A stretch of DNA of 36,101 nucleotides. Source: a virus. A program made the position numbers and the translations under genes. Under the pieces are notes generated by a model. The model had not been told where the DNA came from and did not search any database. It worked only from the letters and a program-made list of their open reading frames with translations. The stretch lies in the IMG/VR virus record IMGVR_UViG_3300029487_000028, positions 1 through 36,101 of that record. One strand, 5' to 3'. The first letter of the stretch is position 1; every line of letters starts with the position of its first letter. Shown piece after piece: positions 1 through 36,101 of the stretch.

Positions 1-77
1 TGATCACGCCGTTGTGCGTGTAGTAGGCGTTCTGGATGAGCGCCATGTCGGAGGCCCACACGATTGGATTGTCCGCC
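1..77. repeat. Terminal direct repeat, copy 1 (assembly overlap of a circular molecule)
   Basis: tgatcacgccgttgtgcgtg...gattggattgtccgcc is identical to 36025-36101. Confidence 0.95.
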
Positions 78-262
78 GTGCCTGCTTTCACGGCCTGCTC
101 GACGTACTCCTGCCGCACCAAGATCTTGTTGACGTAGATATTCCGCCAGTCGTAGCCCAGCTTGTCCGACTGCGTCACGTCCTCCGTGATGCCGCCTGCG
201 GCCTGCACCAGCTTGCCGTCCTTGATGGCGGTTTTGATCTGCGTAAGCTTAGTTTCCGTCAT
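1..262 (-). CDS. Hypothetical protein, 5' part of a 108-aa ORF spanning the contig junction
   Basis: ATG at 262-260. The frame continues through nt 1 (equivalent to 36025) to TGA at 35962-35960. 262+65 nt = 109 codons. Confidence 0.6.
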   Translation of the reverse strand, partial: MTETKLTQIKTAIKDGKLVQAAGGITEDVTQSDKLGYDWRNIYVNKILVRQEYVEQAVKAGTADNPIVWASDMALIQNAYYTHNGVI

Positions 263-629
263 ATGCTGCCTCCAGTTCCGCCAGCACGTCGCTGGCTGTT
301 TTTTTGCCCATCTTGCAGGTGCACGTGCCGTCGCGGTTATCCGTGATCGGGCCTTCGACGCAGTAATCGGAGTTGTCCCACTCCTGCACAGATTCCTGTG
401 TTTCTCCCGTCGGCTTGCCGCTTTCATCGTATACCGGGATGGTGTCGCGTTCGACGATATACCAATGCAGTCCGTTCACAAACAGCTGCACGGCAGCTGC
501 ATACGTCGTTTCTAGCGTGACGGCCTTGCTTTCACGCCCGTTCCAGTCCCGATCAACAAGCTTTCCGTCGATACTTGCCGGGTGTTCTGTGCCATTTGCC
601 TTAAAATAGATCATATATACCTCCGTCAT
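249..629 (-). CDS. Hypothetical protein (fibre module)
   Basis: 126-aa ORF with an ATGA start/stop overlap with the upstream gene. An alternative ATG at 614 has GGAGG 6 nt upstream. Confidence 0.6.
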   Translation of the reverse strand: MTEVYMIYFKANGTEHPASIDGKLVDRDWNGRESKAVTLETTYAAAVQLFVNGLHWYIVERDTIPVYDESGKPTGETQESVQEWDNSDYCVEGPITDNRDGTCTCKMGKKTASDVLAELEAAYDGN

Positions 630-1093
630 AATGTTTTGAGGGTTACATCCGCCTTGCTCCCATATTCTGATCCGCTGGATCTGTTTATAACAATATTGCA
701 GTTTCCCATCAGCAGATACTCGTAGTTAACCATGCCCTGCGTGCCGTACTTCTTTTCAGCCACAGTGAGGCCGTCTATGAATATTTTTGCAACAGAATTG
801 GAAGCCCCTCCCGCCACTAGCGTAATGGACGTTCCCCTCTCCAGTTCAAACGTCCCTTCGGTTCTTTTTTCCCCTTTTATAAGTACATAGCCCCAGTTAT
901 TTGCACTCGCATTTTTTGTCGTCACGGTAACTTGCACTGGGTAGCTTAATTTGATATTGTACGACGTTCCGCCAACCATCGTTCTTCCACCGTAAAGCCT
1001 GTAACCAGTTCCATCAATCTTTGTGGTGCCGCTTTTAACCGTGTAGGCCGTGCCGTTAATCAGTGTTCTATGCCCCATACTCGCAAGCCTCAT
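626..1093 (-). CDS. Hypothetical beta-rich protein (fibre module)
   Basis: 155-aa ORF with an ATGA overlap with the upstream stop. Gly/Thr/Ser-rich composition. Confidence 0.6.
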   Translation of the reverse strand: MRLASMGHRTLINGTAYTVKSGTTKIDGTGYRLYGGRTMVGGTSYNIKLSYPVQVTVTTKNASANNWGYVLIKGEKRTEGTFELERGTSITLVAGGASNSVAKIFIDGLTVAEKKYGTQGMVNYEYLLMGNCNIVINRSSGSEYGSKADVTLKTL

Positions 1094-1527
1094 TCATACT
1101 GCCACGCGATTTGGCCGTTGGCAATCGGCGTGGTTTCTGCCGCAAACAGCGCTTCGCCGCGTGCCATGTAGGACGTGTAGTTTGCGTCGGCAGCGTTGAC
1201 GTTCGTCGTACGGTTCATCCGGGCGTTGACGGATACATTGTCTACGCTCCCAAGCCCGACGTCGGATTTTCCGAGCGTGACCGCGCCGGTCTTGCCGTTG
1301 ACGGAGGTGACAGGGGCGGTTTTGAGGTAGTCCTTGCCCGCCACGGCCACCACCCACGCCGTCGGCTTGCCGCTTGCGTCGACCGCCTTGACCTTGATAA
1401 GGTCGCCGACCTTCGCCCCGGAGTCCAAAAGCACGTCCTGCTTGCCGCTCCATGCGGCTTTGTTTCCGCGCACGTCGCCGATGGCCTCGTCGATCTGCGC
1501 GCCGGTATACTGGCTGTTGTACGCCAT
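1090..1527 (-). CDS. Tail fibre / receptor-binding-like protein
   Basis: 145 aa, AAGGAG SD 7 nt upstream. The motif SVNGKTGAVTLGKSDVGLGSVDN resembles conserved fibre motifs of Gram-positive phages. Confidence 0.55.
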   Translation of the reverse strand: MAYNSQYTGAQIDEAIGDVRGNKAAWSGKQDVLLDSGAKVGDLIKVKAVDASGKPTAWVVAVAGKDYLKTAPVTSVNGKTGAVTLGKSDVGLGSVDNVSVNARMNRTTNVNAADANYTSYMARGEALFAAETTPIANGQIAWQYE

Positions 1528-1531
1528 GCGA

Positions 1532-1909
1532 TCACTCCTTCATGCACAGGAAATCCTCTCCGTCAGCCGTTTTCATGGTCTGCGACTGTCCGGACGGGAT
1601 AAATCCATAATTGTCATTCCAGCTGCCGTCCGCGCCCTGCGCGAACAGCGAAATTCTGTATTCTCCGTCTCCGGAAAGCAGGAAATCGTCGTATACCTCA
1701 AAGGTGCGCTGCGTCCCCGCGGGGGTCTGGGAGAAGGACGCGATCAAAGCGCCCTTCCCGCGGCCCCAATCCTCGCCGGACTTCGTCGCGCGGCACTCAA
1801 AAGCTGTATAGGCGATGTCCGATGAGAATGTGACGGTGATCGAGTCGAATCCCGAGACTGCCGATATCTTGTTTCCGGTGATGGAGAAGGTCAACTCCGG
1901 CGCGGCCAT
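1532..1909 (-). CDS. Hypothetical tail-associated protein
   Basis: Start moved to MAAPELTF, where a TAATG overlap with the upstream stop occurs. 125 aa. Confidence 0.55.
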   Translation of the reverse strand: MAAPELTFSITGNKISAVSGFDSITVTFSSDIAYTAFECRATKSGEDWGRGKGALIASFSQTPAGTQRTFEVYDDFLLSGDGEYRISLFAQGADGSWNDNYGFIPSGQSQTMKTADGEDFLCMKE

Positions 1910-2571
1910 TAGGCTGCGCTCCACGTCCCGGCGGCGTTCTTGACGAAGACCTTCACGATCTTCACGCCGTCGCCGGAAGACGCCGATTCGAGGTCTGCGC
2001 CCTTGACGGTGACGTTGATAGCGGTGTTCTTCTTGTAGCCGCCTGCCGTGCCGCTGACGTTCGTGGAGCCGCCCGTCGCCGGGATCTGCGTGCCCGCCGT
2101 GTGCAGGCTGCTCGTCGCCGGGACGACGCGGACGGTGTATTCCTCAAAGTCCACATCGCAGACGAAGGAGAACGCCGCTGCGTCGTAGCCCGTTACCTTG
2201 GAAATGCGGCTCTTGTCGGGGCCGGTGATGGTCACGGCGGGGATCGAGGTGTTGAGCGTGATGGAGTCGCTGGCCGCAGTCGATTCGTTGCCGACGTCGT
2301 CGCGCACCTTTACATAGATCGTCTTCAGGCCGTCGCCGTCCGGGAGCGTAATGGATTTTGTTGCGGCGAACGTCTCCCACGACGCATCTGCTTCCTTTGC
2401 CGCCGCCTTTGTGCCCCAGATCTTCATCTGGTAGCCGGTCGTCGCCGCGTCTGTGACGGAGATCTTCGCTGTGACGGTCGCGCTGGTCGCGTACTGTGCG
2501 CCGTCGTTCAGTGTGATCGATAGCCCGGCAGGGGCCAGCGTATCCAGCGTTAAATTAAAAAAGCTTGCCAT
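1909..2571 (-). CDS. Ig-like-fold tail or fibre-associated protein
   Basis: 220 aa, beta-rich and Thr/Ala/Ser-rich, located in the fibre module. Confidence 0.5.
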   Translation of the reverse strand: MASFFNLTLDTLAPAGLSITLNDGAQYATSATVTAKISVTDAATTGYQMKIWGTKAAAKEADASWETFAATKSITLPDGDGLKTIYVKVRDDVGNESTAASDSITLNTSIPAVTITGPDKSRISKVTGYDAAAFSFVCDVDFEEYTVRVVPATSSLHTAGTQIPATGGSTNVSGTAGGYKKNTAINVTVKGADLESASSGDGVKIVKVFVKNAAGTWSAA

Positions 2572-2577
2572 TCTGTT

Positions 2578-2721
2578 TTATCCCCTTTCTTCGCTTGTGA
2601 GTTCGATGTACAAAAAGCCGCCCGGCCTTTCATAGATGGTTTCCCCGCCCAGATGGGCGGACTTGATGCCCATGGAGCCGATGAACAGCGCCAGAATGCG
2701 TTTGATTCCAACTGCCAGCAT
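2578..2721 (-). CDS. Small hypothetical protein (47 aa)
   Basis: ATG at 2721 preceded by GGAGGGATAAC. The longer ORF-track start overlaps the upstream gene. Confidence 0.4.
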   Translation of the reverse strand: MLAVGIKRILALFIGSMGIKSAHLGGETIYERPGGFLYIELTSEERG

Positions 2722-2722
2722 G

Positions 2723-3298
2723 TTATCCCTCCAACAGATACAGTGTCCGCGCGTCCTTTTTGTCCAGCGCGGCATAGTCCGATTTTGTCAGCACGCGGAT
2801 CTCATCGATCTGCGCCGATGCAATGCCTCCGCCGCCCGACTGGCGGGCTTCGTTGATGGCGGCGACGAGGTTGTCCTTGTTGTAGGTCCTGAGATCGTCC
2901 AGGTCGCCGATCTGCTTCTGCAGCTGCGCCCAGATCGGGAGCGTCGGCTCCGCAGCCGGGTCGCCGGACGGCTCCGCCGCAGGCTGCACCTTGCCAAGCG
3001 TCACCCATACCGTCGGGAGCACGACGCCGGAGGCGTTGGATCCGTACACACCGACGCGGGCGATCAGCCCGGCGTCAGCAAGGATCTCATACGGTACGAT
3101 CAGACGGTTTCCGTCCCACTCGGATTCCAGCACGTCTACAGTTTTCTTCCTGTTTGTAAAGACTGCCGTCTTCGTCAGGCCGTCCCAGTCGGATGAAAAC
3201 GCGAATTCGACGCCGACGGCCTTCGCCATGCCCGCCGTCAGAAGCTCCGGCGGCGAGCACAGATGCGCGCAGGCTTTTGTGATGTGGATCTGGATCAT
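2723..3298 (-). CDS. BppU-like baseplate upper / fibre-anchor protein
   Basis: Start at MIQIHI with AGGAGG SD. The N-terminal beta domain followed by a helical linker resembles the BppU_N architecture. Recognised by eye only. Confidence 0.45.
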   Translation of the reverse strand: MIQIHITKACAHLCSPPELLTAGMAKAVGVEFAFSSDWDGLTKTAVFTNRKKTVDVLESEWDGNRLIVPYEILADAGLIARVGVYGSNASGVVLPTVWVTLGKVQPAAEPSGDPAAEPTLPIWAQLQKQIGDLDDLRTYNKDNLVAAINEARQSGGGGIASAQIDEIRVLTKSDYAALDKKDARTLYLLEG

Positions 3299-3311
3299 GT
3301 TATTTCGCCTC

Positions 3312-3794
3312 CTATGCAATCACTGAGCCGTTCACGAGCAGCTTTCCGGCGCTGTTGCACTCCAGCACGGCCCGAATATTTGTGTTGTAACAAACATAGA
3401 ACCCCGCCGCCGACATTCCTCTAAACCAGTTGTTTGTTGCTCCGACTGATTCGTTTCTGGATAATGGTGTTACAAATCTCCCGCTCATCCAGATGCCGTA
3501 TCCGTCTTTTACAATCCTGTCTTGATACTCTCCACTTCCCCCGCTGCCCGGCGGGCCTACGACGTACTCGACGATATAGCTGCCGGAGATCCGCGCGACC
3601 TTGACGCGGTCGCCTGCGGCGAAGGTGGCCGACGTGTTGCATTTGTAATGCTTCGTCGTGGCCTCGATTTGCCCCTCCAAAATGAGGGACAGGCCGTCTT
3701 CGTAGACCGCGCCGACGGTCGCCAGAAAGTTCTCCGGCAGATTTTCGTCCGGCATCTCGATATTCGTCACAAACAGGCTGTCGATTCCCTCCAT
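3312..3794 (-). CDS. Hypothetical baseplate protein
   Basis: 160 aa, TAATG overlap with the Tal stop. Confidence 0.55.
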   Translation of the reverse strand: MEGIDSLFVTNIEMPDENLPENFLATVGAVYEDGLSLILEGQIEATTKHYKCNTSATFAAGDRVKVARISGSYIVEYVVGPPGSGGSGEYQDRIVKDGYGIWMSGRFVTPLSRNESVGATNNWFRGMSAAGFYVCYNTNIRAVLECNSAGKLLVNGSVIA

Positions 3795-4840
3795 TATGCG
3801 ATCACCGTCCTTTTTGCAGAGTGTGTCATGAGGCTGCCGGCCTGCATCGTGATCGACCAGCCGGTCTCAAGGTAGATGCCTCCGAGGTCGTCGTGCGTCA
3901 GGGCGAGGATATCGCCGACGCCGTGCCCCGGCTCATTGAGCGTGTAAAATGTAATGGCGCGCGTAGCAAGCAGCGACTCGTTGCGGCGCTTGTCGGCGTA
4001 GGCCTGCAATTCGTCCTGCGAGGCGATATTGTCTACCCGCTCGACGGAGGTAATGCGCATGCCGCGCTTGAAGGTGGATTTTTTGGACGCCGGATTGTCG
4101 TTGACGGCGGTTGCCACCATTGCTGCGTCCATATCCGGGTTGTTGCAGGTCACGACGAAAACGTTCGGCGCATCAAAAATGTCCGTTTCGTCCGACCAGT
4201 CCGGGCCCGGATGTTTCTCCGGGAGAAACAGGTCCGTCACGCCGTAGCGCCAGTCGATGATGGCGGCGGATGGCTCCTGATACGGTTCGAGGCGGCACAC
4301 GCCGTCCGCGTCAAACCAGAGGCTTTCGTAATTGATCTCGGACAGCAGCGCGTTCACGATTGTCAGATAGCTTGTTCCAATCGGCCAGTCTTCGCGGTCT
4401 GTCGCCAGCACAGCGGCGTTTGGCGTTGCGATCACGAGCGAGATGCCGCAGGCTGTCAGCAGCTTGCGGATCTCGGTGATGTACGACGAGCCAGCGGCAA
4501 GATGCAGGATCGTCTCGGTTTTTTGCGTATACACGCGCCAGCAGCGGTCGTAGGCTTCGATCTCTATGCGCGTGCTGCCCGCGCTTCCTTTTTGGCTGAC
4601 GGTCGCAGCCTGATAGATGCCGAGAGAGTGCTCCGTCCCATTTACGATGATCCATGGCCGCAGCTCGTCCGATTCCCACGCCGCTACGGCATTGGGAAGA
4701 AAACTGCCCTTGAGCGTGCCGTGGATGTTCGCGGCGCGGTCGCTCATGATCTGCGGTGGGCTGCCTGTGTCCCATTGCAGTTGCGTGATGGGCGCGCCGT
4801 TTCGGAGCACGTCGACGCGGAAGCGGACGTCACGGGTCAA
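3794..4840 (-). CDS. Tal-like tail-tip / baseplate hub protein
   Basis: 348 aa, immediately after Dit. Its size and sequence style match the N-terminal hub fold of the prophage tail endopeptidase family. Confidence 0.6.
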   Translation of the reverse strand: MTRDVRFRVDVLRNGAPITQLQWDTGSPPQIMSDRAANIHGTLKGSFLPNAVAAWESDELRPWIIVNGTEHSLGIYQAATVSQKGSAGSTRIEIEAYDRCWRVYTQKTETILHLAAGSSYITEIRKLLTACGISLVIATPNAAVLATDREDWPIGTSYLTIVNALLSEINYESLWFDADGVCRLEPYQEPSAAIIDWRYGVTDLFLPEKHPGPDWSDETDIFDAPNVFVVTCNNPDMDAAMVATAVNDNPASKKSTFKRGMRITSVERVDNIASQDELQAYADKRRNESLLATRAITFYTLNEPGHGVGDILALTHDDLGGIYLETGWSITMQAGSLMTHSAKRTVIA

Positions 4841-6914
4841 GGGTGATCGCCTCCTCCCGGTTCGTGTGCGAGATGGTGAAGGAATAGCGGCGCATGAACT
4901 CGTCGCAGTTGCTCTCGAGCGACGGGAGCGAGCCGATGGCCATGTTTCCGTATCGGTCTTTTAGGCAGACGAGGCGGCCGACAAGGGCTTCCAGCGCGAG
5001 GGCGGCGGCCCGCTGCGCGTGCGGCCAGGCGCAGGCGACGGACAGGGCGCGGTCGCGCTGCTCGCTGCGCTCCTCGACGGGGTAGGCAAGGCCCGCCAGA
5101 TGGACGGTCGAGACACCGGCCGAGAAGCTGGTGCGGTTGGTGCGCAGCTGCGTTTCGGACAGGCGCATCTCGAGCCAGACGCCGGTCTCGAGGTCGCAGA
5201 TCATGTTGGTCTCGGGCAGCACTTCGACAGTGTCGGAATTGGACACGCTATAGTTGTCGCCGTCTGCATAGCAGCCGCGCACGCGGTAGGTCACGCCGCC
5301 GATGCTGGTGTGGTCGACGTACTGCTTTTGCGTGGTGCGGGCGATGGCGACGCCGTCCCGCTCGATCAGATAAAAATCATAGCTGCCTGCGGTCTGCCAG
5401 GTCAGCGCGGCCTCATGGGCCGCGTCGACCGACAGCGTGATCGCCTCGCCCTCGGTGTGCGAAACGGGGAGCGCGGCTGCGCTCCACTCGGACCACATGC
5501 CGTACTTGTTCTGCACGCGCACGCGAATGGTATAGCTGCCGTCGGCGAGGTAAACAGGGGAGCGCCATGCCTTTTCTGTTCCGTAGACCGTTCCGGAGGC
5601 GTAGCCGTTGGAGAGCGTCAGCTGATAGGCTTCCTGCTCGGTGGTCTGCCAGGTGATGCGCGGTCGCGGGCCGGTGGACTGGATCACGATGGACGGTGCG
5701 GACGGAGCGTTGATGGCGATAAACTCTGCCTTGTCGCTCCATTCCGACGGCGTGCCGTCTGTGTTGTAGGTGCGCACGCGCCAGTATTTTGTTCCGCTTG
5801 TGAATTTGTTCGCCGGAACGTCGTAATACTGGTTTTCTCCCGTGACGGTCGCGATGGTGTTCCACGTCGTACCGTCGGCGGACCATTGCAGATCCGCTTT
5901 ACTCTGCGGCGTGCCGGTGGAAATGATGTGCTTCCACGAGAAGCGGTTGGCGATTGTCGCGTCGATGACGATGCCGGAAGGGGAGACGGGCTTGGCCGTC
6001 GGGGTAACGTCTGTTGTCGTGATCTCCTGCCATGCGGACGTCGTTGTCGTGCCGCTGTTTGCCGTCACCTTTACGCGCCATTCGAGCGTCCCGGACGGGA
6101 ATGTGTTTGCCGGTACCGTGCAAGCGGTCGTCGAGCCAGATACGCTTATCGTTTTTGATGTGCTTGCGTTTTTTACGCGCCACTCAAAAACAGCAGCGGT
6201 TTGTTTCACCTCTGCGAAGCAAACCTGCGTGAGATCTGTGTCATCCTCGGCGTCCCATGTAAATGTGTTTTTTTGCGCTCGATTTACGAATGCCCCTGCC
6301 GATGGTGATAAATTGTCTGCTTTTATGCCGACATTATCATTCGAGTATTCACACGTCAGGAATGGCTTGCGTGTTGACTTTTCTCCGTAAAAAACAGCTT
6401 CGCTTGTTCCTGATACAGCGCCACGAAACGCAACGACAAACCCGTTTTCTATCCCTTTTTTTACTTCTTCCTTCTTGACCCTGTATTGTGCCAGATCAAA
6501 AACCGCGTTCAGCTGCACAATTTCGTTTAACGCAGTCCACTTTCCATCTGCATGCTCTGAAATCCCGGTATATGTTTGGCTGATTTCCGGTCGCGTTGCA
6601 TACGTTATCACGCTCGTATCAAATTGGCTTTCCACCGCATTTACATACGTCCAGATTTGCTTGTTCCCATTTCCGCTATCTTCTGTCGGCTGTGCGTAAA
6701 ACGAAAGAGTTACTTTGCTTACCCGCTTAAACTTGTACGCATCTCCCGGCACAGGGAATTTGATATATATGTTATCCCCTTGTTTGACGTTTCCTGCTTC
6801 CCCCGTAAACGGGTCCGCAAACAACTTGTACTGTGCAAGATTTGAGTAGTTTGTATTCGGGTGGTTCTTTGCAACTGCTGTCGACCCACTCGCCTGTACT
6901 GTAAAGATCGGCAT
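4830..6914 (-). CDS. Distal tail protein (Dit) with an N-terminal beta-sandwich and four FN3-like repeats
   Basis: 694 aa, directly after the tape measure. It has four repeats of about 90 aa, each with F/I-T/S-W ... WRV ... SEWS motifs. The C-terminal ~115 aa resemble the siphovirus tail-family (Dit) domain. Confidence 0.6.
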   Translation of the reverse strand: MPIFTVQASGSTAVAKNHPNTNYSNLAQYKLFADPFTGEAGNVKQGDNIYIKFPVPGDAYKFKRVSKVTLSFYAQPTEDSGNGNKQIWTYVNAVESQFDTSVITYATRPEISQTYTGISEHADGKWTALNEIVQLNAVFDLAQYRVKKEEVKKGIENGFVVAFRGAVSGTSEAVFYGEKSTRKPFLTCEYSNDNVGIKADNLSPSAGAFVNRAQKNTFTWDAEDDTDLTQVCFAEVKQTAAVFEWRVKNASTSKTISVSGSTTACTVPANTFPSGTLEWRVKVTANSGTTTTSAWQEITTTDVTPTAKPVSPSGIVIDATIANRFSWKHIISTGTPQSKADLQWSADGTTWNTIATVTGENQYYDVPANKFTSGTKYWRVRTYNTDGTPSEWSDKAEFIAINAPSAPSIVIQSTGPRPRITWQTTEQEAYQLTLSNGYASGTVYGTEKAWRSPVYLADGSYTIRVRVQNKYGMWSEWSAAALPVSHTEGEAITLSVDAAHEAALTWQTAGSYDFYLIERDGVAIARTTQKQYVDHTSIGGVTYRVRGCYADGDNYSVSNSDTVEVLPETNMICDLETGVWLEMRLSETQLRTNRTSFSAGVSTVHLAGLAYPVEERSEQRDRALSVACAWPHAQRAAALALEALVGRLVCLKDRYGNMAIGSLPSLESNCDEFMRRYSFTISHTNREEAITLDP

Positions 6915-8714
6915 TTACTTCGCCCCCATTCTGGCTGTGATGCGTGCGTTTTTGGCGATGCGGAGGATGGTGTCGAGGTCTTCGACGTGGTCCACATAGA
7001 CGGTGGTGTTGTAGGTATCGCCGGATGTGTAGCGCGTTTCGCTTGCTGTCTGGATGCGCGATCCGGACGGCAGGAAGATCCGCTCAAGCCCGTTTTCGTT
7101 CACCCGCGTCCAGCCGCCTCTCCAGTTGTCCGTGCCGGCGGCGTTGCCGCCCAGATAGCGGCGAACCCATTCGTCCTCTGTGATGCCGATGGTGGACGGA
7201 TCGCCGCGGGCGATTGCGTCCTCGTAGGCTTTGGAGAGGTCTGCCGCGCTTTGCCCCCACTGCTGCTCTGTGTAGCTGTCGAGCAGATTTTGGTAGTTGT
7301 TTCCGTTTCCGCTGGAGTAGCCGAAACCGAGCGCGTGCGTCATCTGTCCCCAGCCCTCGCTGATGTGGCCGGTGCTGAAGTTGATAACGCCTTTTAAAAG
7401 CTCCGCCGCGTCGGCCATGAGCGCCATTACCTTTGCGAGTGGCTGCAATGCCTTGGTCAGCGCCGGGACGCGGTTATTGGAAAGATCGGACATAGGGTTC
7501 AGGATATCTCCTACGGTATCCAGCAGCATGCCGAACGAGTCGACAATGCCGGAGTCCTTGAGCGCCTTGCCGCCGTCCTTTACCATGGTGGTCACGTCGC
7601 CGTAGAATTCTTCGAGGTACGGGGCGAATTCGGCGGACAGCTGGTTTTTGACGCCTTCCTGCGTCTTTTGCAGGCGCTGGTATGCGTCGTCTACCGCGCC
7701 GAGGGCAGAAAGCGCCTCGTCGTCGAGCACATACCCGACGTTGTGCGCCTCGTCTGCGTATTCCTTTAGAGTTTTCGAGCCCTGAATAATCAGAGGATTT
7801 AAATCCTGCGCCGAGCGGCCAAAAATGTCCATGGACATTGCATCCCGCTCGGTTTCGTTTTTTACCTGCCCGAGCGCATCAATCGTTTCGTAGAAAACGT
7901 CGTTCGCGCTGCGCATGCTTCCGTCAACGGCATTGATGACGGAAACGCCCAACTTATCAAAGGATGCCTTCGCATTGCCCGTGCCGTTCATCGTGTCCTG
8001 CATGTTGTTGGTCAACTTTGTCAGGCTTCCCTGCAGGGTGTCGACGGATACGTCGATCAGCTCGGACGCATAGGCAAACTCCTGCAGCTGCTGTGTCGAT
8101 TGCCCCGTCTGCATGGAAAGCGTGATGATGTTATCGGCAAAGGCGGCGGACTCCTTCGTCATGGAGATCATGGCTTTTTCTACCTTGACGATCGCCGCCG
8201 CGACGGCGGCAAAAGCGCCAGCTGCGGCAATCGCAGAGGTATCGAGGCTTCCCATGGCGTTCATAGAGGACTTCATGCCGTCCGGCAGCTGGATTCCGAG
8301 CTTGGACGTCAGGCCGTTCACCACGTCGCCGAGGTTGCCCATCTCCTTGCCGGAGTCGGCGATCTTCTGCTTGTTCTCGTCAAACTGGTTGTTGAGATTG
8401 TTCAGCTCAGCCTCGGCGTTGTTGAGGCTGGTCTGCCACTGCATGGTGCGCTTGTCTGCCTCTCCGTATTTCTCGGCCGACTGCTGGAGCGCAGCCTTGA
8501 GATACTCGATCTTCTCCGCCTGCGTGGAAATCTTGCGCTCTAAGACGTCATTCTTGGCGTTTAGGGCCTCTACGCTGTCCGCGTTCTGCGCGTAGGCAGA
8601 GGATACCTTGCGCATTTCCGAGTCCAGCACTTTCATGCCGCTGCCGATCTCGGAAATGGCCTGCTTGTATTCTTTTTCGCCCGAAAGCGTAAATTTTGTA
8701 TTGATGTTCGGCAT
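6915..8714 (-). CDS. Tail tape measure protein
   Basis: 599 aa with coiled-coil N and C termini and a Gly/Ala-rich hydrophobic core. Located after the G/GT chaperone. Confidence 0.9.
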   Translation of the reverse strand: MPNINTKFTLSGEKEYKQAISEIGSGMKVLDSEMRKVSSAYAQNADSVEALNAKNDVLERKISTQAEKIEYLKAALQQSAEKYGEADKRTMQWQTSLNNAEAELNNLNNQFDENKQKIADSGKEMGNLGDVVNGLTSKLGIQLPDGMKSSMNAMGSLDTSAIAAAGAFAAVAAAIVKVEKAMISMTKESAAFADNIITLSMQTGQSTQQLQEFAYASELIDVSVDTLQGSLTKLTNNMQDTMNGTGNAKASFDKLGVSVINAVDGSMRSANDVFYETIDALGQVKNETERDAMSMDIFGRSAQDLNPLIIQGSKTLKEYADEAHNVGYVLDDEALSALGAVDDAYQRLQKTQEGVKNQLSAEFAPYLEEFYGDVTTMVKDGGKALKDSGIVDSFGMLLDTVGDILNPMSDLSNNRVPALTKALQPLAKVMALMADAAELLKGVINFSTGHISEGWGQMTHALGFGYSSGNGNNYQNLLDSYTEQQWGQSAADLSKAYEDAIARGDPSTIGITEDEWVRRYLGGNAAGTDNWRGGWTRVNENGLERIFLPSGSRIQTASETRYTSGDTYNTTVYVDHVEDLDTILRIAKNARITARMGAK

Positions 8715-8715
8715 G

Positions 8716-9302
8716 TTAGGTGCCTCCGTTCAGATAGGCCGACAGGCTCTGCGTCTGTTCCTGCTGCTCCGGCTGCTTTTGCGGCGCAAGTGCGTCAAGC
8801 AGGATCGTTATGCGGCGCGGGGACATGGTTTTCCAGAAATCCCGCTCCGGCAGGTGCAGCCGGAAGAGCCAGATTGCGAGGAAGCCGGGGAAATCAAAGC
8901 CCAGCTGCTTCGGTTTCCCCGGCGGTGTTAGTTTTTTTCGTCTTCCGACGTTTTTTCACCGAGTTCTTCCTCCGGCGGCGTGACTGCAGCCTGAATCAGC
9001 GGGTAGATCCGCGTCCCGGCCTCGAGCGTCTGGTGCATGGTGAGCTTCCGGCCCAGCTGCTTTCTGGTAAAGCGCAGCGGAAGGCCGTTTTCGTCGGTGA
9101 TGCCCTGCGTGTCTGCGGCGTCGGTCAGCATGGCGGCCAGGAAGGCCAGCGTGCTTTTGAGGCCGTGCACCGTATTCAGCGCGCGCAGCAGATTGCCGTC
9201 GTATTCGTCCTGCACGTCGGCAAGGACGTTCATGTTGCAGGAGAGCCGGTATACCCGGCCCTCGAATTCATAGTCAATGGTTTTCAGTTTGGTCGTTTCC
9301 AT
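8716..9302 (-). CDS. Tail assembly chaperone GT (fusion made by -1 frameshift)
   Basis: The -1 frame is open from the A7 run to TAA at 8718-8716, 1 nt before the TMP ATG. 587 nt plus 1 re-read nt = 196 codons. Confidence 0.7.
8928..9302 (-). CDS. Tail assembly chaperone G
   Basis: 124 aa with an acidic C terminus, positioned between the tube and tape measure genes. Confidence 0.8.
   Translation of the reverse strand: METTKLKTIDYEFEGRVYRLSCNMNVLADVQDEYDGNLLRALNTVHGLKSTLAFLAAMLTDAADTQGITDENGLPLRFTRKQLGRKLTMHQTLEAGTRIYPLIQAAVTPPEEELGEKTSEDEKN
8932..8938 (-). promoter_or_regulatory. -1 programmed ribosomal frameshift slippery run (A AAA AAC within gacGAAAAAAACtaa)
   Basis: Seven consecutive A residues occupy the last codons of G, and an in-phase -1 ORF follows. 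Confidence 0.7.
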
Positions 9303-9862
9303 CAGGTTTCACCCAGCTTTCCCTTGATCCATGCGACGGCTGCCTCTGCGGTGTCGACGGTTTCAGTTTCGAGCAGCAGCTCGTCGGCGGAATCGTCCGC
9401 AAGGAATTCGCCGGTCGTGGTCGGCGTGTTGAACTGGATGTTCTCGCCCTTGGTCTGGTAGCTCAGCGAGGGCGGGCCGAACAGCACCTTCGGCACCCAC
9501 ACGCAGGTGTACTTGGTCACGCCGTCGATCTTATCCGGCGCGTAAAAGCCGACACCGACGTAATTCGCGATGTCCTTGGCCGAGAATTTCAGATTTTCCT
9601 TGCTGGTGTCGGACGTGCAGCCATAAAACATGGTTTGCGCGTTCTTTTTCAGGTATTTGACGGCCAGCGAGATCGTGCCGCCGGTGGCAAGCTTGATGTA
9701 CTCGGCAAGCTTGGATTCTGCGTACAGGCGGCCCTCGGCGAACTTGAGTTCCAGCTGCGCGCTCATGGCGTCGCCGACGTCGGTCGGCTCTGTGTAGGTC
9801 ACGGTGCCGGACGTGTTTTTATACTTTCCCGCCCGGATGCCGCGTAAGTCAAAACTAGGCAT
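9302..9862 (-). CDS. Major tail (tube) protein
   Basis: Start at MPSFDLRG, with a TAATG overlap with the upstream stop. 186 aa, in the canonical position upstream of the chaperones. Confidence 0.8.
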   Translation of the reverse strand: MPSFDLRGIRAGKYKNTSGTVTYTEPTDVGDAMSAQLELKFAEGRLYAESKLAEYIKLATGGTISLAVKYLKKNAQTMFYGCTSDTSKENLKFSAKDIANYVGVGFYAPDKIDGVTKYTCVWVPKVLFGPPSLSYQTKGENIQFNTPTTTGEFLADDSADELLLETETVDTAEAAVAWIKGKLGET

Positions 9863-10293
9863 TACAGTAAGCCCCTTTCTTTCAACTTTTGTGTGAGGAT
9901 TTTTTCGAGTTCCGCGTTCACGCGCTTCTGCGCGTTGCGGACACCCTTTGTCCAAAAATAAGTTCCTGTGATCTGCCCGTACTCCTTCGCACGGCCGTAA
10001 TTCAAAACGAAGAGCACGGTCGCTCTGCGCGTTCCGTGCTCGTTTTTGCCGACTGCCGTGATGGTGATATACGGATCTCCGTTTTTGTCCTGCTTGATGG
10101 TTTTGCGGTATTTCACGCTGGAGGCGTAGGCTTCCGTGCGGAACCCGCTCGCCCGGACGGCATTTTGCAGCTCCTCGACGATAATATCCCCGGCGGCGTA
10201 CAGGAGCTCCTTCTGCATGTCCTCATCAAAGACATTCGCTTTTTGGAGCGTGGCTATGAGCTTGTCGGCGCCGGTGATAGAGATGTTAGCCAT
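9862..10293 (-). CDS. HK97 gp10-family tail-completion / neck protein
   Basis: 143 aa. Its position and sequence style (…VLNYGRAK…) match the gp10 family. Confidence 0.7.
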   Translation of the reverse strand: MANISITGADKLIATLQKANVFDEDMQKELLYAAGDIIVEELQNAVRASGFRTEAYASSVKYRKTIKQDKNGDPYITITAVGKNEHGTRRATVLFVLNYGRAKEYGQITGTYFWTKGVRNAQKRVNAELEKILTQKLKERGLL

Positions 10294-10609
10294 ACTCCGC
10301 GCCCTCCGTTTCGGCGATGAGCGCGATCTGCGTGCGGCCTGTTTCCTTGTCGTAGGTTTCCATGTCGATGGTCGCGATGTAGCCTGCTGCCTCCAGCGCG
10401 GCTTTTACGCGCTTTAAAAGCCCGGCGGCAAAGCCCTCGGCAAAGATGGAAACGGCGTACTGCACGCCGGTCTCGGCCTCTCCGCCCTCGGCGTAGAGCT
10501 GCCCGGACTGGCCGAGCAGCTGATAGGTGATGTAGGTTTCCTCCGCGCCCTTATAGGGCGGGTGGCAGACCGGGACGCCCAGGCTTGATAGCGCCTCATA
10601 GATCATCAT
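10286..10609 (-). CDS. Head-tail joining protein (hypothetical)
   Basis: 107 aa, in the connector module. Confidence 0.5.
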   Translation of the reverse strand: MMIYEALSSLGVPVCHPPYKGAEETYITYQLLGQSGQLYAEGGEAETGVQYAVSIFAEGFAAGLLKRVKAALEAAGYIATIDMETYDKETGRTQIALIAETEGAEYG

Positions 10610-10908
10610 GCGCCGTCCCTCCGTTTGCAGGTCAGCTCGATTTCCTCTGTTTCCTGCCCGTAGCTGCGGACGATGTCAAACACGTCGGAGCCGCAGACGA
10701 GCTGCTGCTCGCCGCCGTATTCCGCGCTGTGCATGCGGAAAATTGCGTCCGTGCGCTTGCCGGCTTGCGCGGCCTGATAATACTCTGCGCGGTTTACGGA
10801 CTTGCGGGCAGCCCAGACGGTGGTCTCCCGCTCGAGCTTTTCCGCCGTCTGGCCGTTTACGATAGGGTAGGAGAGCAGGCGCAGCGTGATTTGCGTATCA
10901 AAGATCAC
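10606..10908 (-). CDS. Head closure / head-tail adaptor protein
   Basis: GTG at 10908 lies 8 nt after GGAGG, giving 100 aa. The longer ORF-track start would overlap the upstream gene by 130 nt. Confidence 0.6.
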   Translation of the reverse strand: MIFDTQITLRLLSYPIVNGQTAEKLERETTVWAARKSVNRAEYYQAAQAGKRTDAIFRMHSAEYGGEQQLVCGSDVFDIVRSYGQETEEIELTCKRRDGA

Positions 10909-11203
10909 AGCACGCGCCTCCTGTTCCGCCGCTGGCCGGGACTTCCCGGTAATCGTCCGAGAGTCCCATGGCGTCGCGGATATCTGCAAAGCAGGTCTTC
11001 CATTCCTCTCCGCGTCCGCAGAAATCATGCTGCCAGCGGACGTAGGCGCGGACGGCGTCCTTTACCAGCGGATCTTCGTCCGCTCCCTCTGCGCCCGCAA
11101 GGTGCAGGCGCATGAGGCAGGCGTCGATCTCGTCTTTGAGCTCGTCGTCAAGGGCGTTTGTGGTCAGCCGCAGGGCGGTTTTTGCAACGTTGATCAAAGC
11201 CAT
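10898..11203 (-). CDS. gp6-like head-tail connector protein
   Basis: 101 aa, the first gene after the capsid. Helical sequence typical of the Phage_connect_1 family. Confidence 0.65.
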   Translation of the reverse strand: MALINVAKTALRLTTNALDDELKDEIDACLMRLHLAGAEGADEDPLVKDAVRAYVRWQHDFCGRGEEWKTCFADIRDAMGLSDDYREVPASGGTGGACCDL

Positions 11204-11233
11204 TGGTTATCCCTCCCTGTTGGCCGCGCGCCG

Positions 11234-12442
11234 TCAGGCTTTCTTCTTGGTCAGCGTGACGAGGCTGTTGACATCGGCGCACGCGCCGTCGGCGATCTCG
11301 ATTGCCTTTGTGACCTCGTCGTCGGTGTCCTCGTCGGTGTAGCGCTTTACCGTCATGCCCATGTTCTCGTTCCAGAGGTAGTACGCCGGATCGAACATAA
11401 AGGCGAAGACGGTGTCGGCCGTGACCGACGCCGCAAAGGCCGGCAGGTAGTCGCCGGTCAGGATGACCTCGCGGCCGAGGATGTAGTTGACGGGCTTGCC
11501 GTTGATGCCGTAGTTGACGCGCGCGACGGGCTGGCCGTTGTTGTCTACCATGCCGACGATCTGCGTCTCGAAGGTCTTCTTGGACATGAACCAGACCGCG
11601 CCGTCATACGCCTGCGGCAGTGCAGCTTCGGCCTTGCACAGATCCTTGTAGGTCAGGGCGGTCGTCGCGGCGGCGATGTCGATGTTCTGGCCAGTCGGTG
11701 CGGTCTCCGCGAGAATGCCCTTCGGCTGGCCGGAACCGCTACCGTTGATGATGGCCTGTTCCTTCGCCTTTACCATCGCATTTGCGACGTTCCGAACAAA
11801 CTGTGCCTCGAACATCGGGTATGCCATGATGGAAACTTCCAGCGACATGGAGATCGCGCAGCGCAGCTTGTGGTACGCAAAGACGATCTTGCCGGTCGAA
11901 GTCTTCTGCTTGTCAGAGCCCTCGCCCTCGGCGACCCAGGAGGCCGTCGGCTTGGCCGAGCTGGTCGGGACCTGGACGCCGCCCGCGTAGGACGTGTGCG
12001 TCACGCGCGGCAGGATCATGCCGATGGCTTCCATCTTCTCGTAGATCTTCTGGATGGTCGTGGTCGGGATGACGCTGCCGACGTCGGAGGTCTTGGTGTT
12101 TGCGTCCACATTGGTCAGCTCCGCTGGGATCTTCTTGCCGGCCAGGACGTAGTTCATAAATGCTTTCTTGTACTCGTCGGTGTCGTACCGGTCGAGCACG
12201 TCCGGAGCCTTTGCCGTGCCGGACAGGTCGACGGACTGTGCCGCCGCAGCCGGGGCCGCGACCTTCTGGCCCGCAAGCGCGTTGAGGTTCGCCTGGATCT
12301 TGGCTTCCTCCTCAAACTTGGCGTCGAGGGCTTCGACTTCCTTCATCTTGGCCTGCGCCTCTGCGGTCTTGCTTTCGTCCAGCAGCTTCTGGGCGTCGTC
12401 CATGAGCTTCTGGCGCTGGATGTTGTAAATTTCCTTCGTCAT
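11234..12442 (-). CDS. Major capsid protein, HK97 family
   Basis: 402 aa with an N-terminal coiled-coil delta domain, following the protease. Confidence 0.9.
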   Translation of the reverse strand: MTKEIYNIQRQKLMDDAQKLLDESKTAEAQAKMKEVEALDAKFEEEAKIQANLNALAGQKVAAPAAAAQSVDLSGTAKAPDVLDRYDTDEYKKAFMNYVLAGKKIPAELTNVDANTKTSDVGSVIPTTTIQKIYEKMEAIGMILPRVTHTSYAGGVQVPTSSAKPTASWVAEGEGSDKQKTSTGKIVFAYHKLRCAISMSLEVSIMAYPMFEAQFVRNVANAMVKAKEQAIINGSGSGQPKGILAETAPTGQNIDIAAATTALTYKDLCKAEAALPQAYDGAVWFMSKKTFETQIVGMVDNNGQPVARVNYGINGKPVNYILGREVILTGDYLPAFAASVTADTVFAFMFDPAYYLWNENMGMTVKRYTDEDTDDEVTKAIEIADGACADVNSLVTLTKKKA

Positions 12443-13134
12443 TTCAGTTCTCCTTTGAGTTTTAAAAATTTCAGTTTTGCTTCTGCCTGCGCCCGTTCGG
12501 GCATAAAAAAATCAGGCTCTGCGGCCTGACCTTTTAAAAAGTTTTCCGCGCGTTTAAGCGCGTCCTCGCTGAGCATCCCGGAGTAGAAGTCCGCCGCGAG
12601 CGGCTTCTGGCCGGTATCCAGCTGCATCACGCGGTCTACGAGTCCGAGTTCTACGGCCCGTTCCGCTGTGATCCATGTTTCGGCGTCCATCATGGCGGCG
12701 ATTTCCGCCTCCGGCCTGCCGGTTTTTGCGATGTATGCCGAGATAATGGCGTGGTTGGCGTCGCGCAGCGTCCCGGCGGTGTGCTCCATCTGGCGGTAAT
12801 CGCCGCTGGCCTCTGTTTGGACGTTGTGAATCATCATCATGCCGGTTGGCGTCATCTCCGACTCGCCCGCCATAGCGATGATGGACGCGGCCGAGGCTGT
12901 GAGACCTACAATGCGGATGTGGACGCCGCCGGCGTAGCTGCGCAGGGCGGTGTAGATTTCGCTCGCGGCGAAGATCTCGCCGCCGCCGGAATTGATCTCG
13001 ACTTCGGCCCGCTCGCCGTTTCCCTTGGCAAGCGCTTCCGCTACGGATCTCGGGCTCGTTGCCTCCATTCCGTAAAACTGATAGAGACGGTGCTGATTGC
13101 TGGATACGATTGGCCCGCGAATGCTGATCTTCAT
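12439..13134 (-). CDS. ClpP-like (S14) head maturation protease
   Basis: INSGGGEIFAASEIY ... GLTASAASIIAMAG ... MMMIHN motifs. Confidence 0.9.
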   Translation of the reverse strand: MKISIRGPIVSSNQHRLYQFYGMEATSPRSVAEALAKGNGERAEVEINSGGGEIFAASEIYTALRSYAGGVHIRIVGLTASAASIIAMAGESEMTPTGMMMIHNVQTEASGDYRQMEHTAGTLRDANHAIISAYIAKTGRPEAEIAAMMDAETWITAERAVELGLVDRVMQLDTGQKPLAADFYSGMLSEDALKRAENFLKGQAAEPDFFMPERAQAEAKLKFLKLKGELK

Positions 13135-14324
13135 GTGGTTTCATCTCCTTTCTGCGTGGTGTTCCGGTCGACCGGCTGCGTGTCCAGCCTGCGGATCGGC
13201 TTGTCTCCGCCGTCTACCGGTGCAAGGTTGAACGCACGCCGCCATTCATTCGGCGTCAGCGCGCCTCGGTCGACCAGCTGCAAGAGATTCAGCTTTGTCG
13301 AGGTCGACGCGAAATCCCACGCGGACGCTTCGAAGACGATGCGGTTCCCGCAGCCGCGCTCGCGCCGGGAGAATAGCTTGCGGGTGTACTCGCCGCTGAG
13401 CTGCTTCAGCACCGGCTCGATCTCGGCATCAAAATACGCGCTCTGTTCGTCCTCCGTCGCGATGGACGTTACGATATGCGGGTTGGTGTTAAACAGGGCA
13501 TAAATGCGCTGCGTGGTTTTGTCCATCTGGGCGGCGTTCGGGACGTAATCCTTTGGGTCAATCTGCTTCGCCTCTGCCTTTGCGTCTACGGCCGCGACGC
13601 CCGTGCCGTTGGAAACATTGAGGAAGCTGTCGGCAAAGTCCTGCGCGCGCTTCTTGATATCCTCCGCGCGCATGGAGGCTGCGAACATCAAAAGCCAGCG
13701 GATGACGGCGCTATTCCGGATTGCCTTGACGATGCCCTGATCCGTCGTGGTGACGATCTCCATCAGTGGCACGATGGCCGGAGCAATGGGGTCGCCGAAG
13801 ATGTCGTTTTCGTAAAAATCCCCGCGCAGGTGGATCACATCGTCGTAGGCAAACGTCAGTACGCTGCCGTTCTGCATGTAAAATTTCAGATACAAATTTC
13901 CGCCCGCGTCATAGACAGCGTCTGCCTGCATGGCCGCGACCGGGAAAATGGCGTTCGGCAGGCCGTTTTCATCCCGCAGGATCACAGCGAAGGCGTTGTT
14001 GTTGAGGACCAGCTGTGCGGCCAGCTTTTCCTGCAGCATCTGGCCTGTCATGTACTGGTTCGGTTCCTCGAGCAGGAACCGGATATACGGCTCCGGATTT
14101 ACGGCGAGCTTCCGCGCCGATGCCGTGACCGTTTCCCGGATGTGCTTTGCCGTCAGCTTGCCGATGGCCTTGATCTTCGGCCGGATGCAGGCGCGGACGA
14201 TGTCGGACTGATACATTTTGCCGTTGTAGCTGTAAAAGCCATTCCCGCGCTCCTGCACCATCTGGACGGTCGAGACGCGTTTGGTGGTCGTGATATTCGT
14301 CAGGAGGTTTTTAAAAAATCCCAT
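13131..14324 (-). CDS. Portal protein (HK97 type)
   Basis: Start at MGFFKNLL with AGGAG SD, 397 aa. The ORF-track N-terminal extension overlaps terL. Confidence 0.85.
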   Translation of the reverse strand: MGFFKNLLTNITTTKRVSTVQMVQERGNGFYSYNGKMYQSDIVRACIRPKIKAIGKLTAKHIRETVTASARKLAVNPEPYIRFLLEEPNQYMTGQMLQEKLAAQLVLNNNAFAVILRDENGLPNAIFPVAAMQADAVYDAGGNLYLKFYMQNGSVLTFAYDDVIHLRGDFYENDIFGDPIAPAIVPLMEIVTTTDQGIVKAIRNSAVIRWLLMFAASMRAEDIKKRAQDFADSFLNVSNGTGVAAVDAKAEAKQIDPKDYVPNAAQMDKTTQRIYALFNTNPHIVTSIATEDEQSAYFDAEIEPVLKQLSGEYTRKLFSRRERGCGNRIVFEASAWDFASTSTKLNLLQLVDRGALTPNEWRRAFNLAPVDGGDKPIRRLDTQPVDRNTTQKGDETT

Positions 14325-14334
14325 TGTCTCACTC

Positions 14335-16092
14335 CTAGAGCATACTGGTGTATTCTGCCTGCTTCTGATCGTAGATCGTGTAGGCATCGAGCAGGGCAGC
14401 CGTTCCGTCAATGCGGCGCGTGGACTTGCTCGTTTTGTGCGGCTGGATATTGCCGTTTTTGTCTTCGTCGTAGGCGGTGTTTGCCATGCACCACTTATCA
14501 ATCGGGTTGTTGTTGTAGACGATCCGCTTGGACTCCAGATCGTTCCCGCAGCGCTTCATCGGCTCGGACAATGTTTTCACGCCCTGATGCACTGGGATCA
14601 TGGCCTCTGCTCCAAAGTATTCCGCCATGCTGTCCGTCCAGTAAGACGCCGACCACGCATCATAGCCGATAAAGGGTATAAAAATATCGAGGTCTTCCTG
14701 TACCTCGATGAACCATGCCTTGACGTCCTCATAGCGGATCTTGTTTCCCTCTGACAATCTGAGCAGCCCGCGCTCGTGCCACTTGTCGTATGGGATCTTA
14801 TCTTCCGTGACGCGCTTTTCCAAAAGATCCTGCGGCAGCCAGTACATCTGCAGCACAAACAGGATCTCCGGCAGCTCCGGCACTTGGAACAGCACCTTTG
14901 CCGCCGTCAGGTCGGTGGTCTTGGATAGATCCGCGCCGCCGATGCCGTATCGCGGGTAGGAAAGCACGCGCTCCTGCGTCTTGCCGTCCGGCATGTGGTG
15001 CTGCCAGATCAGGCGGCGGTTTTCCTTGTCGAGTTGGAAGGTGTCGCGGTTATCCAGCTGCTCAAAATTGAGCCATGCTTCGGAGGACGTTTCGCGGATG
15101 TTGAAATCCTTGCAGACGAGGTTTCGGACGAGGGCCGGGTTTTTCTCCGCCCGCTCGACCCGCTCTTTGAGGGCCGTGTAGGACTTGATCGTCCCGAGGC
15201 CCGGGTTGGCCTTTTTCCAGCAGTCCGGGTCGGTCCATTCGCTGCGCTTGTCGAGCTCGTAAATAAACGCGATCCGGCGCGGGTCGTGGTACCCGTCCGG
15301 ATCCTCATAGCCGTTTATGATGCGCTCGGCCTCTTCGTATTTTTCGTCGTAGATGTCTTCTCGAATGGTGCCGGCGGTGGAGGTGATAAATCGCAGCGGC
15401 TGCGCGCGGGCCTGATCGCCGTCGGCAATGATGTCGTACAACGGTCTGCCATTTTTCCACTGATGGACCTCGTCCATCATCGCGCCGTGGATGTTGAGGC
15501 CGTCGAGCGTGTCGCTGTCCGAGGATAGCGGCTTGAATACGCCGTCGTTATAATCGCTGTACACCGCGCCGACCAGACAGCGCGTCCGTTTTCGCAGCGC
15601 CGGTGACTTCTGCACCATGCGCTTTGCTTCCTGCCAGATGATCTTCGCCTGGTCTCGCTTGGTGGCCACGGCGTAAACCTCTGGGCCAGCCTCGCCGTCC
15701 GCAAGCTGAAGATACAGGCCGACGCCGGATGCCAGCAGCGATTTGCCGTTTTTCTTGCCGACGATGAGGATGGCCTCGCGGTACTGGCGGTTTCCCTCGA
15801 TGTCGATAAACCCGAAGACAGTCGCTAGCAGCGCTTTTTCCCATAGCTCCAGCCGGACGAGTTGTCCGCCCGCCTTGCCCTTGGAGTGGTGGCAGTAGTT
15901 CTCAAAAAACTCGAGGACGTGGTTGGCGCGGCGCGGCGAGTAGTAAAACTCGGAATCTGTGTTTTCCAGCTGCTCCACCACGTGCCGATAGGTCTTCTGT
16001 ACTTTCAGGCTGACAGTCTCGCGGCCCGACTGGATCGCGTCCCAATACTCGAGGATGGGGTTGTAGGTCGCCGGGTATCGCGTGAGTTTCAT
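14335..16092 (-). CDS. terL: Terminase large subunit
   Basis: 585 aa with a Walker A-like VGKKNGKS and a C-terminal nuclease region. Confidence 0.9.
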   Translation of the reverse strand: MKLTRYPATYNPILEYWDAIQSGRETVSLKVQKTYRHVVEQLENTDSEFYYSPRRANHVLEFFENYCHHSKGKAGGQLVRLELWEKALLATVFGFIDIEGNRQYREAILIVGKKNGKSLLASGVGLYLQLADGEAGPEVYAVATKRDQAKIIWQEAKRMVQKSPALRKRTRCLVGAVYSDYNDGVFKPLSSDSDTLDGLNIHGAMMDEVHQWKNGRPLYDIIADGDQARAQPLRFITSTAGTIREDIYDEKYEEAERIINGYEDPDGYHDPRRIAFIYELDKRSEWTDPDCWKKANPGLGTIKSYTALKERVERAEKNPALVRNLVCKDFNIRETSSEAWLNFEQLDNRDTFQLDKENRRLIWQHHMPDGKTQERVLSYPRYGIGGADLSKTTDLTAAKVLFQVPELPEILFVLQMYWLPQDLLEKRVTEDKIPYDKWHERGLLRLSEGNKIRYEDVKAWFIEVQEDLDIFIPFIGYDAWSASYWTDSMAEYFGAEAMIPVHQGVKTLSEPMKRCGNDLESKRIVYNNNPIDKWCMANTAYDEDKNGNIQPHKTSKSTRRIDGTAALLDAYTIYDQKQAEYTSML

Positions 16093-16469
16093 TCCTCGTC
16101 ACGCTCCCGGACAAAGCTTGCAAAGCCGTCGTCCTCCTGCTTCTGCGCGGTGTCCGGCTTCGGCAGGAGCGCCGTGAGCTGCTTGATGATCTTCTGGTAG
16201 TTCGCGTTTGTCGAGTTGTATGCCTGCCCGATGGGCCGGGCGCGGTCATATGGCTCGAGCCGCTCCGACTGCTGGAATTTCTCCGTCCAGCCGTTTTCCC
16301 GCAGGTCGTCCGCCATGTCCTCGCACTCGATGCGCATAAAGGCTGCCTGATCGATGAGTCCCGCGACAGTCCCGGCCGCTTCCTTCGGCAGAAGCTTGTA
16401 GATCCTCCGGAGTCTGGTCTTCTCGGCGCGGATACGCTGTTCCTTTGTCTTTTCCTGCCTGTTCGCCAC
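16089..16469 (-). CDS. terS: Terminase small subunit (P27-like)
   Basis: GTG at 16469 lies 8 nt after AAGGAGG, giving 126 aa. ATGA-type overlap with terL. Confidence 0.7.
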   Translation of the reverse strand: MANRQEKTKEQRIRAEKTRLRRIYKLLPKEAAGTVAGLIDQAAFMRIECEDMADDLRENGWTEKFQQSERLEPYDRARPIGQAYNSTNANYQKIIKQLTALLPKPDTAQKQEDDGFASFVRERDEE

Positions 16470-16600
16470 AAAAACCGCCTCCTTTTCGCGTGATTTTTGC
16501 CGTCTGTCCGCGCGTGCGCGTAGATTACTTATCACCGCGCTTTTGTAGGGGGGCCTCGCGAACGGCCTGCGTATTCTTCCGAGGTAGGGCGTGCGGTGAT
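16470..16600. other. Non-coding gap between HNH and terS, candidate cos/packaging region
   Basis: 131 nt with an 8-bp inverted repeat (atcaccgc at 16531-16538, gcggtgat at 16593-16600) and a G6 run. The position is typical for cos in HNH-dependent HK97-like phages. Confidence 0.3.
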
Positions 16601-16933
16601 TCAGCCGGCGCCCCGGCCTCGCGCGACGGGGGGGATCGGGTCTCCGGCGGCATCGAAGAAAATTTTTTGCGTCAGAGATTTTGCGACGCCGTGCCCGTCA
16701 AACTGATCGTGGCAGTCCTTGCAGACGAACTCGAGGTTGGAGTAGGACAGGCTGACGTCCGGGTCGGTGATGTTGTCCGGCGTGAGCGCCCGCTTGTGGT
16801 GGACGATGTAGCCCGGTTTGTCCCGGCACTCCTCGCAGAGCCCGCCGTCGATGGTCCGGCGGAACTTGATATACCCGGCGCGGCATTTCTTCCAGCGCGC
16901 GGATGCGTAAAAGCGCGCGGCCCATGGCTGCAT
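16601..16933 (-). CDS. HNH endonuclease (packaging-associated)
   Basis: CEEC ... IVHHK ... NLEFVCKDCH motifs, 110 aa. Confidence 0.85.
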   Translation of the reverse strand: MQPWAARFYASARWKKCRAGYIKFRRTIDGGLCEECRDKPGYIVHHKRALTPDNITDPDVSLSYSNLEFVCKDCHDQFDGHGVAKSLTQKIFFDAAGDPIPPVARGRGAG

Positions 16934-16991
16934 CCTGTTCCCTCCAATTCTTCACGCTATCACTGTAGCACAGATTTTAGGCTCTGTTAGC

Positions 16992-17402
16992 TCAACTTTT
17001 GCGGTAGCCCATTGCCCGCGCTGCCTCGTAGACAAAGCGGCTGTACATCCGCTTGGCCGTGGATGTGCTCACGTGCACCTGTCTGGCAGCGGACTCCAGA
17101 CTCTCGCGCGGCCAGATCCATGTATGCAGGCGCACGATCTCCAGCACATCGCCGCCATCCCGCCAGGTCTGCACGGTGTTGATGGCGGACTGGATCGCTG
17201 TGTAGTCCTCGTACTCCCGTGAGGACAGGACGCGCACCGCAATGTCCTCGACGGCGCGGCCGGAGGATTGCCCGCCTGGCTGTGCAGAATAGCCCGGCGT
17301 GATCTTCTGTCGGCTCATATCCCGAACCTGTCGGCTCAGTTTCGGGTATTCGCCGATGGTGCGGCAGACATTCCCGTACCACCAGTATCTCGGCTTTGAC
17401 AC
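16992..17402 (-). CDS. RinA/ArpU-like late transcriptional activator (sigma region-4-like HTH)
   Basis: 136 aa with a C-terminal HTH (ESAARQVHVSTSTAKRMYSRF). It sits immediately upstream of the packaging genes. Confidence 0.6.
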   Translation of the reverse strand: MSKPRYWWYGNVCRTIGEYPKLSRQVRDMSRQKITPGYSAQPGGQSSGRAVEDIAVRVLSSREYEDYTAIQSAINTVQTWRDGGDVLEIVRLHTWIWPRESLESAARQVHVSTSTAKRMYSRFVYEAARAMGYRKS

Positions 17403-17452
17403 TTTCCCACTTCCTTCCTGCTTCGTTCTAAAACCTTACGCATATACAAGGC

Positions 17453-18220
17453 TTAATTTAAGCGACTCCCGTTCCGCTTGTGCTCTTTTGGATCAACTAC
17501 ATATTTATAGTATTGATACCCGTACTTTGTCGTCCGGGCTTCGACGAGGATATAGCCTCGCGGGGCGACGGGCGGATGCTTGGGGCTGTACTCGCGCACG
17601 GCCTCGGTCGCAGGTTCCGGCTCCGGCCGGACGCAGTTGCGGCTGGCCTTGTACCGGTGTCCGCCGAACTCTTTTCTCCAATGCGCGTGCAGGTAGTCGG
17701 CCAGCGCCTTATAATCCCGGCCGTGGTCGACTTTGTTTCCATTTTCGGCCATGTAATAATTGTGTTCCCGTAAATGTCGAGCCTCGATCACGCTGCCGAG
17801 GCCCCAGATCCTGCCGATCTCCTCCTCCGGAATGCCGTCCGAGATCATGTGCAAATGGAAACGGCTCGTCGACTTGCCCTGCCCGTAGACAATCACGATC
17901 TTGGCGTTTGGGTATTTATATAGTAGGCGGCGATAGAATCTGTTCCGAATCTGCCGCATTTCGGCAGCAGTATGTACCTCGTTCTCGGCGTCGAGCGTCA
18001 GCGTGGAATACAGGCTGGTCGGGCCGAAGTTGGCATTGACGAGCGCTTCCAGCTTCCCCTCGGAGATTTTCCGGTTGAATTCGTCCTGCTCTTCCCGCGT
18101 CTGGAACCGCGGCTTTCGCGGCTTGCTGGTCTTTTTGTCCGCGCCATCGGACACGGTATAAACGATCTGCGTACATACCGCCCCGGTAAACAGGCGGCGC
18201 TTGTGCCTCTTTGCCATCAT
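17453..18220 (-). CDS. HUH-superfamily rolling-circle replication initiator-like protein
   Basis: Motif I is YSTLTLD (about aa 73-79), motif II is RFHLHMI (HUH, about aa 122-128) and the Tyr motif is DYKALADYLHAHWRK (about aa 171-185). ATG at 18220 follows an AAGAGG SD. Confidence 0.55.
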   Translation of the reverse strand: MMAKRHKRRLFTGAVCTQIVYTVSDGADKKTSKPRKPRFQTREEQDEFNRKISEGKLEALVNANFGPTSLYSTLTLDAENEVHTAAEMRQIRNRFYRRLLYKYPNAKIVIVYGQGKSTSRFHLHMISDGIPEEEIGRIWGLGSVIEARHLREHNYYMAENGNKVDHGRDYKALADYLHAHWRKEFGGHRYKASRNCVRPEPEPATEAVREYSPKHPPVAPRGYILVEARTTKYGYQYYKYVVDPKEHKRNGSRLN

Positions 18221-18310
18221 CCACACCTCTTTCTCCCGGGCGGACAGAGCCGTCCGCCCCTACAGGTCTTCTGCCCGCTCAAAGCGTGGCCGGAGATTCC
18301 GGCCATGCGT

Positions 18311-18445
18311 TCAGCGGATAGCGTCTTCCAATTTCTTTATCGCCGCGTCAAGCCTGCGCTTCTTGTCGCGCAGCTCGAAAAACACCAGCACGCCCAGCGC
18401 GATCCACTCCAGCGCAGCAGCAAGCTCCAAAATCTCAATGATCAT
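18311..18445 (-). CDS. Small membrane protein (44 aa)
   Basis: MIIEILELAAALEWIALGVLVFFELRDKKRR.... AAGGAG SD, start overlaps the upstream stop, one TM segment. Confidence 0.4.
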   Translation of the reverse strand: MIIEILELAAALEWIALGVLVFFELRDKKRRLDAAIKKLEDAIR

Positions 18446-18635
18446 TTTCTTCTCCTTCCACTCCTTCCAATTCTCCTTCGCAGTATGTGCAGCGGCTCGG
18501 CAGGCTCTTTTTCAAACCGCCTTTTTTCCAGAGCTCGATGCACGGTTTCTCCGGTCTGCCGCAGTATGGGCAGCGGTAGACACGGAAGATATCATCCCAG
18601 CGCCAGACCATGCGGACTGCGTTTTTCTCCTTCAA
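18435..18635 (-). CDS. Small zinc-ribbon protein
   Basis: 66 aa with CPYCG ... CTYCE. TTG start 9 nt after GGAGG. Confidence 0.5.
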   Translation of the reverse strand: MKEKNAVRMVWRWDDIFRVYRCPYCGRPEKPCIELWKKGGLKKSLPSRCTYCEGELEGVEGEENDH

Positions 18636-18987
18636 GTCCCATCACCTCCCTCATTGCTTCAACCAGCCTCTTTTCAAGTTTGTCCTGGTCGGTCTTCACT
18701 TCCATCGTTACACCCTCCTGCTCTACCCACACGCCGTCCGTGCGCTTCGTAAATCCTGCTGGTGCAAAATTTCTGGCGTGTTCCAGCTCCGGCGTATGCC
18801 TGCACGTTGGATAGCTGCATTTCTCACAAGCCTTTCTGTCGCAGAGGAACAGGATATTCCGCTCTTTCGCCCGCGATACGCCGTTCGGCAGAAGAACGAC
18901 TGGCTGCCCAATCTCCGCCGCAAGCTTCTCCTGAAGCTTTTTCCGATCTCCGTCACGCAGTGCGACTGTGCATTCCAGCAAAATCAT
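18592..18987 (-). CDS. Hypothetical Cys-rich protein
   Basis: 131 aa, ATGA overlap with the upstream gene, CDRKACEKCSYPTC motif. Confidence 0.55.
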   Translation of the reverse strand: MILLECTVALRDGDRKKLQEKLAAEIGQPVVLLPNGVSRAKERNILFLCDRKACEKCSYPTCRHTPELEHARNFAPAGFTKRTDGVWVEQEGVTMEVKTDQDKLEKRLVEAMREVMGLEGEKRSPHGLALG

Positions 18988-19334
18988 TCCTGCGCCGCCT
19001 CCATTTCCTTGCGCTCCTGCATAAAACCGTGCAGGAACAGCTCCAGCAGAGCGGCGGCGCGGTTAGTCAGCTTGGTAAAGTCCTTTTTGCTGATCTGAAG
19101 CTTGCCGGTCGTGACGACCTCCGTGTCCACGCTGCCGATGATCTGGATCGTCGGATTCGGCTCCAATGTCTTTGTGCCGTCGTCCTCCACCCGGTAGAGC
19201 GGCGGCGTAGAGCGCTCCATGATGATCCGCGGCGGGTAAGTCTCGCCGTGGAAACTCGCGTCCCAGAATTGATTGTCATAGTCCGCGACAAACTCATCCA
19301 GTTCTGACGCGAACAGTCCCATGATTCCTGCCAT
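18984..19334 (-). CDS. Hypothetical protein
   Basis: Start at MAGIMGLF after a GAAAGGAG SD. 116 aa. Confidence 0.55.
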   Translation of the reverse strand: MAGIMGLFASELDEFVADYDNQFWDASFHGETYPPRIIMERSTPPLYRVEDDGTKTLEPNPTIQIIGSVDTEVVTTGKLQISKKDFTKLTNRAAALLELFLHGFMQERKEMEAAQE

Positions 19335-19348
19335 TTTTGTTTCTCCTT

Positions 19349-19738
19349 TCAGATTTCTTCGCACTCATTGGCGCGGATATTGATTCTTTTGCCGCCGGAC
19401 TCGATCACATATCCCGGCGCTTTGAACGTTGGGTACCGCTCCGCTTGGTATGTGGCTCCGATCCTTGGCTGGTATTCCGGCCATACCGGGACTTTGGCCG
19501 TTATGCGGATTCGGACGAGCCTGTGCGGCAGGCGCTTTTCTCCTTCCGGGCTCTCGGTGCGCAGGCCCTCCAGCTCCTTCGCAAGCTCCCGTCGGCGCTG
19601 CTCCAGTCTTTCTGCCTGCACTTTCCCGCGGCACTCCTTCGAGCAGCACCTTGTCTCCACCGTGATCGCGCTCGGCACTTTGTAAAATGTGGCCCCGCAG
19701 ACCTGGCAGACCAGCGCGACCTTGTTGGATTTGCCCAT
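19349..19738 (-). CDS. Hypothetical zinc-ribbon protein
   Basis: Start at MGKSNKVALVCQVCG after an AAGGAG SD. 129 aa. Confidence 0.55.
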   Translation of the reverse strand: MGKSNKVALVCQVCGATFYKVPSAITVETRCCSKECRGKVQAERLEQRRRELAKELEGLRTESPEGEKRLPHRLVRIRITAKVPVWPEYQPRIGATYQAERYPTFKAPGYVIESGGKRINIRANECEEI

Positions 19739-20115
19739 AGTTTCACACTCCTTCGTCTGGGGGCCGGTATTCCGGCCCCCGTAGGCAGGACGGGCTTTCA
19801 CCGTCTGCGCACCGGCGCGCCGCGCTCGCTTGACTTACGCTGCGCATTTCCGGGCGAGCCGCCCTTGACTGCCATCAGGCGGCTTATAAAAAAGGAGGCA
19901 AGCGATGCACGGGGCCTATGCGATACCCCGTGTGGGGTAACGTTGACGTTTTCCGTTCGCGCGCACGTTCCACACGCGCTTTTTATCCCCGGCGCACAGA
20001 GCTTGAGGGAACTTCCTGTGCGCCGGGTGCAAAGCCAGGGTGATCCTCCCGCAGCCGTCTCATGGCGGAGCGGCTGCGGCCAAAGTCCGAAAAAATATAG
20101 TCCCCGGCTGATTGC
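19739..20115. other. Hairpin-rich non-coding gap inside the early operon
   Basis: Four GC-rich stem-loops: 19759-19780 (9 bp), 19908-19932 (7 bp), 19988-20027 (12 bp) and 20049-20079 (9 bp). No convincing ORF. Confidence 0.6.
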
Positions 20116-20313
20116 CTATTCCTTGGTGCTGATATCCTTGTGCAGCAGTCCGTCCGGGCCCTTGACGAGCGGCAGCGCCCTGCGCCGCACCTGCTCATCC
20201 GGATTCCAGCCGCATTTCAGGCAGCAGGCCGTCGTGCGGTTCATGCAGGCGTTCCCGCTTTTCGGCAGGCCGCAGGGCATTCCCTGACGGCCCTCGTTTT
20301 TTTCTTCCTGCAT
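20116..20313 (-). CDS. Small Cys-rich protein
   Basis: 65 aa, CGLPKSGNACMNRTTACCLKCGW. Confidence 0.5.
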   Translation of the reverse strand: MQEEKNEGRQGMPCGLPKSGNACMNRTTACCLKCGWNPDEQVRRRALPLVKGPDGLLHKDISTKE

Positions 20314-20315
20314 TT

Positions 20316-20750
20316 TTAAATCTCCTGTATATCGATTCCAAATTTTGACCGCATGAATTTCCGGTTGCGCAGATATTCCTTGGTCCGCGTGGCGGTCGAC
20401 TTCACGTCCTCGACGACGAGCTTGCCGCCGAATTTGTACGAAAAGTCCGCCGTGTACCGCACTGCGCGGATGCGCTCGCCGGTTTCGGTGATGTAGCTCT
20501 CCTGCAAGGTGAACTGCGGTTGCAGTCGCAGATCGGAGATAATGCCAGCCCGGAGCATCACCATCAGCTCGTCGTACCGCCGCGCCTCCTTCTGGCTGTC
20601 GAAGCGCAGCTCTCCGCGCTCAGCGGGCGCGCTGTGATACTTCGAGGCCTTCTTCGGCGCCGCGGCAGCCCCCGGCAGCTGCTGCCGTGCATAAAGCTCC
20701 CGCATCCTCGGCGGCATGTCCGCCATGCTCTCAAACCGCAGTCCGCTCAT
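20316..20750 (-). CDS. DUF1064-family protein (nuclease-like fold)
   Basis: SKYHSAPAERGELRFDSQKEARRYDEL...LRLQPQF matches the DUF1064 signature. Confidence 0.7.
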   Translation of the reverse strand: MSGLRFESMADMPPRMRELYARQQLPGAAAAPKKASKYHSAPAERGELRFDSQKEARRYDELMVMLRAGIISDLRLQPQFTLQESYITETGERIRAVRYTADFSYKFGGKLVVEDVKSTATRTKEYLRNRKFMRSKFGIDIQEI

Positions 20751-21049
20751 TCGGCAGCACCGTCCATCTTTGCACCGCAGTTGGGGCAGTATGAGAAACT
20801 GCTCGCCATTGGCGCACCTTTCGTGATTCTGTAGCCCTTATTGCAGCCTGTGCAATACCAGTTTGAACGTACCCGTTTCCATCTTGCGTGCACCACCTCC
20901 GCAACGTCGGCGGCGGGCACTTTTTCAAGTAGTTTTACTGCAACGAGTACGGCGCAATTCCCGCACAGCCCAATGTCCGAGCACGTTCTGCATTGCTCCG
21001 ATTTTATGTATTTCAGCGCCGCCTCGCGGCTGATGTATTCGTCAGGCAT
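20747..21049 (-). CDS. Hypothetical zinc-ribbon protein
   Basis: 100 aa with CRTC, CGNC, CTGC and CPNCGAKM motifs. Confidence 0.6.
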   Translation of the reverse strand: MPDEYISREAALKYIKSEQCRTCSDIGLCGNCAVLVAVKLLEKVPAADVAEVVHARWKRVRSNWYCTGCNKGYRITKGAPMASSFSYCPNCGAKMDGAAE

Positions 21050-21245
21050 GGTTTACCCTCCTGTTCCAAGCCTCTCTGGCTTCCGTGTACGGATCTTCTA
21101 CAAATGTTGCCCGGAACTTAAATCCGGTTTTGCATTTTGTGCAGATCAGGCCAAGCGTGATAATCTTCTTCCCATAATTACACTGCACGGAGTTCGGCCC
21201 ATCGATTTCTCCGCCGCAGAACGGGCACGGGCGAAACTCAACCAT
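21042..21245 (-). CDS. Lar-family restriction alleviation protein
   Basis: MVEFRPCPFCGG ... CTKC ... EAREAWNRR matches the Lar signature. 67 aa. Confidence 0.7.
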   Translation of the reverse strand: MVEFRPCPFCGGEIDGPNSVQCNYGKKIITLGLICTKCKTGFKFRATFVEDPYTEAREAWNRRVNHA

Positions 21246-21702
21246 CCTTTCTCCCCTCCATCGCCCGCTCGACCTCTCCAATGCCAAAAAGCCCCACTTT
21301 CAGCCCGCTCGGCGTATTCTGTTCATGCGCATACGCCGTCAAATGGATATTCCAGTGATCCGGTCTGTAAGAAACTCCGTCCCGCACAATATCAACGTCA
21401 GAATATCCCTTGCACGGCAGCACGACGCACCGCCCGTCCTTGTCGGCCTCGGCAAGCTCGCGGAGGCGGGCAAGCGGCACGCCCTCAAATTCCGTGATCT
21501 CGGCCAGCGTTTTTCCCATCAACGCCACCTTCGCAGCAGTAACTTCCTCCGGCGTCAGCCCCGTATCCTCATAGGCCGCGAGTCGCTCTACAATCTTGTC
21601 GAACGCCGGGCAATCTATGCAGTCCATATCCACGTTGCAGTCTTCAGAGCATTTCATGTAGTGGTCTTCCGCGAGATAGTGCTTTTCAGTCAGTCGTTCC
21701 AT
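21238..21702 (-). CDS. Hypothetical Cys-rich protein
   Basis: Start at MERLTEKHY after a GGAGGAAGAGGC SD. 154 aa, ERLAAYEDTGLTPEEV motif. Confidence 0.55.
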   Translation of the reverse strand: MERLTEKHYLAEDHYMKCSEDCNVDMDCIDCPAFDKIVERLAAYEDTGLTPEEVTAAKVALMGKTLAEITEFEGVPLARLRELAEADKDGRCVVLPCKGYSDVDIVRDGVSYRPDHWNIHLTAYAHEQNTPSGLKVGLFGIGEVERAMEGRKDG

Positions 21703-21772
21703 GCCTCTTCCTCCACATACTGCCAGCTCTGCGGCGGGCGGGTGACCGTCTTGGGTTTTGCCTTGAGCGCTA

Positions 21773-22507
21773 TCATGCTCTTGCCTCCTGTTCCAATTCT
21801 GCGCGGAACCGTTGTTCCAGTTCAAACACGCCGCGCGGCTTGCCTTTGTAATAGCCTTTCATTGGCCTGTCTATTTTCCGTTGCAGGTCTTTCAGGCGCT
21901 CCCAGTATTCCGGCAGGTAAATACACATATTCCGCAGTTCCCGCAGGTTCTTGTTGCAGCAGCACCAGCACGAAACACGGTCCAGCTCGTCATAAAGGCG
22001 GATCGTGCCCTCCAGCCACGAAAACCCGTTTTCATAGCAATATGCCAGGGCGTCGGCTTTCGTCATGCCCCACTCCGCCAGCGGGTGCAATTTATACGGC
22101 TTCCGTTCTTTTTCCAGTCGTGGCGTTTCGTCGGCAGCTATGCCAACGTAAACCATAGCGTCCCGCGCCTCCGCGTACCTGTCCATGGCTTTCAGCTTCC
22201 CCGTGGTTCCCCAGCGGCAGAGGCCGCCACACCAGCCATAACCTTGGTGTGTGCCTTTCTGCTTACTGCAAACCGGCCTTTCCAGCATATCAAACAGGAA
22301 CGGGTTTTCCGGCTCCAGTCTGGTGTACTTGATCCCCAGCTGCTCCAGGCGGGGTAGCATTTGATCCCGTGTGTGGTAAACCGCCTCAAACTCCATTCCG
22401 GTATCGTAGAAAACCACCTCATTCAGCGGGTAGCCCTTGGCAATCAGCATTAGGAGCATGGCCAGGCTGTCCTTGCCCCAGCTGACACTTGCAATATGCC
22501 ATTTCAT
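21773..22507 (-). CDS. PAPS-reductase-family (PP-loop ATP pyrophosphatase) protein
   Basis: The N-terminal SWGKDS is a PP-loop variant. 244 aa with a C-terminal CWCCCNK Cys cluster. Confidence 0.75.
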   Translation of the reverse strand: MKWHIASVSWGKDSLAMLLMLIAKGYPLNEVVFYDTGMEFEAVYHTRDQMLPRLEQLGIKYTRLEPENPFLFDMLERPVCSKQKGTHQGYGWCGGLCRWGTTGKLKAMDRYAEARDAMVYVGIAADETPRLEKERKPYKLHPLAEWGMTKADALAYCYENGFSWLEGTIRLYDELDRVSCWCCCNKNLRELRNMCIYLPEYWERLKDLQRKIDRPMKGYYKGKPRGVFELEQRFRAELEQEARA

Positions 22508-22797
22508 TCCGCTTTTGCACCTCCAAACGCCGCCAGGGCGAAACAGATCTGCTTCCCAAGCGCGAAAATGTCGGCTTCGGCCTTCGCGTTCTCGGCGGTC
22601 AGGCGCTCGATGAGGTCGGCTGCGTCCATTCCAACCTTGTCAACGTCGCAGCTTGTCCATGTGTCCACTCCCAGCTTCTCTTTTTGCTCGGCTGTCATCT
22701 GCTCGGTCTTCCAGTATGGACATTTTTCGCAGTCTCCGGTCGGTCCGCCCGGTGTAGACGCGCACCGCAGCGCCTGCACGATCTCCTTCCCCGTCAT
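22504..22797 (-). CDS. Hypothetical protein
   Basis: Start at MTGKEIVQALRC after GGAGGGCACAAC. 97 aa. Confidence 0.55.
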   Translation of the reverse strand: MTGKEIVQALRCASTPGGPTGDCEKCPYWKTEQMTAEQKEKLGVDTWTSCDVDKVGMDAADLIERLTAENAKAEADIFALGKQICFALAAFGGAKAE

Positions 22798-23177
22798 GTT
22801 GTGCCCTCCATCGCCTTCCCCCACGCGGCTAGCTGGGCGCGGATGGCTGCGCAGAGCTTTCCGGCCTTATCCTCGTCCTTGATGTGGGAAATGGCCTGTG
22901 TCAGCTGGTTAAAGGCTGCCTGCCACTGGTAGAAATACAGCTGTGCAGCCGTTACGTCCTTGTCGGACATGGCGAGCTTTCTGCGCAGATCCTCGATCTC
23001 TCCGGTCAGACGCTCCTTTTCCGCGTCCGAAGAGGCGGTTTCCGCCATTGCCTTTGCCGCCGCCTCATCCGGCGCGATCATCTCCAGCAGCTGCTCGCCG
23101 CACATCCACACCGGGCCGCGCGGCCCCTGCTGCTTGCGAATGATCTCCGTTGCCTCTTGCAAATATTGATTTCCCAT
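22794..23177 (-). CDS. Hypothetical helical protein
   Basis: 127 aa, AAGGAGAG SD. Confidence 0.6.
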   Translation of the reverse strand: MGNQYLQEATEIIRKQQGPRGPVWMCGEQLLEMIAPDEAAAKAMAETASSDAEKERLTGEIEDLRRKLAMSDKDVTAAQLYFYQWQAAFNQLTQAISHIKDEDKAGKLCAAIRAQLAAWGKAMEGTT

Positions 23178-23185
23178 GTTATACT
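23157..23185 (+). promoter_or_regulatory. Plus-strand sigma70/sigmaA-type promoter (TTGCAA-17-TATACT with an extended TG)
   Basis: -35 at 23157-23162, TG at 23177-23178, -10 at 23180-23185. It points antisense to the early operon. Confidence 0.5.
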
Positions 23186-23191
23186 CTCCTT

Positions 23192-23264
23192 GTACTTAAC
23201 TTGTTATGGGGAAGTGTAGGCTTCTCCGCCCTCGTCCGGCTGGAAACGGGCGAGGGCATTTTTT
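23192..23264 (+). ncRNA. Candidate ~73-nt antisense small RNA
   Basis: It runs from the predicted transcription start after the -10 to an intrinsic terminator (11-bp stem plus T6). It lies wholly within the 85-nt gap between two minus-strand genes and is complementary to the SD of ORF 22794-23177. Confidence 0.45.
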
Positions 23265-23265
23265 A
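23228..23265 (+). terminator. Rho-independent terminator (plus strand only)
   Basis: gccctcgtccg-gctggaaa-cgggcgagggc followed by attttttat. On the minus strand the hairpin is not followed by a U tract. Confidence 0.6.
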
Positions 23266-23520
23266 TCCGAACATCCTGTCCGGCTGGTATCCAAGCTTGG
23301 CCACGCTTGCCGACTGGTGGTATTCCGGCCGCTTGAAGCTGTAGCCCCAGCGCTTGGCCGCCCAGAACAGGGCCGCCGTTTCATCCGCCGCGTGGACGGT
23401 CAGCTGCCGCCCTGCGTAATCCACCACGAAATAGTGCTTGCCGGTATATCCCGGCTGCTCGACGATATCCGTGCGCTTCGCGGGCTGCTCGCCTGGGTAA
23501 TTGATGCTATTTTGCCGCAT
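23263..23520 (-). CDS. Hypothetical protein
   Basis: 85-aa ORF in the early operon. Confidence 0.55.
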   Translation of the reverse strand: MRQNSINYPGEQPAKRTDIVEQPGYTGKHYFVVDYAGRQLTVHAADETAALFWAAKRWGYSFKRPEYHQSASVAKLGYQPDRMFG

Positions 23521-23755
23521 AGCTCTTGCCCCTCCTGTCTTTATTTGCCGCCCGCTCGATCTGCCGGATGGCGGCTATGTCCGGCTCCAGACTGATCTTG
23601 TCCCGGTGGTTGATTTCGTAGATGTGGTTCCGGATGCTCTCATAGAGCGTCCAGCTGCAGCAGCGTGCGCTGCATCCCGGCGCCCGGCCGGGGAAGTCCT
23701 TCGCGCACGGCGGCGGGATCTGCCGCATGCGCGGCGCGTAGATCTGCGCCGTCAT
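23507..23755 (-). CDS. Hypothetical protein
   Basis: 82-aa ORF. Confidence 0.5.
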   Translation of the reverse strand: MTAQIYAPRMRQIPPPCAKDFPGRAPGCSARCCSWTLYESIRNHIYEINHRDKISLEPDIAAIRQIERAANKDRRGKSYAAK

Positions 23756-23976
23756 AGTGCTTCGTCCTGCACTTTCATGAGCCAGTACGCCAGCTTTTGC
23801 AGCCGCGTCTCCTGCGCCAGCAGCGCGTCCGTTGTTTCGTGGTCGATTTTAGGCATTTCGCACAGGAGCGCCCGATCATTCTTGAGATCGTCCGCGTAGG
23901 CGTTCACCGCCTCGATCACGTCCGCCAGCTGGTCAGGGCGAAAGTCGACCGTGATCTTTCTCTCCTTCACAGGCAT
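23752..23976 (-). CDS. Hypothetical protein
   Basis: Start moved to MPVKERKITV. 74 aa. Confidence 0.5.
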   Translation of the reverse strand: MPVKERKITVDFRPDQLADVIEAVNAYADDLKNDRALLCEMPKIDHETTDALLAQETRLQKLAYWLMKVQDEAL

Positions 23977-24233
23977 ATCCCTGTAAAAAACGTCATCAGC
24001 GATACGCCACCTAGGACGGCGGCGATCTCCGCCGCGTGGGCGCATCCCGCGATGATGCACAGCGCGAAGCCCACGCCCGACAGCCAGATGCACCCCAGCC
24101 GCGCCAGCCGTCGCATGGCCTTGCGCCACTGGTAGATCGCCCGGATTCTCTCCCGGCGCTCCTCCAGGCTTTCACCTTCAGGAACTTCCGGCGGCTCATA
24201 CCCGATCCGCCGCTCTGCAAGATTCGTTCTCAT
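23967..24233 (-). CDS. Small membrane protein (2 TM)
   Basis: 88 aa, hydrophobic C-terminal half. Confidence 0.5.
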   Translation of the reverse strand: MRTNLAERRIGYEPPEVPEGESLEERRERIRAIYQWRKAMRRLARLGCIWLSGVGFALCIIAGCAHAAEIAAVLGGVSLMTFFTGICL

Positions 24234-24481
24234 TCTGCGTCCTCCTTCGTCTCCGGCAGGCGTTCTGCCGATTCTACCAGTGCCATAAGCCGCTTGTAGT
24301 TCTCCGTCCTTTCCCTGTCGCGTTTTGCGAGGTTTGCATACCGTTCAGACAATTCCTCCACTTGCGCGTGTGCAGCCATGTTCTCGTGCTCATTAGCCGC
24401 ATTGTTGGTTACGATCACAAGCAGCTCCAGCGTGTGCTTCAGCTCAAACCAATCGTCTCCGCTGAGAATCAGTTTCCGCAT
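24230..24481 (-). CDS. Hypothetical protein
   Basis: Start at MRKLILSG after AGGAGGATAAGCGGA. 83 aa. Confidence 0.5.
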   Translation of the reverse strand: MRKLILSGDDWFELKHTLELLVIVTNNAANEHENMAAHAQVEELSERYANLAKRDRERTENYKRLMALVESAERLPETKEDAE

Positions 24482-24695
24482 TCCGCTTATCCTCCTTCGT
24501 CTCCTGCATCCGCCTGACGAGCCGCGCCAGACGGGCATTTTGTGTCACGAGCTTCTGCGCGTCCATGTCCAGCCCCTTGCGCTTGAGTCCGTTAATGATC
24601 TGCGCCGCCTGGCACTCACGCACCAGCGCCGCCTCGATCAGGTCGTGCAGCTCCTGCGCATCCAGCGTCAGGGTGTAGGTACGGGCATTTGCCAT
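24444..24695 (-). CDS. Hypothetical protein
   Basis: Start at MANARTYTL after GGAGGCTATTAACC. 83 aa. Confidence 0.5.
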   Translation of the reverse strand: MANARTYTLTLDAQELHDLIEAALVRECQAAQIINGLKRKGLDMDAQKLVTQNARLARLVRRMQETKEDKRNAETDSQRRRLV

Positions 24696-24697
24696 GG

Positions 24698-24931
24698 TTA
24701 ATAGCCTCCTTCGTGTTCCAGCAGCCAGTTTTTCAGCTGCACCTGTGCGGTTGCGAAGCACAACTCCGCGTCGAAGTCCTGGACGTTGACGAGTTCTTCG
24801 TCGTCCCCGCCGTAGGCGGTTCCCCTCCGCCACACCCGGACACCCCAGTCCGTCACCTTGCTGTAGGTGATCTCAAGGTGCATCGGGTAGGTCTTCACCT
24901 TCTCGGCAAAAAACTTGAGGAAATCATCCAT
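24698..24931 (-). CDS. Hypothetical protein
   Basis: Start at MDDFLKFF after an AAAGGAG SD. 77 aa. Confidence 0.5.
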   Translation of the reverse strand: MDDFLKFFAEKVKTYPMHLEITYSKVTDWGVRVWRRGTAYGGDDEELVNVQDFDAELCFATAQVQLKNWLLEHEGGY

Positions 24932-25118
24932 TCCCAAGCTCCTTTCTGAGTCGCCCCGCGATGGCTGCGCAGCGCTCTGCGTGCTCACATCTGATCTCTG
25001 TATCCGTGAAGCTCTCAGCGTGCCTCTCGCATGTGCTCCCGTATGCCGTCAGTCTTGTCACCGTCGCTTCAAACAGCGGGCAGTTTTGGCAATAATCCTC
25101 TACGATCAGCTCTATCAC
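24924..25118 (-). CDS. Hypothetical Cys-containing protein
   Basis: 64 aa, GTG start. Confidence 0.45.
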   Translation of the reverse strand: MIELIVEDYCQNCPLFEATVTRLTAYGSTCERHAESFTDTEIRCEHAERCAAIAGRLRKELGNG

Positions 25119-25288
25119 GTCTTCTTCGCCTCCTTCTGTTCCTGTTCCCGGCGGTATCGTTCCGCCGCCAAGCGGGCAAAGGCGTCGATCACGGGTTCGC
25201 CGTTTTCTTCGCCGGGATGCTTAAATTCAAAAGTTTCGCCGGGGAGAAATCTCCCGTCCGGCCCCCGTTTCCCAAAAACGGCAATCAT
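25115..25288 (-). CDS. Small hypothetical protein (57 aa, not in the ORF track)
   Basis: ATG at 25288 after AAAGGAGGCGTGAGACC. MIAVFGKRGPDGRFLPGETFEFKHPGEENGEPVIDAF.... Confidence 0.5.
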   Translation of the reverse strand: MIAVFGKRGPDGRFLPGETFEFKHPGEENGEPVIDAFARLAAERYRREQEQKEAKKT

Positions 25289-25310
25289 GGTCTCACGCCT
25301 CCTTTTCCGC

Positions 25311-25339
25311 TTGCCCCCAGCCCTGCCGCGTGGTAAGAT
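25311..25339 (+). promoter_or_regulatory. Plus-strand promoter (TTGCCC-17-TAAGAT with an extended TG)
   Basis: -35 at 25311-25316, TG at 25331-25332, -10 at 25334-25339. It lies upstream of ORF 25360. Confidence 0.4.
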
Positions 25340-25359
25340 GTGGGCGGGTGGTGTTTTTT

Positions 25360-25686
25360 ATGACTGATAAACAACTTAAAATTTGCGCCGTTGTCGTTCG
25401 CAGGCACAGGCTCGGCGACATTCTCGGCGAAACCGGCTGTGGCGACTATCTGGCGCTTCAAGACGCTATGCCCGTCGGGGCACTCAACTTTAGCGACTAT
25501 GCGCAGAATGACGATACACTTGTATCGCTGGCCGACTTTGCGCGGGAGGAATACGACAAGCACGTCCGGGACGCTTCCCGACATAAACTCTCACTTTTCT
25601 TTTCTTCTGCGGCCCTCATCATTTCCATCATCGCTTTGCTCTTTTCGTCCAGTTCGCTTTTCGGCTGGCCGTTTACGCCCGCGTAA
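25360..25686 (+). CDS. Opposite-strand tail-anchored membrane protein embedded in the early operon (moron candidate)
   Basis: 108 aa with a soluble N-terminal domain and a C-terminal TM (LSLFFSSAALIISIIALLFSSSSLFGW). It has its own promoter. The competing minus ORF 25285-25584 cannot be excluded. Confidence 0.45.
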   Translation: MTDKQLKICAVVVRRHRLGDILGETGCGDYLALQDAMPVGALNFSDYAQNDDTLVSLADFAREEYDKHVRDASRHKLSLFFSSAALIISIIALLFSSSSLFGWPFTPA

Positions 25687-25840
25687 AGGCGATGATGGCG
25701 ACGGCCATCGTCAACAGCGATACGACCAGCGAAGCGATCCCAAGCGACAGGCTGATGATTGCCCTCCGCTTGCGCGTCCGTTCCCGGTCACGCGCTTCTT
25801 CCCGCGCCCATCTGGCGAGCTTTTCTTCTTGGGTTTCCAC
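25673..25840 (-). CDS. Tail-anchored mini-protein (55 aa, not in the ORF track)
   Basis: GTG start. An E/R-rich N-terminal helix is followed by a TM segment: METQEEKLARWAREEARDRERTRKRRAIISLSLGIASLVVSLLTMAVAIIAFTRA. Confidence 0.4.
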   Translation of the reverse strand: METQEEKLARWAREEARDRERTRKRRAIISLSLGIASLVVSLLTMAVAIIAFTRA

Positions 25841-25844
25841 CGCC

Positions 25845-25982
25845 TCACGCTCCCTTAATCGCCACGATCAGCGCGGCCAGCGCGACGATCATGTTGACCG
25901 CGAAATTCCACAGCGTTTCCCGTCTGCGTTCCCGCAGGTCTTCTCGCCGCCATTCTTCCAGACGGCGTTCGATTTCTTCCAC
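25845..25982 (-). CDS. Tail-anchored mini-protein (45 aa, not in the ORF track)
   Basis: GTG lies 9 nt after AAGGAGG. MEEIERRLEEWRREDLRERRRETLWNFAVNMIVALAALIVAIKGA has the same architecture as the next ORF. Confidence 0.4.
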   Translation of the reverse strand: MEEIERRLEEWRREDLRERRRETLWNFAVNMIVALAALIVAIKGA

Positions 25983-25987
25983 CGGCG

Positions 25988-26134
25988 TTACGCCTCCTTC
26001 CGATCCTCCTGCTTGCCTTCCTTCGCCAGCGCCATGCCATAGGCGATATCGCTCAGACGCTGCATCTGCGCGGGCGTCAGCTTCTCGGTGCTTTTGTTCA
26101 GGTTTTCGATTGCCTGCTTTTCCTTCTCGGACAT
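25988..26134 (-). CDS. First early gene (Cro position), small helical protein
   Basis: Start at MSEKEKQAI after GAGGTGAGAAAA. 48 aa, divergent from the repressor gene. Confidence 0.5.
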   Translation of the reverse strand: MSEKEKQAIENLNKSTEKLTPAQMQRLSDIAYGMALAKEGKQEDRKEA

Positions 26135-26177
26135 TTTTCTCACCTCGCGTTGTTGCGACATTTTGCTGTCACGTTTT

Positions 26178-26197
26178 GTATTGTGACTACACAATAC
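26178..26197. promoter_or_regulatory. Operator-like palindrome O1 (GTATTGTG-acta-CACAATAC)
   Basis: Perfect 8-bp arms. It overlaps the -10 and transcription start of the leftward promoter. Confidence 0.55.
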
Positions 26198-26219
26198 CAC
26201 CTTTTAAATGTTTTGTCAA
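26191..26219 (-). promoter_or_regulatory. Leftward early promoter (TTGACA-17-TATTGT with an extended TG)
   Basis: On the minus strand the -35 is at 26219-26214 and the -10 at 26196-26191. Confidence 0.55.
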
Positions 26220-26222
26220 TAC
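26210..26222. promoter_or_regulatory. Operator-like palindrome O2 (GTTTTG-t-CAATAC)
   Basis: One mismatch relative to O3. It overlaps the -35 of the leftward promoter. Confidence 0.45.
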
Positions 26223-26250
26223 ATTTACGCAAAATATTTTTATTCTTTTT

Positions 26251-26263
26251 GTATTGACAATAC
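26251..26263. promoter_or_regulatory. Operator-like palindrome O3 (GTATTG-a-CAATAC)
   Basis: Perfect 6-bp arms. It overlaps the -35 of the rightward promoter. Confidence 0.55.
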
Positions 26264-26281
26264 ATCGCAGCCGTGTATAAT
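26254..26281 (+). promoter_or_regulatory. Rightward repressor promoter (TTGACA-16-TATAAT with an extended TG)
   Basis: -35 at 26254-26259, TG at 26274-26275, -10 at 26276-26281. Confidence 0.6.
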
Positions 26282-26302
26282 ATAGTCAAGGGAGGTGATA
26301 CG

Positions 26303-26674
26303 GTGACGATCAATGATCGGATCAAGGATATCCGCCGGAGCACAGGCTTGTCGCAGACCGATTTTGCAGAACGGCTCGGCACGACGCGCGGGGTGATTAC
26401 AAATCTTGAAGGGGAGAAAACCACACCGAACGAGCCGTTTATCAAACTGATCTGCCGGGAATTCAACATCGACGAGCATTGGCTCCGCACCGGCGAGGGC
26501 GAAATGCGGCAGAAGCTGACGCGTAATCAAGAAATCGCCGAGTTCATGGGCGTCGTCATGCACGATCCCGACGACGCGCCGCGCAAGCGGTTTGTATCGA
26601 TCATCAGCAAACTCAGCGCCGACGAATGGCAGCTGCTCGCCGAGATCGCAAAAAAAATGGCCGAGGACGAATAA
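26303..26674 (+). CDS. cI-like XRE-family HTH repressor
   Basis: GTG at 26303 lies 7 nt after GGAGG. The HTH is STGLSQTDFAERLGTTRGVITNLEGEKTTP. 123 aa. Confidence 0.8.
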   Translation: MTINDRIKDIRRSTGLSQTDFAERLGTTRGVITNLEGEKTTPNEPFIKLICREFNIDEHWLRTGEGEMRQKLTRNQEIAEFMGVVMHDPDDAPRKRFVSIISKLSADEWQLLAEIAKKMAEDE

Positions 26675-26696
26675 CCGTCCCCGGCCTATTTTTTTA
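26659..26696. terminator. Bidirectional rho-independent terminator
   Basis: ggccgaggacg-aataac-cgtccccggcc with one mismatch, flanked by A8 upstream and T7 downstream. Confidence 0.65.
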
Positions 26697-26705
26697 TTCC
26701 CGCGC

Positions 26706-26816
26706 CTATGTGACCAACTTCCGCACGAATCTCCAGATCAGATCCAGATCCGCATCTGTGGCCAGCCGCAGCAGGCGCTTGATCTCTTTCAGCAGCAAAT
26801 TCCGTTCCATTTCCAT
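26706..26816 (-). CDS. 36-aa amphipathic helical peptide (not in the ORF track)
   Basis: ATG lies 5 nt after GGAGG. MEMERNLLLKEIKRLLRLATDADLDLIWRFVRKLVT. It ends at the bidirectional terminator. Confidence 0.4.
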   Translation of the reverse strand: MEMERNLLLKEIKRLLRLATDADLDLIWRFVRKLVT

Positions 26817-27005
26817 AAGTGCCTCCATTCTTCCACAAAAATCTCTTCTATTTTTTGTTTACTATTGCCGTTGAGGTTTTCTTCCATTTGATTTACAATT
26901 CTAAGTAAGATATTTTTTCATCGCATGATTATCATAGAACATCTGTTCTAAAATTACAATTATGAGATTTTACAAAACTATCTTATAATAATTGGAGGTT
27001 TTGCC

Positions 27006-27527
27006 ATGAGGCAAGCATGGCGCAAGGTTTTGCTTGTGCTGGTCTGCTGTGTACTGGCTGTTGCCGGATGGATTGGGCTTTTGAATCTTGCGGAGGTTAT
27101 TTCCGCCGCCCGCTCCTACAGGGCTTCGCCCGCGGAGCTTCGCGCGGCTGCGGATGCCGCTGTGCTTCCTGCCGCAGACCCGGCGTCTTCCGACAGCGGA
27201 GAATATACGGACGCGGAGCAGGCCGAAGCGCAGGCGGAGTATTATGCCAGCATCGGCGGCGACCCGCTCGACGTAGAGCCGCTGGAACCGATCATCGGTA
27301 AATTTGTATCCTATATCCCCGGCACGCTGCCCGCCGAGGCTCCGCATATCTCCGCCTCGACGAGCGAAAACGTGCAGACATTTATCGTAAATACATCCAG
27401 CGGCGTTTTCCATCTGGCCAGCTGCTACCACATCCGCCAGATGGACTATGCAAACCGCAGCAGCTACACCGGCACCCGCGCCGAGGCTGCGGCTCTGTAT
27501 TCGCCGTGTAAGGATTGCAATCCGTAG
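27006..27527 (+). CDS. Membrane-anchored/secreted protein with a C-terminal sunset-type Cys motif (moron)
   Basis: N-terminal TM or signal anchor, Ala/Glu/Pro-rich linker, then C-terminal FHLASCYHIRQ...YSPCKDCNP. GGAGG SD. Confidence 0.65.
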   Translation: MRQAWRKVLLVLVCCVLAVAGWIGLLNLAEVISAARSYRASPAELRAAADAAVLPAADPASSDSGEYTDAEQAEAQAEYYASIGGDPLDVEPLEPIIGKFVSYIPGTLPAEAPHISASTSENVQTFIVNTSSGVFHLASCYHIRQMDYANRSSYTGTRAEAAALYSPCKDCNP

Positions 27528-27535
27528 GAGGGCTT

Positions 27536-28027
27536 ATGTACTGTAACAAATGCGGCAAAGAGATCGACGACGAGGCTTTGATCTGCCCGCACTGCGGCTG
27601 CGGCACCGTGAATTATATCCGCGATCAGGCAAAGGCGGAGGCCCGCGTGCAGGTGCAGGCCGCACCGGCGCGGAAAAAGCGCTCGACTGCCTTGCTGCTC
27701 TGTATCTTCCTCGGCGGTTTCGGCGCACACCGGTTTTATGTCGGCAAAATCTGGACGGGGCTTCTTTGGCTCTTTACGCTCGGCTTTTGGGGCATTGGCA
27801 CGCTGGTTGATTTTTGCCGAATCTATGATAACAAATTTCCAGATGATGCAGGCCGCCCGCTCTATGACGAGTATACGGATGGTTTAACGCCCGAGGAATA
27901 CGAGGAGGCCGTCGCCGGGCCGCGCAAGGTGCGAAAGATCGTGATTGTTGTTGCGCTTGCGCTGTGTGCCGGCTGCTTCTTGATCCTGCGCGTCATACCG
28001 AGCCTGATGTATGCGCTCGGTTTTTGA
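27536..28027 (+). CDS. Zinc-ribbon plus TM2-domain membrane protein (moron)
   Basis: MYCNKCGKE...CPHCG, then FLGGFGAHRFYVGK...GIGTLVDF (TM2 signature), then a C-terminal TM. AGGAGG SD. Confidence 0.7.
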   Translation: MYCNKCGKEIDDEALICPHCGCGTVNYIRDQAKAEARVQVQAAPARKKRSTALLLCIFLGGFGAHRFYVGKIWTGLLWLFTLGFWGIGTLVDFCRIYDNKFPDDAGRPLYDEYTDGLTPEEYEEAVAGPRKVRKIVIVVALALCAGCFLILRVIPSLMYALGF

Positions 28028-28032
28028 GATTC

Positions 28033-28070
28033 GCCCGCGCCGCTGGCCGAACAACGGCGCGGGCTTTTGC
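28033..28070 (+). terminator. Rho-independent terminator
   Basis: gcccgcgccg-12 nt-cggcgcgggc followed by tttt. Confidence 0.6.
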
Positions 28071-28191
28071 TTGCGCAGGCGACCGGGAGCCGTCTGTAAC
28101 TATATTGTAGCCTGCCTATGGTAGACTTGTAAAGATGTGGCAGTTGCTTTTTGCAGTCAGACGTCTTGCTTTTTTGGGGGAATGACATGTT

Positions 28192-28602
28192 TTGAAGGAA
28201 AAATTATCTGATTTGTGCCGTGAGCAGAAGCAGACGATCACTCCGCGCAAAACAAATCAGGATGTAGCCGAAAATACCGATCTTTCCGTCGGTACCGTCT
28301 CCCAGTTCTTTCGCGGCGACATCAAAAATCCGTCTGTTTACACGGTCGGTCCGATCTGCCGGGAGATGGGCGTTTCTATGGATGAGTATTTCGGCATTCC
28401 GCATGACGAGCCTGCCGAGTCTTCCGATGCCGAAAAACTCCGCGCCGAGAACGCGGCCCTTCGCGCGCAGCTTGCCCAGCAGCAGAAATCCCTGCGTATG
28501 CACCGGCTTGTGACGCTCATCCTCTTGGGCATTCTTTCGCTGTGTGCCCTTGCGCTTGTGGCCGACGTGCTCATCCCATCAATCGGCTGGATTCGCACAT
28601 GA
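28192..28602 (+). CDS. Membrane-anchored XRE-type HTH protein
   Basis: TTG start. The HTH is NQDVAENTDLSVGTVSQFFRGDIKNPSVYTV, followed by a coiled coil and a C-terminal TM (LVTLILLGILSLCALALVADVLI). ATGA overlap with int. Confidence 0.6.
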   Translation: MKEKLSDLCREQKQTITPRKTNQDVAENTDLSVGTVSQFFRGDIKNPSVYTVGPICREMGVSMDEYFGIPHDEPAESSDAEKLRAENAALRAQLAQQQKSLRMHRLVTLILLGILSLCALALVADVLIPSIGWIRT

Positions 28603-30227
28603 AAATTACCGCCCCGGCCCGATCAGCCAGAGCGGTATCTTTGGAGGCTTTTGTGGATAATTTGAATCTTGCCAACGTCGTGATCTACGCCCGGTATTCT
28701 TCCGCCGGGCAAAACGACCAATCGATAGACGGCCAGCTTGCCAAATGCCGCGAATACGCGCAGCAGCGCGGATACCGCGTCGTTGGCGAATACTGCGACC
28801 GGGCGCTATCCGGGCGATACGCCGAAACGCGTCCGGAATTCCAGCGCTTGATTGCCGACAGCGCAAAGCGCGCGTTTGATTTTGTGCTTGTCTGGAAGCT
28901 CGACCGCTTTTCCCGCGACCGGTACGACAGCGCGATCTACAAAAAGAAACTGCGCACGAACGGCGTGCGCGTTCTGTCCGTCACCGAGGGCGTCGGCGAC
29001 AGCAGCGAGAGCGTGCTGCTGGAGGCGATCCTGGAGGCCATGGCGGAGGAATATTCCCGCCAGCTTGCCCAGAACGTCCGTCGTGGGATGCGGCAGAACG
29101 CCGAGAAGGGCCTGAGCCTCGGCGGCCTCGCCCCGCTCGGCTACCGCGTTGTAAATAAGCAGTACGAGATCAACGAGGATGAAGCCCGCATCGTCCGCTT
29201 TATCCATGAGCAGTATGCCGACGGCGCAGGGCAAAAGCAGATCGTGGCCGACTGCGCGCGGCTGGGCTACCGTAATCAGCGCGGGAACCCGCTCACATTA
29301 GCCTCGGTAAAGCGTATCCTTGCAAACGAGCGGTATGTCGGCAGGTACGACTACCTCGGCGAGATCGTGATTGAAGACGCATTCCCGGCCATCGTCTCAA
29401 AGGATCTGAAAAAGCGTGTGCGCGACCGGCTCAAGGCGAATGCCAAGGCCCCCGGCCACGCAAAGGCAAAAGTCGAGTATCTGCTGCATGGAAAGCTGTT
29501 CTGCGGCGAGTGCGGCGCGCCGATGATAGGGGAGTGTGGGCGCGGCAGGCACGGCGCGACGTATTATTATTACACCTGCGCCGCGCGGAAGAAGCAGCAC
29601 ACCTGCAAAAAGCGCAATGAGCGCAAGGACGAACTCGAAGCCAGCATCGTGGATTATATCGGCTCGTGCGTCCTGACGGACAGCTGGATCGACGGCGCAG
29701 CCGAGCGCGTTGTGGCGGAGTATCAAAAAAGCTACGACGCATCCGGCATTAAGCCGCTCGAAAAGCAGATTCGCGACGCCGACAAGGAGATCGATCAGCT
29801 TGTCGACGCTCTGATCTCCGCAACGGCGGAAGCTGCCCGCCGCAGGATCAACGAGCGCATCGAAACTGCCGAGGCCCGAAAGCAGGCGCTGGAGGCTGAT
29901 CTTGCATCTCTCCGCATCGCCAGCCGCGTCCAGATCAAAAAAGAGGACATCGTCGTATGGCTCAACCAGTTCCGCACCGGCGACCGGTCCGATCTGGAAT
30001 ACCACAAAAAAGTCATAGATTTATTCGTAAACGCGATCTATCTGTACGATGATTCGTTCAAATTATTTCTGAATGTAGCCGATTCCGCCCAAGTAACCTA
30101 CGCCGACGCCCTCGCCCTCGCGCCGCCGTCCGTTTCGGATTTCGGCGCGTCCGGTGTACCAGATATGCACTTATCCGAACACATCATATTTATAAATGGT
30201 GTTATTGGGATGATCGTGCAAAGATAA
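28599..30227 (+). CDS. int: Large serine recombinase (integrase)
   Basis: VVIYARYSSAGQ catalytic Ser motif, DRFSRD, recombinase domain, zinc ribbon CGECGAPM...YYYYTC, and a C-terminal coiled coil. 542 aa. Confidence 0.9.
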   Translation: MKITAPARSARAVSLEAFVDNLNLANVVIYARYSSAGQNDQSIDGQLAKCREYAQQRGYRVVGEYCDRALSGRYAETRPEFQRLIADSAKRAFDFVLVWKLDRFSRDRYDSAIYKKKLRTNGVRVLSVTEGVGDSSESVLLEAILEAMAEEYSRQLAQNVRRGMRQNAEKGLSLGGLAPLGYRVVNKQYEINEDEARIVRFIHEQYADGAGQKQIVADCARLGYRNQRGNPLTLASVKRILANERYVGRYDYLGEIVIEDAFPAIVSKDLKKRVRDRLKANAKAPGHAKAKVEYLLHGKLFCGECGAPMIGECGRGRHGATYYYYTCAARKKQHTCKKRNERKDELEASIVDYIGSCVLTDSWIDGAAERVVAEYQKSYDASGIKPLEKQIRDADKEIDQLVDALISATAEAARRRINERIETAEARKQALEADLASLRIASRVQIKKEDIVVWLNQFRTGDRSDLEYHKKVIDLFVNAIYLYDDSFKLFLNVADSAQVTYADALALAPPSVSDFGASGVPDMHLSEHIIFINGVIGMIVQR

Positions 30228-30262
30228 AAAATCCCTCTCCGGTTTGGAGAGGGATTTTTTTA
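30226..30262. terminator. Bidirectional terminator / perfect inverted repeat
   Basis: aaaaaATCCCTCTCC-ggttt-GGAGAGGGATttttttt, between the convergent int and ORF 30260. Confidence 0.7.
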
Positions 30263-30727
30263 TTTTACCACATGCTCATAGTATTTCATGAGCTTGCGCT
30301 CCGGGCCGGGGCCGTCCTTGTCGAGCAGAAACGCCTTTGCCAGGGCGGCGTAGAATTCCGGGCGGTTGAGTCCGAATTCTACCGCGACGGGGTAGTAGTC
30401 CGAGTACATCATGTTCATGGTCACGCCCCACGCCCAGCGCGGGATCTCGTGTTCCTGAATGCCCATGCTCTCGGCAACGGCCGTCGTCTGCTCCATCGTC
30501 CAGTGCGGGCCGGTCGAGCCGTCGGCATTCTGCATACGCTCGGCCCACTGCATGGCCGTCTCTCGGTCAAACTCTGCCGCTTCCGGCTGGTCTTCGCGGC
30601 AGTCCAGCTTTTCCAGCCTGCGGATCGTCTTCGCGTACAGGCCGACTTCCTCCGCGCTGCCGAGCGTCACCGGCTTTTCCATCGCCTCGCGCAGCTTTGT
30701 GTAAAGCTTTTCTATATATTCTTTCAT
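30260..30727 (-). CDS. Hypothetical protein (accessory operon gene 3)
   Basis: Start at MKEYIEKLY after GGAGGCGTGACGAG. 155 aa, motifs NADGSTGPHWTMEQT and NMMYSDYY. Confidence 0.6.
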   Translation of the reverse strand: MKEYIEKLYTKLREAMEKPVTLGSAEEVGLYAKTIRRLEKLDCREDQPEAAEFDRETAMQWAERMQNADGSTGPHWTMEQTTAVAESMGIQEHEIPRWAWGVTMNMMYSDYYPVAVEFGLNRPEFYAALAKAFLLDKDGPGPERKLMKYYEHVVK

Positions 30728-30731
30728 CTCG

Positions 30732-31070
30732 TCACGCCTCCTGCATGTATCGGTAGAGTTTGTCCACGTCGTTCTGATCAAACCGCATATCGCCCAGCAG
30801 CGGGACGGATACGTTCAGCTTGTTCTCAAAGCGCGGACGCGCCGCGTTATAGAGCTTGTCGAGGTCGATGTTTCCGGCGTCGTCGAAGATCTGCATCATC
30901 TTGACCGCGGGATTCTCGCGCAGCGCAAGGATTTTTTCGCGGCTGCCCTCCATGATGAGCGCCAGCATGATCCCGGCTCCGATGCCCTTGCCGCCCGGCA
31001 GGTGCGGGATGACCTCATTGTCCGCGTAGCGCATCGCGCCGCGCATGGCCTGATCTATCGTCACTGTCAT
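30732..31070 (-). CDS. Hypothetical protein (accessory operon gene 2)
   Basis: 112 aa, AAAGGAGGG SD. Confidence 0.6.
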   Translation of the reverse strand: MTVTIDQAMRGAMRYADNEVIPHLPGGKGIGAGIMLALIMEGSREKILALRENPAVKMMQIFDDAGNIDLDKLYNAARPRFENKLNVSVPLLGDMRFDQNDVDKLYRYMQEA

Positions 31071-31093
31071 CGCAGATTCCCTCCTTTAAGGAT

Positions 31094-31113
31094 GGGGCGG
31101 CTATTGCCGCCCC
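31094..31113 (-). promoter_or_regulatory. Intercistronic GC hairpin without a U tract
   Basis: ggggcggc-aata-gccgcccc, between gene 1 and gene 2 of the accessory operon. Confidence 0.4.
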
Positions 31114-31119
31114 TTTGGC

Positions 31120-31761
31120 TTAGTTGTTGCAGCAGCCGCAGCACTTCGGGAGCGGATCGTAGAGCGTCTGGGGCGACGTTGCGGTTCCGGTGGTGACGTC
31201 GGCGACCTGCTTGGGGTAAAACGTCGCGTTGACGTAGGTTTTCAGGGCGTTGTCGCCGCAGCAGCGGCGTTCGGCCTCCATCTTTACCGCGCTGAGCGCC
31301 TCCTTGCGGACGCAATCAACGTCCTGCTTTACGAGCGTAAAGCTGTCCTCGGTGCGCTGGTTGTGGACGGCCTGCTTGCACAGCGCCTCACGGACGTCCT
31401 TGAGCTGCCCGTCGATATAACCGTACATCTCCAGCATTTTCTGATCGTTGTAGGTGTTGGCCTTCAGGAGCGCGATCTCGCTGTCCTTCGCGGCCAGCTG
31501 CTGCTCCCGTTCGAGATCATAGCGCGTGACCGGCATATTCTCGCTGCACGTCGGCTCCTGCTGGCGCGAAGCCAGCGCAGCGGCCAGCGCTGCCATGGCG
31601 GGCGTCGCCGCAGCCGCCGTCACTTCTGCGGCAGCCGCCCGGTTGTTCTGTCCGAGGCCGCCCAGCAGATTACCGAGTCCGCCGTTCGCCAGTCCCAGTG
31701 CGGCACCGCCGATGCCAAAGCCCAGCGCAGTCCCCGCGAGTCCCTTGCTTGCGTATTCCAT
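31120..31761 (-). CDS. Glycine-zipper / coiled-coil / C-terminal Cys-cluster protein (accessory operon gene 1)
   Basis: ATG at 31761 lies 9 nt after GGAGG. The N terminus is GLAGTALGFGIGGAALGLANGGLGNLLGGLG, followed by an Ala-rich segment, a coiled coil, and a C terminus ending PKCCGCCNN. 213 aa. Confidence 0.6.
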   Translation of the reverse strand: MEYASKGLAGTALGFGIGGAALGLANGGLGNLLGGLGQNNRAAAAEVTAAAATPAMAALAAALASRQQEPTCSENMPVTRYDLEREQQLAAKDSEIALLKANTYNDQKMLEMYGYIDGQLKDVREALCKQAVHNQRTEDSFTLVKQDVDCVRKEALSAVKMEAERRCCGDNALKTYVNATFYPKQVADVTTGTATSPQTLYDPLPKCCGCCNN

Positions 31762-31884
31762 AAAAAAATACCTCCGGTAAAAATAAGTAAGCTGGCCAGC
31801 TCCTATCCTCAGTCTACCGGCTCCGTGCTTTTTCTGGGGGACATTTATGGGGCATTTGTGTACCAAATTTTTTATATTTTTTTG

Positions 31885-31955
31885 CATTTTCCTCTTGACT
31901 TTTACGCCCAATGGGCGTATAATAAGGCCATAAGATAAAGCAAGGCGAAAGCCGG
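31885..31955 (+). repeat. Promoter/5'UTR cassette, copy 1
   Basis: Aligns with 33230-33301 with one substitution and one single-nt indel. Confidence 0.9.
31895..31923 (+). promoter_or_regulatory. Consensus promoter TTGACT-17-TATAAT with the palindrome ACGCCCAaTGGGCGT (31904-31918) in its spacer
   Basis: -35 at 31895-31900, -10 at 31918-31923, T-rich UP-like tract upstream. Confidence 0.7.
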
Positions 31956-31968
31956 AAAGAGGTACATC

Positions 31969-32232
31969 ATGGAAACCAAGATCATCAACAACCGTTACGA
32001 ACTTATTGCTTGCACTGCCATTGCCACCGAGGCTGGCGACACGGAAGTACAGGACGCGATCCTCTGCCGCGATATGGACGCCTGCCTGGGCGACGCATTT
32101 TGCGTGTACTTTGGCTACACGCTGGACGAGCTGGCGGACAGCATCGAAGACGCTGACTATCCCGATTTCAGCGACGATACGCTCGCCACCGTCCGCATCG
32201 ACGGCCAGCCCATCAGCGCGTACTGCTTCTGA
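31969..32232 (+). CDS. Highly acidic 87-aa protein (anti-defence / DNA-mimic candidate)
   Basis: AAGAGG SD. 19 Asp+Glu versus 4 Lys+Arg, counted by hand. Confidence 0.65.
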   Translation: METKIINNRYELIACTAIATEAGDTEVQDAILCRDMDACLGDAFCVYFGYTLDELADSIEDADYPDFSDDTLATVRIDGQPISAYCF

Positions 32233-32233
32233 T

Positions 32234-32839
32234 ATGAAGGGAGAAATCGGAACCACCGCCATTTGCGAGATGTGCGGCAATGAGTACACCGTGACAGGTA
32301 CACGCCAGAAATATTGTTTGGCCTGTTCGTCAATTCGCAGACGCGAGGCCGCCACCGCCAGTTTTCATCGAAAGGCCGCTGGAACTTCTAGAAAAATCGG
32401 GTCTGCGGCTATTTGTGAGCGCTGCGGATCTGAATACACAACAACCGGAGGAAATCAGAAATTTTGCCCATCCTGCGCACGCAGCCAATGGGGCCGTGGA
32501 GAGCTTCGCCACATTGGAAGCGCTGCAACCTGTAAGCGCTGCGGTGAATCGTTCATTCTGACTGCTACGGGGCAGAGATACTGCCCTGCTTGCGCCGCTC
32601 TAAAGAGATCGCCGCGTGTTGATGATTCTTTGCTCGATTTAGATGCATTTTGCACATTGCTGAAAAAGCACAGCATCACACAAGCTGATTTCGCGCGCCG
32701 TTTTTGTATCAGCTCAGCTCTCATTAGCAGATGGTGCTCAGGGGAGCGCAGATGCCCGACGTACGTGCTTTCTATGGCAGATGAACTTCTCTCCATTGAC
32801 GCCGAAAAAAGAAAGAATCAAAAGGAGGAACCCACATGA
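32234..32839 (+). CDS. Triple zinc-ribbon plus C-terminal HTH protein
   Basis: ATG lies 1 nt after the upstream TGA. It has three repeats of IG(T/S)(T/A)AxCxxCGxx(Y/F)...Q(K/R)(Y/F)CxxC, then the HTH ITQADFARRFCISSALISRWCSGERRCPTYV. 201 aa. Confidence 0.6.
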   Translation: MKGEIGTTAICEMCGNEYTVTGTRQKYCLACSSIRRREAATASFHRKAAGTSRKIGSAAICERCGSEYTTTGGNQKFCPSCARSQWGRGELRHIGSAATCKRCGESFILTATGQRYCPACAALKRSPRVDDSLLDLDAFCTLLKKHSITQADFARRFCISSALISRWCSGERRCPTYVLSMADELLSIDAEKRKNQKEEPT

Positions 32840-33177
32840 AACTCACACCCGCAATCCGCGCTGCTCTCTACGCCGAAACCGGCGCATACACCGACCGCGA
32901 TGCCTACATCTCCGATATGGCACTGTCCAGCGTCTGGGGCGATGCCGAAGACGAAGAGATTCCGGCTGAGCGGCTTGCGCTGCTCGGCGGGATCTGGGAC
33001 GGCACGCACTGCATGATCCCGGAGCTAATCGAGAAATACGGACTGACGCAGACCGGCTTTGCGCAGTATTTCAACGTTCCTCTGCGTACCGTGCAGCACT
33101 GGTGCCTCGGCGACCGCGCCTGCCCGCCGTATGTGGCCACAATGGCAGCCGAGATTTTAGCCTTGAGCAATCGATAA
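32836..33177 (+). CDS. HTH protein paralogous to the C terminus of ORF 32234 (Aca-like candidate)
   Basis: AAGGAGG SD, ATGA overlap. The HTH is LTQTGFAQYFNVPLRTVQHWCLGDRACPPYV. 113 aa. Confidence 0.65.
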   Translation: MKLTPAIRAALYAETGAYTDRDAYISDMALSSVWGDAEDEEIPAERLALLGGIWDGTHCMIPELIEKYGLTQTGFAQYFNVPLRTVQHWCLGDRACPPYVATMAAEILALSNR

Positions 33178-33183
33178 AAAAGC

Positions 33184-33217
33184 AAGCGCCGGATGGGCTT
33201 CCGGCGCTTATTTTTTT
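33184..33217 (+). terminator. Rho-independent terminator
   Basis: aagcgccgg-atgggctt-ccggcgctt followed by attttttta. Confidence 0.7.
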
Positions 33218-33229
33218 ATAACTTTTTTT

Positions 33230-33301
33230 CATTTTCCTCTTGACTTTTACGCCCAATGGGCGTATAATAAGACCATAAGATAAAGCAAGGCGATAAGCCG
33301 G
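33230..33301 (+). repeat. Promoter/5'UTR cassette, copy 2
   Basis: See copy 1. Confidence 0.9.
33240..33268 (+). promoter_or_regulatory. Second copy of TTGACT-17-TATAAT, with the palindrome at 33249-33263
   Basis: -35 at 33240-33245, -10 at 33263-33268. Confidence 0.7.
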
Positions 33302-33315
33302 GAGGGAACAAAAAA

Positions 33316-33534
33316 ATGAAACAGTACAAATACTTCTACAAAGTCACCGATGAGAACGGCCAGATCATTTTCAACCATCGTTCCGATTATGCATACCGTC
33401 TTCTGGCGCTTGCGAACAAGGAAAGCCGCGACAGCGACGGCAATATGCTTGCCGCATGGTACTTCGGCAAGGTTGAGCACAACATCCCCGAAGACGTGTG
33501 GGAGCGTGTGCAGGTTTACGGTGATAGAATTTGA
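33316..33534 (+). CDS. Hypothetical 72-aa protein
   Basis: GGGAGGG SD. First gene of the second cassette-driven operon. Confidence 0.6.
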   Translation: MKQYKYFYKVTDENGQIIFNHRSDYAYRLLALANKESRDSDGNMLAAWYFGKVEHNIPEDVWERVQVYGDRI

Positions 33535-33544
33535 GGTATCGAAG

Positions 33545-34084
33545 ATGACTGGCTATCAGCAAGCGATCCTCATGCTGCTCGGCGTTGATACCTGCGGCAA
33601 GTTCCTTGTCCGCTGTGTTGATCGGTGGTACATTGACGCGGTTGCCGAGCTTTTCCCAACCGCGCCATACCTCCAGCACCGCACAGACGGAAAGAAAGAC
33701 TTTTGGACTGTGAAATCCGCGAAGGTGCATCTTCTCCCGTCCCTCGCCGACGTGACGGATTGGCAGGGATTTTGCCGCGGTGTGGTGGAGCTGCAAGCTT
33801 GCCTTGATCTCTGGCCGCACAAGGTACGTGGCAAGCCCACCAGGACACCACGGCTGCGGGTTTACGGGCAGCCTGAGCTTTTAACGCAAGTATCCTCGCA
33901 TTTTCCGGCAGGGCCGAAAAAGCTGCAATTTCGGCGCACGCAGACCGGCGAAACGTGCGTCCTGTACTATCAAAGCCCGGCAGAAGTTGCTGATATTCTC
34001 GATTCTCTGCACGGCGAACCTTGCAACCGCGAACTCTGGGCCAGCTGGGACGCGCTCATGCAACAAAATAAGCCCGCAGGATAA
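33545..34084 (+). CDS. Hypothetical 179-aa protein (weak LAGLIDADG-like two-motif pattern)
   Basis: Start at MTGYQQAIL after GAGGTATCGAAG. LLGVDTCGKF and FCRGVVELQAC lie about 85 aa apart, each followed by a beta-like segment. Resemblance by eye only. Confidence 0.55.
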   Translation: MTGYQQAILMLLGVDTCGKFLVRCVDRWYIDAVAELFPTAPYLQHRTDGKKDFWTVKSAKVHLLPSLADVTDWQGFCRGVVELQACLDLWPHKVRGKPTRTPRLRVYGQPELLTQVSSHFPAGPKKLQFRRTQTGETCVLYYQSPAEVADILDSLHGEPCNRELWASWDALMQQNKPAG

Positions 34085-34134
34085 CTGCGGGCCTGATACA
34101 AAAACACCCGTGGGACGAATCCAACGGGTGTTTT
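34072..34134. terminator. Tandem hairpins, the second a bidirectional terminator
   Basis: gcccgcag-gataa-ctgcgggc (34072-34092) and aaaaACACCCGT-12 nt-ACGGGTGTttt (34104-34134), between convergent transcription units. Confidence 0.65.
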
Positions 34135-34137
34135 GCG

Positions 34138-34371
34138 TTATGCTCCTGTCAGGCGGCGGGCGGTGTTGTAGATGTGCGGCAGGCGGCGGGAGATGGTTTT
34201 GCGGTCGATGCCGATCTCACCGGCGGCGTCCATCTGCGGGAGCCTGCCCACGATATAAAGCTTCACGATCTGCTGATCGATCACGTCCAAAAGTCCCTCG
34301 TCAGTGACGCGCTCCCAGTCGCTGCGCGTGAGGTGTTCCAGCTCCTTCGGCAGAGCCAGCCGCGCAGTTAT
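34138..34371 (-). CDS. Small sigma-region-4-like HTH protein with an unclear start
   Basis: The open frame runs 34377-34138. AAGGGAG is followed 9 nt later by ATA rather than ATG, and the first canonical start is GTG at 34284. The HTH is MDAAGEIGIDRKTISRRLPHIY. Confidence 0.4.
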   Translation of the reverse strand: MTARLALPKELEHLTRSDWERVTDEGLLDVIDQQIVKLYIVGRLPQMDAAGEIGIDRKTISRRLPHIYNTARRLTGA

Positions 34372-34408
34372 TTGCTGTCACTCCCTTCGGCCCGCCGCCT
34401 GGCGGGGC

Positions 34409-35119
34409 TTACTTATCCTTGTGATTCAGCACAGCGATATTGCCCTTGTTTCTCACTTCGAGATTTAGCGCGGCGGCGATATCGCGCACCTTGACGTAGT
34501 TCGTACCGTTCTTCAGGATGCGTTCGACGGCGACTTCCTTGCCGTCCACGATGATCTTGCTCTTTTCTACCATTTCGGTTTCCTCCTCTGCATTTTTTCC
34601 ATCTTCGAGGGCCATCACGGTATGGCCCGAGCTTACCAGTACGTCGCCGCGCAGCAGATTGGCGTCCGTCATCAGATACTTGCTGCCAGTCAGCAGCTCG
34701 AAGTCTCCCGTCGCCGGCCAATCGTGCAGCATACAGTAGGTGGTGCAGCTGTTGCCCTGCCGACGGTAGAGCGCTTCGACCGACGCGCAGCCTGCGGCCA
34801 CGGCGCAGAGCATCATGAGCGCGGAGCAGTCCGTCTCCACGGGCTTTGTGATCTTGCTCACGTCCCACCCGACGGCTCTGGCGGCCTCATACGCCGTGTT
34901 CCGGTCTTCCATGTCGTAGCCGATGTTCGGGTTCTTAATGGCCGCCTCGCACGTCTGCGCGGCCCGCTCGGCCTTTTTGCGGCTCTTGTAGCGCAAGATG
35001 CCGAGCCAGCGGCCATTGTACCAGTTGGAGATATTCAGCTCCCGCCCGGTCTGATTGCCGGGCTGCTGATTGCGGCCGCCCGTCTCGCCGAGACTGGCCT
35101 GCCCGATCTTGATGCTCAT
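34409..35119 (-). CDS. Endolysin: Cys-peptidase-like N-terminal domain plus a copper-amine-oxidase-like wall-binding C-terminal domain
   Basis: ETDCSALMM and SSGHTVMA are candidate Cys/His catalytic motifs. The C-terminal IVDGKEVAVERILKNGTNYVKVRDIAAALNLEV resembles the Cu_amine_oxidN1 domain. ATGA overlap with the holin. Confidence 0.7.
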   Translation of the reverse strand: MSIKIGQASLGETGGRNQQPGNQTGRELNISNWYNGRWLGILRYKSRKKAERAAQTCEAAIKNPNIGYDMEDRNTAYEAARAVGWDVSKITKPVETDCSALMMLCAVAAGCASVEALYRRQGNSCTTYCMLHDWPATGDFELLTGSKYLMTDANLLRGDVLVSSGHTVMALEDGKNAEEETEMVEKSKIIVDGKEVAVERILKNGTNYVKVRDIAAALNLEVRNKGNIAVLNHKDK

Positions 35120-35334
35120 TTCTGCGCATCCTCCTTCGTGGCGTTGTCAATCGCGTCCTGCGCTTTCTGGCTCTGTGTGCCAAAGTAAAACGCGATCACG
35201 ACGGTATACACCATCATAAAGTCCTGCGAGATTTTCCCGGCGACTGCCATGTACGCAAATACCGCCGTCAGCACCAGCGTGACGATGGACTTGACACTCA
35301 GCAGATTGCCGAGCCGCTTTTTGATGTTTTCCAT
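35116..35334 (-). CDS. Holin (2 TM)
   Basis: 72 aa with two TM segments and a charged C terminus, directly upstream of the endolysin. Confidence 0.75.
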   Translation of the reverse strand: MENIKKRLGNLLSVKSIVTLVLTAVFAYMAVAGKISQDFMMVYTVVIAFYFGTQSQKAQDAIDNATKEDAQK

Positions 35335-35347
35335 AAGTATGCTCCTT

Positions 35348-35605
35348 TCAATCTTTCAGCACGATCTCCGCGATGCGTGCTGCCGCTTCCGGGCCGTACT
35401 TTTCGGCCCATTTATCCATGTACTTCTGCGCGTACTTCGCGCGGTTCTCATTTTTGGCTTTCCAGAGGTAAAAGCCGCTGGAAGCCGTTGTTTCGGCCAG
35501 CACCGCAAGCGTGATCTCCGTCAGATCTGCGCCTGCCGCACAGGCGATGATGAGCGCGAGGCTGACGAGCGCGCTGCAAATCAGCCATTTCTTACTAAAC
35601 TCCAT
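35348..35605 (-). CDS. Lysis-module membrane protein (holin-like accessory)
   Basis: 85 aa with an N-terminal TM, then the basic helix YLWKAKNENRAKYAQKY. Confidence 0.5.
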   Translation of the reverse strand: MEFSKKWLICSALVSLALIIACAAGADLTEITLAVLAETTASSGFYLWKAKNENRAKYAQKYMDKWAEKYGPEAAARIAEIVLKD

Positions 35606-35939
35606 TGCTGTGTCCGCATTGCGTCTCCAGCTGGTGCAGGAACTTTTTCACGTCGCCGTTCCCGCCGAGTGTGACATATTTCTGCCCGGCAATCAGACGT
35701 TCAGCCATTGGCATTTCCTCGCTCATGATCGTAAGACGTAGGATTGCCAGATACTGCTCGTTCTGATGCGTCTGCATCTTGTCGAGCTTTTTGTCGATCT
35801 CGCCGAGATGCTCATCCTTCGATGTGGCCTTGCCGCGCTTTTTCTGTATCGCGCCGACGACGGCGTTTACTACCGCCGTCAGCGCGGATGAGCCAAGCGC
35901 GGCGCAGGCGAGGGTGACGATGATGGTTTTGGTGTCCAT
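35595..35939 (-). CDS. Membrane-anchored hypothetical protein (lysis/fibre junction)
   Basis: Start at MDTKTIIVTLACAAL after GGGAGAAACC. 114 aa, one N-terminal TM. Confidence 0.55.
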   Translation of the reverse strand: MDTKTIIVTLACAALGSSALTAVVNAVVGAIQKKRGKATSKDEHLGEIDKKLDKMQTHQNEQYLAILRLTIMSEEMPMAERLIAGQKYVTLGGNGDVKKFLHQLETQCGHSNGV

Positions 35940-35959
35940 GGTTTCTCCCTTCTGCGTTA

Positions 35960-36101
35960 TCAGATCGGCACGAAGGCCGCATCCGTCCACTTTGCCGTCG
36001 CGCCTGCTTCGCCCATCCAGACCTTGATCACGCCGTTGTGCGTGTAGTAGGCGTTCTGGATGAGCGCCATGTCGGAGGCCCACACGATTGGATTGTCCGC
36101 C
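35960..36101 (-). CDS. 3' part of the junction-spanning 108-aa ORF (same gene as 1-262)
   Basis: ...YYTHNGVIKVWMGEAGATAKWTDAAFVPI, stop TGA at 35962-35960. Confidence 0.6.
   Translation of the reverse strand, partial: ADNPIVWASDMALIQNAYYTHNGVIKVWMGEAGATAKWTDAAFVPI
36025..36101. repeat. Terminal direct repeat, copy 2
   Basis: Identical to nt 1-77. Confidence 0.95.

Follow-up and report, generated by a model that had tools for sequence, protein, structure and literature searches.

A duplicated promoter cassette with a predicted Aca10-type operator heads two small operons of a temperate gut phage, a candidate anti-defence locus

The window, that is the whole stretch of DNA analysed here (36,101 nucleotides), is a complete circular phage genome of 36 kb. 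Its source is a temperate phage of gut Oscillospiraceae-like hosts, with a weak host assignment: the genome collection gave three MAG matches only, to Oscillospiraceae or Eubacteriales, one of them likely mis-binned as Bacteroidales. In the phage collection no annotated relative of the island studied here was found, the sole match being an unannotated 6.7-kb fragment over its left flank, and the remaining genome matched unannotated gut phage fragments only. As had been proposed from the sequence, the island lies between the lysis genes and the integrase. The endolysin (ELLD match, 1.4e-59) and the holin are on the minus strand to its right; to its left is a serine integrase (28542-30227), with three minus-strand genes between. 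A separate CI-like immunity module is present at 26273-26674, with divergent early genes at ~26.0-26.7 kb.

The island contains the following features.

31868..31968, plus strand: cassette copy 1, defined by self-alignment, promoter scan and chassis conservation
31868-31894, plus strand: T-rich upstream tract of copy 1
31895-31900, plus strand: -35 hexamer of copy 1, TTGACT
31904-31918, plus strand: operator palindrome of copy 1 (17 bp with flanks, 31903-31919)
31918-31923, plus strand: -10 hexamer of copy 1, TATAAT
up to 31968: conserved 5'UTR of copy 1, with CCATAAGATAAAG, a GGC-GAAA-GCC hairpin and an AAGAGG Shine-Dalgarno sequence
31969..32232, plus strand: A87, very acidic orphan of 87 aa, first cargo gene, candidate anti-defence protein
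32234..32839, plus strand: B201, three CxxC..CxxC zinc-ribbon repeats and a C-terminal XRE-type HTH
32836..33177, plus strand: C113, 113 aa, predicted Aca-like operator-binding repressor (HTH contacts, covariation with the operator)
33184..33217, plus strand: intrinsic terminator of operon 1, a 10-bp stem, then ATTTTTTTAT, bidirectional in form
33213..33315, plus strand: cassette copy 2, defined by self-alignment and promoter scan
33240-33245, plus strand: -35 hexamer of copy 2
33249-33263, plus strand: operator palindrome of copy 2
33263-33268, plus strand: -10 hexamer of copy 2
up to 33315: 5'UTR of copy 2, with CCATAAGATAAAG, a GGC-GATAA-GCC hairpin and a GGGAGGG Shine-Dalgarno sequence
33316..33534, plus strand: D72, orphan of 72 aa, first gene of operon 2
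33545..34084, plus strand: E179, 179 aa, compact single-chain protein with a predicted double LAGLIDADG fold (AF2, Foldseek)
34101..34139, plus strand: intrinsic terminator of operon 2, AAAACACCCGT..ACGGGTGTTTT, then G

When the ORFs were checked, the two-operon layout given in the initial annotation was found again, copy 1 heading A87, B201 and C113 and copy 2 heading D72 and E179; the ORF coordinates also stand, except that E179 starts at 33545 and not at 33546. B201 starts close behind the A87 stop codon (TGAtATG) and the C113 start overlaps the B201 stop (ATGA). Each operon is indeed closed by one intrinsic terminator: that of operon 1 spans 33184-33209 and leads into a T-run, that of operon 2 spans 34101-34134 with TTTTG behind it.

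The two cassettes align from about 31868/33213 to 31955/33301, with 93% identity over 81 nt ungapped. Between 31885-31955 and 33230-33301 we counted a single substitution (G/A at 31927/33272) and a single 1-nt indel, which agrees with the earlier description. A 29-nt core, TTGACTTTTACGCCCAATGGGCGTATAAT, has the same letters in both copies and does not occur elsewhere in the window; it was matched in 0 of 100 shuffles. Each copy scores 11/12 as a sigma-70 promoter of the form TTGACT-17-TATAAT, and the spacer is filled, as claimed, by the palindrome ACGCCCAATGGGCGT, which extends over the first T of the -10 hexamer and reaches 17 bp once the flanking T/A are counted. An Rfam scan of 31700-34300 gave sub-threshold noise and nothing else.

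Two HTH proteins, repeated operators and adjoining lysogeny and lysis modules could also belong to a lysis-lysogeny or late-gene switch, the palindrome being then an ordinary immunity operator. We consider this highly improbable, since the phage has its separate CI-like repressor with divergent early genes, the palindrome is restricted genome-wide to the two cassettes, and relatives vary in their cargo, which is dispensable.

Searches of Pfam, PHROGs, NCBIfam and PDB sequences matched none of the five island proteins to a known anti-defence family, and no known Acr family was found in the window by Pfam, PHROGs, NCBIfam or hhalign of A87 to AcrIC5. The initial annotation had recognised none of the five proteins. 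This holds for A87 and D72, which are orphans, but not for the other three, two of which carry XRE-type HTH domains and one a LAGLIDADG fold. The acidity reported for A87 was recounted at 19 D/E versus 4 K/R. A87 had no match in Pfam, PHROG, NCBIfam, PADLOC or PDB; its relatives form 35 protein clusters, from metagenomes only. A diverged AcrIC5 was considered for A87 and rejected, with no PF22147 match and an hhalign probability of 0.1% to the AcrIC5 homologue of a related locus, L091. D72 gave nothing informative in Pfam, PHROGs, NCBIfam, PADLOC or PDB sequences.

The HTH of B201 (Pfam HTH_3, 8e-5) is a paralogue of that of C113 with a different recognition helix. Its zinc-ribbon part is homologous to zinc-ribbon genes lying ahead of C113-like genes in L091, L093 and L095 (4e-16), and there is also a fused form (P0212). 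With its zinc ribbon and XRE HTH, B201 resembles the antitoxin MqsA, and Aca10-type HTH domains resemble HigA2. One could thus imagine a type II toxin-antitoxin module similar to MqsRA or HigBA, with a small upstream toxin and B201 or C113 as the autoregulating antitoxin, and both the order of upstream gene and regulator and the palindromic operator would fit. However, the two MqsA matches are below the curated cutoffs (PF15731, 2.1e-5, 25.1 bits for a cutoff of 30; TIGR03830, 7.6e-5, 22.5 for a cutoff of 61.8), no upstream protein matches a toxin family in Pfam, PHROGs, NCBIfam or PADLOC, and operon 2 has no antitoxin candidate. In addition, the many acidic genes found upstream are exchanged freely, which is unlike a cognate toxin. 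Such a module is very unlikely in our opinion.

Structure prediction, which the initial annotation had recommended, was informative for E179 and not for A87, whose AF2 model (alignment of 21 sequences, pLDDT 44) was too poor for a fold search. E179, which had no sequence-level match in Pfam, PHROGs, NCBIfam, PADLOC or PDB (profile search included), gave a confident model (pLDDT 94.5, pTM 0.89) with a double alpha-beta-beta-alpha-beta-beta-alpha fold. The best Foldseek matches were I-Tsp061I (2e-6), I-AniI, the WhiA N-domain and phage LAGLIDADG proteins, with a probability of 1.00 to I-Tsp061I, I-AniI, I-OnuI and WhiA. At the end of helix 1, ..AILMLL-G13, no acidic residue is present (D15 is not conserved), and helix 2 ends RGVVELQ84-(A/G)85, with Q84 nearly invariant. 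Both catalytic acidic positions thus appear to be replaced across the family, in a motif register set by eye from the sequence and the secondary structure of the model and not by structural superposition. E179 is probably a nucleic-acid-binding scaffold.

Taken by itself, the modelled homing-endonuclease fold points to a selfish element more than to an inhibitor. Operon 2 would then be a mobile module in which E179, as a free-standing LAGLIDADG homing endonuclease, spreads itself together with its promoter, and this would explain the duplicated cassette. The confident fold is in favour of such a module, as is its mobility, E179 being upstream of C113 in 15 loci and downstream in 19; moreover, the cassette places about 90 nt of homologous sequence at each junction. 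Nevertheless, in the inferred register the catalytic acids seem to be lost (L/G ending motif 1, Q84 in motif 2), the operator ahead of the module fits the resident C113 class, as if it were wired into the regulon, and homologous recombination at the shared cassette accounts for the movement without a nuclease. We therefore judge a selfish module to be quite unlikely.

C113 consists of a conserved, helical N-terminal domain (aa 1-60) and an Aca10-like XRE HTH (aa 64-100). The DNA-contact residues of Aca10, Q22, R34, Q37 and R44, correspond to Q72, R84, Q87 and R94 in C113; R84 and T85 are invariant, and so, within the close relatives, are Q72, Q87 and R94. The overall similarity is low: as a single sequence C113 matched Aca10 (7XI5) weakly, with an E value of 0.33 over aa 67-99, and the family profile gave 0.021, ranked third behind 2PPX and 3MLF. 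By hhalign, C113 matched the Aca10 homologue of another related locus, L002, with a probability of 87%. The initial annotation had named the products of both HTH genes as candidates for binding the palindrome. Only the second, C113, was retained, because the recognition helix of B201 does not contain the conserved R-T..Q. C113 is thus the predicted binder, presumably as a dimer. We also considered the N-terminal domain as an independent inhibitor domain, like that of AcrIIA1, and rejected it: an exhaustive search found this domain only alongside the HTH, in 76 representative clusters and in fusion proteins with an N-terminal extension of zinc-ribbon or AP2 type. It looks like a part of the regulator.

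It was previously reported that Aca10 from Pseudomonas citronellolis binds, by EMSA, a 19-bp operator, ATACGCTCATTGAGCGTAT, located in the promoter of its acr operon, between -35 and -10 (PMC9410881). We compared the window palindrome, TACGCCCAATGGGCGTA, with this operator and observed that one position per half-site differs; the corresponding 19-mer of the window, TTACGCCCAATGGGCGTAT, also between -35 and -10, differs in addition at the outermost and central base. The Aca10 operator core is present exactly in some relatives. In three class-2 relatives (L039, L047 and L088) the operator is TTACGCTCATTGAGCGTAT, identical to that of Aca10 at 18 of 19 positions. In L002 the operator, ATACGCCCATTGGGCGTAT, adjoins the gene of a 60-aa protein that is a clear Aca10 homologue (7XI5 match, 3.4e-17). 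On this sequence comparison, the cassette palindrome is an operator of the predicted Aca10 type.

Protein and operator also vary together. Among 86 related loci, three variants of the recognition region correspond to three operator variants with no crossed pairs. RTVQHW..GDR occurs with CGCCCA in 31 of 36 loci (no cassette was found in the other five), RTVQGW..GER with CGCTCA in 11 of 11 and RTVQDW..GRR with ACACGCA in 37 of 39, these loci belonging to related phages and representing a handful of independent switches, not 79 events. The class-fixed differences in C113 are at residues 88, 91, 93 and 95 (with 80/81) of the recognition region, the rest being at 52, 110 and 112. Distant lineages obey the same pairing rule: L003, L004 and L002 combine QHW with CGCCCA, and Aca10 of P. 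citronellolis combines QQW with CGCTCA. In five further classes the palindrome is of CCAC/CCGC type and position 87 is E. Across relatives -35, -10 and the 17-nt spacing are constant while the operator core varies, and the cassette chassis is kept in 51 distinct contexts.

The initial annotation had suggested a search for the cassette in related prophages, with attention to the genes behind it. In more than 80 related phage contigs the cassette is kept and the cargo varies, and twin cassettes occur in at least ten loci. By tblastn, the full five-gene set of the window was found in 3 of 80 viral loci, in which A87 is the most frequent cargo (58), followed by E179 (34) and B201 and D72 (16 each). 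Operon 1 ends with C113 in every case. At least ten orphan families were observed downstream of the cassette, including A87, D72, E179 and acidic proteins of 128, 119, 79 and 67 aa; ten further cargo families from relatives gave nothing informative in Pfam, PHROGs, NCBIfam and PADLOC. In addition, operons closed by distant C113 relatives (L091/L092, L096 and L097), at the same integrase/lysis position, contain AcrIC5 (PF22147, 1.9e-22, 79.6 bits, cutoff 27), an association seen in one distant sub-lineage of ~48-50% identity.

These results bear on the proposal that the operons are morons, expressed from the prophage and aiding the lysogen by superinfection exclusion or defence against other phages, with C113 setting their steady-state level. 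The promoter-gene-terminator layout of each unit and its place near a prophage end, between lysis genes and integrase, favour this proposal, an autorepressed promoter would give constant low expression in the lysogen, and RM systems and helicases can occur in Aca-regulated operons. However, PADLOC gave no match for the five proteins or for three neighbouring genes, small and very acidic orphans dominate the cargo, sister operons hold AcrIC5, and this type of operator and regulator is known from acr operons only. Morons are therefore an unlikely, though not negligible, explanation.

We favour the view that this is an anti-defence locus of a temperate phage under Aca control, in which two operons share one repressor, and regard it as likely. 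The general features of acr-aca loci are present, namely a strong promoter with a core inverted repeat, a conserved regulator preceded by small, variable genes, and a mobile element; the acr-aca reading of the initial annotation was supported, and was narrowed to an Aca10-type operator, variable cargo and AcrIC5 in the operons of relatives. On entry, both near-consensus sigma-A promoters would fire strongly from the repressor-free phage DNA, and this burst would yield the cargo A87, B201, D72 and E179 along with C113. A C113 dimer would then occupy the 15-17-bp palindrome in the spacer, touching -10, and exclude RNA polymerase. In this way C113 would shut both operons, its own in cis and, in trans, that of D72 and E179, which has no regulator; in the lysogen the same loop would keep both at a low set-point. 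Cassette anatomy, operator likeness, covariation, shuffling and the AcrIC5 association were computed; binding, repression, timing and the inhibition of immunity by the window's cargo are what we infer. Type I-C CRISPR-Cas would be the first-guess target, because Aca10 and AcrIC5 both belong to I-C inhibitor loci.

More tentatively, phages with 78-97% identical cassettes and C113 proteins might form at least three orthogonal repressor/operator specificity classes, the palindrome changing symmetrically with residues 88, 91, 93 and 95, as expected under diversifying selection to escape cross-repression. These classes might act as "anti-defence immunity groups", with a nuclease-dead E179 and a zinc-ribbon partner as undescribed kinds of anti-defence component; all this we hold to be possible but rather doubtful. 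If true, the anti-defence promoters of a phage entering the cell would be silenced by a prophage already resident there, or by an aca gene captured by the host, of the same class.

To our knowledge, almost no anti-defence proteins are known for Oscillospiraceae-like hosts. The conserved cassette is a search handle, the genes behind it being good candidates for new inhibitors of bacterial immunity in these hosts. The locus would extend the Aca10 operator logic, experimentally defined in a Pseudomonas element, to abundant temperate phages of human-gut Clostridia, with a simple rule that relates HTH residue 88 and loop 91-95 to the central bases of the half-site. It would also be a clean natural case of one predicted Aca-type repressor acting on two operons.

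The closest known system is acrIC7-acrIC6-aca10 of P. citronellolis (7XI5; PMC9410881, PMC7913775). Its palindrome (7+1+7/9+1+9) has nearly the same sequence, ACGC[T/C]CA N TG[A/G]GCGT, and the same position between -35 and -10; the HTH contacts are also Q, R, Q, R, and the regulator comes last after small cargo, in a mobile element. In contrast to Aca10, C113 has an additional conserved N-terminal domain of 60 aa and a marginal sequence similarity. Here, a second operator copy stands in front of another operon, which it would control, no cargo protein is related to AcrIC6 or AcrIC7, the presumed host is a Gram-positive anaerobe of the gut, and the regulator is often accompanied by a zinc-ribbon partner gene.

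Repression of the cognate promoter by Aca proteins has been described (PMC9410906), and one aca gene can serve several operator-bearing promoters, as for Aca14 and Aca11/13 and as predicted for Aca1, 2, 4 and 12 (PMC13551039, PMC12282945). Such multi-operon control was first tested experimentally for Aca11/13 in 2025 and for Aca14 in 2026, and a paper of September 2026 (PMC13551039) describes regulation in trans of a second operon that has no aca gene of its own. Aca control of several operons is thus already published, and this locus is a variant of it. As in those systems, identical operators precede neighbouring operons, some without a regulator, and many targets are of unknown function; by contrast, the whole 90-nt promoter/5'UTR cassette is duplicated here, not the operator alone, and the case is known from sequence. 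Aca-type regulators also govern genes other than anti-CRISPRs, a point that counts against an anti-defence reading.

In Listeria prophages, the AcrIIA1 acr locus reportedly lies behind the endolysin of a temperate Firmicutes phage. AcrIIA1 is described as an autorepressing HTH protein whose second domain is itself a Cas9 inhibitor (Osuna et al. 2020, as cited in PMC13551039). The post-endolysin position and the two-domain HTH regulator are alike, but the HTH families differ, and the N-terminal domain of C113 always travels with the HTH. MqsA and HigA2 share with the regulators studied here the XRE "W-x-x-G-x-R-x-P" HTH subgroup and palindromic promoter operators, MqsA having a zinc ribbon and an HTH as in B201; they differ by their toxin partner, absent here, by the below-cutoff scores and by the variable acidic cargo of the island. 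Finally, degenerate LAGLIDADG proteins such as the WhiA N-domain and intron maturases have a double fold without catalytic acids, as E179 appears to have; E179 is far smaller (179 aa), without an added HTH or a maturase context, and lies in a phage operon under predicted Aca control.

The island is organised around two promoter cassettes on the plus strand, which are 93% identical across 81 ungapped nt. The initial annotation had described two copies differing by one substitution and one 1-nt indel in the stretch it named, each with a near-consensus promoter and a palindrome in the spacer; re-alignment bore out this near-identity exactly, and the promoter description proved accurate to the base. 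With a 17-nt spacer, each copy scores 11/12 for the sigma-70 consensus. The 15-bp palindrome ACGCCCAATGGGCGT (17 bp when the T and A at its flanks are counted) begins 3 nt past the -35 hexamer and ends on the first base of the -10. A 29-nt core, TTGACTTTTACGCCCAATGGGCGTATAAT, is the same in both copies; we found no further copy of it in the 36-kb window and none in 100 shuffles. The two terminated operons that had been proposed, three genes behind copy 1 and two behind copy 2, were recovered from the ORF and terminator positions. In operon 1, the first protein, A87 (87 aa), has 19 D/E versus 4 K/R, B201 starts one base past the A87 stop, and the start of C113, the predicted repressor, overlaps the B201 stop.

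Features of the island and of its surroundings in the window
26273-26674, plus: CI-like XRE repressor, 133 aa
28542-30227, plus: large serine recombinase (serine integrase)
31868-31955, plus: cassette copy 1
31969-32232, plus: A87
32234-32839, plus: B201
32836-33177, plus: C113
33184-33209: terminator of operon 1, after C113
33213-33301, plus: cassette copy 2
33316-33534, plus: D72
33545-34084, plus: E179
34101-34134: terminator of operon 2, after D72 and E179
34409-35119, minus: endolysin ELLD (1.4e-59)
35116-35334, minus: holin

Positions 1-77 of the window are repeated exactly at 36025-36101, and from this 77-nt terminal direct overlap we take the window to be a circularly closed assembly, that is, a complete phage genome, about 36.0 kb in size. 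Structural and early genes are encoded on the minus strand, and the structural block at the left end is continued on that strand by the lysis genes at the right end. The lysis genes adjoin the island directly on its right, and three minus-strand genes, one of them DUF7841, separate it from the integrase. This is the usual accessory-gene site of a temperate phage. The CI-like repressor faces divergent early genes, so the phage immunity switch is located outside the island; we also noted that this repressor stands opposite a small minus-strand gene (25988-26200), the genome's lowest-GC stretch (0.47) lying between the two. The proposal that the island is itself a lysogeny switch fails on this separate CI module and on the presence of the operator at the two cassettes only.

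Several other features were observed around the island. On the minus strand at 34138-34370, a 50-aa HTH ORF with a TTG start corresponds to the C-terminal part of a sigma-region-4-like HTH gene, whose full form (77-82 aa) lies between endolysin and cassette in three related loci on other contigs (L003, L004, L005). Its frame is open further upstream with no ATG, GTG or TTG there, so that truncation of the gene or an unusual start is possible. The island is found in two orientations among relatives (window 31762-31894 versus L005, L041 and L047): in the L005/L041 type it points the same way as the lysis genes, and the small HTH gene's terminator comes before it, whereas in the window/L008 type it is inverted, with GGGGACATTTATGGGGCATTTGTGTACC ahead of it. 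A tandem TGTACCATTTA repeat is present at the island junction in L047, L082 and L088. The 213-aa protein encoded at 31120-31761 (minus) is rich in Gly/Ala at the N-terminus, coiled-coil in the middle and rich in Cys at the C-terminus (..KCCGCCNN; ..CGSCCGSVNV in its L004 relative), and had no family match. The serine integrase and DUF7841 genes converge, and a perfect 15-bp inverted repeat (30226-30260; AAAAAATCCCTCTCC / GGAGAGGGATTTTTT) is placed exactly between their stop codons; by its form this repeat is a bidirectional terminator, and it could be an attP candidate.

We then compared C113-encoding relatives, with 80 viral loci fetched of the 250 found and three MAG loci. The T-rich tract, the -35, the spacing, the -10 and the 5'UTR form a conserved chassis, and the operator core falls into three classes, each tied to one variant of the C113 recognition region. 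The operator sequence of the class to which C113 itself belongs is TACGCCCAATGGGCGTA.

Recognition-region variants and operator half-sites
RTVQHWCLGDR with half-site (A/G)CGCCCA: 31/36 loci, the other 5 being without a detected cassette
RTVQGWC(L/I)GER with half-site ACGCTCA: 11/11 loci
RTVQDWC(G/A)GRR with half-site ACACGCA: 37/39 loci

No crossed pair of recognition region and operator was found among the three classes surveyed, a covariation that stands for a few switches and not for dozens of independent events, since the surveyed phages are related. The consistent class differences (88, 91, 93 and 95, with 80/81) are located in the recognition helix and the R94-bearing loop, and the remaining fixed ones are at 52, 110 and 112. 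The same protein/operator rule is observed in separate lineages. L002, L003 and L004 combine Q-H-W with CGCCCA, L002 being Aca10-like and L003/L004 differing in the N-terminal domain, at 38% identity and in a host of lower GC; in Aca10 of Pseudomonas citronellolis, Q-Q-W goes with CGCTCA. In relatives at 45-50% identity, position 87 is E and the palindrome is of the CCAC..GTGG or CCGC..GCGG type, always in the same 7+1+7 geometry and ending at the -10. In every case the two palindrome arms change jointly, which fits recognition by a symmetric dimer.

The top PDB match of the C113 HTH, a weak one (E 0.33), is 7XI5, which is Aca10 of P. citronellolis. By EMSA, the Aca10 dimer binds a palindromic site in the acrIC7-acrIC6-aca10 promoter, located between its -35 and its -10, with ATACGCTCATTGAGCGTAT as minimal site (PMC9410881). 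The window site, TTACGCCCAATGGGCGTAT, has a single half-site change relative to it, T to C, mirrored as A to G, and several relatives of the window phage carry TTACGCTCATTGAGCGTAT, identical to the published site at 18/19 positions. A scan of viral contigs for the palindrome followed by a -10 returned six loci. In one of them, L002, ATACGCCCATTGGGCGTAT precedes a small gene, and the 60-aa product of the next gene is unambiguously homologous to Aca10 (3.4e-17 to 7XI5, full length); hhalign of C113 with this protein gave 87%. Residues Q22, R34, Q37 and R44 of Aca10, which are DNA contacts by mutagenesis (PMC9410881), correspond to Q72, R84, Q87 and R94 of C113. In the C113 profile search, 2PPX and 3MLF outrank 7XI5 (0.021), and sequence alone does not permit a firm placement of C113 in the Aca10 family. 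Aca10, HigA2, MqsA and C113 have in common the XRE 'W-x-x-G-x-R' subgroup, and C113 has its own 60-aa N-terminal domain in addition to the HTH. We treat this domain as part of the regulator because an HTH is adjacent in every one of its 76 representative clusters. The equivalent helix of B201 reads A..S-R, and B201 is therefore unlikely to share the operator site.

The connection with anti-CRISPR genes comes from two more distant C113 relatives, P0093 and P0084 (48-50% identity), which we traced to contigs. Their loci have a TTGACA-palindrome-TATAAT promoter and occupy the same site between serine integrase and holin/endolysin genes. The operon encodes, in order, a 98-aa protein, a 66-aa acidic AcrIC5, a ~200-aa protein (acidic in L091), a multi-zinc-ribbon protein and the C113-like regulator. 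The 66-aa protein matches Pfam AcrIC5 over the whole model length (1.9e-22; 79.6 bits, cutoff 27), and AcrIC5 has been validated as an inhibitor of type I-C and has Firmicutes orthologues (PMC7913775). With AcrIC5 in the operons of its relatives, the C113 family qualifies as Aca-like by the guilt-by-association criterion of the field. This Acr association and the lack of PADLOC matches are the only points against 'moron' genes of benefit to the lysogen, a less probable but tenable reading of the island. A87 was also considered as an AcrIC5 relative; no relation was detected, and the window's own cargo is without AcrIC5.

The zinc-ribbon repeats of B201 have homologues in the distant loci (4e-16; 39 loci), namely zinc-ribbon genes that are directly before, and overlap, C113-like genes, and P0212 (297 aa) is a natural fusion of a multi-zinc-ribbon protein with the C113 module (N-domain and HTH). 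Given this homology, adjacency and fusion, the zinc-ribbon protein looks like a conserved partner of the regulator and not random cargo. In P0233 and P0239, the C113 module is fused to GRLTV..CxCxCG repeats and an AP2-like domain; a protein of this type is encoded just downstream of the C113-like gene in L098 (2411-3109).

The E179 model (pLDDT 94.5, pTM 0.89) has as nearest structural matches LAGLIDADG homing endonucleases and the degenerate LAGLIDADG domain of WhiA, so that operon 2 could be read as a homing-endonuclease module. We read the motif helices against model secondary structure and family conservation: by this reading, L12/G13 would take the place of the catalytic acid in motif 1, and a nearly invariant Q84 would do so in motif 2 (RGVVELQ-G). 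This predicted loss of the catalytic residues weakens the homing-endonuclease reading, and E179 would rather be a non-cleaving nucleic-acid-binding scaffold.

That cargo might vary behind a conserved cassette had been suggested, and the related loci bear this out: among the 80 viral loci, A87 is present in 58, E179 in 34, B201 and D72 in 16 each, and the complete five-gene set of the window in 3. Further cargo comprises acidic orphans of 128, 119, 79 and 67 aa, a 91-aa protein and a 213-aa multi-zinc-ribbon protein, families with no functional match in Pfam or PHROG. C113 is the final gene of operon 1 in all loci surveyed; E179 precedes it in 15 loci and in 19 stands downstream of it, with a second cassette in front. 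Twin cassettes flank C113 in at least 10 loci, so the duplication is a recurring arrangement, contrary to the one-off event that the initial annotation had considered. We infer that the shared 90-nt cassette, an obvious recombination substrate, serves module shuffling. A toxin-antitoxin module fails to account for the island: matches to MqsA are under the cutoff, no toxin-like partner is present, and the genes upstream of C113 are acidic and interchangeable.

The cassette leader carries CCAUAAGAUAAAG and a hairpin. The earliest transcribed bases are more conserved than the remaining leader (window 31924-31968 and 33269-33315; L003, L004, L090-L099), with the motif CCATAAGATAAAG in the window, ACATAAGATAAA in L003/L004 and CA(C/G)TTAAG(A/G)GAG in distant relatives. 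Just 5' of the Shine-Dalgarno, many loci have a tiny hairpin (GGC-GA(A/T)AA-GCC, GGGG-ATCA-CCCC or GGG-AGATA-CCC). Rfam gave no match for the leader motif or hairpin; a 5'UTR RNA motif has been predicted in aca10 operons, its binding being only putative (PMC13551039). At 1766-1831 of L098, a distant relative, a second, degenerate -10 and leader (GGGGTATAATGCAGCCAGTTAAGG) lie within the operon, with the palindrome half-decayed, and this copy suggests that internal re-initiation sites arise repeatedly in C113-type operons.

For binding, repression and timing at the island, we infer the following course. Before repressor is present, both near-consensus promoters would fire; as C113 builds up, its dimer would occupy the spacer palindrome and block RNA polymerase at both promoters. 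Operon 1 would be autoregulated by C113, and D72-E179 controlled in trans. By context, A87, B201, D72 and E179 are candidate anti-defence proteins.

Aca proteins of many families repress their cognate promoters (PMC9410906). Aca14 and Aca11/13 have been shown to control neighbouring operons without an aca gene as well, and such control is predicted for most families (PMC13551039). The island is thus of an already known kind, an acr-aca locus with an Aca10-type operator and multi-operon control. What is new is the two-domain regulator family with its zinc-ribbon partner, the clear specificity pattern linking residues to bases, seen in at least three close classes and five distant ones, the presence in abundant gut Clostridia phages, and about ten orphan cargo families, a degenerate LAGLIDADG protein among them.
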